Assembly (NCBI RefSeq): GCF_030684315.1
Contig: NC_081397.1
Location: 11,866,421 to 11,930,420 of the forward strand
DNA from: Stegostoma tigrinum
Lineage: Eukaryota
DNA: 64,000 nt
Direction: 5' to 3'
Made by a program: the position numbers and the translations under genes
Shown here: positions 1-64,000 of the stretch, one piece after another
Numbering within the stretch: the first letter of the stretch is position 1
Layout: each line of letters begins with the position of its first letter
Notes under the pieces: model-generated
Told to the model about the DNA's origin: nothing
The model's database searches: none
Seen by the model: the letters and a program-made list of their open reading frames with translations, nothing else

Positions 1-377
1 GAACAGCTGCCGGACTGGCATCGCAAAAGTAGAAATATTGTTGATCTTGTGCAATAGGGAGCGCGATTGTAAAATATTGTTTAAAGCAGTATTGAGTTCA
101 ACGGCAAAGAAACAGCTGTGTGATACTTTTATCAATGTATCCGGGTGCTGATGTGAAATAAAATGCATCTGTTCAGAGCAACTTACGCCGGGCTCTTTTT
201 CTGCCATCTGTTTATTCTTAAGGATCAGGGTAAAAAGCAAAATCATAATCACATCGATTCACTTAGGCCTGGGAATCAGAGAGAGATTGTGTGAAGTATA
301 CAGGCGTATTCTAAAAGTAAATTATCTCAAGAATGAACGCATTCTTCTTTGTAAAACTTCTACCCGTTTTGAAACTA

Positions 378-1022
<645 letters not shown>

Positions 1023-1052
1023 AGAGACCGTTCTGTAACCTGACAACCCAAA

Positions 1053-1094
1053 GGCTCTTTTCAGAGCCACCCACAAAGTCAGTGAAAAGCAGCT
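1053..1094 (+). terminator. Histone 3' stem-loop plus purine-rich downstream element (H2A)
   Basis: GGCTCTTTTCAGAGCC at 1053-1068 then ACCCA, and GTGAAAAGCAGCT about 14 nt downstream. Confidence 0.95.
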
Positions 1095-1776
1095 AGACTG
1101 TCACTGCTGGTTGGTTTACTTTAATTTTATGTGCAAACACGGGACTAAATGCGCAAAAATATCCGTTTCCTTTTTGCCTTAACCTAAAGAAAACTAGAAC
1201 AGCTGTCGGAGGGGAGTAATAAAGTTTTACTGCAGGGACAGCGACTTTAAATAGTAACTCACAGCGGTTTCCCTATCACTATGCCGACAGGGAACAAAAG
1301 ACATGCGCTAACTCCCCGCAAGAAAGGGGCCGTTCGAGACTAAACCGAGCCTCCTCAGAGGATCGAATGAATACACTCGTGTGAGATGAGGCAAAATTTC
1401 AATTGCACGATCAGAAATATAAAAATCGTTTGTATATTTTGGTGGGCTTTTCGAATTGGCCACTGTTTCCCAACATCCTCATTCGTCAACTTCAGTTGCA
1501 GCTGGGGAAACGCCAAGGGAAGCAATTGGCAAGCAAAGGCGTTTGAATCGGAAATTTATAAAATGTTAGGTACAGTACTTGAACTGTGTTGTGATTACTG
1601 AGCACTTATAAACCTGTTTCACAACTCGGGGGAATTATTGGGCCTGAGAGATGCACTAAGTTTCTGTAACAGCGGTGACATTGAGACATAACATCAATAG
1701 TATGCTGTGGGTTTATATTAACTACAGTCCATCGTGTCTAATGATTGCTGTTCTCTCTCTCTCTGGATAGTGTCGT

Positions 1777-1792
1777 GGCTCTGAAAAGAGCC
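1777..1792 (-). terminator. Histone 3' stem-loop (H3 copy A)
   Basis: Reverse complement reads GGCTCTTTTCAGAGCC, followed by a GA-rich downstream element. Confidence 0.95.
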
Positions 1793-1836
1793 GTTGTGTT
1801 TCTCGGGGTGAATGTGCAGGGCCGGGCACGCTCCGT

Positions 1837-2271
<435 letters not shown>

Positions 2272-2972
2272 CTACTCTCAATGCTGAACCTGTGGCGGCG
2301 CTGCCTATTTAAGGGAATGGAGAGCTCGCCCTAGAGCTGGGATTTGTTAGAGTCCCGTCCCTCAACCCCATGAGAAACAGCTCCGGAAGGTTCTGAAAAG
2401 GCAGAAAAATATTTTTTGGTTTAAATTGAAATGACAGTTGGTCACTTCCAAAAAGCCCGCCGATTTTACCCTCGCGATCCTGAGTTTAAGGTAAATATTT
2501 AAAAGGAAAATAAACTCCGACTCCGATCAAATCGTGTACTTTGCAAACTAAATTTTTTGAATAAAATCTACATCAGCGGAGACAGGACGACAGGACTGCC
2601 TCATCTGTCTGTAACAGGCGTGAGGAAAGGGGGAGGGCGTTTGGCATTGCTTCCTGCAACAGGCAGATGGAAAGTAAATTAAAACTTCCACGGGTGTCCC
2701 AGAATCAAAACTGAACGAAATATCATTCCTGTAACGGTTAATGAAATACAAATACAGCAATATATGTTAACTCCAGCCCCCAACTAGATCTGTAAATAAA
2801 ACTATTCTCCACAACGGCAGTGAACACAACTTTCGGGATTAAAAAACTGCGGTCTCGAGCTTCATGTTCGAAGCAGACAAAAACAGGATTTTTTTCTAAG
2901 CAGTTGCGATACAATTGAACGCCCATGATCCGGCCTTTCTTAACAAGACAACACGGTTGCTTCCATTATCAA

Positions 2973-3194
2973 GATAATAAAATGTGAGGCTGGATGAACA
3001 CAGCAGGCCAAGCAGCATCTCGGGAGCACAAAAGCTGACGTTTCGGGCCTAGACCCTTCGCCCTCTCTGATGAAGGGTCTAGGCCCGAAACGTCAGCTTT
3101 TGTGCTCCTGAGATGCTGCTTGGCCTGCTGTGTTCATCCAGCCTCACATTTTATGATCTTGGAATTCTCCAACATCTGCAGTTCCCATTACCTC
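2973..3194. mobile_element. Palindromic Penelope-derived mini-element with hammerhead ribozyme motif
   Basis: Inverted arms centred at ~3062; 15-bp TSD TGCTTCCATTATCAA (2958-2972 and 3195-3209); CTGATGA...GAAAC GTC core at 3067-3094. Confidence 0.8.
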
Positions 3195-3204
3195 TGCTTC
3201 CATT

Positions 3205-3680
3205 ATCAATGTGGGCTATACCAGCTTCAAAATCTCCCCTTCCCCAACTGCATCCCAAAACCATTCCAGTTCTTCCCTCCCCCCACTGCACCACACCACC
3301 AGCCCAGCTCTTCCCTCCACCCACTGTATCCCAAAACCAGTCCAACCTGTCTATGCCTCCCTAACCTGTTCTTCCTCTCACCCATCCCTTCTTCCCACAT
3401 CAAGCCGCACCTCCATCTCCTACTAACCTCATCCCACCTCCTTGACCTGTCCGTCTTCCCTGGACTGACCTTTCCCCTCCCTACCTCCCCACCTGTACTC
3501 TCCTCTCCACCTATCTTCTTTTCTCTCCATCTTCGGTCCGCCTCCCCCTCTCTCCCTATTTATTCCAGTTCCCTCTCCCCATCCCCTCTCTGATGAAGGG
3601 TCTAGGCCCAAAACGTCAGCTTTCGTGCTCCTGAGATGCTGCTGGGCCTGCTGTGTTCATCCAGCCTCAAATTTTGTCTT
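3205..3680 (+). mobile_element. Penelope-like element 3' end / pseudo-LTR fragment
   Basis: Same C/T-rich 3' region as 20140-20620; terminal hammerhead motif at 3590-3618 with GAAA mutated to AAAA. Confidence 0.8.
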
Positions 3681-4030
3681 GCTTCAATTTCCACGTCAGT
3701 TTCTATTCCCCCAGTTGAATGAGACAAAATCATTTGATGGGGATTGTGTGGTGAAGAGGAGTTTCAGGGCGTGTTAGTCTCTTTGAGACTCTCTCCCTAC
3801 ATGTGTGAAAAGCAGACTGACATGAACTGACAAAGCACGAGAGCCTATGGTCCATGTGAGCAGGACCTCACACTCACACATTGTAGAGTATGGAAGAGGG
3901 GCTGAGTGTAAATCCGGTGGGTAAATACGGAACGGTTATTCACATAAATTAGTGTCTAATTTATTCCTGCACTCGGAGCTAGGACAGGGATCATTTGATC
4001 CGGGCTCAGCTCTCTCCTGAAAGATGTGGT

Positions 4031-4046
4031 GGCTCTGAGAAGAGCC
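4031..4046 (-). terminator. Histone 3' stem-loop (H1)
   Basis: Reverse complement GGCTCTTCTCAGAGCC then ACCAC, with AGGAGAGAGCTG downstream element. Confidence 0.93.
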
Positions 4047-4082
4047 TTTGGGTTCAGGTCGTTACACGTTGCACGGACTGCT

Positions 4083-4721
4083 TCATTTCTTTGCTGCTTT
4101 CTTGGTCACTTTCGCTTTGGGCTTGGCCTTCGGTTTCCTCGATTTCGGGGCCGGCTTTGCGGCCTTGGGGCTCTTGGTCTTTATCACCTTCTTCACGGGA
4201 GTCTTTTTCTTCGGCGCTGCTTTCTTCGCCGCTTTCTTTGGCGTTGCTGCCTTCTTGCCGCCCGCTTTCTTGCCTGTTGCTTTCTTGGCTGGGGATTTTT
4301 TCGCTGCCACCTTCTTGCTCGTTGTTTTCTTCACGGCTGCTTTCTTGGCGGCTGCTGCTGGTCTCGCCCTCTTTCCCACTTTTGCCTTGACTGGATTCTT
4401 TGCGAGTTTGAAGGAGCCGGAGACGCCCTGGCCCTTCACCAGAACCAGGGAGCCTTTCGCCAGGCACCTCTTGGCAGCCATCCTGATCTGTGCATTTTGC
4501 TTCTCCACATTGACCCCGCTTCTCTGCAGCGCCTTCTTTATAGCGACCAGAGACGTCCCCTTCCGATCGCTGTTCTCCCCGACAATCTTCACAATCCGCT
4601 CGCCCAACCCGGGACCGGCTGGTTTCTTCCTGGAAGCCGCCGCCTTCTTCTTCTTGGGAGACTTGGGTTTGGTGCTAGCGGAGGCTGGAGGAGCCGTTTC
4701 GGCGGCTGTACTGTCGCTCAT
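4083..4721 (-). CDS. H1: Replication-dependent linker histone H1
   Basis: 212 aa; globular domain (RKGTSLVAIKKAL...LVKGQGVSGSFKLAK) plus K/A/P-rich tail with SPK/TPK motifs; stem-loop 3' end. Confidence 0.95.
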   Translation of the reverse strand: MSDSTAAETAPPASASTKPKSPKKKKAAASRKKPAGPGLGERIVKIVGENSDRKGTSLVAIKKALQRSGVNVEKQNAQIRMAAKRCLAKGSLVLVKGQGVSGSFKLAKNPVKAKVGKRARPAAAAKKAAVKKTTSKKVAAKKSPAKKATGKKAGGKKAATPKKAAKKAAPKKKTPVKKVIKTKSPKAAKPAPKSRKPKAKPKAKVTKKAAKK

Positions 4722-4799
4722 GTCGGGAACTCTGCGCTGAATCTCTCTCTGTCAAACTGAACTGGGTCAGCAATGAAGCTGCTGGTGGCGGCACTGAGC

Positions 4800-4880
4800 A
4801 ACTTAAAGGCAGCGAGCGGACGGCGCGGAGACAACCTGCCCTCAGCTCCCTGCTCCTGCTGCCTGTCTGTGTTTCTCTCT
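4800..4880 (-). promoter_or_regulatory. H1 promoter with AC-box (AAACACA) and TATA-like element
   Basis: Minus-strand AAACACA at 4868-4874 (H1-subtype box); TTTAAGT at ~4801-4807. Confidence 0.6.
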
Positions 4881-5613
4881 CGGCAGAAACTCTCCAATTC
4901 CTCTGCAATTCCGCATCTCCAGAGAGCCAGGCTCGATCGTTCCTGACCCTGACACGGGAAGGTTTGCGGCCGAAGCGTTTTCACTCGAATTGACGGCTCC
5001 GTTCTCGAGTTAAACGCATTTTGCTACTGCACTCATCGCGCTCTCTGAGCTGAACGCTGGCATTATCATCACTTTCAGACTGAAATCTTAAAATTAACAA
5101 TTACACAGCTTTGAATTCTAGCTTTGGGGTTTAGTGGGGGAGCAGGAGGATAACTTGAATTGAAATTATTTTCGATCTGATTAAGAGAAATTCGGAAATA
5201 TCATGATATGAGCGGACAGACAAGCACAGTTACGTGTGCCTAACCCGCCCGCCCTTTTCGCACTGTCTCTCTGATTCAATATTCACATCCACACAGTCAC
5301 ATGCCAGAAATATCGCCAAATGTAAATGTGGAAGGATATATTTTCTTTTCTTTTCAGCTTTTGCTCCGACATCCAGGGAGTTAGTTGCAGTTTTTCTCCT
5401 CAGTAAGTGTTAAACTCTCTGAGGACTGTGCGCCGGAGATTCGCTCTTCTCCAGATTCAGCTCCAAAAGTCAATCATCTGGTTTGAACTTATATTGATCA
5501 CCCAGATCAGTATTTTTAATTTCGCTGACAATACTCAACATCGGTTCTGGGAATAAACAGAAATAGAAACATAAATAATGTCAACTGGACCTAACCAATC
5601 AGCCCTTCAAACC

Positions 5614-5712
5614 AAGATAACAAATTGTGAAGCTGGATGAACACAGCAGGCCAAGCAGCATCTCAGCAGCACAAAAGCTGACGTTTCGGGCCTAGACCCT
5701 TCATCAGACAGC
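5614..5712 (-). mobile_element. Short Penelope-derived insertion with intact hammerhead motif
   Basis: Ribozyme core on minus strand at 5678-5707; flanked by CCTTCAAACC direct repeat. Confidence 0.75.
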
Positions 5713-5789
5713 TCCTTCAAACCTCCCCTCCAACTCATCATGAGAATGGCAGATCATCCAACTCAATAGCCTGTGCCCGTTTTTCTCTC

Positions 5790-6660
5790 ACATGGAGACA
5801 TTCAACAAGGATGCATAACCTTCAGTCCGACCATAACATGGCGAATATAATGCCAGACTGAACTAATTCCACCGATCTGTCCTTGGCCTATTTCCTTTCT
5901 TATTTATGTACTTATCCAAATGTCGTTTTAATGTTATAGTTGTAGGCATAGAGACGATTTCGTCAGGAGCTTCATTCCACATGCGCCCATGCTCTGTTCA
6001 AAAACAAAACGCAAGTGTCTTTTTAAAAATTTCTCTCCCGTCACATGAAAAATGTTCGCCCTAGTCTTCAATTCCTCCCCAGCCGCCACCCACAACTCAG
6101 GAAAAGAACAACGTCAGTCAACACTGTCTCATCCCCTCATTATTTTAAACACTTCTATAAGGTGACCTCTCAACCTCAATGTGACTACCCACCTCATAAT
6201 CTCAAAGGACTGTGCAATGAAGGTAAGCATGCCTTCATAAACAACCCGTTTAGAAGTGATGCAGACTTCAACAGGATAGGTCCTACAACACTACCAAGGA
6301 CCTACCATTAATCATTCAAGGCCTACTTCTGTAAGTTGCTCCAAAATGCAAAATGTTGCATTCATCCAGATTGAATTCTATCTGTCATTTTGCAGCCCAT
6401 CGAGGTAAAGGATCGAGATCCATTTGATATCTTAGGACTCATTCTCCTCTGAATACTATGCTGCTGAGTTTGTTATCATCTACAAACGTGTTTGCCATGA
6501 CTTCTCTCTTCTCATTCATATCATTTATATAATGACAAGCGAAAGAGGACTCAGTCCCAATCCCTGGGGAACACCTCTGGATGACAGGCCTACAGTCGAA
6601 AAAACAACCCTCCATCTTCACTCTCTGTCACTTGCCATTCAGCCAATTATACCTTGCTTC
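5790..6660 (-). mobile_element. Decayed CR1 LINE ORF2 3' fragment
   Basis: Minus strand reads RLRGHLIEVFKIMRG and a degenerate F(A/V)DD motif, similar to the intact ORF2 at 14587-17484. Confidence 0.75.
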
Positions 6661-6689
6661 CCTTTGGCCACAAGTGCTACACCTGCACC

Positions 6690-8200
6690 ATACTGAACTC
6701 ATACAATGTGTTGAACGTGGCTGATTTCTGTGGCAGGGAATTTCACAAGATCACCACTTTCTGAATTAAGTAGACTCTCGGCTTCTCAGTCATGAAAGGG
6801 TTATCCTTTCTCCTAAAAATATGACTCCTACCAACAGGAATATTTTTCTGCATTTACACTTTCTCGGTCTGACAGTGTCTTACAGATTTCTAAGAGAATC
6901 CCTCATTCTTCTAACTTTCAGCACATATATTCACAACTAATTCAACCTCTCCTTCCATCCCAGCAATCTGCCTGTTAAAATTACCTTCACAGCAACACCA
7001 TCCTTCCTCAGTAAGGAGGCCAAATCTGCTCTCAGTATTCTATGTGTTGCCTCACAGATGCCCTGATAAATTGTCACAATTCACTGTTTCTCCTGTACTC
7101 AAATTCACTTTCCACAAAGGCCAACATACCTCTCGCCTTCCTCATTGCCTGGTGCATCTGCATGCTTACTTTCAGTGATTAGCGTAGGAGACACCCGGGT
7201 CTTGTTACAAATATCTAAATTACTGTGAACATGTTGTGAAGACGTTTGATCCTAAAACTGATTCTTGTCATTGAGGAAAAAAAAATCATTTCTTCCCTCT
7301 CCATATCTCTTGTTATCCAGCTAGAGTTTTTTTTTGAATCATTCTGAATGCTTTGCACCAATCACAGTTCCTTGGTGTTAACACGATAACATCTTTTGTG
7401 GGATTTTGTTAAAAAAGCTTTTTGGTAAATTAAAATGAACAGCTCTGCTTTAACATCCCTAATCCAGTAGATTAATCAGGCTGGGAACATTGAATAGTAC
7501 AGCAGAGGAACAGTTCTTTCAAATCCATGCTGACTCTGTCTGATCCTGACATTTCATTCCAATTATCTGCATTTTTTTCCTGCAGGCTGAATGGTCTAAA
7601 ATTACAAGTTTTACCTCAACACTCCCTTTACAAATAGATTGTTGACATTAGCTACCCTCCAATCTTTGGAAATTATTGTAGCACCTATGAAGGTTTGGAA
7701 CATCATCACCAATATGGCCACTAAGAGCTCTGGCACATAAGTTATCAGTCCCCGGTACTTCCAAGCCTTCAGTACTACCAATTTTCCCAACACAATTTAC
7801 TGAATAATACTGGCTTGATTCAGAGTCTCCCTCTCACTAAACTCTGTTTTCCACAACATTCCTGACGTGTTATGTGTGTCACCCTGTGTGAACATAGAAC
7901 AACAGTAAGTAGTCAGTTGGATAGCCATTTTTTTTATTCCTCACAATGGACTCCCCTCTTTTTGATTGTAAGTGATGTGCATTTGTGTTTACCAACCTAG
8001 ATTTATTTCCATTCTCCTTTTACATATTTATCAAGACATTAACAGTTATTTTTTTAAAGATTTCTGCAATTGTAAAAAACTTTTCCTCATTTTCTCATTC
8101 ATAATCAATGCATTTGTTTGTTCCTTCATTCCAGATTTTGAAATGTTCCCCAAGTTCAGGGACTTTTATTTTCTTTCAAGTTCATTTTCTTCTCCATTTG
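6690..8200 (-). mobile_element. Decayed CR1 LINE fragments
   Basis: DWRVANV..LF remnant in ORF 7611..7793 and other ORF2-like stretches. Confidence 0.6.
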
Positions 8201-8339
8201 TACGCCTCCACCGTGGATCAAAAACGGTGTTAAATTGCCCTCTGAAAAGACAGTTTTGTAAACTGTAAAAAGAGCACCTTCCATACTCACGAATACATCA
8301 GTATAAAGAATTTGGGCGGCTGATGTTTAGGAACACTGG

Positions 8340-8600
8340 GCAAGATCGAGGGCAAGTTCTCCTCCAAGCCACCCACTATACTAACTTAGAAATATATCCC
8401 CTTGGCTTCACTGTCGTTGGATCAAGACCCTGGAACTCCCTACTAACGGCAATGTGAGCAGTACACGGACGACAATTGTTCTGGAAGGCGGCTCGGCAGC
8501 ACCTTCTCGGGGCGGGGGGGTGGCGCGGGGGGCGACTCGGGACGGGCAAACAATTTCGGCCCAGCCAGCGACATCCACGTCCCAGGAGTGAGTAAACAAG
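8340..8600 (+). mobile_element. 3' end of an L2/CR1-group LINE (tail shared with the SINE at ~11.9 kb)
   Basis: Tail GGCCCAGCCAGCGACATCCACGTCCCAGGAGTGAGTAAA resembles 12160-12212 and 41760-41840. Confidence 0.5.
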
Positions 8601-9171
8601 AACATTTAGGGTCTGTGGTTGAGGTATCCCTTTCATCAGAAGGTTTCTGTCTGCAGCATACAAAATCAGTCATCTATTCGAAACTGGTATTTGCATCTGG
8701 AGGCATTCAGATATGATATTGAAAAACTTTCGTTCGTGTGTAACTTCAGCAGGGTCCACCTGACCCATAAATGGTGACATTACCCCTGCGCCGCAAGACT
8801 CCATCCAACAGTTGTATTCTGCCTTCCTTCAAATGTCCCATTTATTCCATCGCTCTGTATGTTAGTTTGACAGAGTTAAAATGAGGCGAAGGTCAGCAGG
8901 AATGAAAACTGCAGTTGACATGAGATCCGACGTGATGTTATAGAATGGTGAAGCGCATTAAATGAATGGAATGGCCGTCAGCATCAGTGCTTCCCCATCA
9001 GATTGTAAGAGAGCCGGAGGGAGGCAGTTATTAACATGATCCGGAATAATCTCCATTGAAGGTTCAGAAAGAGCCAAAGCCCCAGCTTGAAACGTTCCCT
9101 GCCCTTTCCCCAACAGCCCCACTTGCTTTGCTCACACTGGGAGTAAAGGGAATTACGGAAAAGACCATTGG

Positions 9172-9385
9172 ATAACAAGGTTTGGAGCTGGATGGACACA
9201 GCAGGCCCAGCAGCATCAGAGGAGCAGGAAGGAGGATGTTTCGGGCCGGGAGTCTTTTCTGAAGAAGGGCCGAGGATCGAAAGGTCAGCCTCCCTGATCT
9301 TCTGACGCTGCTGGGCCTGCCGTGTTTATCCAGCTCTAACCTTATTGTCTCAGATTCTCCAGCATCTGCAGTTCCTACTGTCAAT
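9172..9385. mobile_element. Older palindromic Penelope-derived mini-element
   Basis: Inverted arms GAGCTGGATGGACACAGCAGGCCCAGCAGC / GCTGCTGGGCCTGCCGTGTTTATCCAGCTC around a degenerate ribozyme core. Confidence 0.65.
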
Positions 9386-9426
9386 GACCAATTGATGTTT
9401 GTTTATGGGAATCTTTGTGAAAAGCA

Positions 9427-9860
9427 GCGCATGCGCGATAATTTTTCACTCCCCCGCCCCAAAACAACCAAAAAAGAGGCATGTTGTGACTGGAGGAGCG
9501 CATGCGTGAGGCCTTCCCCCAGCGCTGCCATTGAGGAGCATTGACTCAGTGAGTGGAAGCGGTTTGTTTGAAACAGGCCGCGATGGAGAGACCAGCGCCC
9601 AGGGAAGCGAGGGAACAGCAGGCTCCTTCCAGCAGCGCATCGAGATGTGAGTCTGGGACACAGAGGGGGCTCCGAGACCGGCATTGATTCGGGCTCAGTT
9701 CAGGGAGAACCGGGGACTGTTGGTAAGAGGCCGAGCGGAGCAGGAACTGGTCCCGGAACTTGGAGTGAGCGGCCTGAGGGCGGGGAGAGAGAGGCCTTTC
9801 TCGGGCTGTGTGTGGTCCTGCGGAGGGAGACACAGCGGCAAGAAGCTGCTGCTGGGGGTC
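9427..9860 (+). promoter_or_regulatory. CpG-island promoter and first exon of an unrecognised gene (copy A)
   Basis: NRF1 motifs GCGCATGCGC (9427-9436) and GCGCATGCGT (9498-9507); Kozak GCCGCGATGG at 9583; donor GTGAGT at 9647; near-identical to 42522-42880. Confidence 0.65.
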
Positions 9861-10018
9861 AGGCTTGTGATATTTAATTCTCCGAACGCTGATGGTAATT
9901 CCTCGTTTAGCTTCTGTTTCACGTTGTTTGTTGCGAATTGGCATTGAATCGTAAAGAAGTCACAGTACAGACAAATGTGTTAATCATGTAAAGGATAAAC
10001 GCAGCACTCGTAGTGTGT

Positions 10019-10961
10019 GAGAGATAATGGGAACTGCAGATGCTGGAGATTCCAAGATAATAAAATGTGAGGCTGGATGAACACAGCAGGCCAAGCAGCA
10101 TCTCAGGAGCACAAAAGCTGACGTTTCGGGCCTAGACCCTTCATCACAGAGGGGGATGGGGGGAGGGAACTGGAATAAATAGGGAGAGAGGGGGAGGCGG
10201 ACCGAAGATGGAGAGTAAAGAAGATAGGTGGAGAGGGTGTAGGTGGGGAGGTAGGGAGGGGATAGGTCAGTCCAGGGAAGACGGACAGGTCAAGGAGGTG
10301 GGATGAGGTTCGTAGGTAGCTGGGGGTGCGGCTTGGGGTGGGAGGAAGGGATGGGTGAGAGGAAGAACCGGTTAGGGAGGCAGAGACAGGTTGGACTGGT
10401 TTTGGGATGCAGTGGGTGGGGGGGAAGAGCTGGGCTGGTTGTGTGGTGCAGTGGGGGGAGGGGATGAACTGGGCTGGTTTAGGGATGCAGTGGGGGAAGG
10501 GGAGATTTTGAAACTGGTGAAGTCCACATTGATACTAAAATGTGAGGCTGGATGAACACAGCAGGCCAAGCAGCATCCCAGGAGCACAAAAGCTGACGTT
10601 TCGGGCCTAGACCCTTCATCAGAGAGCCCCTCTCTGATGAAGGGTCTAGGCCCGAAACGTCAGCTTTTGTGCTCCTGGGATGCTGCTTGGCCTGCTGTGT
10701 TCATCCAGCCTCACATTTTATTATCTTGGAGTCTCCAGCATCTGCAGTTCCCATTATCTCTCCACATTGATACCATATGGCTTCAGGGTTCCCAGGCGGA
10801 ATATGAGTTGCTGTTCCTGCAACCTTCGGGTGGCATCATTGTGGCAGTGCAGGAGGCCCATGATGGACATGTCATCAAGAGAATGGGAGGGGGAGTGGAA
10901 ATGGTTTGCGACTGGGAGGTGCAGTTGTTTGTTGCGAACTGAGCGGAGGTGTTCTGCACCT
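10019..10961 (-). mobile_element. Penelope-like element 3' fragment with a nested palindromic mini-element (10536-10760)
   Basis: Outer TSD GCACTCGTAGTGTGT (10004-10018, 10962-10976); inner TSD TCCACATTGATAC (10523-10535, 10761-10773); two intact head-to-head hammerhead motifs at 10593-10661. Confidence 0.85.
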
Positions 10962-11274
10962 GCACTCGTAGTGTGTTTCGTTTTAAATAGTGTCTGTTGT
11001 CCTTCCTTTAAATGGGTAGTGTATTGGGAGCTGGGTATTGAACTGTGTAAGCATTCAATTCATTGCATCTTAATAAATTGTTTCAGAATTTCGCGTAAAG
11101 AAAGAGACGAGGAGGAGCTCAGGTAAATTATGGAGCCAGCCTCTTCTCTGTTTGAATTGTTGGCTTTAAAACAACGAAGTGTTATGAGTATTAATTCAAT
11201 TTTGCCTTGATCAGTTTTAATATTTGCAAACTCGTTGGATGTTGATTTACAGGAGAATTCTGTTCTTCCTCCAG

Positions 11275-11353
11275 GCAAATACTTGATGGGCCAAGGCAAT
11301 TTCATATTTACTTGGTACAGCATGTGTGACCAGCTGCTCCAACCAAACAGCAG
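11275..11353 (+). other. Putative coding exon 2 of the unrecognised gene (copy A1)
   Basis: Pyrimidine tract-CAG acceptor and CAG/GTATGT donor; open in frame with exon 1 (KYLMGQGNFIFTWYSMCDQLLQPNSR); three paralogous exons in the window. Confidence 0.55.
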
Positions 11354-11854
11354 GTATGTTAGCACTGTCAGAGTGGAGAATTTACTTTCCACAGTCATAG
11401 GGGTAAGACTTGCATTGAGCTCAAATTCCAGATATCTACATTCAATCCAAGGGCCAAACAACATCAACAAAACCCAGTGCAATTCCAGTAAAGTTCGTCT
11501 TTGAAAGCCCATTGCCATTTTTAGCATTTGAAGAGGGATTAATTGAATCTTCATCACAAATATATGCTCACTAACTGCATTGAATGCTTGGTGAGGAAGG
11601 GCATTTTTAAAGTTACAGTCAAGGTATATAAATAGATCAAGTTGTCACTGTTACAATATAACCATGTATGGAGTGGATATTGGGTACAGACATGGAAGGA
11701 AACTTTAGATGTTATCAGTGACTAAGGAAGACAATTAATAAACAGAAGATTCTGGAAAAGCACAGCAGGTCTGGCAGCATCTGTGATGAGAAATCAGAGT
11801 TAACGTTTCAGGCCTGGTATGCTTCCTCAGTTCTGAACAAAGGCCACCAGATCT

Positions 11855-12212
11855 GGGAGGCATTGACTTAGTGGTCGTATCACTGGACTGTTAATGCAGA
11901 GACCAGACAACATTCTGGGGACATGGCTTCAATCACTGCCACAGCAGATGGTGGAATTTGAATTAAAAAAACATCTGGAATTAAGAATGTAATGATGACA
12001 ATGAATCCATTGTCTGTTGTCAGGAAAAAGAATCCATCTGGCTCACTTGTGTCCTTGAGCGAAGGAAACTGGCATGCTTACCTGGTCTGGCCTACGTGTG
12101 ACTCCAGACCCACAGCAATGAGGTTGACTCTGAACTGCTCTCTGGGCAATTAGGTGCAGGCAATAAATGCAAGCCGAGTCAGCAACACCATCATGCTGTG
12201 AATGAATAAAAA
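11855..12212 (+). mobile_element. tRNA-derived SINE with LINE-type tail
   Basis: Pol III A/B-box-like head, central CCTGGTCTGGCCTACGTGTGACTCCAGACC, tail ending GAATGAATAAAAAA. Confidence 0.6.
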
Positions 12213-13058
12213 ATTAGAGGTGTTACTATTAGAAGAGAAGATGTTATTCTGACACAAAAGGGAGCATTTGCATAAACAACTGCAAGAAGGTTTGTGCGAG
12301 ACTGTTTGAAGATTTGGAACAAACATTGAAGGGGACGGTAAACTCCTGCAATAACAAACAGATGAACTAATGGGATTATGGCTCACATAAGTACCAGAGG
12401 ATCAAACACGTTCATTCAATTACAGTTATAATTAATTCCAATCTCATTAATGAATGGAAGTTGTCCCTTTAGGTGAACAGAGTCAGTTCGGGAAAGTGAC
12501 GTGAATGATCCCAGATGACAGTCAGCCTAGAATTTCATAAAAACTGCAGAAAAAAAACATATGAAGCAATTCGTTGTTTCTTTGAAATTATTCATGGTAT
12601 TAAGAAATACTTTTATTTAAAGATTCTTCATATAATTATGTTGAAATCTCGAAATATATGTACTTAATAAAATACAAAGATCACTAAAAGCATTAGGGAA
12701 AAAGCTTCATATGGAGATATTAATTAGTCTCCGGAGGCTTTCCTGTATCACAAAAGGAATACTTAGTGCACCTTGTTAAGGTGAATAATTAGTTCATGCC
12801 ATTGCATAGTTACACCAACCATATGTGAGGTAGGTAATGAGTACAGATATGGGTGGAAACATTCACATCAGTAACTGAGCAGGGACAGTCTTGATCGTTT
12901 GCCCAACACGTGTCCCAGGCAGAGACAGAACAATTAAGTAACATGACTTTTAAATGCCCATGTCCTGTGCCAACACCTGACAGAGAATGCTACTGAGTGC
13001 ACGTGATTTTTCGCTGTCACAATCTCGTGCTCGCATGAACATAAACAACACACTCTCA

Positions 13059-13060
<2 letters not shown>

Positions 13061-13105
<45 letters not shown>
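13061..13105. repeat. (CA)n microsatellite
   Basis: About 22 perfect AC repeats. Confidence 0.95.
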
Positions 13106-13107
<2 letters not shown>

Positions 13108-13696
13108 TTTACAATGAGTTGCAAATACCTGCACAATCCCAACACGTGCTACAACATGTAACAGCCATGAAAATCACATACACTGCAAGCCTCAGAACAT
13201 GTAACATTCAAAATGATTTCTTGTCATGGATTTCAGATCAGAGAGCTAGCTTTTCATGATAAGAGATAAACAGAACAGAATTTGAGCTAAGGAGTCCAAT
13301 TCCCATGCATTTAAATCCATGGTAATTGCTGTGATCATAAACTAAATATCATTTGGTCGCTCCATCAGAGAAAAAAAAGCTGTTGACTTTTCTAGCAGAA
13401 TTCTCATGAACTGTTCCAATAAATTGAAGAGGATATTGTATGGTGAACTTTCAAAGAAAATGAATATTAAACTCTGAGCACATTTAGACAAGACAGTGAC
13501 CAATCCCAGAATAAAATTTCAACTGTACCACAGCCTGAATATTGTGGAATATCCTCAGCCCTCAGGCACTCTGCCAGAGACATTCAATGCTAAAAGCTCT
13601 AACAGTTTCATTTCTAGCACTTTACACATTTGGCAACAAGTAAAATCTGATTTGTGTTGTGGAGCAGATACTTGAACATCAAAGAAAACCTGCAAA

Positions 13697-14596
13697 ATGT
13701 GGCAGTTGGGAGATGTGGCACACGTCTCCGCTGGCTACATCTGCGGGAAGTGCACCCAGCTACAGCTCCTTGAAAACCGTGTTAGGGAAATGGAGCTGGA
13801 GCTGGATGAACTACGGATCATTCGGGAGGCAGAGGGGGTAATTGAGAGGAGTTATCGGGAGTTGGTCACTCCTAAGGCTCAGGACGAGGATAGATGGGTT
13901 ACAGTTAGGGGGAGGAAAGGGGACAGACAGACAGTGCAGAGATCCCCTGTGGGCATTCCCCTCAGCAATAAGTATACCGTTTTGGATACTGCTGGGGGGG
14001 TTGACCTACCAGAGGAAAGCCATAGTAGTCAGTTCTCTGGCACTGAGCCTGACACTGTGGCAAAGAAGGGAAGGGGGCAGAATAGAAAAGTACTCGTGGT
14101 AGGGGACTCGATAGTTAGGGGAATCGACAGGAGATTTTGTGGGCAAGATCGGGATTCCCGGAAGGTATGTTGCCTCCCTGGTGCCAGGGTCCGGGACGTC
14201 TCCGATCGGGTGTATAAAGTTCTGAAAGGGGAGGGTGAACAGCCAGAAATCGTGTTACATATTGGCACAAATGATATAGCCAGAAATAGGTTTGAGGATA
14301 TAAAAAGTGATTTCAGGGAGTTAGGATGGAAGCTGCAGAGCAGGACGAACAGAGTAGTGTTCTCTGGTTTACTACCGGTGCCACGAGATAGCGAGGTGAG
14401 GAACAGGGAGCGGGCGCAGCTGAACACGTGGCTACGCAGCTGGTGTAGGAGGGAGGGTTTCAGATATGTTGATAATTGGGATGCCTTCTGGGGAAGGTGG
14501 GACCTGTACAAGAAGGACGGGTTGCATCTGAACTGGAAGGGGACCAATGTCCTGGGTGGAAGGTTTGCTCGAGTAGTTCGAGAGGGTTTAAACTAG
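13697..14596 (+). CDS. CR1 ORF1p: zinc-finger/coiled coil plus SGNH/GDSL esterase domain
   Basis: YICGKC, coiled coil, LSNKY motif, VVGDSIVRG, CLPGA, HIGTND, DGLHLN esterase blocks. Confidence 0.92.
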   Translation: MWQLGDVAHVSAGYICGKCTQLQLLENRVREMELELDELRIIREAEGVIERSYRELVTPKAQDEDRWVTVRGRKGDRQTVQRSPVGIPLSNKYTVLDTAGGVDLPEESHSSQFSGTEPDTVAKKGRGQNRKVLVVGDSIVRGIDRRFCGQDRDSRKVCCLPGARVRDVSDRVYKVLKGEGEQPEIVLHIGTNDIARNRFEDIKSDFRELGWKLQSRTNRVVFSGLLPVPRDSEVRNRERAQLNTWLRSWCRREGFRYVDNWDAFWGRWDLYKKDGLHLNWKGTNVLGGRFARVVREGLN

Positions 14597-17484
14597 TATG
14601 GCAGGGGGGTGGGAACCTGAGCTGTATACCAGAGGTGAGCGTTGATGCAGGTGAGGCAGTAGCAAGAGGTAGACCAGCTAGTGGGAAGGATTTTCCTGGG
14701 AAGGAACCAAGGGATCGGTTAAAGTGTGTTTGCTTTAATGCAAGGAGTATCAGGAATAAAAGTGATGAACTTAGAGCATGGATCAGTACCTGGTGCTATG
14801 ATGTTGTGGCCATAACAGAGACATGGGTTTCTCATGGGCTGGAATGGTTGCTGGATATTCCAGGGTTTAGAACATTTAAAAAGAATAGGGAGGGGGGAAA
14901 AAGAGGAGGGGGTGTAGCACTACTAATCAGAGAGGGTATCACAGCTACAGAAGCTTCCATTGTCGAGGAAGATCTGCCTACTGAGTCAGTATGGGTGGAA
15001 ATTAGGAGCAGCAAGGGAGTAGTCACCTCGTTAGGGGTTTACTACAGGCCCCCCAATAGCAGCAGGGAGATTGTAGAAAGCATAGGTCGACAGATTTTGG
15101 AAAAGTGTGGACGCAGTAGGGTTGTTGTAATGGGTGACTTTAACTTTCCTAATATTGATTGGAACCTCCTTCGAGCAGAAGATTTGAATGGAGCTGTTTT
15201 TGTAAGGTGTGTTCAGGAGGGTTTCCTAACGCAGTACGTTGACAGGCCGACGAGGGGAGAGGCCATTCTAGACTTGGTGCTCGGAAACGAGCCGGGGCAG
15301 GTATCAGATCTTGTGGTGGGAGAGCATTTTGGTGATAGTGACCATAACACTCTCTCATTCTACATAGCTATGGAGAAGGAGAGGATTAGGCAGAATGGGA
15401 GGATATTTAATTGGGGAAGAGGAAACTATGATGCGATTAGACACGAGTTAGGAAGCATGGACTGGGAGCAGTTGTTCCATGGTAAGGGAACTATAGACAT
15501 GTGGAGATGGTTTAAGGAACAGTTGTTGGGAGTGATGAGTAAATATGTCCCTCTGAGACAGGCAAGACGGGGTAAGATAAAGGAACCTTGGATGACGAGA
15601 GCGGTGGAGCTTCTAGTGCAAAGTAAGAAGGTAGCTTACATAAGGTGGAGGAAGCTAGGGTCAAGTTCAGCTAGAGAGGATTACATGCAGGCAAGGAAGG
15701 AGCTCAAAAATGGTCTGAGGAGAGCCAGGAGGGGGCACGAGAAAGGCTTGGCAGAAGGAATCCGGGAAAACACAAAGGCATTTTACACTTACGTGAGGAA
15801 TAAGAGAATGGTCAAAGAAAGAGTAGGGCCGATCAGGGATAGCATAGGGAACTTGTGTGTGGAGCCTGAGGAGGTAGGGGAAGCCCTAAATGAGTTTTTT
15901 GCTTCTGTCTTTACGAAAGAAACGACCTGTGTAGTGAATGAAACCTTTGAAGAGCAGGTGTGCATGCTGGAATGGATAGAGATAGAGGAAGCTGATGTAC
16001 TGAAAATTTTGTCAAACATTAAGATTGACAAGTCGCCAGGCCCGGATCAGATTTGTCCTCGGCTGCTTTGGGAAGCGAGAAATGCAATTGCTTCGCCACT
16101 TGCGAAGATCTTTGCATCCTCGCTCTCCACTGGAGTCGTACCTGAGGACTGGAAAGAGGCAAATGTAATTCCTCTCTTCAAGAAAGGAAATAGGGAAATC
16201 CCCGGCAATTATAGACCGGTAAGTCTCACGTCTGTCGTCTGCAAGGTGTTAGAAAGGATTCTGAGGGATAAGATTTATGACCATCTGGAAGAGCATGGCT
16301 TGATCAAATACAGTCAACACGGCTTTGTGAGGGGTAGGTCATGCCTTACAAACCTTATCGAGTTTTTTGAGGATGTGACTAGTAAGGTTGATGAGGGTCA
16401 AGCTGTGGATGTGGTGTATATGGACTTCAGTAAGGCATTTGATAAGGTTCCCCATGGAAGGCTCATTCAGAAGGTCAGGAGGAATGGGATACAGGGGAAC
16501 TTAGCTGCTTGGATACAGAATTGGCTGGCCAACAGAAGACAGCGAGTGGTAGTAGAAGGAAAATATTCTGCCTGGAAGTCAGTGGTGAGTGGGGTTCCAC
16601 AGGGCTCTGTCCTTGGGCCTCTACTGTTTGTAATTTTTATTAATGACTTGGACGAGGGAATTGAAGGATGGGTCAGCAAGTTTGCAGACGACACAAAGGT
16701 CGGAGGTGTCGTTGACAGTGTAGAGGGCTGTTGTAGGCTGCAGCGGGACATTGACAGGATGCAGAGATGGGCTGAGAGGTGGCAGATGGAGTTCAACCTG
16801 GATAAATGCGAGGTGATGCATTTTGGAAGGTCGAATTTGAAAGCTGAGTACAGGATTAAGGATAGGATTCTTGGCAGCGTGGAGGAACAGAGGGATCTTG
16901 GTGTGCAGATACATAGATCCCTTAAAATGGCCACCCAAGTGGACAGGGTTGTTAAGAAAGCATATGGTGTTTTGGCTTTCATTAACAGGGGGATTGAGTT
17001 TAAGAGTCGTGAGATCTTGTTGCAGCTCTATAAAACTTTGGTTAGACCGCACTTGGAATACTGCGTCCAGTTCTGGGCGCCCTATTATAGGAAAGATGTG
17101 GATGCTTTGGAGAGGGTTCAGAGGAGGTTTACCAGGATGCTGCCTGGACTGGAGGGCTTATCTTATGAAGAGAGGTTGACTGAGCTCGGTCTCTTTTCAT
17201 TGGAGAAAAGGAGGAGGAGAGGGGACCTAATTGAGGTATACAAGATAATGAGAGGCATAGATAGAGTCGATAGCCAGAGACTATTTCCCAGGGCAGAAAT
17301 GGCTAGCACGAGGGGTCATAGTTTTAAGCTGGTTGGTGGAAAGTATAGAGGGGATGTCAGAGGCAGGTTCTTTACGCAGAGAGTTGTGAGAGCATGGAAT
17401 GCGTTGCCAGCAGCAGTTGTGGAAGCAAGGTCATTGGGGTCATTTAAGAGACTGCTGGACATGCATATGGTCACAGAAATTTGA
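14587..17484 (+). CDS. CR1 ORF2p: APE endonuclease plus reverse transcriptase (start given at the putative frameshift site)
   Basis: FNARS, AITETW, YYRPP, MGDFN, SDH endonuclease motifs; PGPD, NYRPVSL, DFSKAFD, GVPQGSVLGP, FADD RT motifs; no stops. Confidence 0.93.
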   Translation, partial: FKLVWQGGGNLSCIPEVSVDAGEAVARGRPASGKDFPGKEPRDRLKCVCFNARSIRNKSDELRAWISTWCYDVVAITETWVSHGLEWLLDIPGFRTFKKNREGGKRGGGVALLIREGITATEASIVEEDLPTESVWVEIRSSKGVVTSLGVYYRPPNSSREIVESIGRQILEKCGRSRVVVMGDFNFPNIDWNLLRAEDLNGAVFVRCVQEGFLTQYVDRPTRGEAILDLVLGNEPGQVSDLVVGEHFGDSDHNTLSFYIAMEKERIRQNGRIFNWGRGNYDAIRHELGSMDWEQLFHGKGTIDMWRWFKEQLLGVMSKYVPLRQARRGKIKEPWMTRAVELLVQSKKVAYIRWRKLGSSSAREDYMQARKELKNGLRRARRGHEKGLAEGIRENTKAFYTYVRNKRMVKERVGPIRDSIGNLCVEPEEVGEALNEFFASVFTKETTCVVNETFEEQVCMLEWIEIEEADVLKILSNIKIDKSPGPDQICPRLLWEARNAIASPLAKIFASSLSTGVVPEDWKEANVIPLFKKGNREIPGNYRPVSLTSVVCKVLERILRDKIYDHLEEHGLIKYSQHGFVRGRSCLTNLIEFFEDVTSKVDEGQAVDVVYMDFSKAFDKVPHGRLIQKVRRNGIQGNLAAWIQNWLANRRQRVVVEGKYSAWKSVVSGVPQGSVLGPLLFVIFINDLDEGIEGWVSKFADDTKVGGVVDSVEGCCRLQRDIDRMQRWAERWQMEFNLDKCEVMHFGRSNLKAEYRIKDRILGSVEEQRDLGVQIHRSLKMATQVDRVVKKAYGVLAFINRGIEFKSREILLQLYKTLVRPHLEYCVQFWAPYYRKDVDALERVQRRFTRMLPGLEGLSYEERLTELGLFSLEKRRRRGDLIEVYKIMRGIDRVDSQRLFPRAEMASTRGHSFKLVGGKYRGDVRGRFFTQRVVRAWNALPAAVVEARSLGSFKRLLDMHMVTEI

Positions 17485-17589
17485 GGGTGCATCCATGAGG
17501 ATCAATGGTCGGCACAACATTGTGGGCTGAAGGGCCTGTTTGGTGCTGTACTGTTCTATGTTCTATGTTCTAACTTCTAAAAGTAGAAT

Positions 17590-20500
17590 ATTTGATTGAA
17601 ACTGACAGTCACAGGTTGAGAACTTCACTTGCACATTCACACAGCAGAAACTTGACAGGGAGAGAATGACAAGTGCATTCACACATTCACTAATCAGATA
17701 GCGACAGGAAGAGGTTAATAACTAGTCACTCAGATTTACAGAGCAGGATCTGACTGGGACAAGTGGGTAAATACACTCTCACAGCCATAGGGAAGAAACT
17801 GACACGCACATAGTGATAAGTACACTCTCATATTCGCATATCAGAAAATGATCAGGACAGAATTATAATTGGACACATTCAGACCACAAAAAACTGGGAA
17901 AAATTGAGAAATGCATGCACACGTTATAGAAGGAAAAAGCATAAACATTGAGAGACTGATAGCGACACTTGGATATTCATAGATGAATTTGACAGGCATA
18001 TTTTCGTAACACGTAATTGGACTGCTTGCTGAGCTGGTTCATTACCTTGCAAACATTTCATTGCAGCTTCCGATGATATTACCCATCGGGGTCATGAAAC
18101 ATCTGCAAATGAATGAACCAGCTCGGCAAGCGAACCAACCACAGTATCCACGACCTAACCTACAAATATACTCAGGAACCTTAGACATATTCATAATACA
18201 GTCCCGCATTCACGAGGCAGGAAGTGATGGCTGCAGATTGATGACTAAACACACATATTACTGAGCAGAAACTGAGAGGGACAGATTAATGATCATATTC
18301 ACATCTTCACGTGAAAGCTCTGGCAGGTACAGATTAATTACTGCAGACAATTATTCACAAAACCAAAGCTGACAGGTACAAATGAAAAACAGTGTTCACA
18401 CATTCCCTAAGTAGAAACTGACAGGTATTTTTTGATAACTGAAGCACATATTCACAGAGCAGAAACTATCAGGGATAGAATAATAATTGCACAAACACGT
18501 TTGAATATTCTCATTACAGACACTGACAGGGACAGAATGATAAATGCATTCGTTCACATAGCTTAAACTGATGGGGAGAGAATGATAAATGCTTTCACGC
18601 ATTCATAAAGCAGAAACGGGTAGAGATCAGTAACTCCACTGTCAGATATACAGGAGAAACTGAAAGTGACAGATTAGTAAATATGCTCAAGCCAGCACAT
18701 AGCAGAAACTGACTGGAACCATGATGAGACATAATGGGAACTGCAGATGCTGGAGAATTCCAAGATAATAAAATGTGAGGCTGGATGAACACAGCAGGCC
18801 AAGCAGCATCTCAGGAGCACAAAAGCTGACGTTTCGGGCCTAGACCCTTCATCAGAGAGGGGGATGGGGAGAGGGAACTGGAATAAATAGGGAGAGAGGG
18901 GGAGGCGGACCGAAGATGGAGAGTAAAGAAGATAGGTGGAGAGAGTATAGGTGAGGAGGTAGGGAGGGGATAGGTCAGTCCAGGGAAGACGGACAGGTCA
19001 AGGAGGTGGGATGAGGTTGCTGGGGGTGCGGCTTGGGGTGGGAGGAAGGGATGGGTGAGAGGAAGAGCCGGTTAGGGAGGCAGAGACAGGTTGGACTGGT
19101 TTTGGGATGCAGTGGGTGGGGGGGAAGAGCTGGGCTGGTTGTGTGGTGCAGTGGGGAGAGGGGACGAACTAGGCTGGTTTAGGGATGCAGTAGGGGAAGG
19201 GGAGATTTTGAAACTGGTGAAGTCCACATTGATACCATATGGCTGCAGGGTCCCCAGGCGGAATATGAGTTGCTGTTCCTGCAAGCTTTGGGTGGCATCA
19301 TTGTGGCAGTGCAGGAGGCCCAATACACCTCCTCCCACCCACCCTCCTGCAAAAATTCCATCCCCTACTCCCAATTCCTCCGCCTCCACCGCATCTGCTC
19401 CCATGATCAGACATTCCACTCCCGCACATCCCAGATGTCCAAGTTCTTTAAGGACCGCAACTTTCCCCCCACAGTGATCGAGAATGCCCTTGACCGCGTC
19501 TCCCGTATTTCCCGCAACACATCCCTCACACCCCGCCCCCGCCACAACCGCCCCAAGAGGATCCCCCTCGTTCTCACACACCACCCCACCAACCTCCGGA
19601 TACAACGCATCATCCTCCGACACTTCCGCCATTTACAATCCGACCCGACCACCCAAGACATTTTTCCATCCCCTCCCCTGTCTGCTTTCCGGAGAGACCA
19701 CTCTCTCCGTGACTCCCTTGTTCGGTCCACACTGCCCTCCAAACCCACCACACCCGGCACCTTCCGCTGCAACCGCAGGAAATGCTACACTTGTCCCCAC
19801 ACCTCCTCCCTCACCCCTATCCCAGACCCCAAGATGACATTGCACATTAAGCAGAGGTTCACCTGCACATCTGCCAATGTGGTATATTGCATCCACTGTA
19901 CCCGGTGCGGCTTCCTCTACATTGGGGAAACCAAGTAGAGACTTGGGGACCGCTTTGCAGAACACCTCCGCTCAGTTCGCAACAAACAACTGCACCTCCC
20001 AGTTGCAAACCATTTCCACTCCCCCTCCCATTCTCTAGATGACATGTCCATCATGGGCCTCCTGCATTGCCACAATGATGCCACCCGAAGGTTGCAGGAA
20101 CAGCAACTCATATTCTGCCTGGGAACCCTGCAGCCATATGGTATCAATGTGGACTTCACCAGTTTCAAAATCTCCCCTTCCCCTACTGCATCCCTAAACC
20201 AGCCTAGTTCGTCGCCTCTCCCCACTGCACCACACAACCAGCCCAGCTCTTCCCCCCCACCCACTGCATCCCAAAACCAGTCCAACCTGTCTCTGCCTCC
20301 CTAACCGGCTCTTCCTCTCACCCATCCCTTCCTCCCGCCCCAAGCCGCACCCCCAGCTACCTACTAACCTCATCCCACCTCCTTGACCTGTCCGTCTTCC
20401 CTGGACTGACCTATCCCCTCCCTACCTCCCCACCTACACTCTCTCCACCTATCTTCTTTACTCTCCATCTTCGGTCCGCCTCCCCCTCTCTCCCTATTTA

Positions 20501-21150
20501 TTCCAGTTCCCTCTCCCCATCCCCTTCTCTGATGAAGGGTCTAGGCCCGAAACGTCAGCTTTTGTGCTCCTGAGATGCTGCTTGGCCTGCTGTGTTCATC
20601 CAGCCTCACATTTTATTATCTTGGAACCATGATGATACCAGTTCCATCTACCAAAAACTGACAGGTACAGTTTGATAACTATCTTAGTTTTTTTTTTACA
20701 AATCAGAATTGGATGGGTAAAAATTGATAATTACACACATTGAAAAGCAGCAACTGACCTACATGGATTGACAAATGTGCTCTCACATTCCCTTTGCAGA
20801 AACTGACAGGTAAAACTTGATAACTACTCTCTCATATTGACAAAAGCTGAACTGACAGGCAAAGATTGATAACTACTTTCACATGGAAGAAACTGACAGG
20901 TGCAAACTGATGCCTATGTTTAAATATTCACACAGCAGAAAGTGACAGATACAGATTGCTCATTACATTCACACATTCACATTGTCAAAACCAACAAACT
21001 GATAACTGCACTCAAACATTCACATGGCAGAAACTAACATGAACAGATTGATGACTAAACTCACATATTGACATTGCAGAAACAGACAGGGATGGATGGC
21101 TTTTATGAACATATAAATGTCATTATCAATCAGTCTCTGTCAGTTACAGC
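17590..21150 (+). repeat. Degenerate 49-bp tandem repeat array (interrupted by a Penelope insertion)
   Basis: Consensus about GCAGAAACTGACAGGTACAGATTGATAACTACACTCACATATTCACACA; AACTGACAG cores at 20801, 20850, 20891, 20940; inverted unit at ~21120-21150. Confidence 0.85.
18728..20621. mobile_element. Penelope-like element with GIY-YIG C-terminal region and about 560-bp inverted terminal arms
   Basis: TSD TGGAACCATGATGA (18714-18727, 20622-20635); ORF 19270..19938 with CNRRKCYTC and NVVYCIHC..C..LYIGET; hammerhead motifs at 18826-18855 (-) and 20529-20556 (+). Confidence 0.9.
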
Positions 21151-21989
21151 AACTGAAATCAGTCAGGAACTGAATTAAATCTACGGTTATTAAGCATATT
21201 TTTCAAGTTACAATCCAGATGATCACTCTGTTACACTGTATCAACAATCTTAGTAGAGGTAGATGTTTAATGCAGATGTAGAAAATACTGCAGTCACTAA
21301 CAGTCATGAGTCACCAAAATAAATGACGAATGATATTTAAGTTTAGTTGACCAATAACTGATCGGGACAGAATTGCTCCTTTGATAAGTATTAATCCCAT
21401 ACATAAACACGACAAATAAATGATGTGAATTTTCAGTGTCAAAGTCTGGCAAATGGAAAATCAAGGAACTGCAGATGATAGAAATCAGAGACAGAAGTAG
21501 AAATTGCTGCAAAAACTCAGCAGGCCTGTCAGCACCTGTGAAGAGAAACGAGTGTTCGGAAGTTCAACCTCTGTTCTGAAGAAATGTCACAGGACGTGTG
21601 ATATTAACTTTGCTTTGTCTCCATGTGGATGGACTGACAGCCATAGGTACTGACTGATTCAGAATTAGTTCAAAATGCAAACACCATAACGACAGATATG
21701 ATGCAAGGACTAACAGCTATGGAGTTCCATTTAAACTCCAGCTAACAGAAAATGTGAATAATTATCACTCTCACATATGTAGTCATAGACATCTGCGGCA
21801 CAGCAAACAGTTCTGTTTCTCACTGAGCCTGTACTGGTTAGAAACAACCAGGCAACAATTCTACGTCCATTCAGCCAGCATTCAATTTCCATCAATATAT
21901 CATGGTGGCAGAGGAACTACCATCCCTACCTTGATCACCGAATAGTTGTCAATTTTTTCACTGAGCGGGAATAGATTTTTCTTTTGTTC

Positions 21990-24130
21990 TGTCCTCAGCA
22001 AGAGGACTTTATAATTGTGAACCGTTTTTTTCCCAATTAGCTTAAATTTTATTCAAATAGCCCTGTGTTCCACATGACACTCCCTTTGAAGTATTACATC
22101 ACACACACTAGAAAATTAGATGCCATTTTCTCAAATGTGGAACATAATAAAAAGTCATTTTTTTCAAAACAATGGAGAAAGAAGGATTTGGCCAAATCAG
22201 GTAGACAGTAAACGTTTTTTTTTGTTTGCCAGGAGAGTTCAACAATGTTTATTCTTCAGTAAATTTAGTTTGACTGTTCCAGTTTACTCCAAAGCATGAC
22301 AGAAGACAAAACTTCTGTCTTCTTCCTCCCCACACAGAGAGGGTAATGTCCGAGCCACAAAATAAAATTGAAGTAAATAAGCCAATTTTCTTTCCTGCAC
22401 AAGGAATATTGTGATCAGTCAGCTGCAGTGCAGTTGATTTGTTCATGGCACTTTCCCTTTAGCAATTACACATTAAATTAATGCATTTACTTCAGTATTC
22501 CAAAATGAATGTCACTATGCAATATGAAACAATACTCCTATCATCTTGAAGATGTCCCTTGATATCACCACTGCTGTTTAGACTCTGCAATATAGCAGTT
22601 GCAAAGGTCTCTTATGTTTCCCTACTCAACTCTGAAGAAAAGCACAGACTCATTACTATTGCAATGTCCTGTGTGTTCATCTGCCTGTGAATGCTACAGG
22701 CACAAACAACTGAAGAATTTCAGCTCTTTCCCATTCACTACAGGAGAGATGACTTGAAAACTCTCTCCTCTCCAACTGTGATAAATGGTTTTCCAATTTC
22801 CAGGAAACATTTAAACTGCTCAGTAACACAATGCAGGAAGATTGAAACAGGGTCCATCGATTGTGGCTGTCTATCTTGTTTCATCACAACAGCTCTTTTC
22901 AAAAAACTCATATGAATTCTGAGAATTTGCGCATCAGAGAGCAGCCCCAGTCCTGTGTGTTAATTTTTAGTTTCCAAGTTCTTCACAAAATAATCACGCT
23001 GGTCTGTGTTGACTGTCTGTCTAATTTTTAAGGGCAACGGAGTGAAGCCTGCAGTCCCATTGAATAGCACATTCTGACAGGTAGAGAAGTAATTCGTAAA
23101 TACATTAATTGTACCTGTGAATGGAAGAAACAAGTAACAGAGAAGACCAAATAGGATGCACCAGGTATTCTCCTTATTCATGCAATTAAGGACTTGAGGA
23201 AACTGATTTTCTGACACAACAACAAATGCAGTGAGATGGTGCCAATACACAATGTGCACACAATAATTGACAAAGCACAGAGATGCTGCCACGTCAGTAG
23301 ATGTCCATACAAAAACACCAAAATATATTCACTGTCGAAGATCACATTGGTGGGGAGAGCTCGCTTTTCATGAACTGTTAACAGGACAGGGTGAGAGTGA
23401 AGAACTTCAATCCCAGTACGTGAGTGCATTCCTTTTAGATAAAGTATGTGGTATCAGCTTGGTCGAAAGCAAATTAGTCTTGTTCTCTACGTTAGAAAAT
23501 ATTGAAGCTATTGCATGATCCACGATGGACTCTACTGAAACAGCCCAAGAGGTAAATTGAAATCCAGATGAAATGTGCCTCCAAATATCTCATCATGTCT
23601 TAGACTTGGACATGTAACTCATGTATCAATTTCTGTTGGAGAAAGTACAAATTAAAAAGCAGCACAATCTCATACAAACAAACTGAATAAAAATGTTGTT
23701 GTTAAATGGACCAAAAAGGAGATCAAACAGTGACATGAGCAGACCCAGATCAAGACAGAAAACCAGAGATTATTGGAAATAGATTGAAGAAACACTCATA
23801 ATGATCTTGTTACAGAAGGGATAGATTTGAAATACACATTCAGATGAGAAACTGACCAATCCAGAGCAAAAAAATAAAACTCCAGCAGTTCTTGCAATGT
23901 ACATGTTGAACATAACATGAAACCCGTACTGTGAAAGACAATGACAATGAATGAGGAGCACTTTGCACACAATACCAGAGACTGAATGGATCCCATGCTG
24001 ACTGCTAGCCTGATGTTGATGAAAACCAACTTTAACCACACTCTCAATCTTGTTGAGAGACTGACTATTGCAGAAGCATGTCCACACTTACTTAACATAA
24101 GAAAATTTGTCATACATTAATCCCACCTCC
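21990..24130 (+). pseudogene. Decayed large exon 3 of the unrecognised gene (copy A)
   Basis: Non-repetitive-looking block homologous to 44086+ and 51265-52130; many stops and frameshifts. Confidence 0.35.
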
Positions 24131-24359
24131 TAAAGGCTATCAGATCATACATGCAGAGCTGGAAAGACAAGTAGACATATACAAAAGGACAGTGTGACTC
24201 AGACCAGTACCTGCCTTTAATTTAGATTGGCAGCACATTAGAAATCTCATTCACATGCAAGGAGTAGATGTTAAAAGGAAAAGAATGAAATTGATACCTG
24301 TGGTCAGCATGGACTGTTGGAACAAAAGGGTCTGTTTTCCATCTGTATCACTCTATGAC

Positions 24360-24960
24360 TGTTTAACTACACTCTCATGTTCATAAAGCCAAAGCTGATA
24401 CAAAGAGATTTGTATAACACGCCCAGTTTCATATGACATAAACTGACAGGTACAGTTTGATAACTATACTCATATTCACAGAACAGAATCTAACACTGAG
24501 ATTAATAATTATATTTCCATTCTCACAACATAGAAACTGACTGGAAAAGGTTTATAAATGCACTTAAACATTCACACTGTGGATATTGATAGGAACAGTT
24601 TGATCATGTTTGTATATCCATATAGTCAAGAAGGACAGGTCGAAATGGATAACTACATTCACATATTCATGTAGAGGAAACTGACAGTTACACATTAACA
24701 GCAATCATTGGATATTCACATCGCAGAAACTGATAGTTAAGGATGAATAACCAAATTCTTAGACTCTCACAGCAGAAAAAGACAGGTACAGGTTAATAAC
24801 AGCACTCCAATATTCATGTTGTGTGTTCATACATTAACATAAACAGGTTAATAACAAAGCTTACAAATCTATACAGCAGGAACAGACACTGATTGCTTTG
24901 TGAAGACGCAGTTGTATTTCACAATCTGCCCCTGTCAGTAAATGCCACGTGAATGTGTGA
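24360..24960 (+). repeat. 49-bp tandem repeat array
   Basis: Recurrent AAACTGACAGG...TGATAACTA units; ends in an inverted unit. Confidence 0.8.
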
Positions 24961-26150
24961 GGGCAGTGTAATGGGTGTTGACTACATGGATTTTAGTGAG
25001 TCATTTGACTTAGTACCACATGGCAGACTAATCAAAAATAGAAAAGCACATGGGATACAGAGCAATGTGTTTAAATTGGAACCAAAGTTGGCTTAGCAAC
25101 AGGAATCAAATGGTAATGGTCAATGACTGCCCTTATGAATGGAAAGCTGTTTCAAGTGGTGTTCCACACAGCTTGCTATTGGAATCTCTGTTTGTTTTAT
25201 TCATTAACAATTGGACTTGAGCATGAGGGACACAATTTGGAAATTTGCAGACAACACAAAAAATAACCATGTTTTGGGTAGTGTAGAGGATAGCGATCAA
25301 CTCTGAAATGATATCAGTGGTTTTGTGGCGTGGGCAGGTAAGTGGCACATGGAGTTCAACGTTGATAAGTGTGAGGTAATGCATTTCTGGAGGTGAAACA
25401 ATAAATAGGAAGACAAGAGGTGGCGGGGCAGTGGTGTGGCGGATGAAGCAAGTCATCTTGGTGTGCAAGTGCACTGGAATATGAAGGTAGCAGTACAGAT
25501 AGATAAGGTTGTTAAAAAGGTGTATATAATGCTGTCCTACTTTGGCAGAGGTTTGGAACACAAAAGTAGGGCGATAATGATGAAACTGCAGAAGACCCTG
25601 GTGAAGCTGGAACTGGGGTATTGTGTGCTGTTCTGGACATCATATTACAGGAAGGATGTTATTGCTGGGGAGAGAGTGTGGAGAAGTTTTACAAGAACGT
25701 TGCCAGGGTTGGAGAGCTGCAGCTACGAGGTGTGATTGGAGAGGTTGGAGTTGTATTCCTTGGAACAGCATTAACTGAGCAGTGCCATGATTGAGGCGTA
25801 TGAAATTGGGAAGGGGAGCGAGAGACAGTAAATAGGAGGAACATGTTTCCCTTGGTAGGGAATTTAAAAAAAAACATTGGTCATAGATTAAAGTGAAGTG
25901 ACAGAAGGATTAGAGGTGATGGGAGGAAAATCATTTTTACAAGAAGGTGTGTATCTCCAATACCATGCCTGAGTTGGTGGTGGAGGCAGAGACTCTAAAC
26001 TCTTTTAAGAGCATACCTGAACCTCCCCCGTAAGTTCTGTAAGCTGCAGGGCTATGGGATGTGTGCAGGAAAATGGGATGAAGATGGCTATCTGGTGTTG
26101 TTTGGATCAGCATGGACATGATGACCCAAATGGATGCCTTCTGTGCTGGA
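24950..26150 (+). mobile_element. Decayed CR1 ORF2 3' fragment
   Basis: MDFS, GVP and FAD-like remnants; LVKLELGYCVLFW in ORF 25436..25735. Confidence 0.8.
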
Positions 26151-26536
26151 TCGTTTGAGTTGGTCTGTAGATCAGCATCATTCTGTCCTTGTCAGTCTCT
26201 GCTGTGTAATACACAAATAATTTACCAAATTTGACAATGACACTCTCACATTCATCAAGTAGTAAATTGACATGAATAGATCAATAACTAAACGCGTATC
26301 CACAGACAGGTTTGTACTTTTTGGACCTCACTCAAATGGTCTTGAAGTCTTTAAAAATGATCAGACAAGAAGTATCTCAGGACAAGTCTGGAATCAGACC
26401 CATAGTTCTGCTCGAATCCCTGGTGTTAAGTAAAATATCCAAATGACTATTAGCAAAATGTTGTATTGATCGGTTAAGTATTGTCAAATCCAACTGATGT
26501 TGGTTTACAGGAGCTATCTTTTCTGTCTTCCTACAG

Positions 26537-26617
26537 ACAAACACTGGAAGGACCAGGACAATGTAACATTGCTTCAGATCAAAGCCAGTGTGACCAGCTC
26601 ATCCTAATAAACAGCAG
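26537..26617 (+). pseudogene. Frameshifted paralogue of exon 2 (copy A2)
   Basis: CTACAG acceptor and CAG/GTATGT donor; 81 nt, a 1-nt deletion relative to the 82-nt copies. Confidence 0.5.
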
Positions 26618-26893
26618 GTATGTTCCCACTGTCAGAGCAGAGAACATCCTTTCCACAGTCACAGAGCAGATTGAGTCAGTCACACACTGAGCTTAATTTC
26701 CAACAGATATATTCAAACCAACAGTAAAATGCAATTTTATTTTTCTTTTCTCTCCATTCAAAATGCCCAGTTCCGACAAGTTTCATTATTCACAGCCCAT
26801 TGACATTTACACCATTTTTGTACAAAGTATACTCTCAGAAATTGAAGGAAATCCACATAACATTACTCTAATAACATCTATCATGTTATGAAT

Positions 26894-27102
26894 GTAGCGA
26901 GTTTTGAGAAGATTTATAGGTCAGTTTGAGGTTCTGGATGTGAGTTTGCTCGCTGAGCTGGAAGGAAACCTAAACAGATAAACAGAAAGTGGGACATAAC
27001 ACCAGCGCTTCGTCGGAGGCTCACTGATGATGTTACCTAGACTGGTGACGAAACGTGTGAAAACTAACCTTCCAGCTCAGCGAGCAAACTCACATCCAGA
27101 AC
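26894..27102. mobile_element. Second Penelope family mini-element with 35-bp inverted repeats and hammerhead motif
   Basis: TSD GTTATGAAT; perfect inverted repeat 26931-26965 / 27068-27102; CTGATGA-TGTTACC...GGTGAC-GAAAC at 27024-27054. Confidence 0.8.
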
Positions 27103-27199
27103 GTTATGAATCACACGTCAACCCATAAAATAATTGATTGCTGACCATTAAGCCACTTTTAGAAGTAGAAAGCAACAAGTATGGATTGATACCTAACCC

Positions 27200-30100
27200 T
27201 TCAGATTCATATTTACTGAAACAGACCAAAAAAGATTGATAATGAAACTCACATGTTGAGTTTGCATAAACTGACAGGTAAAGATTGATGAAAATATTCC
27301 CACAGTCAGAACTGGCATGCACACATTAATAACCACGCTCATATTCACACAGCAAACTGACAGAAATTGAATGATAACTACACTGTCATATCCACATTAT
27401 CAGAAACTGGCAGGGATATATTGATGATAACACTCACAATTACACCGAGCATAAAGTGATAGGTACAGATTTATAACTGCACTCACATATCCACAGATTT
27501 AAAAAATACTGACAGGCACAGCTTGATAATTGTACTCAAATACTCACAAAGTAGATTTTCATAGGTACATATTGATAGGTTTACTTGCAAATTGACAGAG
27601 AAGAAACTTATAGAGACAGGTTGCTGTACATGCACATTTCCATATCGAAGAAATTGATAGGAATAGATTGAAAATAACCTTGGAGAGAGCAAGAATTGCA
27701 GAAGCTGGAGCCAGCCTTCCCAGTTTTACATGGCATAAACTGCCAGGTACATTTTGATAACTACTATGATATTCACAGAAAAGAACCTGGCTGGTCCTTA
27801 TTGATAACTGTACTCACACGGTCACCAAGTAGAAACTGACAGAGATTGATAACAGTAACATTCAAAATTGCAGAAACTGACAGATACAAATTGACAATTG
27901 CCGTCACATTTGCATTGCAGTTACTGTCAGGGTCAGATTCATAACTATGCTTTTGCTGACTTGCTTGCCAAGCTTGTAAGTTTCTTCACAAATGTTTTGT
28001 CATCATCCTACGTGACATCATCAGTGAAGCAGTGGTGTTCTGTCCTACTTACTGTTTATGTGCCTCGGTTTGCTGGGGTGGGTGGCATCTCTTCTGGATT
28101 AGTATCTTAGTATATGACATCCTGCTTGACATGTTTATTAATGGAGTTTCAGTTTGAGTGCCAGCCTCCAGGAATTCTGGTGAGTGCCTTTGGTTGGCTT
28201 GTCCTAGGATGGCTACGTTGTCCCATTCAAATTGGTGTCACTCTTTGCCCATGTGTATTGAGATGAATGATAGTTGGCCATGTCCCTTGGTAGCTGGATG
28301 GTGATTATGAATGCTGATGTCTAGTTTGCAACAGGTTTACCCTATGTAATGTTTATGGCGATCCTTTCATAGTCTTGTAAATAACTTATAACATCTTATA
28401 AATATTGTATCTTGTAAATAATATTGGTTCTGTCGGTCGTGGTTGGTGGATCCTTTATTCTCATCAGTAGCTGTTGGTTTGTGGGGGCAATCATGATTCC
28501 TACTGGGCGGTGTAATCTAGTGATCATTTCTGGCATGCCGTTAATGTATGGCAGGGTCACTAGTATCTCGACGTGTTGTGTCTTTCTGTTGTCATCTGTT
28601 TTGTAGTTATTGGAAATGACACTTGGGATGATTGCTGTTGTAGTTGAGTACCTGATCTGTATGAATTACAAACCTTAATAACTATGCTTTCAGACTCTCA
28701 GAACTGAAACTGACAGATACAGATTGATAACGAAACATTCCTGTTGCAAAGCAGTGTCATGGATAGACTGATAATTTCAGAAACACGTTCAGAGTAGAAA
28801 CTGACAGGAAGAGAATGGTATCTATACTCAGGTACCTACTTACCAGAAACTGACAGGAACAGGTTGATGATCACACTCCTAGTTTCTTATAGCGTAAACT
28901 GACAGGTATAGATTTATGACGACACTCAAGTATTCACAGAGCAGAATCTCATTGTTACATGTTGAAAACTGCACTCACAAATTCATCTCACAGAAACTGA
29001 CATGTACAGATTGATAATTAAACTGTCATATTGACATAGCAGAAACAGAGAATGAACTCACACATTCACACAGCAGGAAGTGAATAGTATGGATTGATAA
29101 CGGCATTTTCACATTCATATTGCAGAAACTGAGAGGCATCAATGAATAACAACACTCTCATAGTCAAGTCTGACAAACTGACGGGGACAGGGTGATCACT
29201 ACACTGTCTCGTTGCAGTGCATTAACTGACGGTACAGGATGATGATGGACTCATACATTCACATAACAGAGACAGACAGATAACTGCATTCATTCACTTA
29301 ACACAAACTGTGTGGACGATGTTGACAACTGCGCTCTCAGATTCACAGACCAGAAACTAACAGATACAAATTAAAACTGCACTCATACATTCACTAATCA
29401 GAAACTGAAAGGTCCAGGGAGATATTTACACTCGCATATTCACACAGCAAATACTGTCATGAGCAGACTGATCATAACACTCTGTCTCCCACAGCATAAC
29501 CTGACAGGCTCACTTTGATGACTACACACATTCACTGAGCAGAAAACACCAGGGATGAATTGATAACTAAACTTTCAGATGGACATTGCAGAGACTGACT
29601 GACCTAGAAGGATAACGACACTCACCTTCTCGCAGCAGAAAATGTCAGGAACAGGTTGATAACTATGGTCACATATTGATATTACATTGTCTTTCAGGTT
29701 ACACTTAGGTTGACATGTATAGAACTTGACAGAGACAGACAGATAACTACACTCCCTTATTCACATTGTACATACTGACCAGATCAGCCTGACAATTACA
29801 CTTTCATCCTTGCATATTGGAAAGTTGTCAGTTATAGATTGATAATTGTGCTCAAATAGTCACCTGGCAGACACTAACATCACATTGATAGCTAAAGTGA
29901 AATGTTGTAATAGCAGAAACAAGAGAGACTGAAAATGACATTCACAGTCACAGAGCTTAAAACAAATATTGACACACCAGAAGGTGACAGGTACAGATTG
30001 ACATCCAAACTCTCATATTCAGATACCAGAAAATGGCAGGTACAAATTGATACCCATACCCACACTCCCATATGCACAGAGAAACTGAGAGGGAAAGACT

Positions 30101-30350
30101 GATAAAAGCAATCAGACATTCACATAGCAGAGCCTGGCAGCAACAGAATGATAAATAACTCTTGCATTCTTATAACAGAAACAGTCATGGATTGACTGAA
30201 AATTTATTCATCGAGCATAACCTGACAGGTACAGAGTGATAACTGCTGCCAAACATTCAGAGCGCAGACAAAAATGTACAGATTGATAACTAACCTCACA
30301 TTTTCATATGACAGGAAACTGAAGGGGACATATGAGTGAATACACTCATG
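27200..30350 (+). repeat. 49-bp tandem repeat array (interrupted at ~27940-28670)
   Basis: Dozens of AGAAACTGACAG...GATTGATAAC units. Confidence 0.85.
27940..28670 (-). mobile_element. Decayed Penelope-like fragment (GIY-YIG region and 3' end)
   Basis: Minus strand resembles 54190-54400 and the element at 61100-61460; REFLEAWHS-like terminus. Confidence 0.6.
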
Positions 30351-33130
30351 AGGAATACATTGGGTTTAAGCTATCAGACTCAGGTGAATCTCTAGATAGC
30401 TCCAAAAAGTGTAAGAGAACACTTGAGAGGGAAATCAGAAGGTCAAAAAGAGGGTATGAGATGGATCTGGCAGATTAGGGTAAAGATAATCCCAAGAGGT
30501 TCTACAGCTATATTAAGAGTAAAAGGGTGGCTCAGGAGAGAAAATGTCCCTTTAAAGGTCAACATGGTGATCTATGTGTGGAGCCACAGCAGATCGCGGT
30601 GCCAGGGGAGGGGATTTTTAATGAATATTTCATCTCCGTGTTTACTAAGGAGAGAACCGTGGATGCTAAGGAAATAAGAGAAACAAGTGGAGATATTTTT
30701 AGACTGCATACATATTACCAGAGAGGAGGTGTTTGCAGCCTTAGATCACATTGAGGTGGATGAATTCCCGAGGCCTGATCAAGTCTGTCCTTGGATGATG
30801 TGGGAGGCTAGGAAAGAAATTGCAGAGACCGTGCAGAGATTTCTGCTTCATTTTTAGCCACTGGTGAAGTTCTGGAAGACTGGAGGGTGGGTAATGTTGT
30901 TCCATTGTTTAGGAAAGGTAGCAAAGACAAGCCAGGGAACTACAGGCCAGTGAGCCTGATGTCAGTGAGAGGTAAGCTATCGGAGAGGATAGTGAGGGAC
31001 AGAATCAACCAACTTTGGATCGTCAATGTCTGATTAGGGATAGCCTGCAAGGATTTGCGAGTTGGAAGTCATGTCTGACAAATGTTTGAGTTTTTTAAAG
31101 AGGTAACCATTTGGATAGATAAGCGTCGGGAGTGGATGTTGTCTGTGTGGACTTTAGTAAGACCTTTGACAAAGTCCTGCATGGCTAGACAGTGAGGAGG
31201 TTTAGTTGCATGGCTCACAGGAGGAGTTAGCTAAATGGATTCAAAATGTACTTGATGGTAGGGAGCTGAGGGTGATGGTTGAAGGTTGTTTCTTGGACTG
31301 GAGGCCTGTGACTAATGGTGTGCCGCAACGGTTGGTGCTGTGACCTTAGTTATGTGTCATTTATATAAATGATCCGGATGTGAATGTACAAGTTAAGATT
31401 GGTAAGTTTGCCAATGAACAATATTAGAAGGTATTGTTGATAGCAAGGAAGTTTGTCAAAAATAACAGAGGGATCTTGATCAGATGGGTAAGTGGGCTGA
31501 GGATTGGAAAATGCAATTCAATTCAGATAAGTGTGAGGTTTTGCACTTTGGAAAGTCAAACCAAGGTAGGACTTGCACAGTAAGTGTTCCGGTCCTGAGG
31601 AGTGTTGTGGAACAGAGGCATCTGGGAATACAAGTACATGGTTCATTGAAAGTGATGTCAGAAGTGGGCAGGGTAGTGAAGAAAGCATTCAGCATGCTGT
31701 CCTTCATTGGGTGGAACATTGAGTACAAGAGTTGGGACGTACGTTACAGTTGTAGAAGTTGCTGGTAAGGCCACATTTGGAGGATCATGTACAGTTTGGT
31801 CATCCTGTTATAGGAAAGTCATTGTTAAACTGGAAAGTGTGCAAAAAAGATTTACGAGGATGTTGCCAGGGCAAGGAAGCCTCAGTTATAGGGAGTGATT
31901 AGCCAGGAGAGTACTTTATTCCTTGGAACATAGGAGAATGAGGTATGACCTTATTGATGTGTGTTACATCATCAGAGGACAGTTAGGATGAATGCATACA
32001 GTGTATTTTTTCTGCAAGAATAGGGAATTGAAAACTAGAGGGCAAAGGTATAAGAAGGACATGAGAGAGTGGTGCATATGTGGAATAGGTGATCAGAGAA
32101 AGTGGTTGAGGCAGGTACAATAGGAACATTGAAAAAAACATTTGAATAGCAAGGGTTTAGAGGGACATGGACCAAATTCAGGCAATTGGAACTAGCTGAA
32201 TCGGCACTGTGGTCAACATGAACCAGTTTGACCTAAAGTGCCTTTCTCCATGCTGTATGACTGTATGACCTCAGACAACAATGGGACCTTTGATCGAAGA
32301 ACCACTGGGCTGGGGATTGTCAGATGGAGTTAAATCTTGATAAGCATGAGGTGCTACATTTTGTCAGGGAAGATCAGGGCAGGACTGGCAGGCTCCAGGT
32401 AAGCTCCAGGGAAGCCAAACCAAAGGGTCTTTGAGTGCAGGTTCATAGCTCCTTACAGTAGAATTACAGATAGACAGGTCAGCAAAGAAGGCATTTCATA
32501 CACTTGCCTTTATTGGTCAGTGCATTGAATGTATGGTTTGGGAGGTCATGTTGCTGCTGTACAGAACATTGGTTCGGCTACTTTTGAGAAACTGCATTTG
32601 GGTCTTGTGTCCCCTTAAAATGGGGAAGGGTTTTTTTAAAACTCGAAAGGGTTCAGAAAATGTTTAAAAGATTGTTGCCATGGCCGGAGACTTGGCCTTT
32701 CGGGAAAGACTGAATAGACAGGGCTTACTGGGGCTTGTTTTCCATGGAGTGTTGGACGCTGAGTGGAGACCTTGCAGAAGATTATAAAATTATGAGGGGC
32801 ATGGATAGGGTGAATAATCAAGTTCTTTTGCCCAGAGTAGAGGAATCCCTAACTAGAGGGCATGGGTTTCAGGTGAGAGGTGAGAAAAATAACCTAAGGT
32901 GGGCAACATTTGCTCGCAGTGGGTAGTGCATAATTGGACTGAACTGCCAAAGGAAGTGGTGGAGGATGGGACAATTACAACGTTTAAAAGGCTTCTGGAT
33001 GGTTTCAGGATGAGGAAGGGTTTAGAGCGATATCGGCCAAATGCTGGTAAATGGGACTAGATTAATTTACGAAATCTGATTTTTAAGGCCGAGGTGGACC
33101 CAAGAGTGCTATCCATCTCTATGACAGTAT
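30345..33130 (+). mobile_element. Two tandem decayed CR1 ORF2 3' fragments
   Basis: GDLCVEP, NEYFISVFT, NYRPVSL and KCEVLHFG remnants with stops and frameshifts; tails at ~32260 and ~33125. Confidence 0.85.
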
Positions 33131-33524
33131 GACAGGAACAGATTGTGAGAGAGTGATAATCATTCACACTGCATAAACAGACAGGGACGGATAGATAACT
33201 GCACTCGCATTTTCACATAGGAAAGACTGACAGATATTGGACAAAACTATCCTTCAATAAACCTGAATCTCTCAATGACACAAGTGTCCTGCGGAACTCA
33301 GAGAGAGATGAAACAAAATAATATGTTATGCACAAAAGACTGTCATGAGCAGAATAAAACACACTGCCACATTTAAAATCTCACAGATACTGTGTTCCAG
33401 ATATAATTAAATGACAATAACCAGTTGATTTTCGAGTGAGTTAGGAGTTAGATCCGTGTTCAAAATTTGGTTTGTGTCTCGCATTTCGTTGCAGATCCTG
33501 ACAGATTCACATTGTGTCCCAAAC

Positions 33525-33640
33525 TAACCAATCACAGAGAGGCTGCTGTCATGCTTGACATTCTTTTAAACTACCCAATCATGAATAAGACTTTCCTCCA
33601 TCCCTCATTAGCATTGCTGACGCGATCAGGCTATAAAAAG
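33525..33640 (+). promoter_or_regulatory. H2B promoter (two CCAAT boxes, octamer-like ATTAGCAT, CRE half-site, TATA)
   Basis: CCAAT at ~33528 and ~33575, ATTAGCAT at ~33607, TGACG, TATAAAA at 33632. Confidence 0.7.
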
Positions 33641-33691
33641 CGAGCTCCGAGCCTGTTTTCGCTTATTTTGTGTCTGAAAGTGACTGTTAGT

Positions 33692-34072
33692 ATGGCGGAT
33701 GAGAAGAAAGCGCAGCAACCTTCCAAGAAGGGCGCCAAGAAAATCATCAAGAAGGCGCCGGGGAAAGCCGGCAAGAAAAGGAAACGATCCAGGAAAGAAA
33801 GTTACTCTATCTACATCTACAAAGTGCTGAAGCAGGTTCACCCCGACACCGGCATCTCCTCCAAGGCGATGAGCATCATGAACTCGTTCGTCAACGATAT
33901 TTTCGAGCGTATCGCGGGGGAGGCTTCCCGCCTGGCCCATTACAACAAGCGCAGGACCATCAGCTCCCGGGAGATCCAGACCGCGGTGCGGCTGCTGCTG
34001 CCCGGGGAGCTGGCCAAGCACGCCGTGTCGGAGGGTACAAAGGCGGTGACCAAGTACACCAGCTCCAAGTGA
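33692..34072 (+). CDS. H2B: Replication-dependent histone H2B
   Basis: MADEKK...[27 protein letters not shown]...TKYTSSK; 126 aa. Confidence 0.98.
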
Positions 34073-34112
34073 GACCCCACATTGTGTAGAGAAAACACAT
34101 CCAAAACCCAAC

Positions 34113-34128
34113 GGCTCTTTTAAGAGCC
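34113..34128 (+). terminator. Histone 3' stem-loop (H2B)
   Basis: GGCTCTTTTAAGAGCC then ACCCA. Confidence 0.95.
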
Positions 34129-36117
34129 ACCCACAACTTCTCTGAAACGGCTGAACCACGTTAAGTTTGCGAAATATTTTCGGTTTGTATTATTAACGTC
34201 CCTAGGCTTTACGTGTGTTGTACAAGTTTATGGGTGGACCCTGATCTGCCCTTTAGTTTCAGTTGCGGCCATACCCTGTCTCGTTTCCCCGTATCTGCAA
34301 CGAGCATAATTATCGCCAGTGAGTCATATTTTAGCAACTTCCGTTTCATTCGCGTTCCTCTTTAACACTTGATCACCCCGAAACAAAATTAACTTCTAAT
34401 CCCATGAATAGAGTTTACAATCTACTGTTTTTTTTCTTTTAATAATATAAAACAAGAACAACTGCCGAATTGCGATTGTGCCTGAAGTCTGATGAAGAGC
34501 AATAGGGGGAGGGCAACTTCAAGCTGTTGTTTAAAGTTTGAACGCGTTCATCCGAAAGGACGTTGTGCAAGGTTTAATCAATATTCGGTGTGCACTTGAA
34601 AAATTGAAATTAAAAAGTTGCAGAATGCCGTGCTTTTGTAGTTGTTTTCCTGGTTCCTAACTTCAGAAAATTCTCATCAAGTGCAGAAATGGACAGATGC
34701 GATGAAGAAACAGTGTGTCAAGTATTCATTTGCAACGTCAATGTAATTAAGCTTATAAACGAAAATTTTAATTATTCATTCCTCCTCCTCTTGTACACTG
34801 GAGGGTTTTTCAAACTAATCGCGGTGGGTTCTGAACCCCGAAATCCAACTGTGGCAACCAAAATGAAATGACCTCGTATTTGAGTTCGACGAATAGAAAT
34901 ATCTTGCGATTTCAGTTTAATTTCAATTCTAAATTTCTACGCGGGATTTGTGATTTTCTTTTCTCAAAATGCAGTACGTGGGGCTTTCTGCTTTCGCTTG
35001 GAGGCTTTCAAAATGAACCGAGATCAAACGGAAACCTGATCTATCACAATCAATAAGGGCCACTTTACGAAATTGGCTGAAGACTGTGCTGCCCGTTAAT
35101 GCGCTCAGCCGGATGAACGTTGCCTGATGCCTTATCAATATGTTGGGGAGCGTTTAAAACGTGAAATACAAAAACAGAAGCGGACGTTGGCGCTTTGTTT
35201 TATTTTGTTTCTGCCTGTTCGGAAAACTCCACTCAAATCAGAAATGGGTGGATTCAATTAGGTCAGGGAGTGAGAAAGAGAGATGGAGTGAAGCATCCAT
35301 TTGTAATCTAAAAGGCAATTAAATCGTAAGCATTAATGCACTATTCTGTGAAAAACGTCTTCCTCGTCTTGTCCAGATTGGCGGGCTTTTCAAATTCTGA
35401 AAGAAGACGGTTGATGATTTGGCGCCGGTCTTTTACAACAGTTTACACACTGAGGATTTTTTTTTCAGATCTCCCCGCGTGTTCTCTCCGGTTTTGCGGA
35501 AAACTCGATATGAGGCTTTCTGCTGTCGGCGGGAGAATTTCGACCTGAAATGAAACTAGAACATTTGCATCGCAAACGTAGAACTATTGTTGAAGTGCAG
35601 TCGAGAGCAATAGGGAGGGCGATTTTAAAAATATTATCCAAAGCACTAATACGCGCACACGGAATAAATGAGTAGAATTCGATCAAAAAAGCCCGGTGCT
35701 GATGTAAAATAGTATCTACGCAGGGAATGGATTTCGTGCGTTTTTTTTTTCTTTCTGTTTATTTGTAAAGTTCGAGGAAACAATCCTTTCAAGATCACAA
35801 ATACAGATGGAAGGAGGCTAGGGAATGACTGAAATTGTGTGAATCATGTCGGTATATTCTAAAAGTAAACTACTTCAAATAAATAAGCATTATTCTTTGT
35901 TTGCCTTCTTACTGTTTGGTATATATTGGCGGGCTTTTCGAGTTTGAAAGAAAGCGGTTGATGCTTTGGCGCCGGGATTTTCCGGCCTCCTCCCCGGGCC
36001 CCCTCCGGATTGGTGAGTGAAGCAGATATCTGATTGGGCATTGAAACGACATTAGGAGATACTGAACAATGTGACCAATCAGCAATGGCCGCACCCCCAT
36101 TCCTCCCGAAGGTATAA

Positions 36118-36570
<453 letters not shown>

Positions 36571-36600
36571 AGAGACCGTTCTGTAACCTGACAACCCAAA

Positions 36601-36616
36601 GGCTCTTTTCAGAGCC
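36601..36616 (+). terminator. Histone 3' stem-loop (H2A copy B)
   Basis: GGCTCTTTTCAGAGCC, with GTGAAAAGCAGCT downstream. Confidence 0.95.
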
Positions 36617-36959
36617 ACTCCCAACATCAGTGAAAAGCAGCTAGACTGTCACTGCTGGCTAACTAATTTTGATTTTATGTGCAAACCGGGGCCTCCAAAT
36701 ACGCAAAAATAGTCCGTTTTGTTTTCGCTTTAACAGTGATAAAACTAGAACGGGACGAATCAAGTTGGAGGTTTCGCTGTCGGGACAGCGACTTTAAATA
36801 GTGACTCAAAAAAGTATCCCCATCCATCCGGTGGCAGGGAACAAGAGACATGGAATAGCTCGGTGCCAGAAAGAGGCCATTCGAGACAGAACCGACCAGC
36901 CTCAGAGGATCGAATACACTAGTGGGAGATTTGGGCAAAACTACAAAAATCATTTGTAT

Positions 36960-37205
36960 CAGAGATAATGGGAACTGCAGATGCTGGAGATTCCAAGCTA
37001 ATAAAATGTGAGGCTGGATGAACACAGCAGGCCAAGCAGCATCTCAGGAGCACAAAAGCTGACGTTTCGGGCCTAGACCCTTCATCAGAGAGGGGGATGG
37101 GGTGAGGGTTCTGGAATAAATAGGGAGAGAGGGGGAGGCGGACCGAAGATGGAGAGAAAAGAAGATAGGTGGAGAGGGTGTAAGTGGGGCGGTAGGGAGG
37201 GGATG
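36960..37205 (-). mobile_element. Penelope-derived insertion with intact hammerhead motif
   Basis: TSD TCATTTGTAT (36950-36959, 37206-37215); empty site visible in unit A at ~1425; ribozyme core at 37059-37088. Confidence 0.85.
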
Positions 37206-37560
37206 TCATTTGTATGTTGTGGTGGGGTTTGAATTTGGCGAGTGTTACCCACCATCCTCCTCCGCCAAGTTCAGTTAGAGCTGGGGAAACGCCACGGGAA
37301 GCAATTCGCACACAGGCGGTTCAAATGGAAATGTATAAGTTATAAAATATGGAGTGCAGTACTTGAATGTGTTGTGATTACTGAAAATTTATAAACCTGA
37401 TTGTCCCGAGTTGCATCGTCTGTAGTATGAATTCGTGCATCTCACAGACCTATTCAGTTTCTGCAACTCCCGTTGCATTGAGACATCAATAGCACGCTCT
37501 GCGTTTACATTAACTGAAGTCCAGTGCCTGACGATTGCTGCTCTCTCGGGACAGTTTAGT

Positions 37561-38058
<498 letters not shown>

Positions 38059-38560
38059 TTATCAATGCTGAACTTGATGCGGCGCTGCCTATTTAAGAGG
38101 ATGGAGAGCCCGCCCTAGAGCTGGGATTTGTTCGAGTCCCGTCCCTCAAATCCCCGAGAAACAGCCACTGAAGGACAGAAAAGTCAGTAAAATAATTATT
38201 GTAGGCTGGATTGGTTAACTTCAAATGACAGTTGGTCAATTTCAAATCGCCCGCCGATTTCAGCCTGACCTTACAAAATATTAAAAAGTCCCATGCGCCT
38301 GCGCCTAAGATTATATCTTATGCTTCACAAAATTTTCTTGTGAACCTAATTTGCAGTCAGCGCGGAGAGGGCTCTGAATCATTTCCTGACCATCTCTAAC
38401 AGGCAGGTGGAATGAACACGCCACTAAAACCTCGGCACGGCTACCAGAATCAAAACTGAACAAATTATCATTCCTGGGAGCGTCATTAAAAGTCGCTGCA
38501 CCAGCCCTATGTGCTGGTTCCCCATCCTCAGGTCTCCGCTCTCAGGCGGAGTGTTTGGGT

Positions 38561-38576
38561 GGCTCTGAAAAGAGCC
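38561..38576 (-). terminator. Histone 3' stem-loop (H4)
   Basis: Reverse complement GGCTCTTTTCAGAGCC then ACCCA. Confidence 0.95.
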
Positions 38577-38606
38577 TTTGGGTTCGCTGGAAAAGGGACG
38601 ATTTGC

Positions 38607-38927
<321 letters not shown>

Positions 38928-38969
38928 TCACTCCAATCGCTGCCGACTGAGAGCCGAGCTGCCTCACCT

Positions 38970-39005
38970 TCCTTTTTTATACTGCCTGCCCCGACCTGAC
39001 TGAGA
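38970..39005 (-). promoter_or_regulatory. H4 promoter: TATA and site II-like element
   Basis: Minus strand TCAGTCAGGTCGG...TATAAAAA, resembling the vertebrate H4 subtype element (TCAATCTGGTCCG-like). Confidence 0.5.
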
Positions 39006-39555
39006 AACAGCTGACAGAAAGTGAGAGGCTGGCAGAAAACTGAGTGACAAACAGAGAAATGTCCAGCTCCGCCTCCAGCTTACTGCCGCCCCCAACTGGA
39101 TCTGGAACTAAACCTTTTCTCCACAAGGGCAGTGAACACAAGGCCCGGCAGAAAACCTGCAGACCCAAACTTGTGTTCAAAGATAATAAAACCTGGATAT
39201 TTTAAAAGCAAGATGACAAAGTGTGAAGCTGGATGAACACAGCAGGCCAAGCAGCATCTCAGGAGCACAAAAGCTGATATCACTGATACAATTTTAAAAG
39301 CAGTTGTGAAACAATCAAAAGCCCATGTCCTGGCCTTCCTTTCAGAAGACAGCATGTCAGCTTCCATTTCACAGATAGCAGGAACTGCAGATGCTGTAGA
39401 ATCCGACAGTCAGTTTCCATTGCTCCCGGTGAATCAGACAAAATCATTTCTTGGGGACTGTGTTGTGAAGCGGGGTTTCTGCGCCAGTGTTACTGACTCC
39501 CTGAATATGTGAAATAGAAATGGACAGGAACTGAAACTGACATTTCCACAGCCAT

Positions 39556-40340
39556 CATAACAAAGTGTGGGGCTGGATGAACACAGCAGGCCAAGCAGCA
39601 TCTTAGGAGCTCAAAATCTGACATTTTGGGCCGAGACCCTTCATCCAGCCATTTCACTTTCCACAGCCATGTCACATTCCTCAATGACTGCCTCTGGTTC
39701 AGGCTCACCCCACGTGGATTACAACTCAAGTTTCATCCCTCATGTTTTGAATCCTCCCAGGAGCATAGATACCTCCATAATGTTCAACGTTTCACGGACA
39801 GCTGCTCTCACCACATCCTGAGATCCACCCTGAGTGCCATGTGGCGGCACATGCATACTCTCAACCTCTCTCTCCAACAGCATCGTAACACACTGGCTCA
39901 GGGCTGCTCCACTCCCCAGTTCCACTTCATCCTCCACAGACAACAAAATGTGAGGCTGGATGAACACAGCAGGCCAAGCAGCATCTCAGGAGCACGGATG
40001 CTGCTTGGCCTGCTGTGTTCATCCAGCCTCACGTTTTGTTGTCTTGGATTCTCCAGCATCTGCAGTTCCCATTATCTCTGATACCACTTCATCCTCCGAC
40101 TCATTTGTCGTGCTAACAAGGGACTTTTTTTTTCTTTTCCTTTCAGGCAATAAGGCCCACAAGATGCACCAACTCAAAACTACTCATGGCTCTCTGGGAC
40201 CTACCTCTCCTTCCCTTCCCTCTGACTCTATCCCCTCCCCCAAACTCTTCACCTCCTGCCAGGTATTCACCATCCCTCCTAACCTTCTGCTCTCCGATGC
40301 TGGATGCTCTGTACTCAACAAAGGCCTCAGCTTTATTTCT
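39556..40340. mobile_element. Nested Penelope-like fragments: N-terminal ORF remnant plus two mini-elements
   Basis: LSDAGCSVLNKGLSFI motif; TSDs TTTCCACAGCCAT (39543-39555, 39658-39670) and CCACTTCATCCTCC (39922-39935, 40084-40097). Confidence 0.7.
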
Positions 40341-40599
40341 CTGCATCCAGTTCTGAGGAAAGGGCACTGGGCCTGAATCGTTAACTCCTTTTTTTCCCCT
40401 CCATAGGTGCTGCCAAACCTGAGCTTTTCCAACAACTTTGTTTTTGTTCATGAACTGCAAATGCACCCGAACTGATGGTCAGTTAAAATGAGAGGGGGAA
40501 CCTCACACTGATTCCTTGTAGAATGTGTGAGAAGAGCTGGGTGTAAATGAAGCCGAGAAAGTGTGTTTTGAGTTATTCAAATCAATTAATGTCCGTATC

Positions 40600-40763
40600 T
40601 CCACCGGAACTGGGACAGGGATCCTTTGATCCGGGCCCAGCTCTCTCCTGAGAGATGTCGGTGTCTCTGACAGGAGCTTTTGGGTTCAGGTGGTTACATG
40701 TTGCACCGACAGGTTCATTTCTTTGCTGCTTTCTTGGTAACTTCGGTTTTCAGCTTGGCCTTC
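40600..40763 (-). pseudogene. H1: H1 3' stub (last ~15 codons, decayed stem-loop)
   Basis: Homologous to 3970-4135; reads KAKLKTEVTKKAAKK-stop (40715-40763); stem-loop disrupted; rest of gene absent. Confidence 0.85.
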
Positions 40764-41189
40764 ACTTCAGTGAGCGTTTCCAATGTTTTCAATTGTATTT
40801 GCTCCTCCTGCTCTGACAGTGAACAGTACAAAATCAATCCCAACAGGAGATCAGCTGTTCTCCACTAAACAGAGACACACAGATGGTGCAGTTTCTCAGC
40901 ATGGGGGGTATGTAGCTAACCACTGTCAAGGTGAGTGTGTGCCCGGACAGACTTTCTGAGAGGAGAAGGAATAGTGATGACCCCACTGTAATACAAGAGG
41001 ATTGTTCTCAGGGTCAGTGCAACATGTCCAATTCTGTTCACTATCACTCACATTAACCTATACAATACCAGTGAGATTTGGGATTGTAGTGGGGGGTTGT
41101 AGTGATAGAGCTTGCTGTTAGGGTGGATGGAGGCTATATCAAGTCTGATCAGTGTGTGAGTGTAAAACTGTGTCACAGAGTCGTGCAGT

Positions 41190-41840
41190 AAGGCATTCTT
41201 TGACTTGGGCCTCAGCATCATTGTATCCTCCACTGTCAACATCCTGGGAGCTACCATGAAGGACAAATTGAACCGGACTCACCCGATAAATGCATTGGCT
41301 ACAAGAACAGGGCCAAGGCTATGGATACTGCAGCAAGTAACTTCCCTCCTGATTTCTCAAACCTGTCCAAAATCTCCAACATTCAAGTCAGGAATGTAAA
41401 GGTTTCCCCTCTGTAGCCCCCATTACCTGTATTAGTGCAGCTCCAACTGCACACAGCAAGCAAGGTACTATCCACGAAAAAGCTGCTCCTGTTTAATTGG
41501 CACCACATTCACAAACATCCACTCTCTCAAATATAAAATTAGATAGCACCTACCAAACCCACAACTACTTCCATCTTGAAAGACAGCAGCAGCAGGTTCA
41601 TGGGAACTGCACGATCTGCAAGATCTTCTCTAAGACACTCACCATCCTGACTTGGAAGTATATTGGCCGTTCAGTCTGTGTCAATCCGTGAAAATCCTGC
41701 AATTCCCTGACTAATGGCAATGTGGGCCAACCTACAGCTCAGAGATTGCAACGGTTCAGGAAGGCAGTTCACTACCGCCTTCTCACGGGCATTTCAGGAG
41801 GGTCAATCAATGCTCAGACCAGTCAGTGATGTCCACAGCT
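41190..41840 (+). mobile_element. Decayed L2/CR1-group LINE 3' fragment
   Basis: NILG...KLN..HI and KSGM remnants; 3' tail shared with 8340-8600. Confidence 0.55.
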
Positions 41841-42059
41841 GGCATTTTTTTTTCTTTGAAATGTCTGCATTATTCTTGCTCTGTCCAAATGTTCTTCTCT
41901 CTGTTAGGCTCTATCCTAACATTTATTCCAAACCCCATCACACTCCCCTTTTATCTGCATATAAACTGACGTTTTCCCAGCCACCATCAAATCTGCGGAA
42001 AGGTCACTGGACCCAGAATGTTAATTTTGTTCCTTTTTCCTTCGAAGATGCTGCCACAC

Positions 42060-42260
42060 ATTGAACCGCTCCAGGCCATTTGGCTCAACAAGTCCTCATC
42101 GCCCGCTGAAGAGCACCCTATCCAGACCTATTCCCCTACCCTTTATTTCTCATGTCTAATCCACCAAACCTAAACATCTCTGGGCACCACGGGCAATTTA
42201 GCATAGCCAATCCACCTAGCTTGCACACCTTTGGACTGCGGGAGGAAACAGGAGCATTCA
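42060..42260 (-). mobile_element. HE1-type SINE fragment
   Basis: GGGCAATTTAGCATAGCCAATCCACCTAGCTTGCACACCTTTGGACTG matches the core of the 58075-58364 SINE. Confidence 0.6.
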
Positions 42261-42602
42261 AAATTATGCTCTAACTTTTATTCTATATGAAAACAGTAAG
42301 GAAGGTGACATGAGCAGAACAAAACATTGGCACATAGTTCACAATTATGCGCCTAATCTGCAGCACGCTTCATAGAATCATCATAGAATCCTTACAATGT
42401 GAAAACAGATACTTCGGCCCAACTAAAATTCCACACCGACCCACTGAACAGCAGCCCCTCCCAGAACCATTGCACCGCCATTTCCCTGCAACCCTGCATT
42501 TCCCTTTGTCACACACAACCCAGAGGAGCGCATGCGTGAGGCCCTCCCCCAGCGCTGCCATTGACTCAGTGAGTGGAAGAAGTTTGTTTGAAACAGGCCG
42601 CA

Positions 42603-44290
42603 ATGGAGAGACCAGCGCCCAGGGAAGCGAGGGAACAGCAGGCTCCTTCCAGCAGCGCATCGAGATGTGAGTCTGGGACACAGAGGGGGCTCCGAGACCG
42701 GCGTTGATTCGGGCTCAGTTCAGGGAGAACCGGGGGCTGTTGGTAAGAGGCGGAGCGGAGCAGGAACTGGTCCCGGAACTTGGAGTGAGCGGCCTGGGGG
42801 CGGGGAGAGAGAGGCCTTTCTCGGGCTGTGTGTGGGCCTGCGGAGGGAGACACAGCGGCAAGAAGCTGCTGCTGGGGGTCAGTCTTGTGCTTTTCATCCT
42901 CTAAACTGGGATGGACATAGTGCCGTGAACAGTGGAAACACAGACTAGAGGCATGTTATAACCCTGAAAAGGACAGGTATTTGAGTCCCCAGGTTACATT
43001 TCTCACCTGAAACATTTAAAATAGCGCCCTTTGTTCTTCCTTTTCACAGGTAGTGTGTTGTGAGCTGGATATTGAACTGTGTATGCATGCCTGTTTCTTC
43101 GGATAGCCCCATGTATGAAAGTACAGTTGTTGCTCAGTTTCTGATTCTCACTCAGTTGATTTCGAATTATTTCAGGAAAAAAAAAGTACCATGAGAATTC
43201 CCAGAAAAGGAGCAGATCTGGAGAACAGGGAATAAAGCCTCTGGTTCTGTTCAATTTGCTAGTTTTCTTCTTTTAAAAACAAACACACGTCCCAATGATT
43301 ATGAACTTGATGTTATGTTGATTAGTTCAATACGGCCAGACTTTCTGTATGTTGACTTCCTCCAGGCAAATACTTGAAGCACCAGGATGATGTTGTATTT
43401 CCTCGGTACAAAGCCAAGTCTGACCAGTTACTGCTAACAATCAGCAGGTATGTAGCCCACTGACGTTGACACAAGTTTTGAAGATGGATAGACTGATTGG
43501 TCATCCGAAATAGACACTCAGGAACAGCATTAAATCTGCATTTTATAAGGGCATTTTCAAAGTTACAATCAAGACAAACAATAGATCATGCTGTAACATA
43601 GTTTCAACAGGCATACCTCAGTGAGATGTTAAGTACAGAAATGGGAAGAACCCGTGCAACAAGAGTTACTAAAGTGGATGAAACATGTTTATATGAAGTT
43701 TATCAGTGACTGAGAAGGACAGAATTAATCCTTTGATGAATAATTCTCTCCTCCTCTCACTCTCACACACACACACTCTGACTGACTGAAGGTGTATGTT
43801 ACAATGTGGAACAACTAAATTGTTTTGTGTTCACTGCAAATCATAGAAAATGATAGACTCAAAATGATCTCCACTAACACCCTCAAGTTACAGAACTCTG
43901 CAGCACAAGAGAAAGGCCCGTCAGCCCATTGCGTCTGCACCTTTTTTTTCAATGAACAACTTTTAAAATCCCAATCAGCCAGCATTCTATTTCCATGAAT
44001 GTATTGAGGCTGAAGAGGAACTGCTATCCTCACCCTTATCATTTCTTCACCTTACAGGAGTTAATATTTCTTTTTTTTTCTTCAGTCTGGCAAGAAACAT
44101 TGTGTATCTCTTTGAATTTTTTGTTTCAATTTTCTACAAAGGGCTTGATGTTCATGTCAACCTTCCCTACAGCACAATCACATTAGTCCTCATGGTACGG
44201 ACAAATGTCAGTGTAATATTAATCCCTCAGTCATACAGAGTCAGTGAATATCTACTGTATCTGAGATGGTTGCCGACATCACGAAGCTAG
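42603..44290 (+). CDS. Putative 3-exon gene of unknown function (exons 42603-42666, 43366-43447, 44086-44290; 116 aa)
   Basis: NRF1 site at 42528, Kozak GCCGCAATGG, canonical GT-AG splice sites; phases 1 and 2 join into one open frame of 351 nt. Confidence 0.4.
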
Positions 44291-44929
44291 CACTGCAGCT
44301 ATTCGCAGGCTGATAACTGGAGAAATAATGTCAAATTGGCACTAACAGACACTGGCAGTGAGTGGAAGAAGTTCACAATTCCAACAATTACTGGAAACTA
44401 GTATGCAGAATGTAATGTCCCAGTGCAGGCACAGTGGGCTGAATGGTCTGCTTCCACGCTGCACCTCACCTTGATTCTGATCCTGGTGATGAAGTAAATG
44501 ATATTCTGTTGTATAGAGTATTAGTTTAAAAATGTAACATAGAAATAGACAGACAGGTGCAAAACAAAATCTTTAAGAAAGAGCACTAACGATGTCCAAT
44601 ACAAAAAAAAATGAATCTAAATGTCTCATTGATACTACTGAAACCTGAAAAAACAAATCCCGTACTGAGACAGAGAATCAGCATATGATACAATCGGAAT
44701 ATAAAACCCACACTCAGCACACAAACTGTAAATTGTGTTGTTGATTCAGAATGGTTCTCATAGGAAACCAGTCCCATTTATATGACCCCTCCGAGATCCT
44801 GCCAACTGATAACGAACCAAGAAGTCTCAAAATGCCGAAGAGATTGAAATCCAGTCTCAACGCTGTATTACCTGTGTCAGAATGTGTTGCATATTCACAG
44901 AGAATATTACTGGTTGCAAGAGAATCAAG

Positions 44930-46600
44930 GCACATTGATACACAACAGTAGAAACTGACAGATACGGATTGATACCTACACTGACTCATTCACATTCCAG
45001 AAACACACAAAAGAAAATTGATGATGAATCACATATTCACATTCAAATAACAGAAACTGACAGGCATGGACTGATAATTTGACTTGGCCATTCACACAGC
45101 AGAAACTGACTGGAGAGATGGGGAAATGCAGCCTCACATTTATGTTGCAGATACTGACAGCAAGAATAATGTTGTTACACACAAATTCACAGAATAAAAA
45201 CTGACTGTTACACATTGATAAATGCATTTGCCTATTCAAAGCCAGAAACTCATAGGTGGAAATTGATGGGTAAAATCACACATTCCCAAAGCAGAATGAT
45301 TGTTTGTAATAGTCTTGGTTTCAAATAACTGATCGGGCACAGATTGGTAACTTCACTCACCGATGCACAGAGCAGAAACTGACAGGCATAGACCAATAAC
45401 TACACTCATCTGCTGCCGTAGGTACTGATTGACAATGACATGTACATATTCACACAGAAGAAACTGACAGGTATTCACTGATAACTAAACTCATATATTG
45501 ACATAACAGAAACTGCAAGTGATAGACTGAGAATTACACAAACATATTCACAAAGCAGAGGCTGAAAGTGTACAGATTGATAACTACACAAACATATTCA
45601 CACAGCAGTCTGAGAGGGATAGACTGATTGTTAAACTCACATAGACAGAGCAGAAACTGACAGGCAGAAATCAGCAGTGAAACTCTCATTCTTTTAGCTG
45701 AAACTGACAGGTAGAGATCAATAACTAAATCCTCACGTTCACAAACCAGAAACTGATAGGGGCAGAATAATAATGACATTGACATCTGCACGTAGAAGAA
45801 ACTGACATGGACAGAATAAAAATATCACTCCCAGGCTCATTTGACATCATCTGAAAAGTACGTTTGAACCACTAAATTCATTTTCACAGAAAAGTGTTTG
45901 CCAATTAAATATTGATAACTTTATTCCCAGATTGACAGAGCAGAAACTGATAGGCATAGATTGATAACTGAAATCATATTCAAAGAGGAGAACCTGACAG
46001 GCACAGATCCATAACAGCACTCACATATTAACATATCAATTGCTGTCTGTTAGTTCCAGCTAACATCATTCACATATTGACAAAGAAGTAACTGACAGAT
46101 AAAAATAGACAACTATATTTATATATTCCCAGACCTGAAACTGGCAGGGACAGAGTGGTAAATACACTTATGCATTCACATATCAGACTGACAGGGACAA
46201 ATTTAAAATGCTATTTCACAGAGCACAAGGACAAGAATAGATTGATCACAGCACTCAATGCATTCACATAGCAGGACCTAACAGGTAAGGATTGATAATT
46301 ATACTCATGTTTTGAAGTAGCAGATGCTTACAGCTAGAGATTAATTACTGCACTCTCATATGCACAGTACACAAACTGACAGATAACTGATAACTGCACT
46401 CAAAATTTCACATGGCAGAAACTAATATAAACAGATTGATAAATAAGCTCATATTTATATCGCAGAAATAGGCAGTGACTAACTACTTCTGTGTGAATAT
46501 GTAAACATATTCATCAGTCAGTCTCTGTCAGTTTCTACAATGTGGATATATCACTTTAGTTATCAGTCTGTCCTTGTCAGTTTCTGTGATGTGAATGTGT
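44930..46600 (+). repeat. 49-bp tandem repeat array with terminal inverted units
   Basis: AAACTGA cores at 45701, 45750, 45799; inverted units at 46490-46600. Confidence 0.85.
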
Positions 46601-49155
46601 GAGGGAAGTGCATCAGATGCCATCTGTATGGATTTTAGTAAGGTATTTGACAAAGTGCCACATGGTAGACTGGTCCAAAAAGTAAGAGCCTCTGCGATAC
46701 AGGGCAATATGTTGAATTGTGTCCAAAGATGGCTCAGTAACAGGAAACAAAATGTAGTGGTTGATTGCTGCCTTTGTGAATAGAAAGCTGTTTCAAGTGG
46801 TGCTCAGCTTGGCTCAGTGATGGAACCCCTGCTGTCCGTTTTCTACATTGATGATTTGGACTTGAATGTGTTGGGCTTATTTGAGAAGTTTGCAGACAAC
46901 ACAAACTTGGCCATGTAGTGGGTAGTGCAGAGGATAATTGTAAGATGCAAAATGGTACAGATAGTTTCATGGAGTCGGCAGGAAAGTGGCAGATGGAGTT
47001 CAGCTCTGATAAGTGCGAGATAATGCACTTTGGAAGCTCCAACAGTAAATGGAATCAAAAATAATTGAGAATATATTGAGAGGGGTAGATGAAGTGAGAG
47101 ATCTTGGTGTGCAGGTGCACAGGTCGCTAAAGGTAGCAGTACAAGGATTTAGAATTGTAAACAAGGCATGCAGAATGTTCCCCTTCATTGACAGTGGTAT
47201 GGAATACAAACGTAGGGATATAACTGTGAAACTGTATCCGGAAATGGTGAGGCTGCAACTGGAGTATTGTGTGCATTCTGGTCACCACATTACAGGAAGG
47301 ATGTAATTGCTGTGGAGGGAATGCAGAGGAGATTTACCAGAATGTTGCCAGGGCTGGAGATTGTAGCTACGAGGAGAGATTGCAGAGGTTGTGGTTATAT
47401 TGCTTGGAATAGAGGAGGCTGAGGGGTGTCATGATTATAGAAAACAAAACTGTGAAAAGGAGAGACAGAGTGGACAGGAGGAACCTGCTTGGAGAAACTG
47501 TTCAAAAATCAGAGGTCATTGATTGAAGTGAAGTGGCTGAAGGATCGGAGGATTCTGAAGGATTTTTTTTTAACAGTATGAAACAGTCTGACCTCTTCTA
47601 GCCTACCAATGTTAGGAAGGAAGATGTGCCAGGAATTTTGAGGAAGGTGAAGACAGGTAAGTCCCCCGGGCCTGATGGGATTTATCCAAGGATTCTGTGG
47701 GAAGCGAGGGAAGAGATTGGAGGGCCCTTGGCAATGATCTCCTCGCCCTCACTGTCAACGGGTAGAGTGCTGGAAGATTGGAGAGTGGCAAACGTCAATC
47801 CCTTGTTCAAAAAAGGAAATCGGGATAACCCTGGAAATTACAGACCAGTTAGCCTAACGTCAGTGGTGGGCAAATTATTGCCAAGGGCTCTGAGAGATAG
47901 GATTTCTGATCACTTAGAAAGGCACAGTTTGATTTGGGACAGTCAGCATGGATTTCTGAGGGGTAAAACATGCTTCACAAACCTTACTGAATTCTTTGAA
48001 GAGGTGACCAAACACGTGGATGAATGTAGAGCAGTGGATGTGGTATCCATGGATTTAAGTATGGCGTTTGATAAGGTTCCCCACAGTAGGCTCATGCAGA
48101 GGGTAAGGAGGCATGGGATAGAGGGAAATGTGGCAGATTGGATTCAGAATTGGCTGACCCTTAGATGACAAAGGGTAGTAGTGGACGGAAAATATTTGAT
48201 ATAGTGTTCAATTACGAGTGTGTACCACAAGGATCTGTTCTGGGTTCTCTTCCATTTGTGATTGTTGTAAATGATTTGGTTGAAGGCGTGGAAGAATGCA
48301 TCAGCAAGTTCGCAGACGATACGAAGGTGGATCATGTTCTGGGTTACAAAAGTACATTGATGGTATACGGAGCTGGGTTAAGAATTGGTAAATGGAGTTT
48401 AACCTTGAAAAGTGTGAGATGATACATTTTGGAAGGACAAACTTGAAAGCAGAATACAGGGTTAGTGGAAAGTTTCTTGGCAGTGTGGAGGAGCAGAGGG
48501 ATCTTGGGGTTCATGTTCACAGCTCCCTGAAAGCTACCAGCCAGGTGGATAGAGTTGTTTAGAAGGCGTATGTTGTGTTAGCTTTCATTAACAGAGGGAT
48601 TGAGTTCAAGAGCCATGAAGTCATGCTCCAGCTATACAAAAGTCTGGTTCGTCCACATCTGGAGTATTGAGTCCAGTTGTGGTCATGCCATTACAGGAAA
48701 GATGTGGAATCATTGGAAAAGGTGCAGACAAGATTTACCAGGATGTTGCCTGGAATGGAGGGAAGATCTTATGAGGAAATGTTGGGAGACCTTGGGCTTT
48801 TCTCTTTAGAGCGACGAAGGATGAGAGATGACTTGATAGAGGTGTACAAAATGATCAGAGGTATAGATAGAATGGACAGCCAGAGACTTTTTCCTCGGGT
48901 GAAGGTAGCTATTGTGAGGGAGCAGAGTGTTAAAGTGAGTGGAGGTAGATATTGGGGAGAAGTCAGAGGTGGGCTCTTTACTCAGAGAGTGGTCGGGGTG
49001 TGGAATGCATTCTGGAAAGGAGAGTGGAGTCAGCCTCTTTCGGGGCATTTAAACAGCTATGAGACAGGCATATGGATGATAGCAATAGGTAGGAGTGGAG
49101 GTTAGATAGACATGAGGATTAGGGGAGACGTTCGGCACAACATCGTGGGCCGAGG
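46590..49155 (+). mobile_element. Two decayed CR1 ORF2 fragments (46590-47560 and 47560-49155)
   Basis: MDFSKVFDKVPHGRL; KSPGPDGIYPRIL...NYRPVSLTS; VPQGSVLG; FADD; 3' UTR similar to 17490-17540. Confidence 0.88.
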
Positions 49156-49262
49156 GGGCGGGGGGGTGGGCGGGCGGGGTAGCGGGGGGGGGGGGGTGGG
49201 CGGGTGGGGTAGCGGGTGTGCGGAGGGGCAGGTGGGGGGTGGGGGTGCGGCGGCAGTGGTGG
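49150..49262 (+). repeat. G-rich low-complexity tract
   Basis: Many runs of three or more G separated by 1-5 nt. Confidence 0.7.
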
Positions 49263-49960
49263 TGCTCCCCCATTCTTTCTGAAGCCAATGGTCAGTTCTT
49301 TAGTTTTTCCAACATTGAGAGAGAGGTCGCCTTCACTGCACCATGTCATCAAGCCCTCTATCTCCCTTCTGGGTTTTGACCCCTGGTTGTTCCATATGTG
49401 TCCCACTATGATGGTGTCATCAGCAAACTTGTAGATGGTGTTCATTTGGAAATTGGCGCCACAGTTTTGGGTGCACAGTAGGGGCCTGAGGTTGCATCCT
49501 TGGCGGGTGGCCTCCAGTGTTGTGTGTTATTGTAGAGGAGATGCAGTTGTCTGTCTTCACTGATTGCAGTCTATGGGTTAGAAATTTGAGGATCCAGTTG
49601 CAGTGGGTGGAGCCGAGACCAAGGTCACACAGTTTTGAGATCAGTCTGCACAGGGTAACGGTGTATAGATGTTCCAGGGATGAATAATCTCCTACAACCT
49701 CTTGAATCAGGCAGAAGATACAGAAGCCCGAACAGGTTCAGGGGCAACTTCTTTCTGTTCATTATTAAATTGATGAATCGACTCTTTGGCCTCAAATAAT
49801 GATGATCTTGTTAATGTTGATCTCTCCGAGTGCGCACCCTGTGAAATGTAACCTGCATGCCTCTCTGAGTTGTTTTGTTCTGTACATCCTTGCTGACTGT
49901 GATCGGCCTGTACTGCTCGTAAACAGAGCATTTCACTGTCTCTCGCTACATTTGAATTTA
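49262..49960. mobile_element. Rex1/Babar-type LINE fragments
   Basis: Minus strand KFADDTIIVG...WC...LSLNVGKTKEL.IGFRK (49262-49445), typical of Rex/Babar RT; plus-strand 3' remnant after ~49680. Confidence 0.65.
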
Positions 49961-50345
49961 TTAAAAAAAATTAACAGAGCATATACTGACAGGTATATAT
50001 TTGTAACTACACTGACGCATTCAACAAGAGGGAGCTGACAGATATAGATGGACAACGAAACTCGCATATCCATATACCCACTAGCAGTATGTAGTCCCAC
50101 TCATGCAGCTGTATCAGTGTTGGTTAGCTTTTGGATCTCACTCAACCGGGTATTCGAATTTTAAGAAAAGAAAATAGACAAGGAGAAGCTCAGGCTCGGA
50201 GTAGAATCAGACCGTGGTTCTGTTCAAATAAATAGCTCAAAACAAACAATCCTAATGAATAATTAACTGAATGTTACATTGGCAATATCACTCTGATCAA
50301 TCTCAACTGATGTTAGTTTACAGGAGGTATTCCTTCTTCCTCCAG

Positions 50346-50427
50346 GCCAATACTTGAAGGACCAGGACAATTTAGTGTTTTCTCAGTTCGAAGCCAATTG
50401 TGACCAGCATCTTACAACAACCACCAG
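50346..50427 (+). other. Paralogue of exon 2 (copy B2), frame open
   Basis: CTTCCTCCAG acceptor, CAG/GTATGT donor, 82 nt, QYLKDQDNLVFSQFEANCDQHLTTTTR. Confidence 0.5.
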
Positions 50428-51264
50428 GTATGTTGCACTGTCAGAGCATAGAATATCCTAGCCACAGTGATAGCAGATTCAATCTCACACATTGAATGCA
50501 ATTTCCAGAGAGATGTGTTCTAACCAAGAGTCAAACACCATTGAGGAAATACCAGTGTATATGTTTTATCTGTACCGTCACTTCCAGCCACCCAGTTCTA
50601 AACAATTTCACTTTGGAGGAATGACAGACTGAATCCTCATCCAAAATATATACACAGGAACAGCATGAAATCTGCATTTAGTAAGGGTACTTTTAGTGTT
50701 ACAGTCAAGTGAACACATAGATGATGCTGTTAGTTTGACCAACCACATGGGAAGTAGATATGGAGTACAGATATTGAAGCAAACATTTCAGTCAGAAGTA
50801 ACAGACAGACAATTATTATTTCAATGAATATTTGTCTCAATAGTCACAAAACTTAAATAATGTGAATTCCAAATGCACGTGCTGTGCCAAAGACTGACAT
50901 TGAGAGAATTGTTAATATACACTCTCACTCCCTCTCTTGCACCCTCCTCTCTCTCTCTCACTATCAAATGCATAAACCATCCCAACACACATTCCAACAA
51001 ATAATAGCCATGCAATACCATATACATTGCAAGCAACAGAAACTGTCACATCTGGAATGATTTCTACTCACAGAACCATTGTCAGAGAGGCCTGCATTCC
51101 TTCACATTATTGAGTCTGTACCGAGAATTCTCATCCCATTCATTCAACATTTCATTCACACAAATGTATGACAGCAGCAGAGGAGCTGCCATCCCCACCT
51201 TTATCGCAACATCATTCTCCTTTTCTTCACCTTTCAGGAATAGAATTTGTTTTGTCTTTTTCAG

Positions 51265-52140
51265 TCCAGCAAGAAACCTCGAGTACCTCTTTCAAAATTA
51301 ATCTCAATTTATTGTAAAGAGCCTGACATTCCTCCTGGCCCTCCCTCGGATGTATTGCAGAGAAATACCAAGATATCTGAATACAATTTTCACAATAAAT
51401 CAGTTTAATCAAGTGGTTACCTTTCGAAGCAGTGCACAAAATAAAAATAGACAAAATTGGTTTGCTTGGTAGGTTTGTGAAACACTCCTTTTGTTTCAAA
51501 GCAGAGTTGAACAGTGTTGATTGTTCAATAAATTGAGTTTCACCCTTTAAATCTGCTGCACTGCAAGACAGAAAATAAACTTCCTTTTCCTTTCCACTTC
51601 CCTTCCATAGAACAACACAAGAGTACCAGTAATTGCTTCCACCATCACGGCACAGAGCAGGGTCATGTCCTGTCTACATCAGGGAATAAGTTCCCCGTTT
51701 GTCTTTTCTGTCCAAGCGACACTGTGTGATCAGGCAGCAGCAATGCAGTTGAATTGTTCACTGCCATTGGCTTTCACAGTTTACACTGATTGCTACTTTA
51801 GCATTACTCAGAAAAGCATATCACTACACACTGAAAAAGAAACGGATATTATTCTGACAGTCAACACTTTATATCATTAATCCCTGTTCAACTCTACACT
51901 ATACAAGTTACAAAGGCCCATTGTGTTTCCAGTCTTGAATCTGAGGAACAGCACAGAGTCCCTTCTGTAGCAGTGTGTTGCCTTTCACTTGCACATGATT
52001 CCCACAGGCACCAACAATTAATGATCTTCGGTGGTTTCCCATTCACGACAGGAGACGGGAACTGAGATACAGACTGGCAGCACGAGGGAAAACTCACTCA
52101 CACACAGCCAGTGGATGCTAAAAGGAAAAGAATGAAGTAC
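51265..52140 (+). pseudogene. Decayed exon 3 paralogue (copy B2)
   Basis: TTTTTCAG acceptor then SPARNLEYLFQN-stop; homologous to 44086+ and 21990-22750. Confidence 0.35.
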
Positions 52141-52899
52141 GGCCTCACAGTAATTTCCAGATATGAACTGACTCTCAAAATCTCTGATTACACCTGAGGA
52201 TATTGGACTGTTACAGTGCCCAGTAGTGACAGATAGATTCTACTGCACACTCAACCTCATGCACAATGTAAAAACAAACTGAGACTGAAATGCAATGCAG
52301 TTCAGTGCAATTGAAAAGAGTTTGACAGAGTTTACTACTCCGACACAAACCACAACTGAACATACGAAAATGAGATCCATGTACTCTCCCTGAGACTGTG
52401 GGAAACATATCAAAACTACCACAATCGTTATGAAAAGCCAGATACCCACAGAACTTATGTCATATTGGCCTTTACAAATAGACGGTGACAATGAGTAGAT
52501 GAAGTTCACATTCCTGACAATTACTGCGGAACTGCTGCATAAAAAATTCCCAGTACAGAGACAGTGGGCTGAATGGTCTGCTGCTATGCTGTACCATATC
52601 TGTGATTCTGTTTTTGGTGAGAAACAAGCAGTTTAATCAGTGGTACCACAGATCTCAGGCTGTCTGACCAAATAGGAAATATGTGACCATTTGTCAGAAT
52701 GGTTCTCAGAATAAAGCAGTTCCCCTCCTGTTATCACCCCATGTCCTGAACTTCCTCACCCCCCCTCACCTCCCACACGGATTGACACTCAACTCATAAA
52801 TCACACAATGCAGAAGAGATTAAGAGCCAGCCTCAACACCCTAACAATAACTATCACAGAGTGATTTGTACAGTCACAGAGAATAATACTGGCCTTCAG

Positions 52900-53320
52900 A
52901 GACTTAGCCATTTTGATACATGAGGAGAAACTGACACGTACAGATTGATAACTACACCCACTTGTTCGTATTGCAGAAACACACAAATGATGACAACACA
53001 TTGACTACAATGTAAAGGTGTGACTGTAGTTATCAGTCTCTCTTGGTTTCTGCTAATGTCAGTCATGCATTCGCATTGCAGGAACTGTCAGGGAGAGATG
53101 AATAACTTCACCTTCATTCTCAAAGCTAAAACGGACATACGCAATGATAACTACACTCCCAGTTTCACAGAGCACAAACTGACAAGTATAGTCTGTTAAC
53201 TAGACTCTCCTATTTACAGAGCAGAATCTCACAGGTACATGTTGGGAACAGCACCCACACATTCGCCCAGCAGGAACTGACAGGTGTACTTCGATAAGTG
53301 CATTTACACACTGACAAGGC
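52900..53320 (+). repeat. 49-bp tandem repeat array (resumes at 54580-54690)
   Basis: AAACTGACA...GATTGATAACTACAC units. Confidence 0.75.
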
Positions 53321-53329
53321 AGTTCAGTA

Positions 53330-54580
53330 TTTGGTCTGTCTGTGTTGTTTTCCTGTAGACGCTGGTTTGAAGTTCCCCATTAACTGGTCGCTGTACTGTG
53401 GTACCTAGGAATGCAGTTTGTTGTTGTGTTCCTCCTCTTTTGTGAATTTTACATCAGGAAGGATATTATTGATGGTCTTGAATGTTTCCTCTAATTTGTT
53501 TCGTTTAGTGATGACAAAGGTGTCATCCACGTAGCAGACCCAAAGTTTGGGTTGGATGATTGGCAGAGCTGTTTGTTCGAGTCTCTGCACTACTCCCTCT
53601 GCTAAGAACCCTGATGTCGGAGATCCCATGGGTGTACCGTTAGTTTGTCTGTAGGTTTTGTTATTGAAAGTGAAGTGGGTGGTGAGGCATAGGTCCACGA
53701 GCTTGATGATTTTGTCCTTGCTGATGAGGTTGGTGGTGTCTGGTGTATGTGTCTTTGGTTCTTCTACTAGTGTAGTCAGTGTTTCTTTGGCCAGATTGAT
53801 GTTGATGGATGTGAACAGGGCTGTTACGTCAAAGGAGACCATTGTTTCATCCTCTTCTATCTTGGTGCTTTTGATGGTGTTCAAGAATTCTTGGCTGGAG
53901 TGAATGGAGTGGCGTGAGTCTTCTACTCGGTGTTTTAGTCTTTGGTGTAGTTCCTTGGCTAGTCTGTATGTTGGTGTTCCAGGTAGTGAGACTATGGGTC
54001 TGAGGGGAGCTCCTGGTTTGTGAATTTTGGGTAGTCCGTAGAAGCGTGGTGTGTTGGATCCATCTGGTTTCATTTTTTGGAAGAGTCTCTTGTTTAATTC
54101 TCCAGATTTTTGAAGTTTTATGAGTGAGGCTGTGATTCGGTTCTCCAGTTGTGGGGTCAGGTCTGTCGCCACCTGTTGGTAAATATCCACCAAAAGACAT
54201 GACCCACGATCACTAGTATCCTTGCATACAGATGAGGAAGGCCACCACTTTGGGACAACACATCCATCCATCTTGGACAAGACAAACAGAGACACGCACA
54301 AGAATTCCTGGAAGCATGTCATTCCAACCGAAACTCCATCAACAAACAGAGATTTGGAGCTCATCTACCACCCTTTGAGAAAAAGAACAGGAAATGACAT
54401 CACCGGCACAGGAAGTGACATGACCAACCCAAGGAAACCTAAACACCAGCGCTTCACCGTAGGCTCACTGATGATGTTACCTAGAATGGTGACGAAACGT
54501 CTGAAAATGAACCTTCCAGCTTAGTGAGCAAACTTACATCCAGAACCTCAAACTGAGCTACAAATCTTCTCAAAACTCGC
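53330..54580 (-). mobile_element. Penelope-like element: RT region on minus strand joined to an inverted 3' end with hammerhead motif
   Basis: ORF 53405..54364: FYGLPKIHK, LRPIVS, SFDVTALFT, QTNGTPMGSP, YVDD; plus-strand 3' end with ribozyme core at 54468-54501. Confidence 0.9.
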
Positions 54581-54699
54581 TAACAGATTAATATTGTCAC
54601 TTGCAATTCTCAGCAGAAACTAACAGGTACAGGCTGGTAAATAGTCATACGTTTACGTAAGAGAAACTGACAGATATATATAGATAAATATATTGATTG

Positions 54700-57600
54700 T
54701 AGAAATGATTTGGAGTTGGGTATTGAGGATAAAGTCTCTAAATTTACAGATCATACTAAGCCATGGAGAAGAGTGCATTGTGAGGATGATACTGAGTGAC
54801 TTCACAGGGACATTGACAAGTTGGCCAAATGGGCAGAGACCTGGCAGATAAATTTCAATGCAGAAAAATATGAGCTTATGCATTTTGCTGAGAAAAATGC
54901 AAAGAAACAATACAAGCTTAAGGGTACAGCTTTAAAGGGAAAATTGGAACAGAGAGATCTTGGGGTTCATGTGCATCGTTCTCTGAAGGTGGCCAGGCCA
55001 GTTGAAACAGTTGTGAAGCAGGTTCAAAGGATCTTTGAGTTTAAAAATAGAGGCATTGAGTCTCAAAGCAAGGAAGTAATGCTACGCCTCTACAAATCAT
55101 TGCTAAGACCACATTGCTCAGGCTACGCTTGTGTTCAGTTCTAGACACCTTATTTAAGGAAGAACACTCTGGAGATGGCTTAAAGGTGTCACTAGAATGA
55201 CAGCAGGAATGAAGGATTTTACGTTCAAAGAAAGATTAATGAAACCAGGCTTATTCTCCATGGAGCAGAGGGGTCACAAATGGGGGTGTTCACAATAATG
55301 AAGAATTTTGAGAGGGTAAAGTAGAATACTCTGTTTCCACTATGTCAGTAACCAGGGGTCACAATTTCAAATTTGTCACCAAGACAGCTAGGAGTGAGAT
55401 GAGGAGAAACATCTTTGGAGCATTGTTCGGATTTGGAATGCACTGCCTGGGAGAGTGGTGGAGGTGGATTCCATATGAGGTATGAAGAGAGAGCTGGATA
55501 TATGTTTGAAAATGATGAAGTTAGAGGGTAATGAAGATCAGGCTGGGGAATAATCACACCTCTGATAATAGCTCACCACAATTAAAAAATAAATGCAGAG
55601 TAGATTCAATTCATTGGCTCATCTGCCCTGATACACTCACCAGGAGATCAAATGGATACTCAAGTTAGGAATGGACAGCACAAAATCTCAAATCCCTGCC
55701 ATCAAGGGTCAGATCATGCTGCAGCAGAAGAGATTGGCCCACTCAGAGTTATGTGAGAGACAGTTATTCCGATGGCTTCTCAAGGCAAATTCATGTTTGG
55801 AGTTGATGTCTGGCTGAGTGAATGGGAACAAAGCTTAGCCATTTCTCAGCTGCAGAAACCTGACGCTCCTCTGTCCTCTCTTCCTTCTCCCCCTTATTTG
55901 CTGGAAGGAACAATTGCTATCCATCAATTTGTGAGGCATTGAAGGGATTCTTCTGTGCTGTCTCACAATGTCCGTGGAAGATTGGCATAAACATTTCCCT
56001 CTTCACCTTGACCTGGTTCCTCATCCCCTCGCATATCTGTGTGCCTCAGGGTGGTGTATGTGATGCAGGATGGTTGCTGGTCTGCTTGCTCAGCCTGAAA
56101 ATAGGACAATACAGAAACATAGTAAATGAGGAGCAGGAGCAAAATCGGTGGCCTCATGGACAGTGAAGGTGGTTATCTCAGAGTACAACGGGAACTTGAT
56201 CAACTGGGCCAATGGGCCGAGGACTGGCAGGTAGAGTTTAATTTAGACAAATATAGAGGTGTTGCATTTTTGCTGAGGCAAACCAGGGCAGGTTAATGGT
56301 AGGGCCCTGGGGAGTGTTGTCAAACAGAGGGATCGAAGGGTGCAGGCACATAGTTGCATAAAGTGGAGTCCCAGGCGGACGGCAAGTTTGGAACAGTTGC
56401 CTTCAACAGTTCCAACACTGAGTGTAGGAGTTGGGATGTTATGATGTGGCTGTCCAAGACATTTTGCCCCTAAGAACTCGATGCTGCTACTTGAACAACA
56501 TTCACTACTCTGATCCCAACCACTTTCTGTGGCAGAGAATCCCCTTGGATCCCCACCCTCTAGGTGAAGACATTTCTCCCCACCCTCAGCCCTTCCCCAT
56601 CTCCTTTAGACTGTGAGCCCCTGAGGGTGGACTCATGTGTCCTTAGCCCCATGTCCAGCCATCAGCAACATCTGTGTTTACCCCTGTTAAGTCCCATTGA
56701 AATTTCACAGGTTTCTATGAGATGACTCCTCATTCTTCTAAACTCCAGTGAATATAATACTAAGCGATCCAGTCTGTCCTTATCCTTCAGTCCTGCCATC
56801 CCAGGATTCAGTCTGGGAAACCTCGGCTGCACTCCCTCCATAGCCAGGACATCCATCCTCAGAGACGGAGACCCCAGACTGCAGACACAATACAGCAGGA
56901 TGTGGTCTCTCCCTGTACAATTTCAGCAAGACAGCCCTGCTCCTGGACTGGAACCTTCTCACTATGAAGGCCAACATCACATTTCCATTCTTCACCATCT
57001 GCTGCTCCTGTAATGCTCACTGTCACTGACTGGTGTATGAGGTACATCCAGGACTTGGAGCACCCCCACATCCCAATCCGGCGGATAAAAACCCAATTTC
57101 CTGGTTTTGCACCCAAAGCAGATAACGTCACTCTGATCTACATTGAACTGCACGAATCATTTCAGTGTTGAGCCAACAAGCTGGACATTCGGAGTGGTTG
57201 GATGGTGAACGTGGGGATATGGAGGGGTGAATGGTGAGAAAAACAAACTTTATCTGGAAGACAGTGAGAGTTTACGGGATGAGCAATTAATATCTGGGGT
57301 TGTGACACAGACCAGTTCCTCTTAGAAAAGCACACAGTTGGAACAAGCCTAAAACTGACGATGACAAATGTTATTTCTCTGTACTTTGAACAGGGTGTGG
57401 CCAGCTCTGCCAAGGTGGCAAGGGGACGCCAATCTCAAAATGTCCTTGAATGGATTGACATGCTCGACCTGAAGGTAATGAGGAGTTTGCAAAGGGTTAA
57501 GAGTCACGTGCAGAGCAGATCAGGTGAGAATGGCAGATTTTGCTCCCATAAGGACCATCAGAGACAGGAATGGGAGTAGGATATTCGGCCCCTCGATCCT

Positions 57601-57810
57601 GCTCCACCATTCAATAGGACTGTGGCTGATCCAACATTCCTCATGTCCACTTTCCTGCCCTTCCCATTGATTCCCTGTCTGATCAAGAAACTGTAAATCC
57701 CAGCCTTAAATCTGCCTTCCCCCTGCTGCCACAAATACATACAGCTCTGTCTAGCAAGGAGTTCCAAAGTCTCTTATCTCCCTGAGAGAAGAAATAACTT
57801 TTCATGTCAG
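54700..57810. mobile_element. Cluster of decayed CR1 fragments (+ 54700-55560, + 56130-56460, - 56460-57160, - 57555-57810)
   Basis: KWAETWQINFN, QRDLGVHVH, LYKSLLRPH and LYSLEFRRMR remnants. Confidence 0.75.
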
Positions 57811-58074
57811 TCTTCACTACTGAACCAGATGGTTCTTTGCTTCTCACAATGGTCATCATTAGAGCCTTAACTCCAGATCTGTTTTGTTTAAAGTTTAAGT
57901 CAAAATCCGTGATCTGCAATAGCAAGATTTAATTTCAAGTCCTCACAGTACATCCCAGGCATCTGACAAAATAGGATATTGCCTCCCCATTATTTCGAAA
58001 TTGAAAGTGAATCACACTCAAGTGCGGTGTTCAGATCAGAATAAATTGCCCCGCACCTTTGAGCCAAACATCGA

Positions 58075-58364
58075 CATCAGTGGAATCCCTACAGAGTAGA
58101 AGTAAGCCATTCAGTCCATTAAGTCCGTACCAACCATCTGAGCAGCATCCCACACAGACCGACTCCTCTAATGTATCCCTGTAACCATGCATTTCCCATG
58201 GTTAATCTCCCTAATCTACCAACCCCGGACACTATGCGTAAATTAGAATGACCACTCCACCGAACCTGCACACCTTGAGACAATGGGAGAAGACTGGAGC
58301 ACCCGGTGGAAACCACACACACAATATGAGGCAGCAGTGCTAACCACTGAGCCACCGTGTTGCC
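58075..58364 (-). mobile_element. HE1-type tRNA-derived SINE
   Basis: Head GGCAACACGGTGGCTCAGTGGTTAGCACTGCTGCCTCA, V-SINE-like core, CR1-like tail. Confidence 0.8.
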
Positions 58365-58379
58365 CAGTGTTTTTGCCGT

Positions 58380-58510
58380 GTAGGGCTTGGTTAGCTCAGT
58401 TGACTGTCTGGTCGTGCTGAAAGTGTGTGGTTCAGTTTCTGCACTGGTTGAGATTGCTGTGAATGATCGTTCCCCTTTGCCTTAGATGTGGTGACCCTCA
58501 GGTTAAACAG
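58380..58510 (+). mobile_element. tRNA-derived SINE fragment (same family as 62330-62535, minus strand)
   Basis: GGTTAGCTCAGTTG head and GTGACCCTCAGGTT core shared with the minus-strand copy near 62410. Confidence 0.5.
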
Positions 58511-58531
58511 TTGAAAAGTTAAACAACAAAA

Positions 58532-58768
58532 NNNNNNNNNNNNNNNNNNNNNNNNNNNNNNNNNNNNNNNNNNNNNNNNNNNNNNNNNNNNNNNNNNNNN
58601 NNNNNNNNNNNNNNNNNNNNNNNNNNNNNNNNNNNNNNNNNNNNNNNNNNNNNNNNNNNNNNNNNNNNNNNNNNNNNNNNNNNNNNNNNNNNNNNNNNNN
58701 NNNNNNNNNNNNNNNNNNNNNNNNNNNNNNNNNNNNNNNNNNNNNNNNNNNNNNNNNNNNNNNNNNNT
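58532..58768. other. Assembly gap
   Basis: 237 N. Confidence 1.
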
Positions 58769-58899
58769 CTACATGAACCACCTGCTAAAAACGTAACTTT
58801 GCTGATTAAAAATTAACTGCCAGCTTTTTCACTGCAAAATAACTTGCGTGTTTCCCACCTGATGCAACATCACAGTGAGCTGTAAATAAAAGAAAAGAC

Positions 58900-60880
58900 A
58901 CTTTAATGACAGAATGTATCTAAATGCACGGGGAGAGGGTGTAGAGGCAGATTTACCAGGATGTTGCCTTCGACACTGGAGAGTGCCAGTGATGGAGAGA
59001 GATTGGACAGACTGGGGTTCTTATCGTCAGAGCAGAGGAGATTGAGATGCTGGACATGATTGGGATGTATCAAATGATGAGGGTCCATAGATTGGGTAAG
59101 CAGGAAGAAAGGTTTCATCCTTGATGGAGGGAGCAATGAGGGACCAAGTTTTCACCCAGAAGCTGGTGGGGAACCTGCAACTTGCTACCTGTGAAGATGG
59201 GAGAGGCAGAAACCCTCATCACATATGAAGAAGAATTTTGATGTGCACCTGGGATGCCAAGGCAATGGGCTGAGTGCTGGGGAAATGGAATTAGAGAATG
59301 GTGAGGTGGTGTTTTTAACTGGCACAGGCTCGATGGGCCTTTTATTGGCACTGGAGACCTCTCCAACACTGTGACGAGCTCACTTTGGGATGTGTGTTCT
59401 ACATCCAGTATACTATTTAGATGCAATGCGATTTTGTCCATGTCATTTTCTGAGGTAAGCGGTTTGGCTTATGAGGAGAGATTGAGCAGTTTCGGCCAAT
59501 AATCTCTGGAGTTTAGAAGAATGAGAGGAGATCTCATTGAGGGATATAAGATGGAAAGGAGAAGGAAAGAGAATGATTGCTCATGTGGGACAATCTGGAA
59601 CAAGAGTTCAACATTTCAGGAGAAGGGGCTGGGACAGATTGAAAACAGAGAGAAGGAGGAATGGGTTCTGTCCAAGGGAGACAGGGATGTGAATCTGGGG
59701 GATTTGCTGTGGGTACATACTGCTGTTCTCGAGTGTGTATTCAATGTTGGGACACTGAATGAATTGGAGGAGGAGACAGACAGATTTGGAATCAATGATA
59801 GGTGAATGGGAGTGGGGGCAGGAAACTGGAGCTGAAGCCAAGATGGGATCAGCTGTGCCATATTGAATGGGGCCGTAGGCACTCAAGAGGCTGAATGGTC
59901 TCCTGCTGCTCCTAGCCCTTCAGTTGTATTGGTCATTCAGTAGCCTGGGCTCATGTTAGTGTGGGTGGTACAGACAGTAGCAACAGAAAGCTCTTATTCT
60001 GGGTTGCTAAAATGTGTAATCCATTAAAGGTCACTCAGTAAGAGTGAATGTAAGACCCATGTGATAATGGAGCAGAATTAGGCTGTTTGGCCGATCGAGT
60101 CCACTCTGTCATTTGATTGTGACTGCTGTGTTTCTCAACCCCATTCTCTGCCTTCTCCCCCTCGGCCTTGATCTCTTCACCAATCAAGAACCTATCCATC
60201 ACCGTCTTAAAGACATTCATTGAGTTCCACAGATTCATCACCCTCTGGCTGAAGAAGTTCCTGTTCATCTCAGTTCAAAAATATCATCCCTTCATGCTGA
60301 GGCTGTGCCCCTCATGTCCTCGTCTCTGTCCAAGCCTCTCAGTATTCTGTAAGTTTCAATCGGATTCTCCCTCATCCTTCTAAACTCCATTGAATGCAGA
60401 CAGAGAGCCTTCACCACTCCTCATTAGACAAGCCCTTCATCCCTGGGATCTTGTAAATCTCCTCTTGACCCCCCTCCAGGGCCAGCACATCCTTCCTGAA
60501 ATACAGGGCCCAAAGCTGCTCACAATATTCCAAATATGGTTTGACCAGAGCCTAATACAGCTTCAGCAGTACATCTCTGTTCTTGAATTCTGGCCATCTT
60601 GAATTGAATTCTAATGTTACATTAACTGCCAAATGAACTTGCATGTTAACCTGAAGAGAATCCTGAAGTAGGACTCCCAAGTGGCTTTGTGCTTGAGATT
60701 TCCGAAGCCTTCCCCATTTGAAAAACGGTCTCTGCCTCTATTCCCACCAAAGTGCACAACCTCACACTTTCCCCCATTGTATTCTGTTTGCCATTTCTTT
60801 GCCCAATCTCTGAGCCTGTCCAATTCCTTCGGCAGCCTGTCTGCTTCCTCACCATTACCTGTCCCTCCACCGAACTTTCT
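58900..60880. mobile_element. Decayed CR1 3' fragments (+ 58900-59920, - 60050-60880)
   Basis: MRGDLIEGYKM, FFSQRVMNLWN and WQTEYNGGKCEVVHFG remnants. Confidence 0.75.
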
Positions 60881-61099
60881 GACATCAAAGAAACATGAAA
60901 TGACAACGCTCCCTGTGTGAACAATGCTGGACCCAGAGTGAATGGCTCCTTGTCCCAGAGACCCAGGCCAGAAGGGGCCACACTCAGACATTAAGCTGTT
61001 GTAATGCGGTAATAAACAGATTGATGTCTCAGTGCCCAAACTTTAGGTCACCTCAAAACAAGATGAACAATATAGCAGTTAGCTATCAATGTACGTTTC

Positions 61100-61830
61100 C
61101 CTCTTCCAATTCAATTCAATGACTGCCACTTGGATTTCCCGTGTGTGTCTATGTGTGGCTTGGACTAGTATGGTTACCGTGTCCCAGTTAAACTGATGGC
61201 CTTCACTGTCAGTGTACCGATAGTAAGAAGCGTTTATTGTGCAGTTTTGCTGCTAGCAGATGTTCATGTGTCTTGATAGCTAGTTTTCTTCCTGCCTGTC
61301 TAAGGTAATGGTTGTGGCAGTCGTTGCTTGGTATTTTGTAGACCACATTGGGTTTGCATGTTGTGAGAATGCGGTCTTTAATCCTTGAGTGTTTATCATA
61401 AAGTGGCTGTGGGCTTGTGTGCTCCCATGATTCCTGGTGGTCTCAGGAGTCTTGTTGTTTTGGCGTGCTATGTCCTCCTGTTGTCCAAAATAAATGTTGA
61501 CTCCCGGGGCAACTCCACCCTGCCACCACCTCTCCAGGGTCTATCCTGCTGGTGGGACATGGCATATCCAGGGATGGTGATGGTGGTGTCTGGTACATTG
61601 TCTGTAAGGTATGATTCTGAGTATAATGCTGACTCTCCGGATTTTGACATGAGCTCCCAGAGGTTAGGAAGCAGGACTTTGCAGGGCTGACAGGGCTGTT
61701 TCAGGTCTGTTGTCTTTTCCGGTGCCTGACTCGATGCTGGGTGATCCATCCCATTTCATTTCATTATTCAGAACTTGTGGCGAGGAATACGACTGAATGG
61801 CTTGCTCTTTCGTTTCAAAGGGTCAACCCT
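61100..61830 (-). mobile_element. Penelope GIY-YIG fragment (61100-61460) and LINE endonuclease fragment (61490-61830)
   Basis: NVVYKIP...YLRQAGRKL-like remnant; ESYLTDNVPDTTITIPGY...DRP.RGG in ORF 61468..61749. Confidence 0.55.
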
Positions 61831-62639
61831 GATTACAGGTCACTGTACTCGAAACATTAACTTTGTTTGTCTCTCTCGATGGTTGCTGCCAGATCAGCTG
61901 AGGTTCACCAGAACTTTCTGTGTTTATAACCTGTAATGTTAACTCTGTTCCTGTTTCTCTCCCTCTCCATAATCCGGCTAAGATTTTGAAATTTGCCGTT
62001 CTTGCCGTCTACTCCTGATTGATGCGAGACGAAAAACTTCAAACAGAATCTGTTCGTTTTCCAGGTGCAGTCCTGCCAAGTGAATATCATCAAAGATTCC
62101 CAGCTTCCCAAAGTGGTCTGTGTCTACTTAATGACCTATTCTACAGGTGTGGGGGTGGGGGAGGGGGGTGGGTGGTGGGGTTGTTGGGAGGTTGGCATTG
62201 GGTGTGTGGTTTGGCTGGGGGGGGTGGTGTGGTGTCAACTTCAGAGAGATACATGATCGCGATAACGGTTTGTACAAAGTACAGCTTTCTGTCGGTATTT
62301 ACTGTTTAAAAAGCAATTGGTGCATCAATTACAGATCATGGTCAATTCACCACAGTCTTACCAGATCATTAGAGCTGCTCTCCCGTTGGAGAGAGCGGAT
62401 TGGAAGGTGATGGAACCTGAGGGTCACTGCGCCTCAGGTGATTGGGAGGTTCAAAAGGAGAGTCCTTCACGGTAACCCCATCCGGTGTAGGATTTGAACC
62501 CACACTGTTACCATTCTAATGCATCACAAAGCAGCCATTCTGAGGCAGGAATAGTCGCTGATCTGGAGAGGGGGTGTAATTACAAAACAAATAGCCTTGC
62601 CCCTCTCCCCACCTCAACATCATTGGAGATAAAGAGCTT

Positions 62640-63280
62640 TGTGATGATACTGTCGCTTTAAGAGATTATTTTGTCCTGGTTTCTTTTGAGAGAGAGAGAT
62701 TGAATGAGAGCCATTGAGCTCCCTGGTTAAGGCCACTTGACTAAACAGTTTGAGTTTTTTTTTCCAGCTCTGGTGGGTGTGGCCAGCTCTCTCAGAAGAT
62801 CAGGATTTCTCGGTTTTGTTTCATTTCACATGCACCTGAAGCTGTTGGCATCTCAAGTGCCTTTGAAGCTTCAGTGGATGTCTCCCGGCTCCTGCTGTCT
62901 CTGTATTTTCTGTTGACTTTTTATCCTCCTGGATTGGAGATCTGCACGTGAGAACCTGTGTCTCAATTTTCCATTTCTGTCAAGGACTCTGTTTATGGGA
63001 TGTTACTTTTTCTTAAAACAGTTAATTAGCAATAGTTACTATATCTACTATTTTGTTACATTTCCAACAGTGATAAGTTATTCTTAAATCGTCTTTCTTT
63101 TGTTGCATTTTAACTATAGTGTTTAAATAAATTGTTTTGCTTAACATTGAGTTGTTTGCCCAATCGCATTGCATCTGAAACCAGCACTTCATGTTTGCTT
63201 TGAAAAATAAAGTTAGGGGAGAGACTACCTTCTGAAAATTCTTTGAGTGGGTCTGGCCTGGTCTAGTCTTGTCCATAACA
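62640..63280 (+). mobile_element. Probable solo LTR
   Basis: TGTGATG...CATAACA imperfect inverted termini (TG...CA), internal AATAAA; GGGTGTGGCCAGCTCT shared with a fragment at ~57390; TSD not clean. Confidence 0.45.
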
Positions 63281-63529
63281 GACTGAATAATTCCAAAGAT
63301 TTCTCTTGGGAAGACAGACTGAGCGGTTTTGGCCGATACTCTCTGGACTTCAGAAGAATCAGAGGGGATCCAAAATGCTAAAGTTGGGGGATTGACAAAG
63401 GAGATGGAGAGAGGATGTTTCCTCATGTGGGAAAATCTAAAATGAGAAGTCAAGTCAAGATAAGGAGTTGGGGCAGATTGAAAATGGAGATGAGGAGGAA
63501 TGGCTTCTCTCAAAGGTTGGGGAGAACGG

Positions 63530-63706
63530 GCATGTCTAACCTGCACATCCATTGGAGTGTGCCAGGAAACAGGAGCACCTGGAGGAAACCCACACCATCA
63601 CAGGGAAAATGTGCAAACTTCACACAGACAGTCACCTGAGGCTAAAATCAAAGCTGGATCCCTCACACTGTGCAGCAGCAGCGCTAACCACTGAGCCACC
63701 ATGTCA
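63530..63706 (-). mobile_element. HE1-type SINE (preceded by a CR1 fragment at 63360-63520)
   Basis: Head GGTGGCTCAGTGGTTAGCGCTGCTGC on the minus strand. Confidence 0.75.
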
Positions 63707-64000
63707 TCCATTGAGCCTGTTCCACCTTTCAGTATGTGCCTTCACACCATTAACTTGCCTTTAGTCCCATCCCCTTATTATCTCAGCCAAACAAAAATCT
63801 GTCAGATTGGAAACTAACCACTGATCCAGCCACTGCTGTGTTTGTGGAAAAGAGATTTAAACGTCGATAACCCTTGTGTGTAATCATTTAACGGAATGTT
63901 TTCAGCCTAACGTTAGCAACATACCATGGCGATCCAAATATGAAGCCGTTCTTACTATTTTTTTTGAAACAGAATTTTCCTTACACCTGTGAATGCTCTC

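Follow-up and report, generated by a model that had tools for sequence, protein, structure and literature searches.

How the second open reading frame (ORF2) of LINEs is translated has been stated to be an open question (PMC3894237, PMC3708506), and the mechanisms so far described for animal LINEs rely on restart. The question is raised by a CR1 copy in a 64,000-nt stretch of the Stegostoma tigrinum genome (hereafter the window), whose ORF2 has no AUG before position 15130. The comparison of related copies presented below suggests, with a probability that we put at roughly 0.78, that CR1 ORF2 is made by programmed -1 frameshifting, which would give an ORF1-ORF2 fusion.

The CR1 copy and its reading frames

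In chicken, no repeat is more common than CR1 (PMC11835228), which is abundant in the S. tigrinum genome too. The element in the window (13689..17572; this and all features below lie on the + strand) belongs to a young CR1 LINE family, designated family A, and is truncated at its 5' end; its 3' end is formed by short TTCTATG-type repeats. It is 99.7% identical to the full-length copy L223 over 3884 nt, and a protein search of its own genome returned an identical (100%) 82-aa ORF1 stretch at at least 148 places among the 150 scored. Because truncation at 13689 has left the copy without 5'UTR and ORF1 AUG, the mechanism discussed here applies to full-length source copies. The remainder of ORF1 (13689..14596) encodes half a zinc finger, a coiled coil and an SGNH/GDSL esterase (PF13472, E 1e-13) and ends in Leu-Asn-stop; full-length ORF1 has 311 aa, and the zinc finger is complete only in full-length copies. 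The ORF2 frame contains an AP-type endonuclease (14734..15345, residues 50-253; PF03372, E 5e-17) and a reverse transcriptase (16180..16905, residues 532-773; PF00078, E 7e-35) and stops at 17482-17484. These two domains, the absence of LTRs, the short-repeat 3' end and the 5' truncation are those of a LINE, and the element is classed, by its domain layout and ORF1 homologues, as an esterase-type CR1 LINE.

The -1 frame is open from 14476 to 17484. A first, sequence-only reading had described its start at 14476 as a TTG, its translation from 14587 as F-K-L-V-W-Q-G-G-G and the ATG at 14598 as the opening of a third frame that closes after 15 codons, and it was right on each count; a mini-ORF like this last one (14598..14645, 3' of the ORF1 stop) is found at this place in no other family. 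The first in-frame ATG, at 15130, is codon 182 and lies within the endonuclease, so that a start there would cost 132 of the 204 matched endonuclease residues. The copy has not lost an AUG that its family retains: among 37 open family A copies the first Met is at codon 181/182 in 31, the remaining six reach a stop before any Met, and an early in-frame AUG never occurs. An in-frame AUG upstream of the endonuclease is likewise absent from family E and from L090, a distant esterase-type relative (43% identical in ORF2), and family D has one only beside the conserved Asn. The missing AUG, which had been offered as an argument for frameshifting, is however not a general rule: an in-frame AUG is found at -1 codon 4 in family C (TAATG in 21 of 23 copies), at -1 codon 17 in family B and at -1 codon 5 in L091 and in three of the four bird/turtle-type representatives with a full linker (L061, L064 and L065).

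Conservation of the slippery site

The predicted shift site is the heptamer U_UUA_AAC (14587..14593), which adjoins the ORF1 stop TAG (14594..14596); the sequence, GGT TTA AAC TAG, places it in ORF1 phase, as had been claimed, and thus gives an X_XXY_YYZ heptamer in the zero frame. A second heptamer of this type and phase, G_GGU_UUA (14584..14590), overlaps the first and is conserved in families A, C and E and not in families B and D or the bird/turtle-type loci. TTTAAACTAG has a single occurrence in the 64-kb window, and the heptamer together with the G-rich motif described below also occurs once, with no match across 100 shuffles.

Own-genome copies were collected by ORF1 protein searches with an anchor that omitted the last two residues. 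The exact heptamer is present in 132 of 151 copies from five families (A 38/40, B 31/38, C 23/26, D 17/20, E 23/27), and a further search returned no family beyond these. It is invariant in 13 lineage representatives, which are 27-81% identical over the last 26 ORF1 codons, and is followed by TAG or TAA in 12 of them; their selection by hand for an open frame and their common descent mean that independent cases number 13 at most. Heptamer and phase, whose conservation had been proposed as a check, are kept in the five own-genome families and in distant relatives; neither this check nor that for a lost ORF2 AUG refutes the proposal.

The conservation exceeds what coding requires. In all 13 representatives the Leu before the stop is TTA, a codon used for 11% of upstream Leu, the Asn is AAC (49% upstream), and the codon before Leu, which specifies six different amino acids, ends in T (background 25%). 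None of the 23 upstream ORF1 codons has an invariant third base in these representatives, and upstream pairs with the same amino acid share the codon in 302 of 743 cases (41%). Over the first 300 codons of ORF2, compared in nine representatives, a single codon is used in two of 12 invariant columns, both derived from the heptamer. A Leu-Asn C-terminus was found in 85 of 120 ORF1 homologues, with labels of shark, ray, frog, coelacanth, bony fish, turtle, lizard and bird, and five annotated models that span the junction read F-K-L at that point; of 14 metagenome loci extending to the junction, four are without the heptamer. In family B, the -1 frame carries a stop two codons 5' of the heptamer in 28 of 31 copies, so that upstream initiation cannot explain the conservation of F-K-L, and the ORF1 stop is shifted by one codon (TTC-TGA) in 23 of 31 with the register of heptamer and G motif kept. 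Ten representatives, selected for their open frame, all lack a -1-frame stop in the variable linker between shift site and endonuclease (14593..14733; 40-83 codons to N-A-R-S across lineages), where the other frames contain 3-23 stops. The site is thus overlapped by an open -1 frame with a conserved encoded product. In-frame readthrough was ruled out by five zero-frame stops in the linker.

The G-rich motif and the proposed mechanism

The heptamer is followed, after a spacer of 10 nt, by the G-rich motif GGGGG-R-N-GGG (14604..14613), a candidate 3' stimulator whose fixed spacing is a new finding of this analysis. Motif and spacer recur in 12 of 12 vertebrate-type representatives, with G at +11 to +15 and +18 to +20 in every one and no common fold. 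Within each family, no such position falls below 80% G among in-register copies; the complete motif is intact in 69 of 90, and its loss from some is likely due to neutral decay. The encoded Gly-x-Gly could in part reflect a peptide constraint; a turtle-labelled model (P0114) has G-R-W where others have Gly-x-Gly.

The weak stem or quadruplex that had been suggested as a local stimulator was not borne out. The 3' region folds like shuffled sequence (z -0.02), z is about 0 in 13 windows of 60 nt, and the alignment fold reaches -0.13 kcal/mol with zero compensatory pairs; MFE and alignment folds of nested pairs thus revealed no 3' stem-loop in vertebrate-type lineages. RNAfold predicted a two-tier quadruplex in one of two windows of this copy, which is not general, as the conserved motif offers only three GG runs. 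The distant relative L090 combines the heptamer with an 8-bp hairpin from +11, the position of the G motif, in a window with a z of only -1.3. No Rfam match at gathering score was obtained among eight loci. In shark copies that keep the C-rich tail of the 5'UTR, the G motif and this tail form predicted duplexes of about -17 to -29 kcal/mol; their two variable positions are paired in 8 of 12 cases vs 5.7 expected (P 0.15), and the bird/turtle-type loci have no consistent pairing site. Such long-range pairing is a lead only.

A slippery heptamer with a conserved G motif 10 nt further on makes it likely that the reverse transcriptase is produced via a slip of one base back, which supports the frameshift fusion first proposed from the window alone. 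Ribosomes on full-length CR1 RNA would slip at U_UUA_AAC, just 5' of the ORF1 stop, and continue into ORF2 to yield an ORF1-endonuclease-reverse transcriptase fusion of about 1,270 residues, in which the variable linker of 40-83 residues would connect esterase and endonuclease, whereas the majority would terminate and release ORF1p. In the tandem-slip model, the Leu-Asn of ORF1 is kept and the chain resumes at the -1-frame Leu, which corrects the junction peptide with Lys or Phe-Lys expected earlier. By analogy with the arterivirus C-rich motif, the G motif might act as a roadblock, most likely as the binding site of a G-tract-binding protein; a role in a quadruplex or as one partner of a long-range duplex is less likely. 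It is conceivable, if somewhat doubtful, that an ancient frameshift of vertebrate CR1, from shark to bird, has as its roadblock this motif at its constant 10-nt distance rather than a fold, with the motif recognised by a protein, whether ORF1p itself or a host factor that binds G tracts, or paired over a long range with the conserved C-rich 5'UTR tail.

Other routes to ORF2 and known systems

The strongest competitor, which we nevertheless consider improbable, is termination-reinitiation, in which ribosomes would stop at the end of ORF1 and restart in the -1 frame a few bases off, at an AUG or non-AUG codon and aided by the G motif, to make a separate ORF2p. Stop-start overlaps likewise yield the -1 frame; SART1 uses UAAUG with a downstream structure (PMC5972666, PMC3708506), and CR1 has the UAAUG overlap of family C and the four codon-5 AUGs. 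Initiation of human L1 ORF2 is described as AUG-independent (PMC5009743), so that a missing ORF2 AUG is compatible with restart. Reinitiation leaves unexplained, however, why a heptamer with three silent positions is fixed 5' of the stop. Nine different versions of codon 4, mostly non-cognate, occur among the 13 lineages, the G motif of family B follows the heptamer rather than the stop, and UAAUG occurs in family C alone (one of 13 representatives; TAG-TA in the family of the window). Nor is the TURBS motif 1, UGGGA, conserved upstream: five of the 13 representatives have it within 100 nt of the stop, at a distance of either 81 or 96 nt. In AUG-bearing lineages, reinitiation may operate alongside frameshifting.

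It is very unlikely that the junction is kept for a non-translational reason, such as a Leu-Asn protein constraint or a DNA/RNA binding site, with ORF2 expressed from spliced or internally started RNA. In family A and the bird/turtle-type loci, the TAG that follows the heptamer looks like a 3' splice site, and the 5'UTRs contain donor-like GTAAG sites; but TAA in families C, D and E and TTC in family B provide no AG, a pyrimidine tract is absent, and a protein constraint is unable to fix silent bases. Among the sequencing runs listed as containing the stretch, none was labelled RNA; contigs of four presumed-RNA runs cover it, with no GT..AG joint among the 15 of 37 joints listed, and say nothing about expression. 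Chance, i.e. a common heptamer (21 TTTAAAC on both strands of the window) beside a stop in a copy that has lost its ORF2 AUG, is practically negligible against an in-phase heptamer shared by so many copies and all representatives and a family A that never has an early AUG. None of six longer homologues is a full ORF1-ORF2 protein, which is weak evidence on a natural single-ORF fusion. Viral contigs contained neither an ORF1 relative nor a motif match, genome contigs gave one 506-nt fragment that lacks the junction, and the PDB held no sequence match to the ORF2 N-terminus.

If CR1 makes the proposed fusion, the nature of its reverse transcriptase protein changes, ORF2 annotation would extend upstream past the usual first Met, and CR1 assays would need the native junction. 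The junction signal is 27 nt long, conserved across distant lineages and cheap to test. In the G motif, CR1 may offer a natural instance of a stimulator class so far shown in viruses or synthetic constructs; were the motif read by a protein or paired over a long range, it would represent trans-regulated frameshifting in a host retrotransposon, with a Gag-Pol-like esterase-endonuclease-reverse transcriptase fusion and a means of tuning CR1 activity.

The heptamer U_UUA_AAC is that of the coronavirus 1a/1b site. Coronavirus 1a/1b and retroviral gag-pol share with CR1 the in-phase X_XXY_YYZ heptamer that joins an upstream structural or RNA-binding ORF to a polymerase; they differ in that MFE and alignment folds gave neither a 3' stem-loop nor support for a pseudoknot in the vertebrate CR1 lineages. 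The nsp2 -2/-1 signal of the arterivirus PRRSV, whose stimulator is bound by protein, has no obvious structure and a short conserved single-stranded motif at a 10-nt spacer (PMC4937337, PMC5009743); the CR1 spacer equals the wild-type PRRSV value and lies in its working range of 9-11 nt (PMC4937337). The CR1 motif is, however, G-rich and that of PRRSV C-rich, the heptamers are unlike, and a trans-acting protein is putative for CR1. In SART1 and mammalian L1, ORF2 also begins near the ORF1 stop, as in the UAAUG overlap of family C, with an L1 spacer of 63 nt (PMC5972666), but most CR1 lineages lack an AUG there and all have the slippery heptamer.

No report of a CR1 frameshift was found in the literature searched, a set without the original CR1 descriptions. 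CR1 subgroup 7 comprises LINEs with an esterase-type (type IVB) ORF1 and resembles the present element in its zinc finger/leucine zipper and esterase ORF1 and endonuclease-reverse transcriptase ORF2; the accessible passages of that source do not discuss ORF2 translation and contain neither 'frameshift' nor 'overlap' (PMC4120745). Frameshifting in LINEs has a precedent in Dictyostelium TRE5-A and TRE3-A, two-ORF AP-endonuclease LINEs whose ORF2 is stated to need a -1 frameshift (PMC5911963); the accessible part of PMC3159450 gives no shift site or supporting evidence for them. These elements belong to another clade and host kingdom and are not described as having an esterase ORF1, and they share with the CR1 model the -1 frameshift as the route to ORF2.

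The CR1 copy and its relatives

A 5'-truncated copy of a young CR1 family occupies positions 13689-17572 of the window (99.7% identity to a full-length genomic copy). Its ORF1 encodes an SGNH esterase, its ORF2 an AP endonuclease and a reverse transcriptase, and the closest labelled ORF1 protein is from zebra shark (99%). ORF1 ends in GGT TTA AAC TAG. An open -1 frame spans 14476-17484; its first ATG, at 15130, lies 132 residues inside the matched endonuclease domain. The heptamer T_TTA_AAC (14587-14593), stop, -1 frame and ATG positions reported by the sequence-only reading were all correct when re-derived. Since the window copy has neither a 5'UTR nor an ORF1 AUG, the question of ORF2 expression applies to full-length source copies. 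About a dozen broken, older CR1 ORF2 fragments (29-79% identical) are scattered over both strands between 6000 and 61000. On the 3' side of the CR1, at 18730-20300, lie pieces of a different repeat (GIY-YIG-like reading, presumably Penelope-like), inverted and duplicated in part.

ORF1 protein searches of the same genome yielded 170 loci, reduced to 151 by dropping 19 twice-fetched places; one pair identical over 2.2 kb but on different contigs was retained. These copies, top-scoring and not a random sample, split into five families (A-E, the window copy belonging to A), and a further ORF1 protein search of this genome revealed no additional family. With the 60 ORF1 residues preceding the last two as junction anchor, the exact in-register heptamer was found in 132 of the 151 (A 38/40, B 31/38, C 23/26, D 17/20, E 23/27), showing both the heptamer and its phase to be conserved in all five. 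As dead copies merely report their source gene, the lineage is the unit of evidence. Among copies open as far as the endonuclease Asn, the first Met of the -1 frame is codon 181/182 in family A (31/37; a stop comes first in 6), 121/122 in E (9/12), 67 in D (3/4), adjoining that Asn, 17 in B (9/10) and 4 in C (9/9).

A Leu-Asn C-terminus is shared by 85 of 120 ORF1 homologues (31-99% identity), among whose labels are sharks, rays, frogs, coelacanth, bony fish (one), turtles, lizards and hummingbird, and five annotated models spanning the junction read F-K-L there. A metagenome scan provided 46 loci, of which 30 miss the ORF1 end, 2 end short of the junction and 14 reach it; among the latter the heptamer is exact and in register in 9, out of register in 1 and absent from 4. 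Records bearing the names Pseudomonas aeruginosa and Providencia alcalifaciens (P0008; L107) contain CR1 ORF1 sequences, probably as contaminating animal DNA.

Nucleotide-level conservation of the heptamer

Thirteen natural copies, one per lineage and chosen for an open frame (six own-genome, seven metagenome), share on average 45% identity (range 27-81%) over the last 26 ORF1 codons. The heptamer is conserved at the nucleotide level. The final Leu codon is TTA and the final Asn codon AAC in 13/13, compared with 11% and 49% of upstream Leu and Asn codons, and the preceding codon, encoding G, T, A, C, S or Y, always has T as third base (background 25%). None of 23 upstream ORF1 codons has an invariant third base, and upstream same-amino-acid pairs use an identical codon in 302 of 743 cases; given the kinship of the lineages, no formal probability is attached to this comparison. 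In nine ORF2 N-termini, a single codon is used in only 2 of 12 invariant columns, both heptamer-derived. Dual coding from an upstream start is ruled out as the cause, because the -1 frame closes too near the heptamer: family B has a stop two codons 5' of it in 28/31 copies, and L064, L070, L076 and L090 retain just one or two open codons.

G motif and other RNA features

Downstream of the heptamer, G occupies +11 to +15 and +18 to +20 in every one of the 12 vertebrate-type representatives, without any indel; the spacer sequence and the 40-83 codon linker to the endonuclease Asn, by contrast, vary freely. Three of these Gs are -1-frame third codon positions, and GGG accounts for 34% of Gly codons. 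The whole motif (GGGGG-R-N-GGG) is intact in 36/37, 10/17, 11/15, 3/5 and 9/16 in-register copies of the respective families, each position being at least 80% G. Family B (L031-L060) has two source forms, TAG-TGA and TTC-TGA; the latter (23/31 copies) moves the stop one codon later and adds one ORF1 residue while heptamer and G motif stay unmoved, which ties the G motif to the heptamer and not to the stop.

A stem-type stimulator, as proposed initially, found no support, since folding revealed no shared structure 3' of the heptamer. The G motif resembles the protein-bound motif of PRRSV in following a 10-nt spacer (working range there 9-11), but the latter is C-rich (PMC4937337); natural quadruplex stimulators are described as not known as of 2016 (PMC5009743). 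The distant, CR1-like esterase-type element L090 (L090:1621-4629, metagenome contig), apparently intact, has an ORF2 43% identical, a -1 frame open for 1003 codons and no Met in its linker. It has the heptamer and, instead of the G motif, an 8-bp hairpin from +11 (folding z just -1.3).

In the 5'UTRs, otherwise unalignable between families, an element of roughly 45 nt recurs in all shark CR1 families (L009:2540-2598, L159:2514-2572 and L046:2680-2738, minus strand; L115:1320-1378, L035:1121-1179 and L188:1301-1359, plus strand), absent from the truncated window copy. It starts with a hairpin of 9-10 bp, two of whose pairs show compensatory changes in 4/12 sequences (families B and D); a C-rich tail ending CTCCTCTAAC comes next. 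Rfam has no match for the element, whose possible roles are those of promoter element, RNA motif or partner of the G motif. GTAAG splice-donor-like sites lie 10-40 nt 3' of this element in families A, C and E (L006, L009, L115, L158). An imperfect inverted repeat in the ORF1 coiled-coil region (L159:2273-2336, L115:1592-1661) gave weak microRNA-family matches under the gathering score.

Probable frameshifting, possible restart and known systems

Splicing at the ORF1 TAG fails where families have TAA or TTC. The main rival, restart after termination at the ORF1 stop, is genuinely supported. It has parallels in SART1, which uses UAAUG plus downstream structure (PMC5972666, PMC3708506), and in L1, whose restart is described as AUG-independent (PMC5009743). 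It fits the UAAUG stop-start found in 21/23 family C copies (L108-L132), alongside an intact heptamer and G motif, and the AUG at codon 5 of four metagenome representatives, called bird/turtle-type from their closest ORF1 proteins. Restart is nevertheless unlikely as the explanation, as it accounts neither for the silent-site constraint on the heptamer nor for nine differing codons at position 4, nor for family B, where the stop moved and heptamer and G motif did not.

The junction signal is real and deeply conserved, and we put the probability that it directs programmed -1 frameshifting at about 0.78. U_UUA_AAC is the slippery heptamer used by coronaviruses, and the tandem-slip model is the basis for the expected product. 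Most likely, the element at +11 would stall the ribosome, and during this pause tRNA-Leu and tRNA-Asn would slip jointly from UUA AAC to UUU AAA. The majority of ribosomes would terminate at once, and a minority would yield a fusion of 311 + 963 residues. Frameshifting and restart may operate side by side where a lineage has an AUG, and the family C junction offers a natural test case for the two routes.

Full-text literature searches returned no report of CR1 frameshifting; the original CR1 descriptions or Kojima 2005 may already mention the overlap or suggest a slip, so an earlier account in print may exist. A LINE precedent is provided by Dictyostelium TRE5-A and TRE3-A, for which a -1 frameshift is stated as required in a figure legend (PMC5911963). 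Beside these elements, CR1 would represent a known mechanism, apparently unreported for CR1, with an unusual candidate stimulator.
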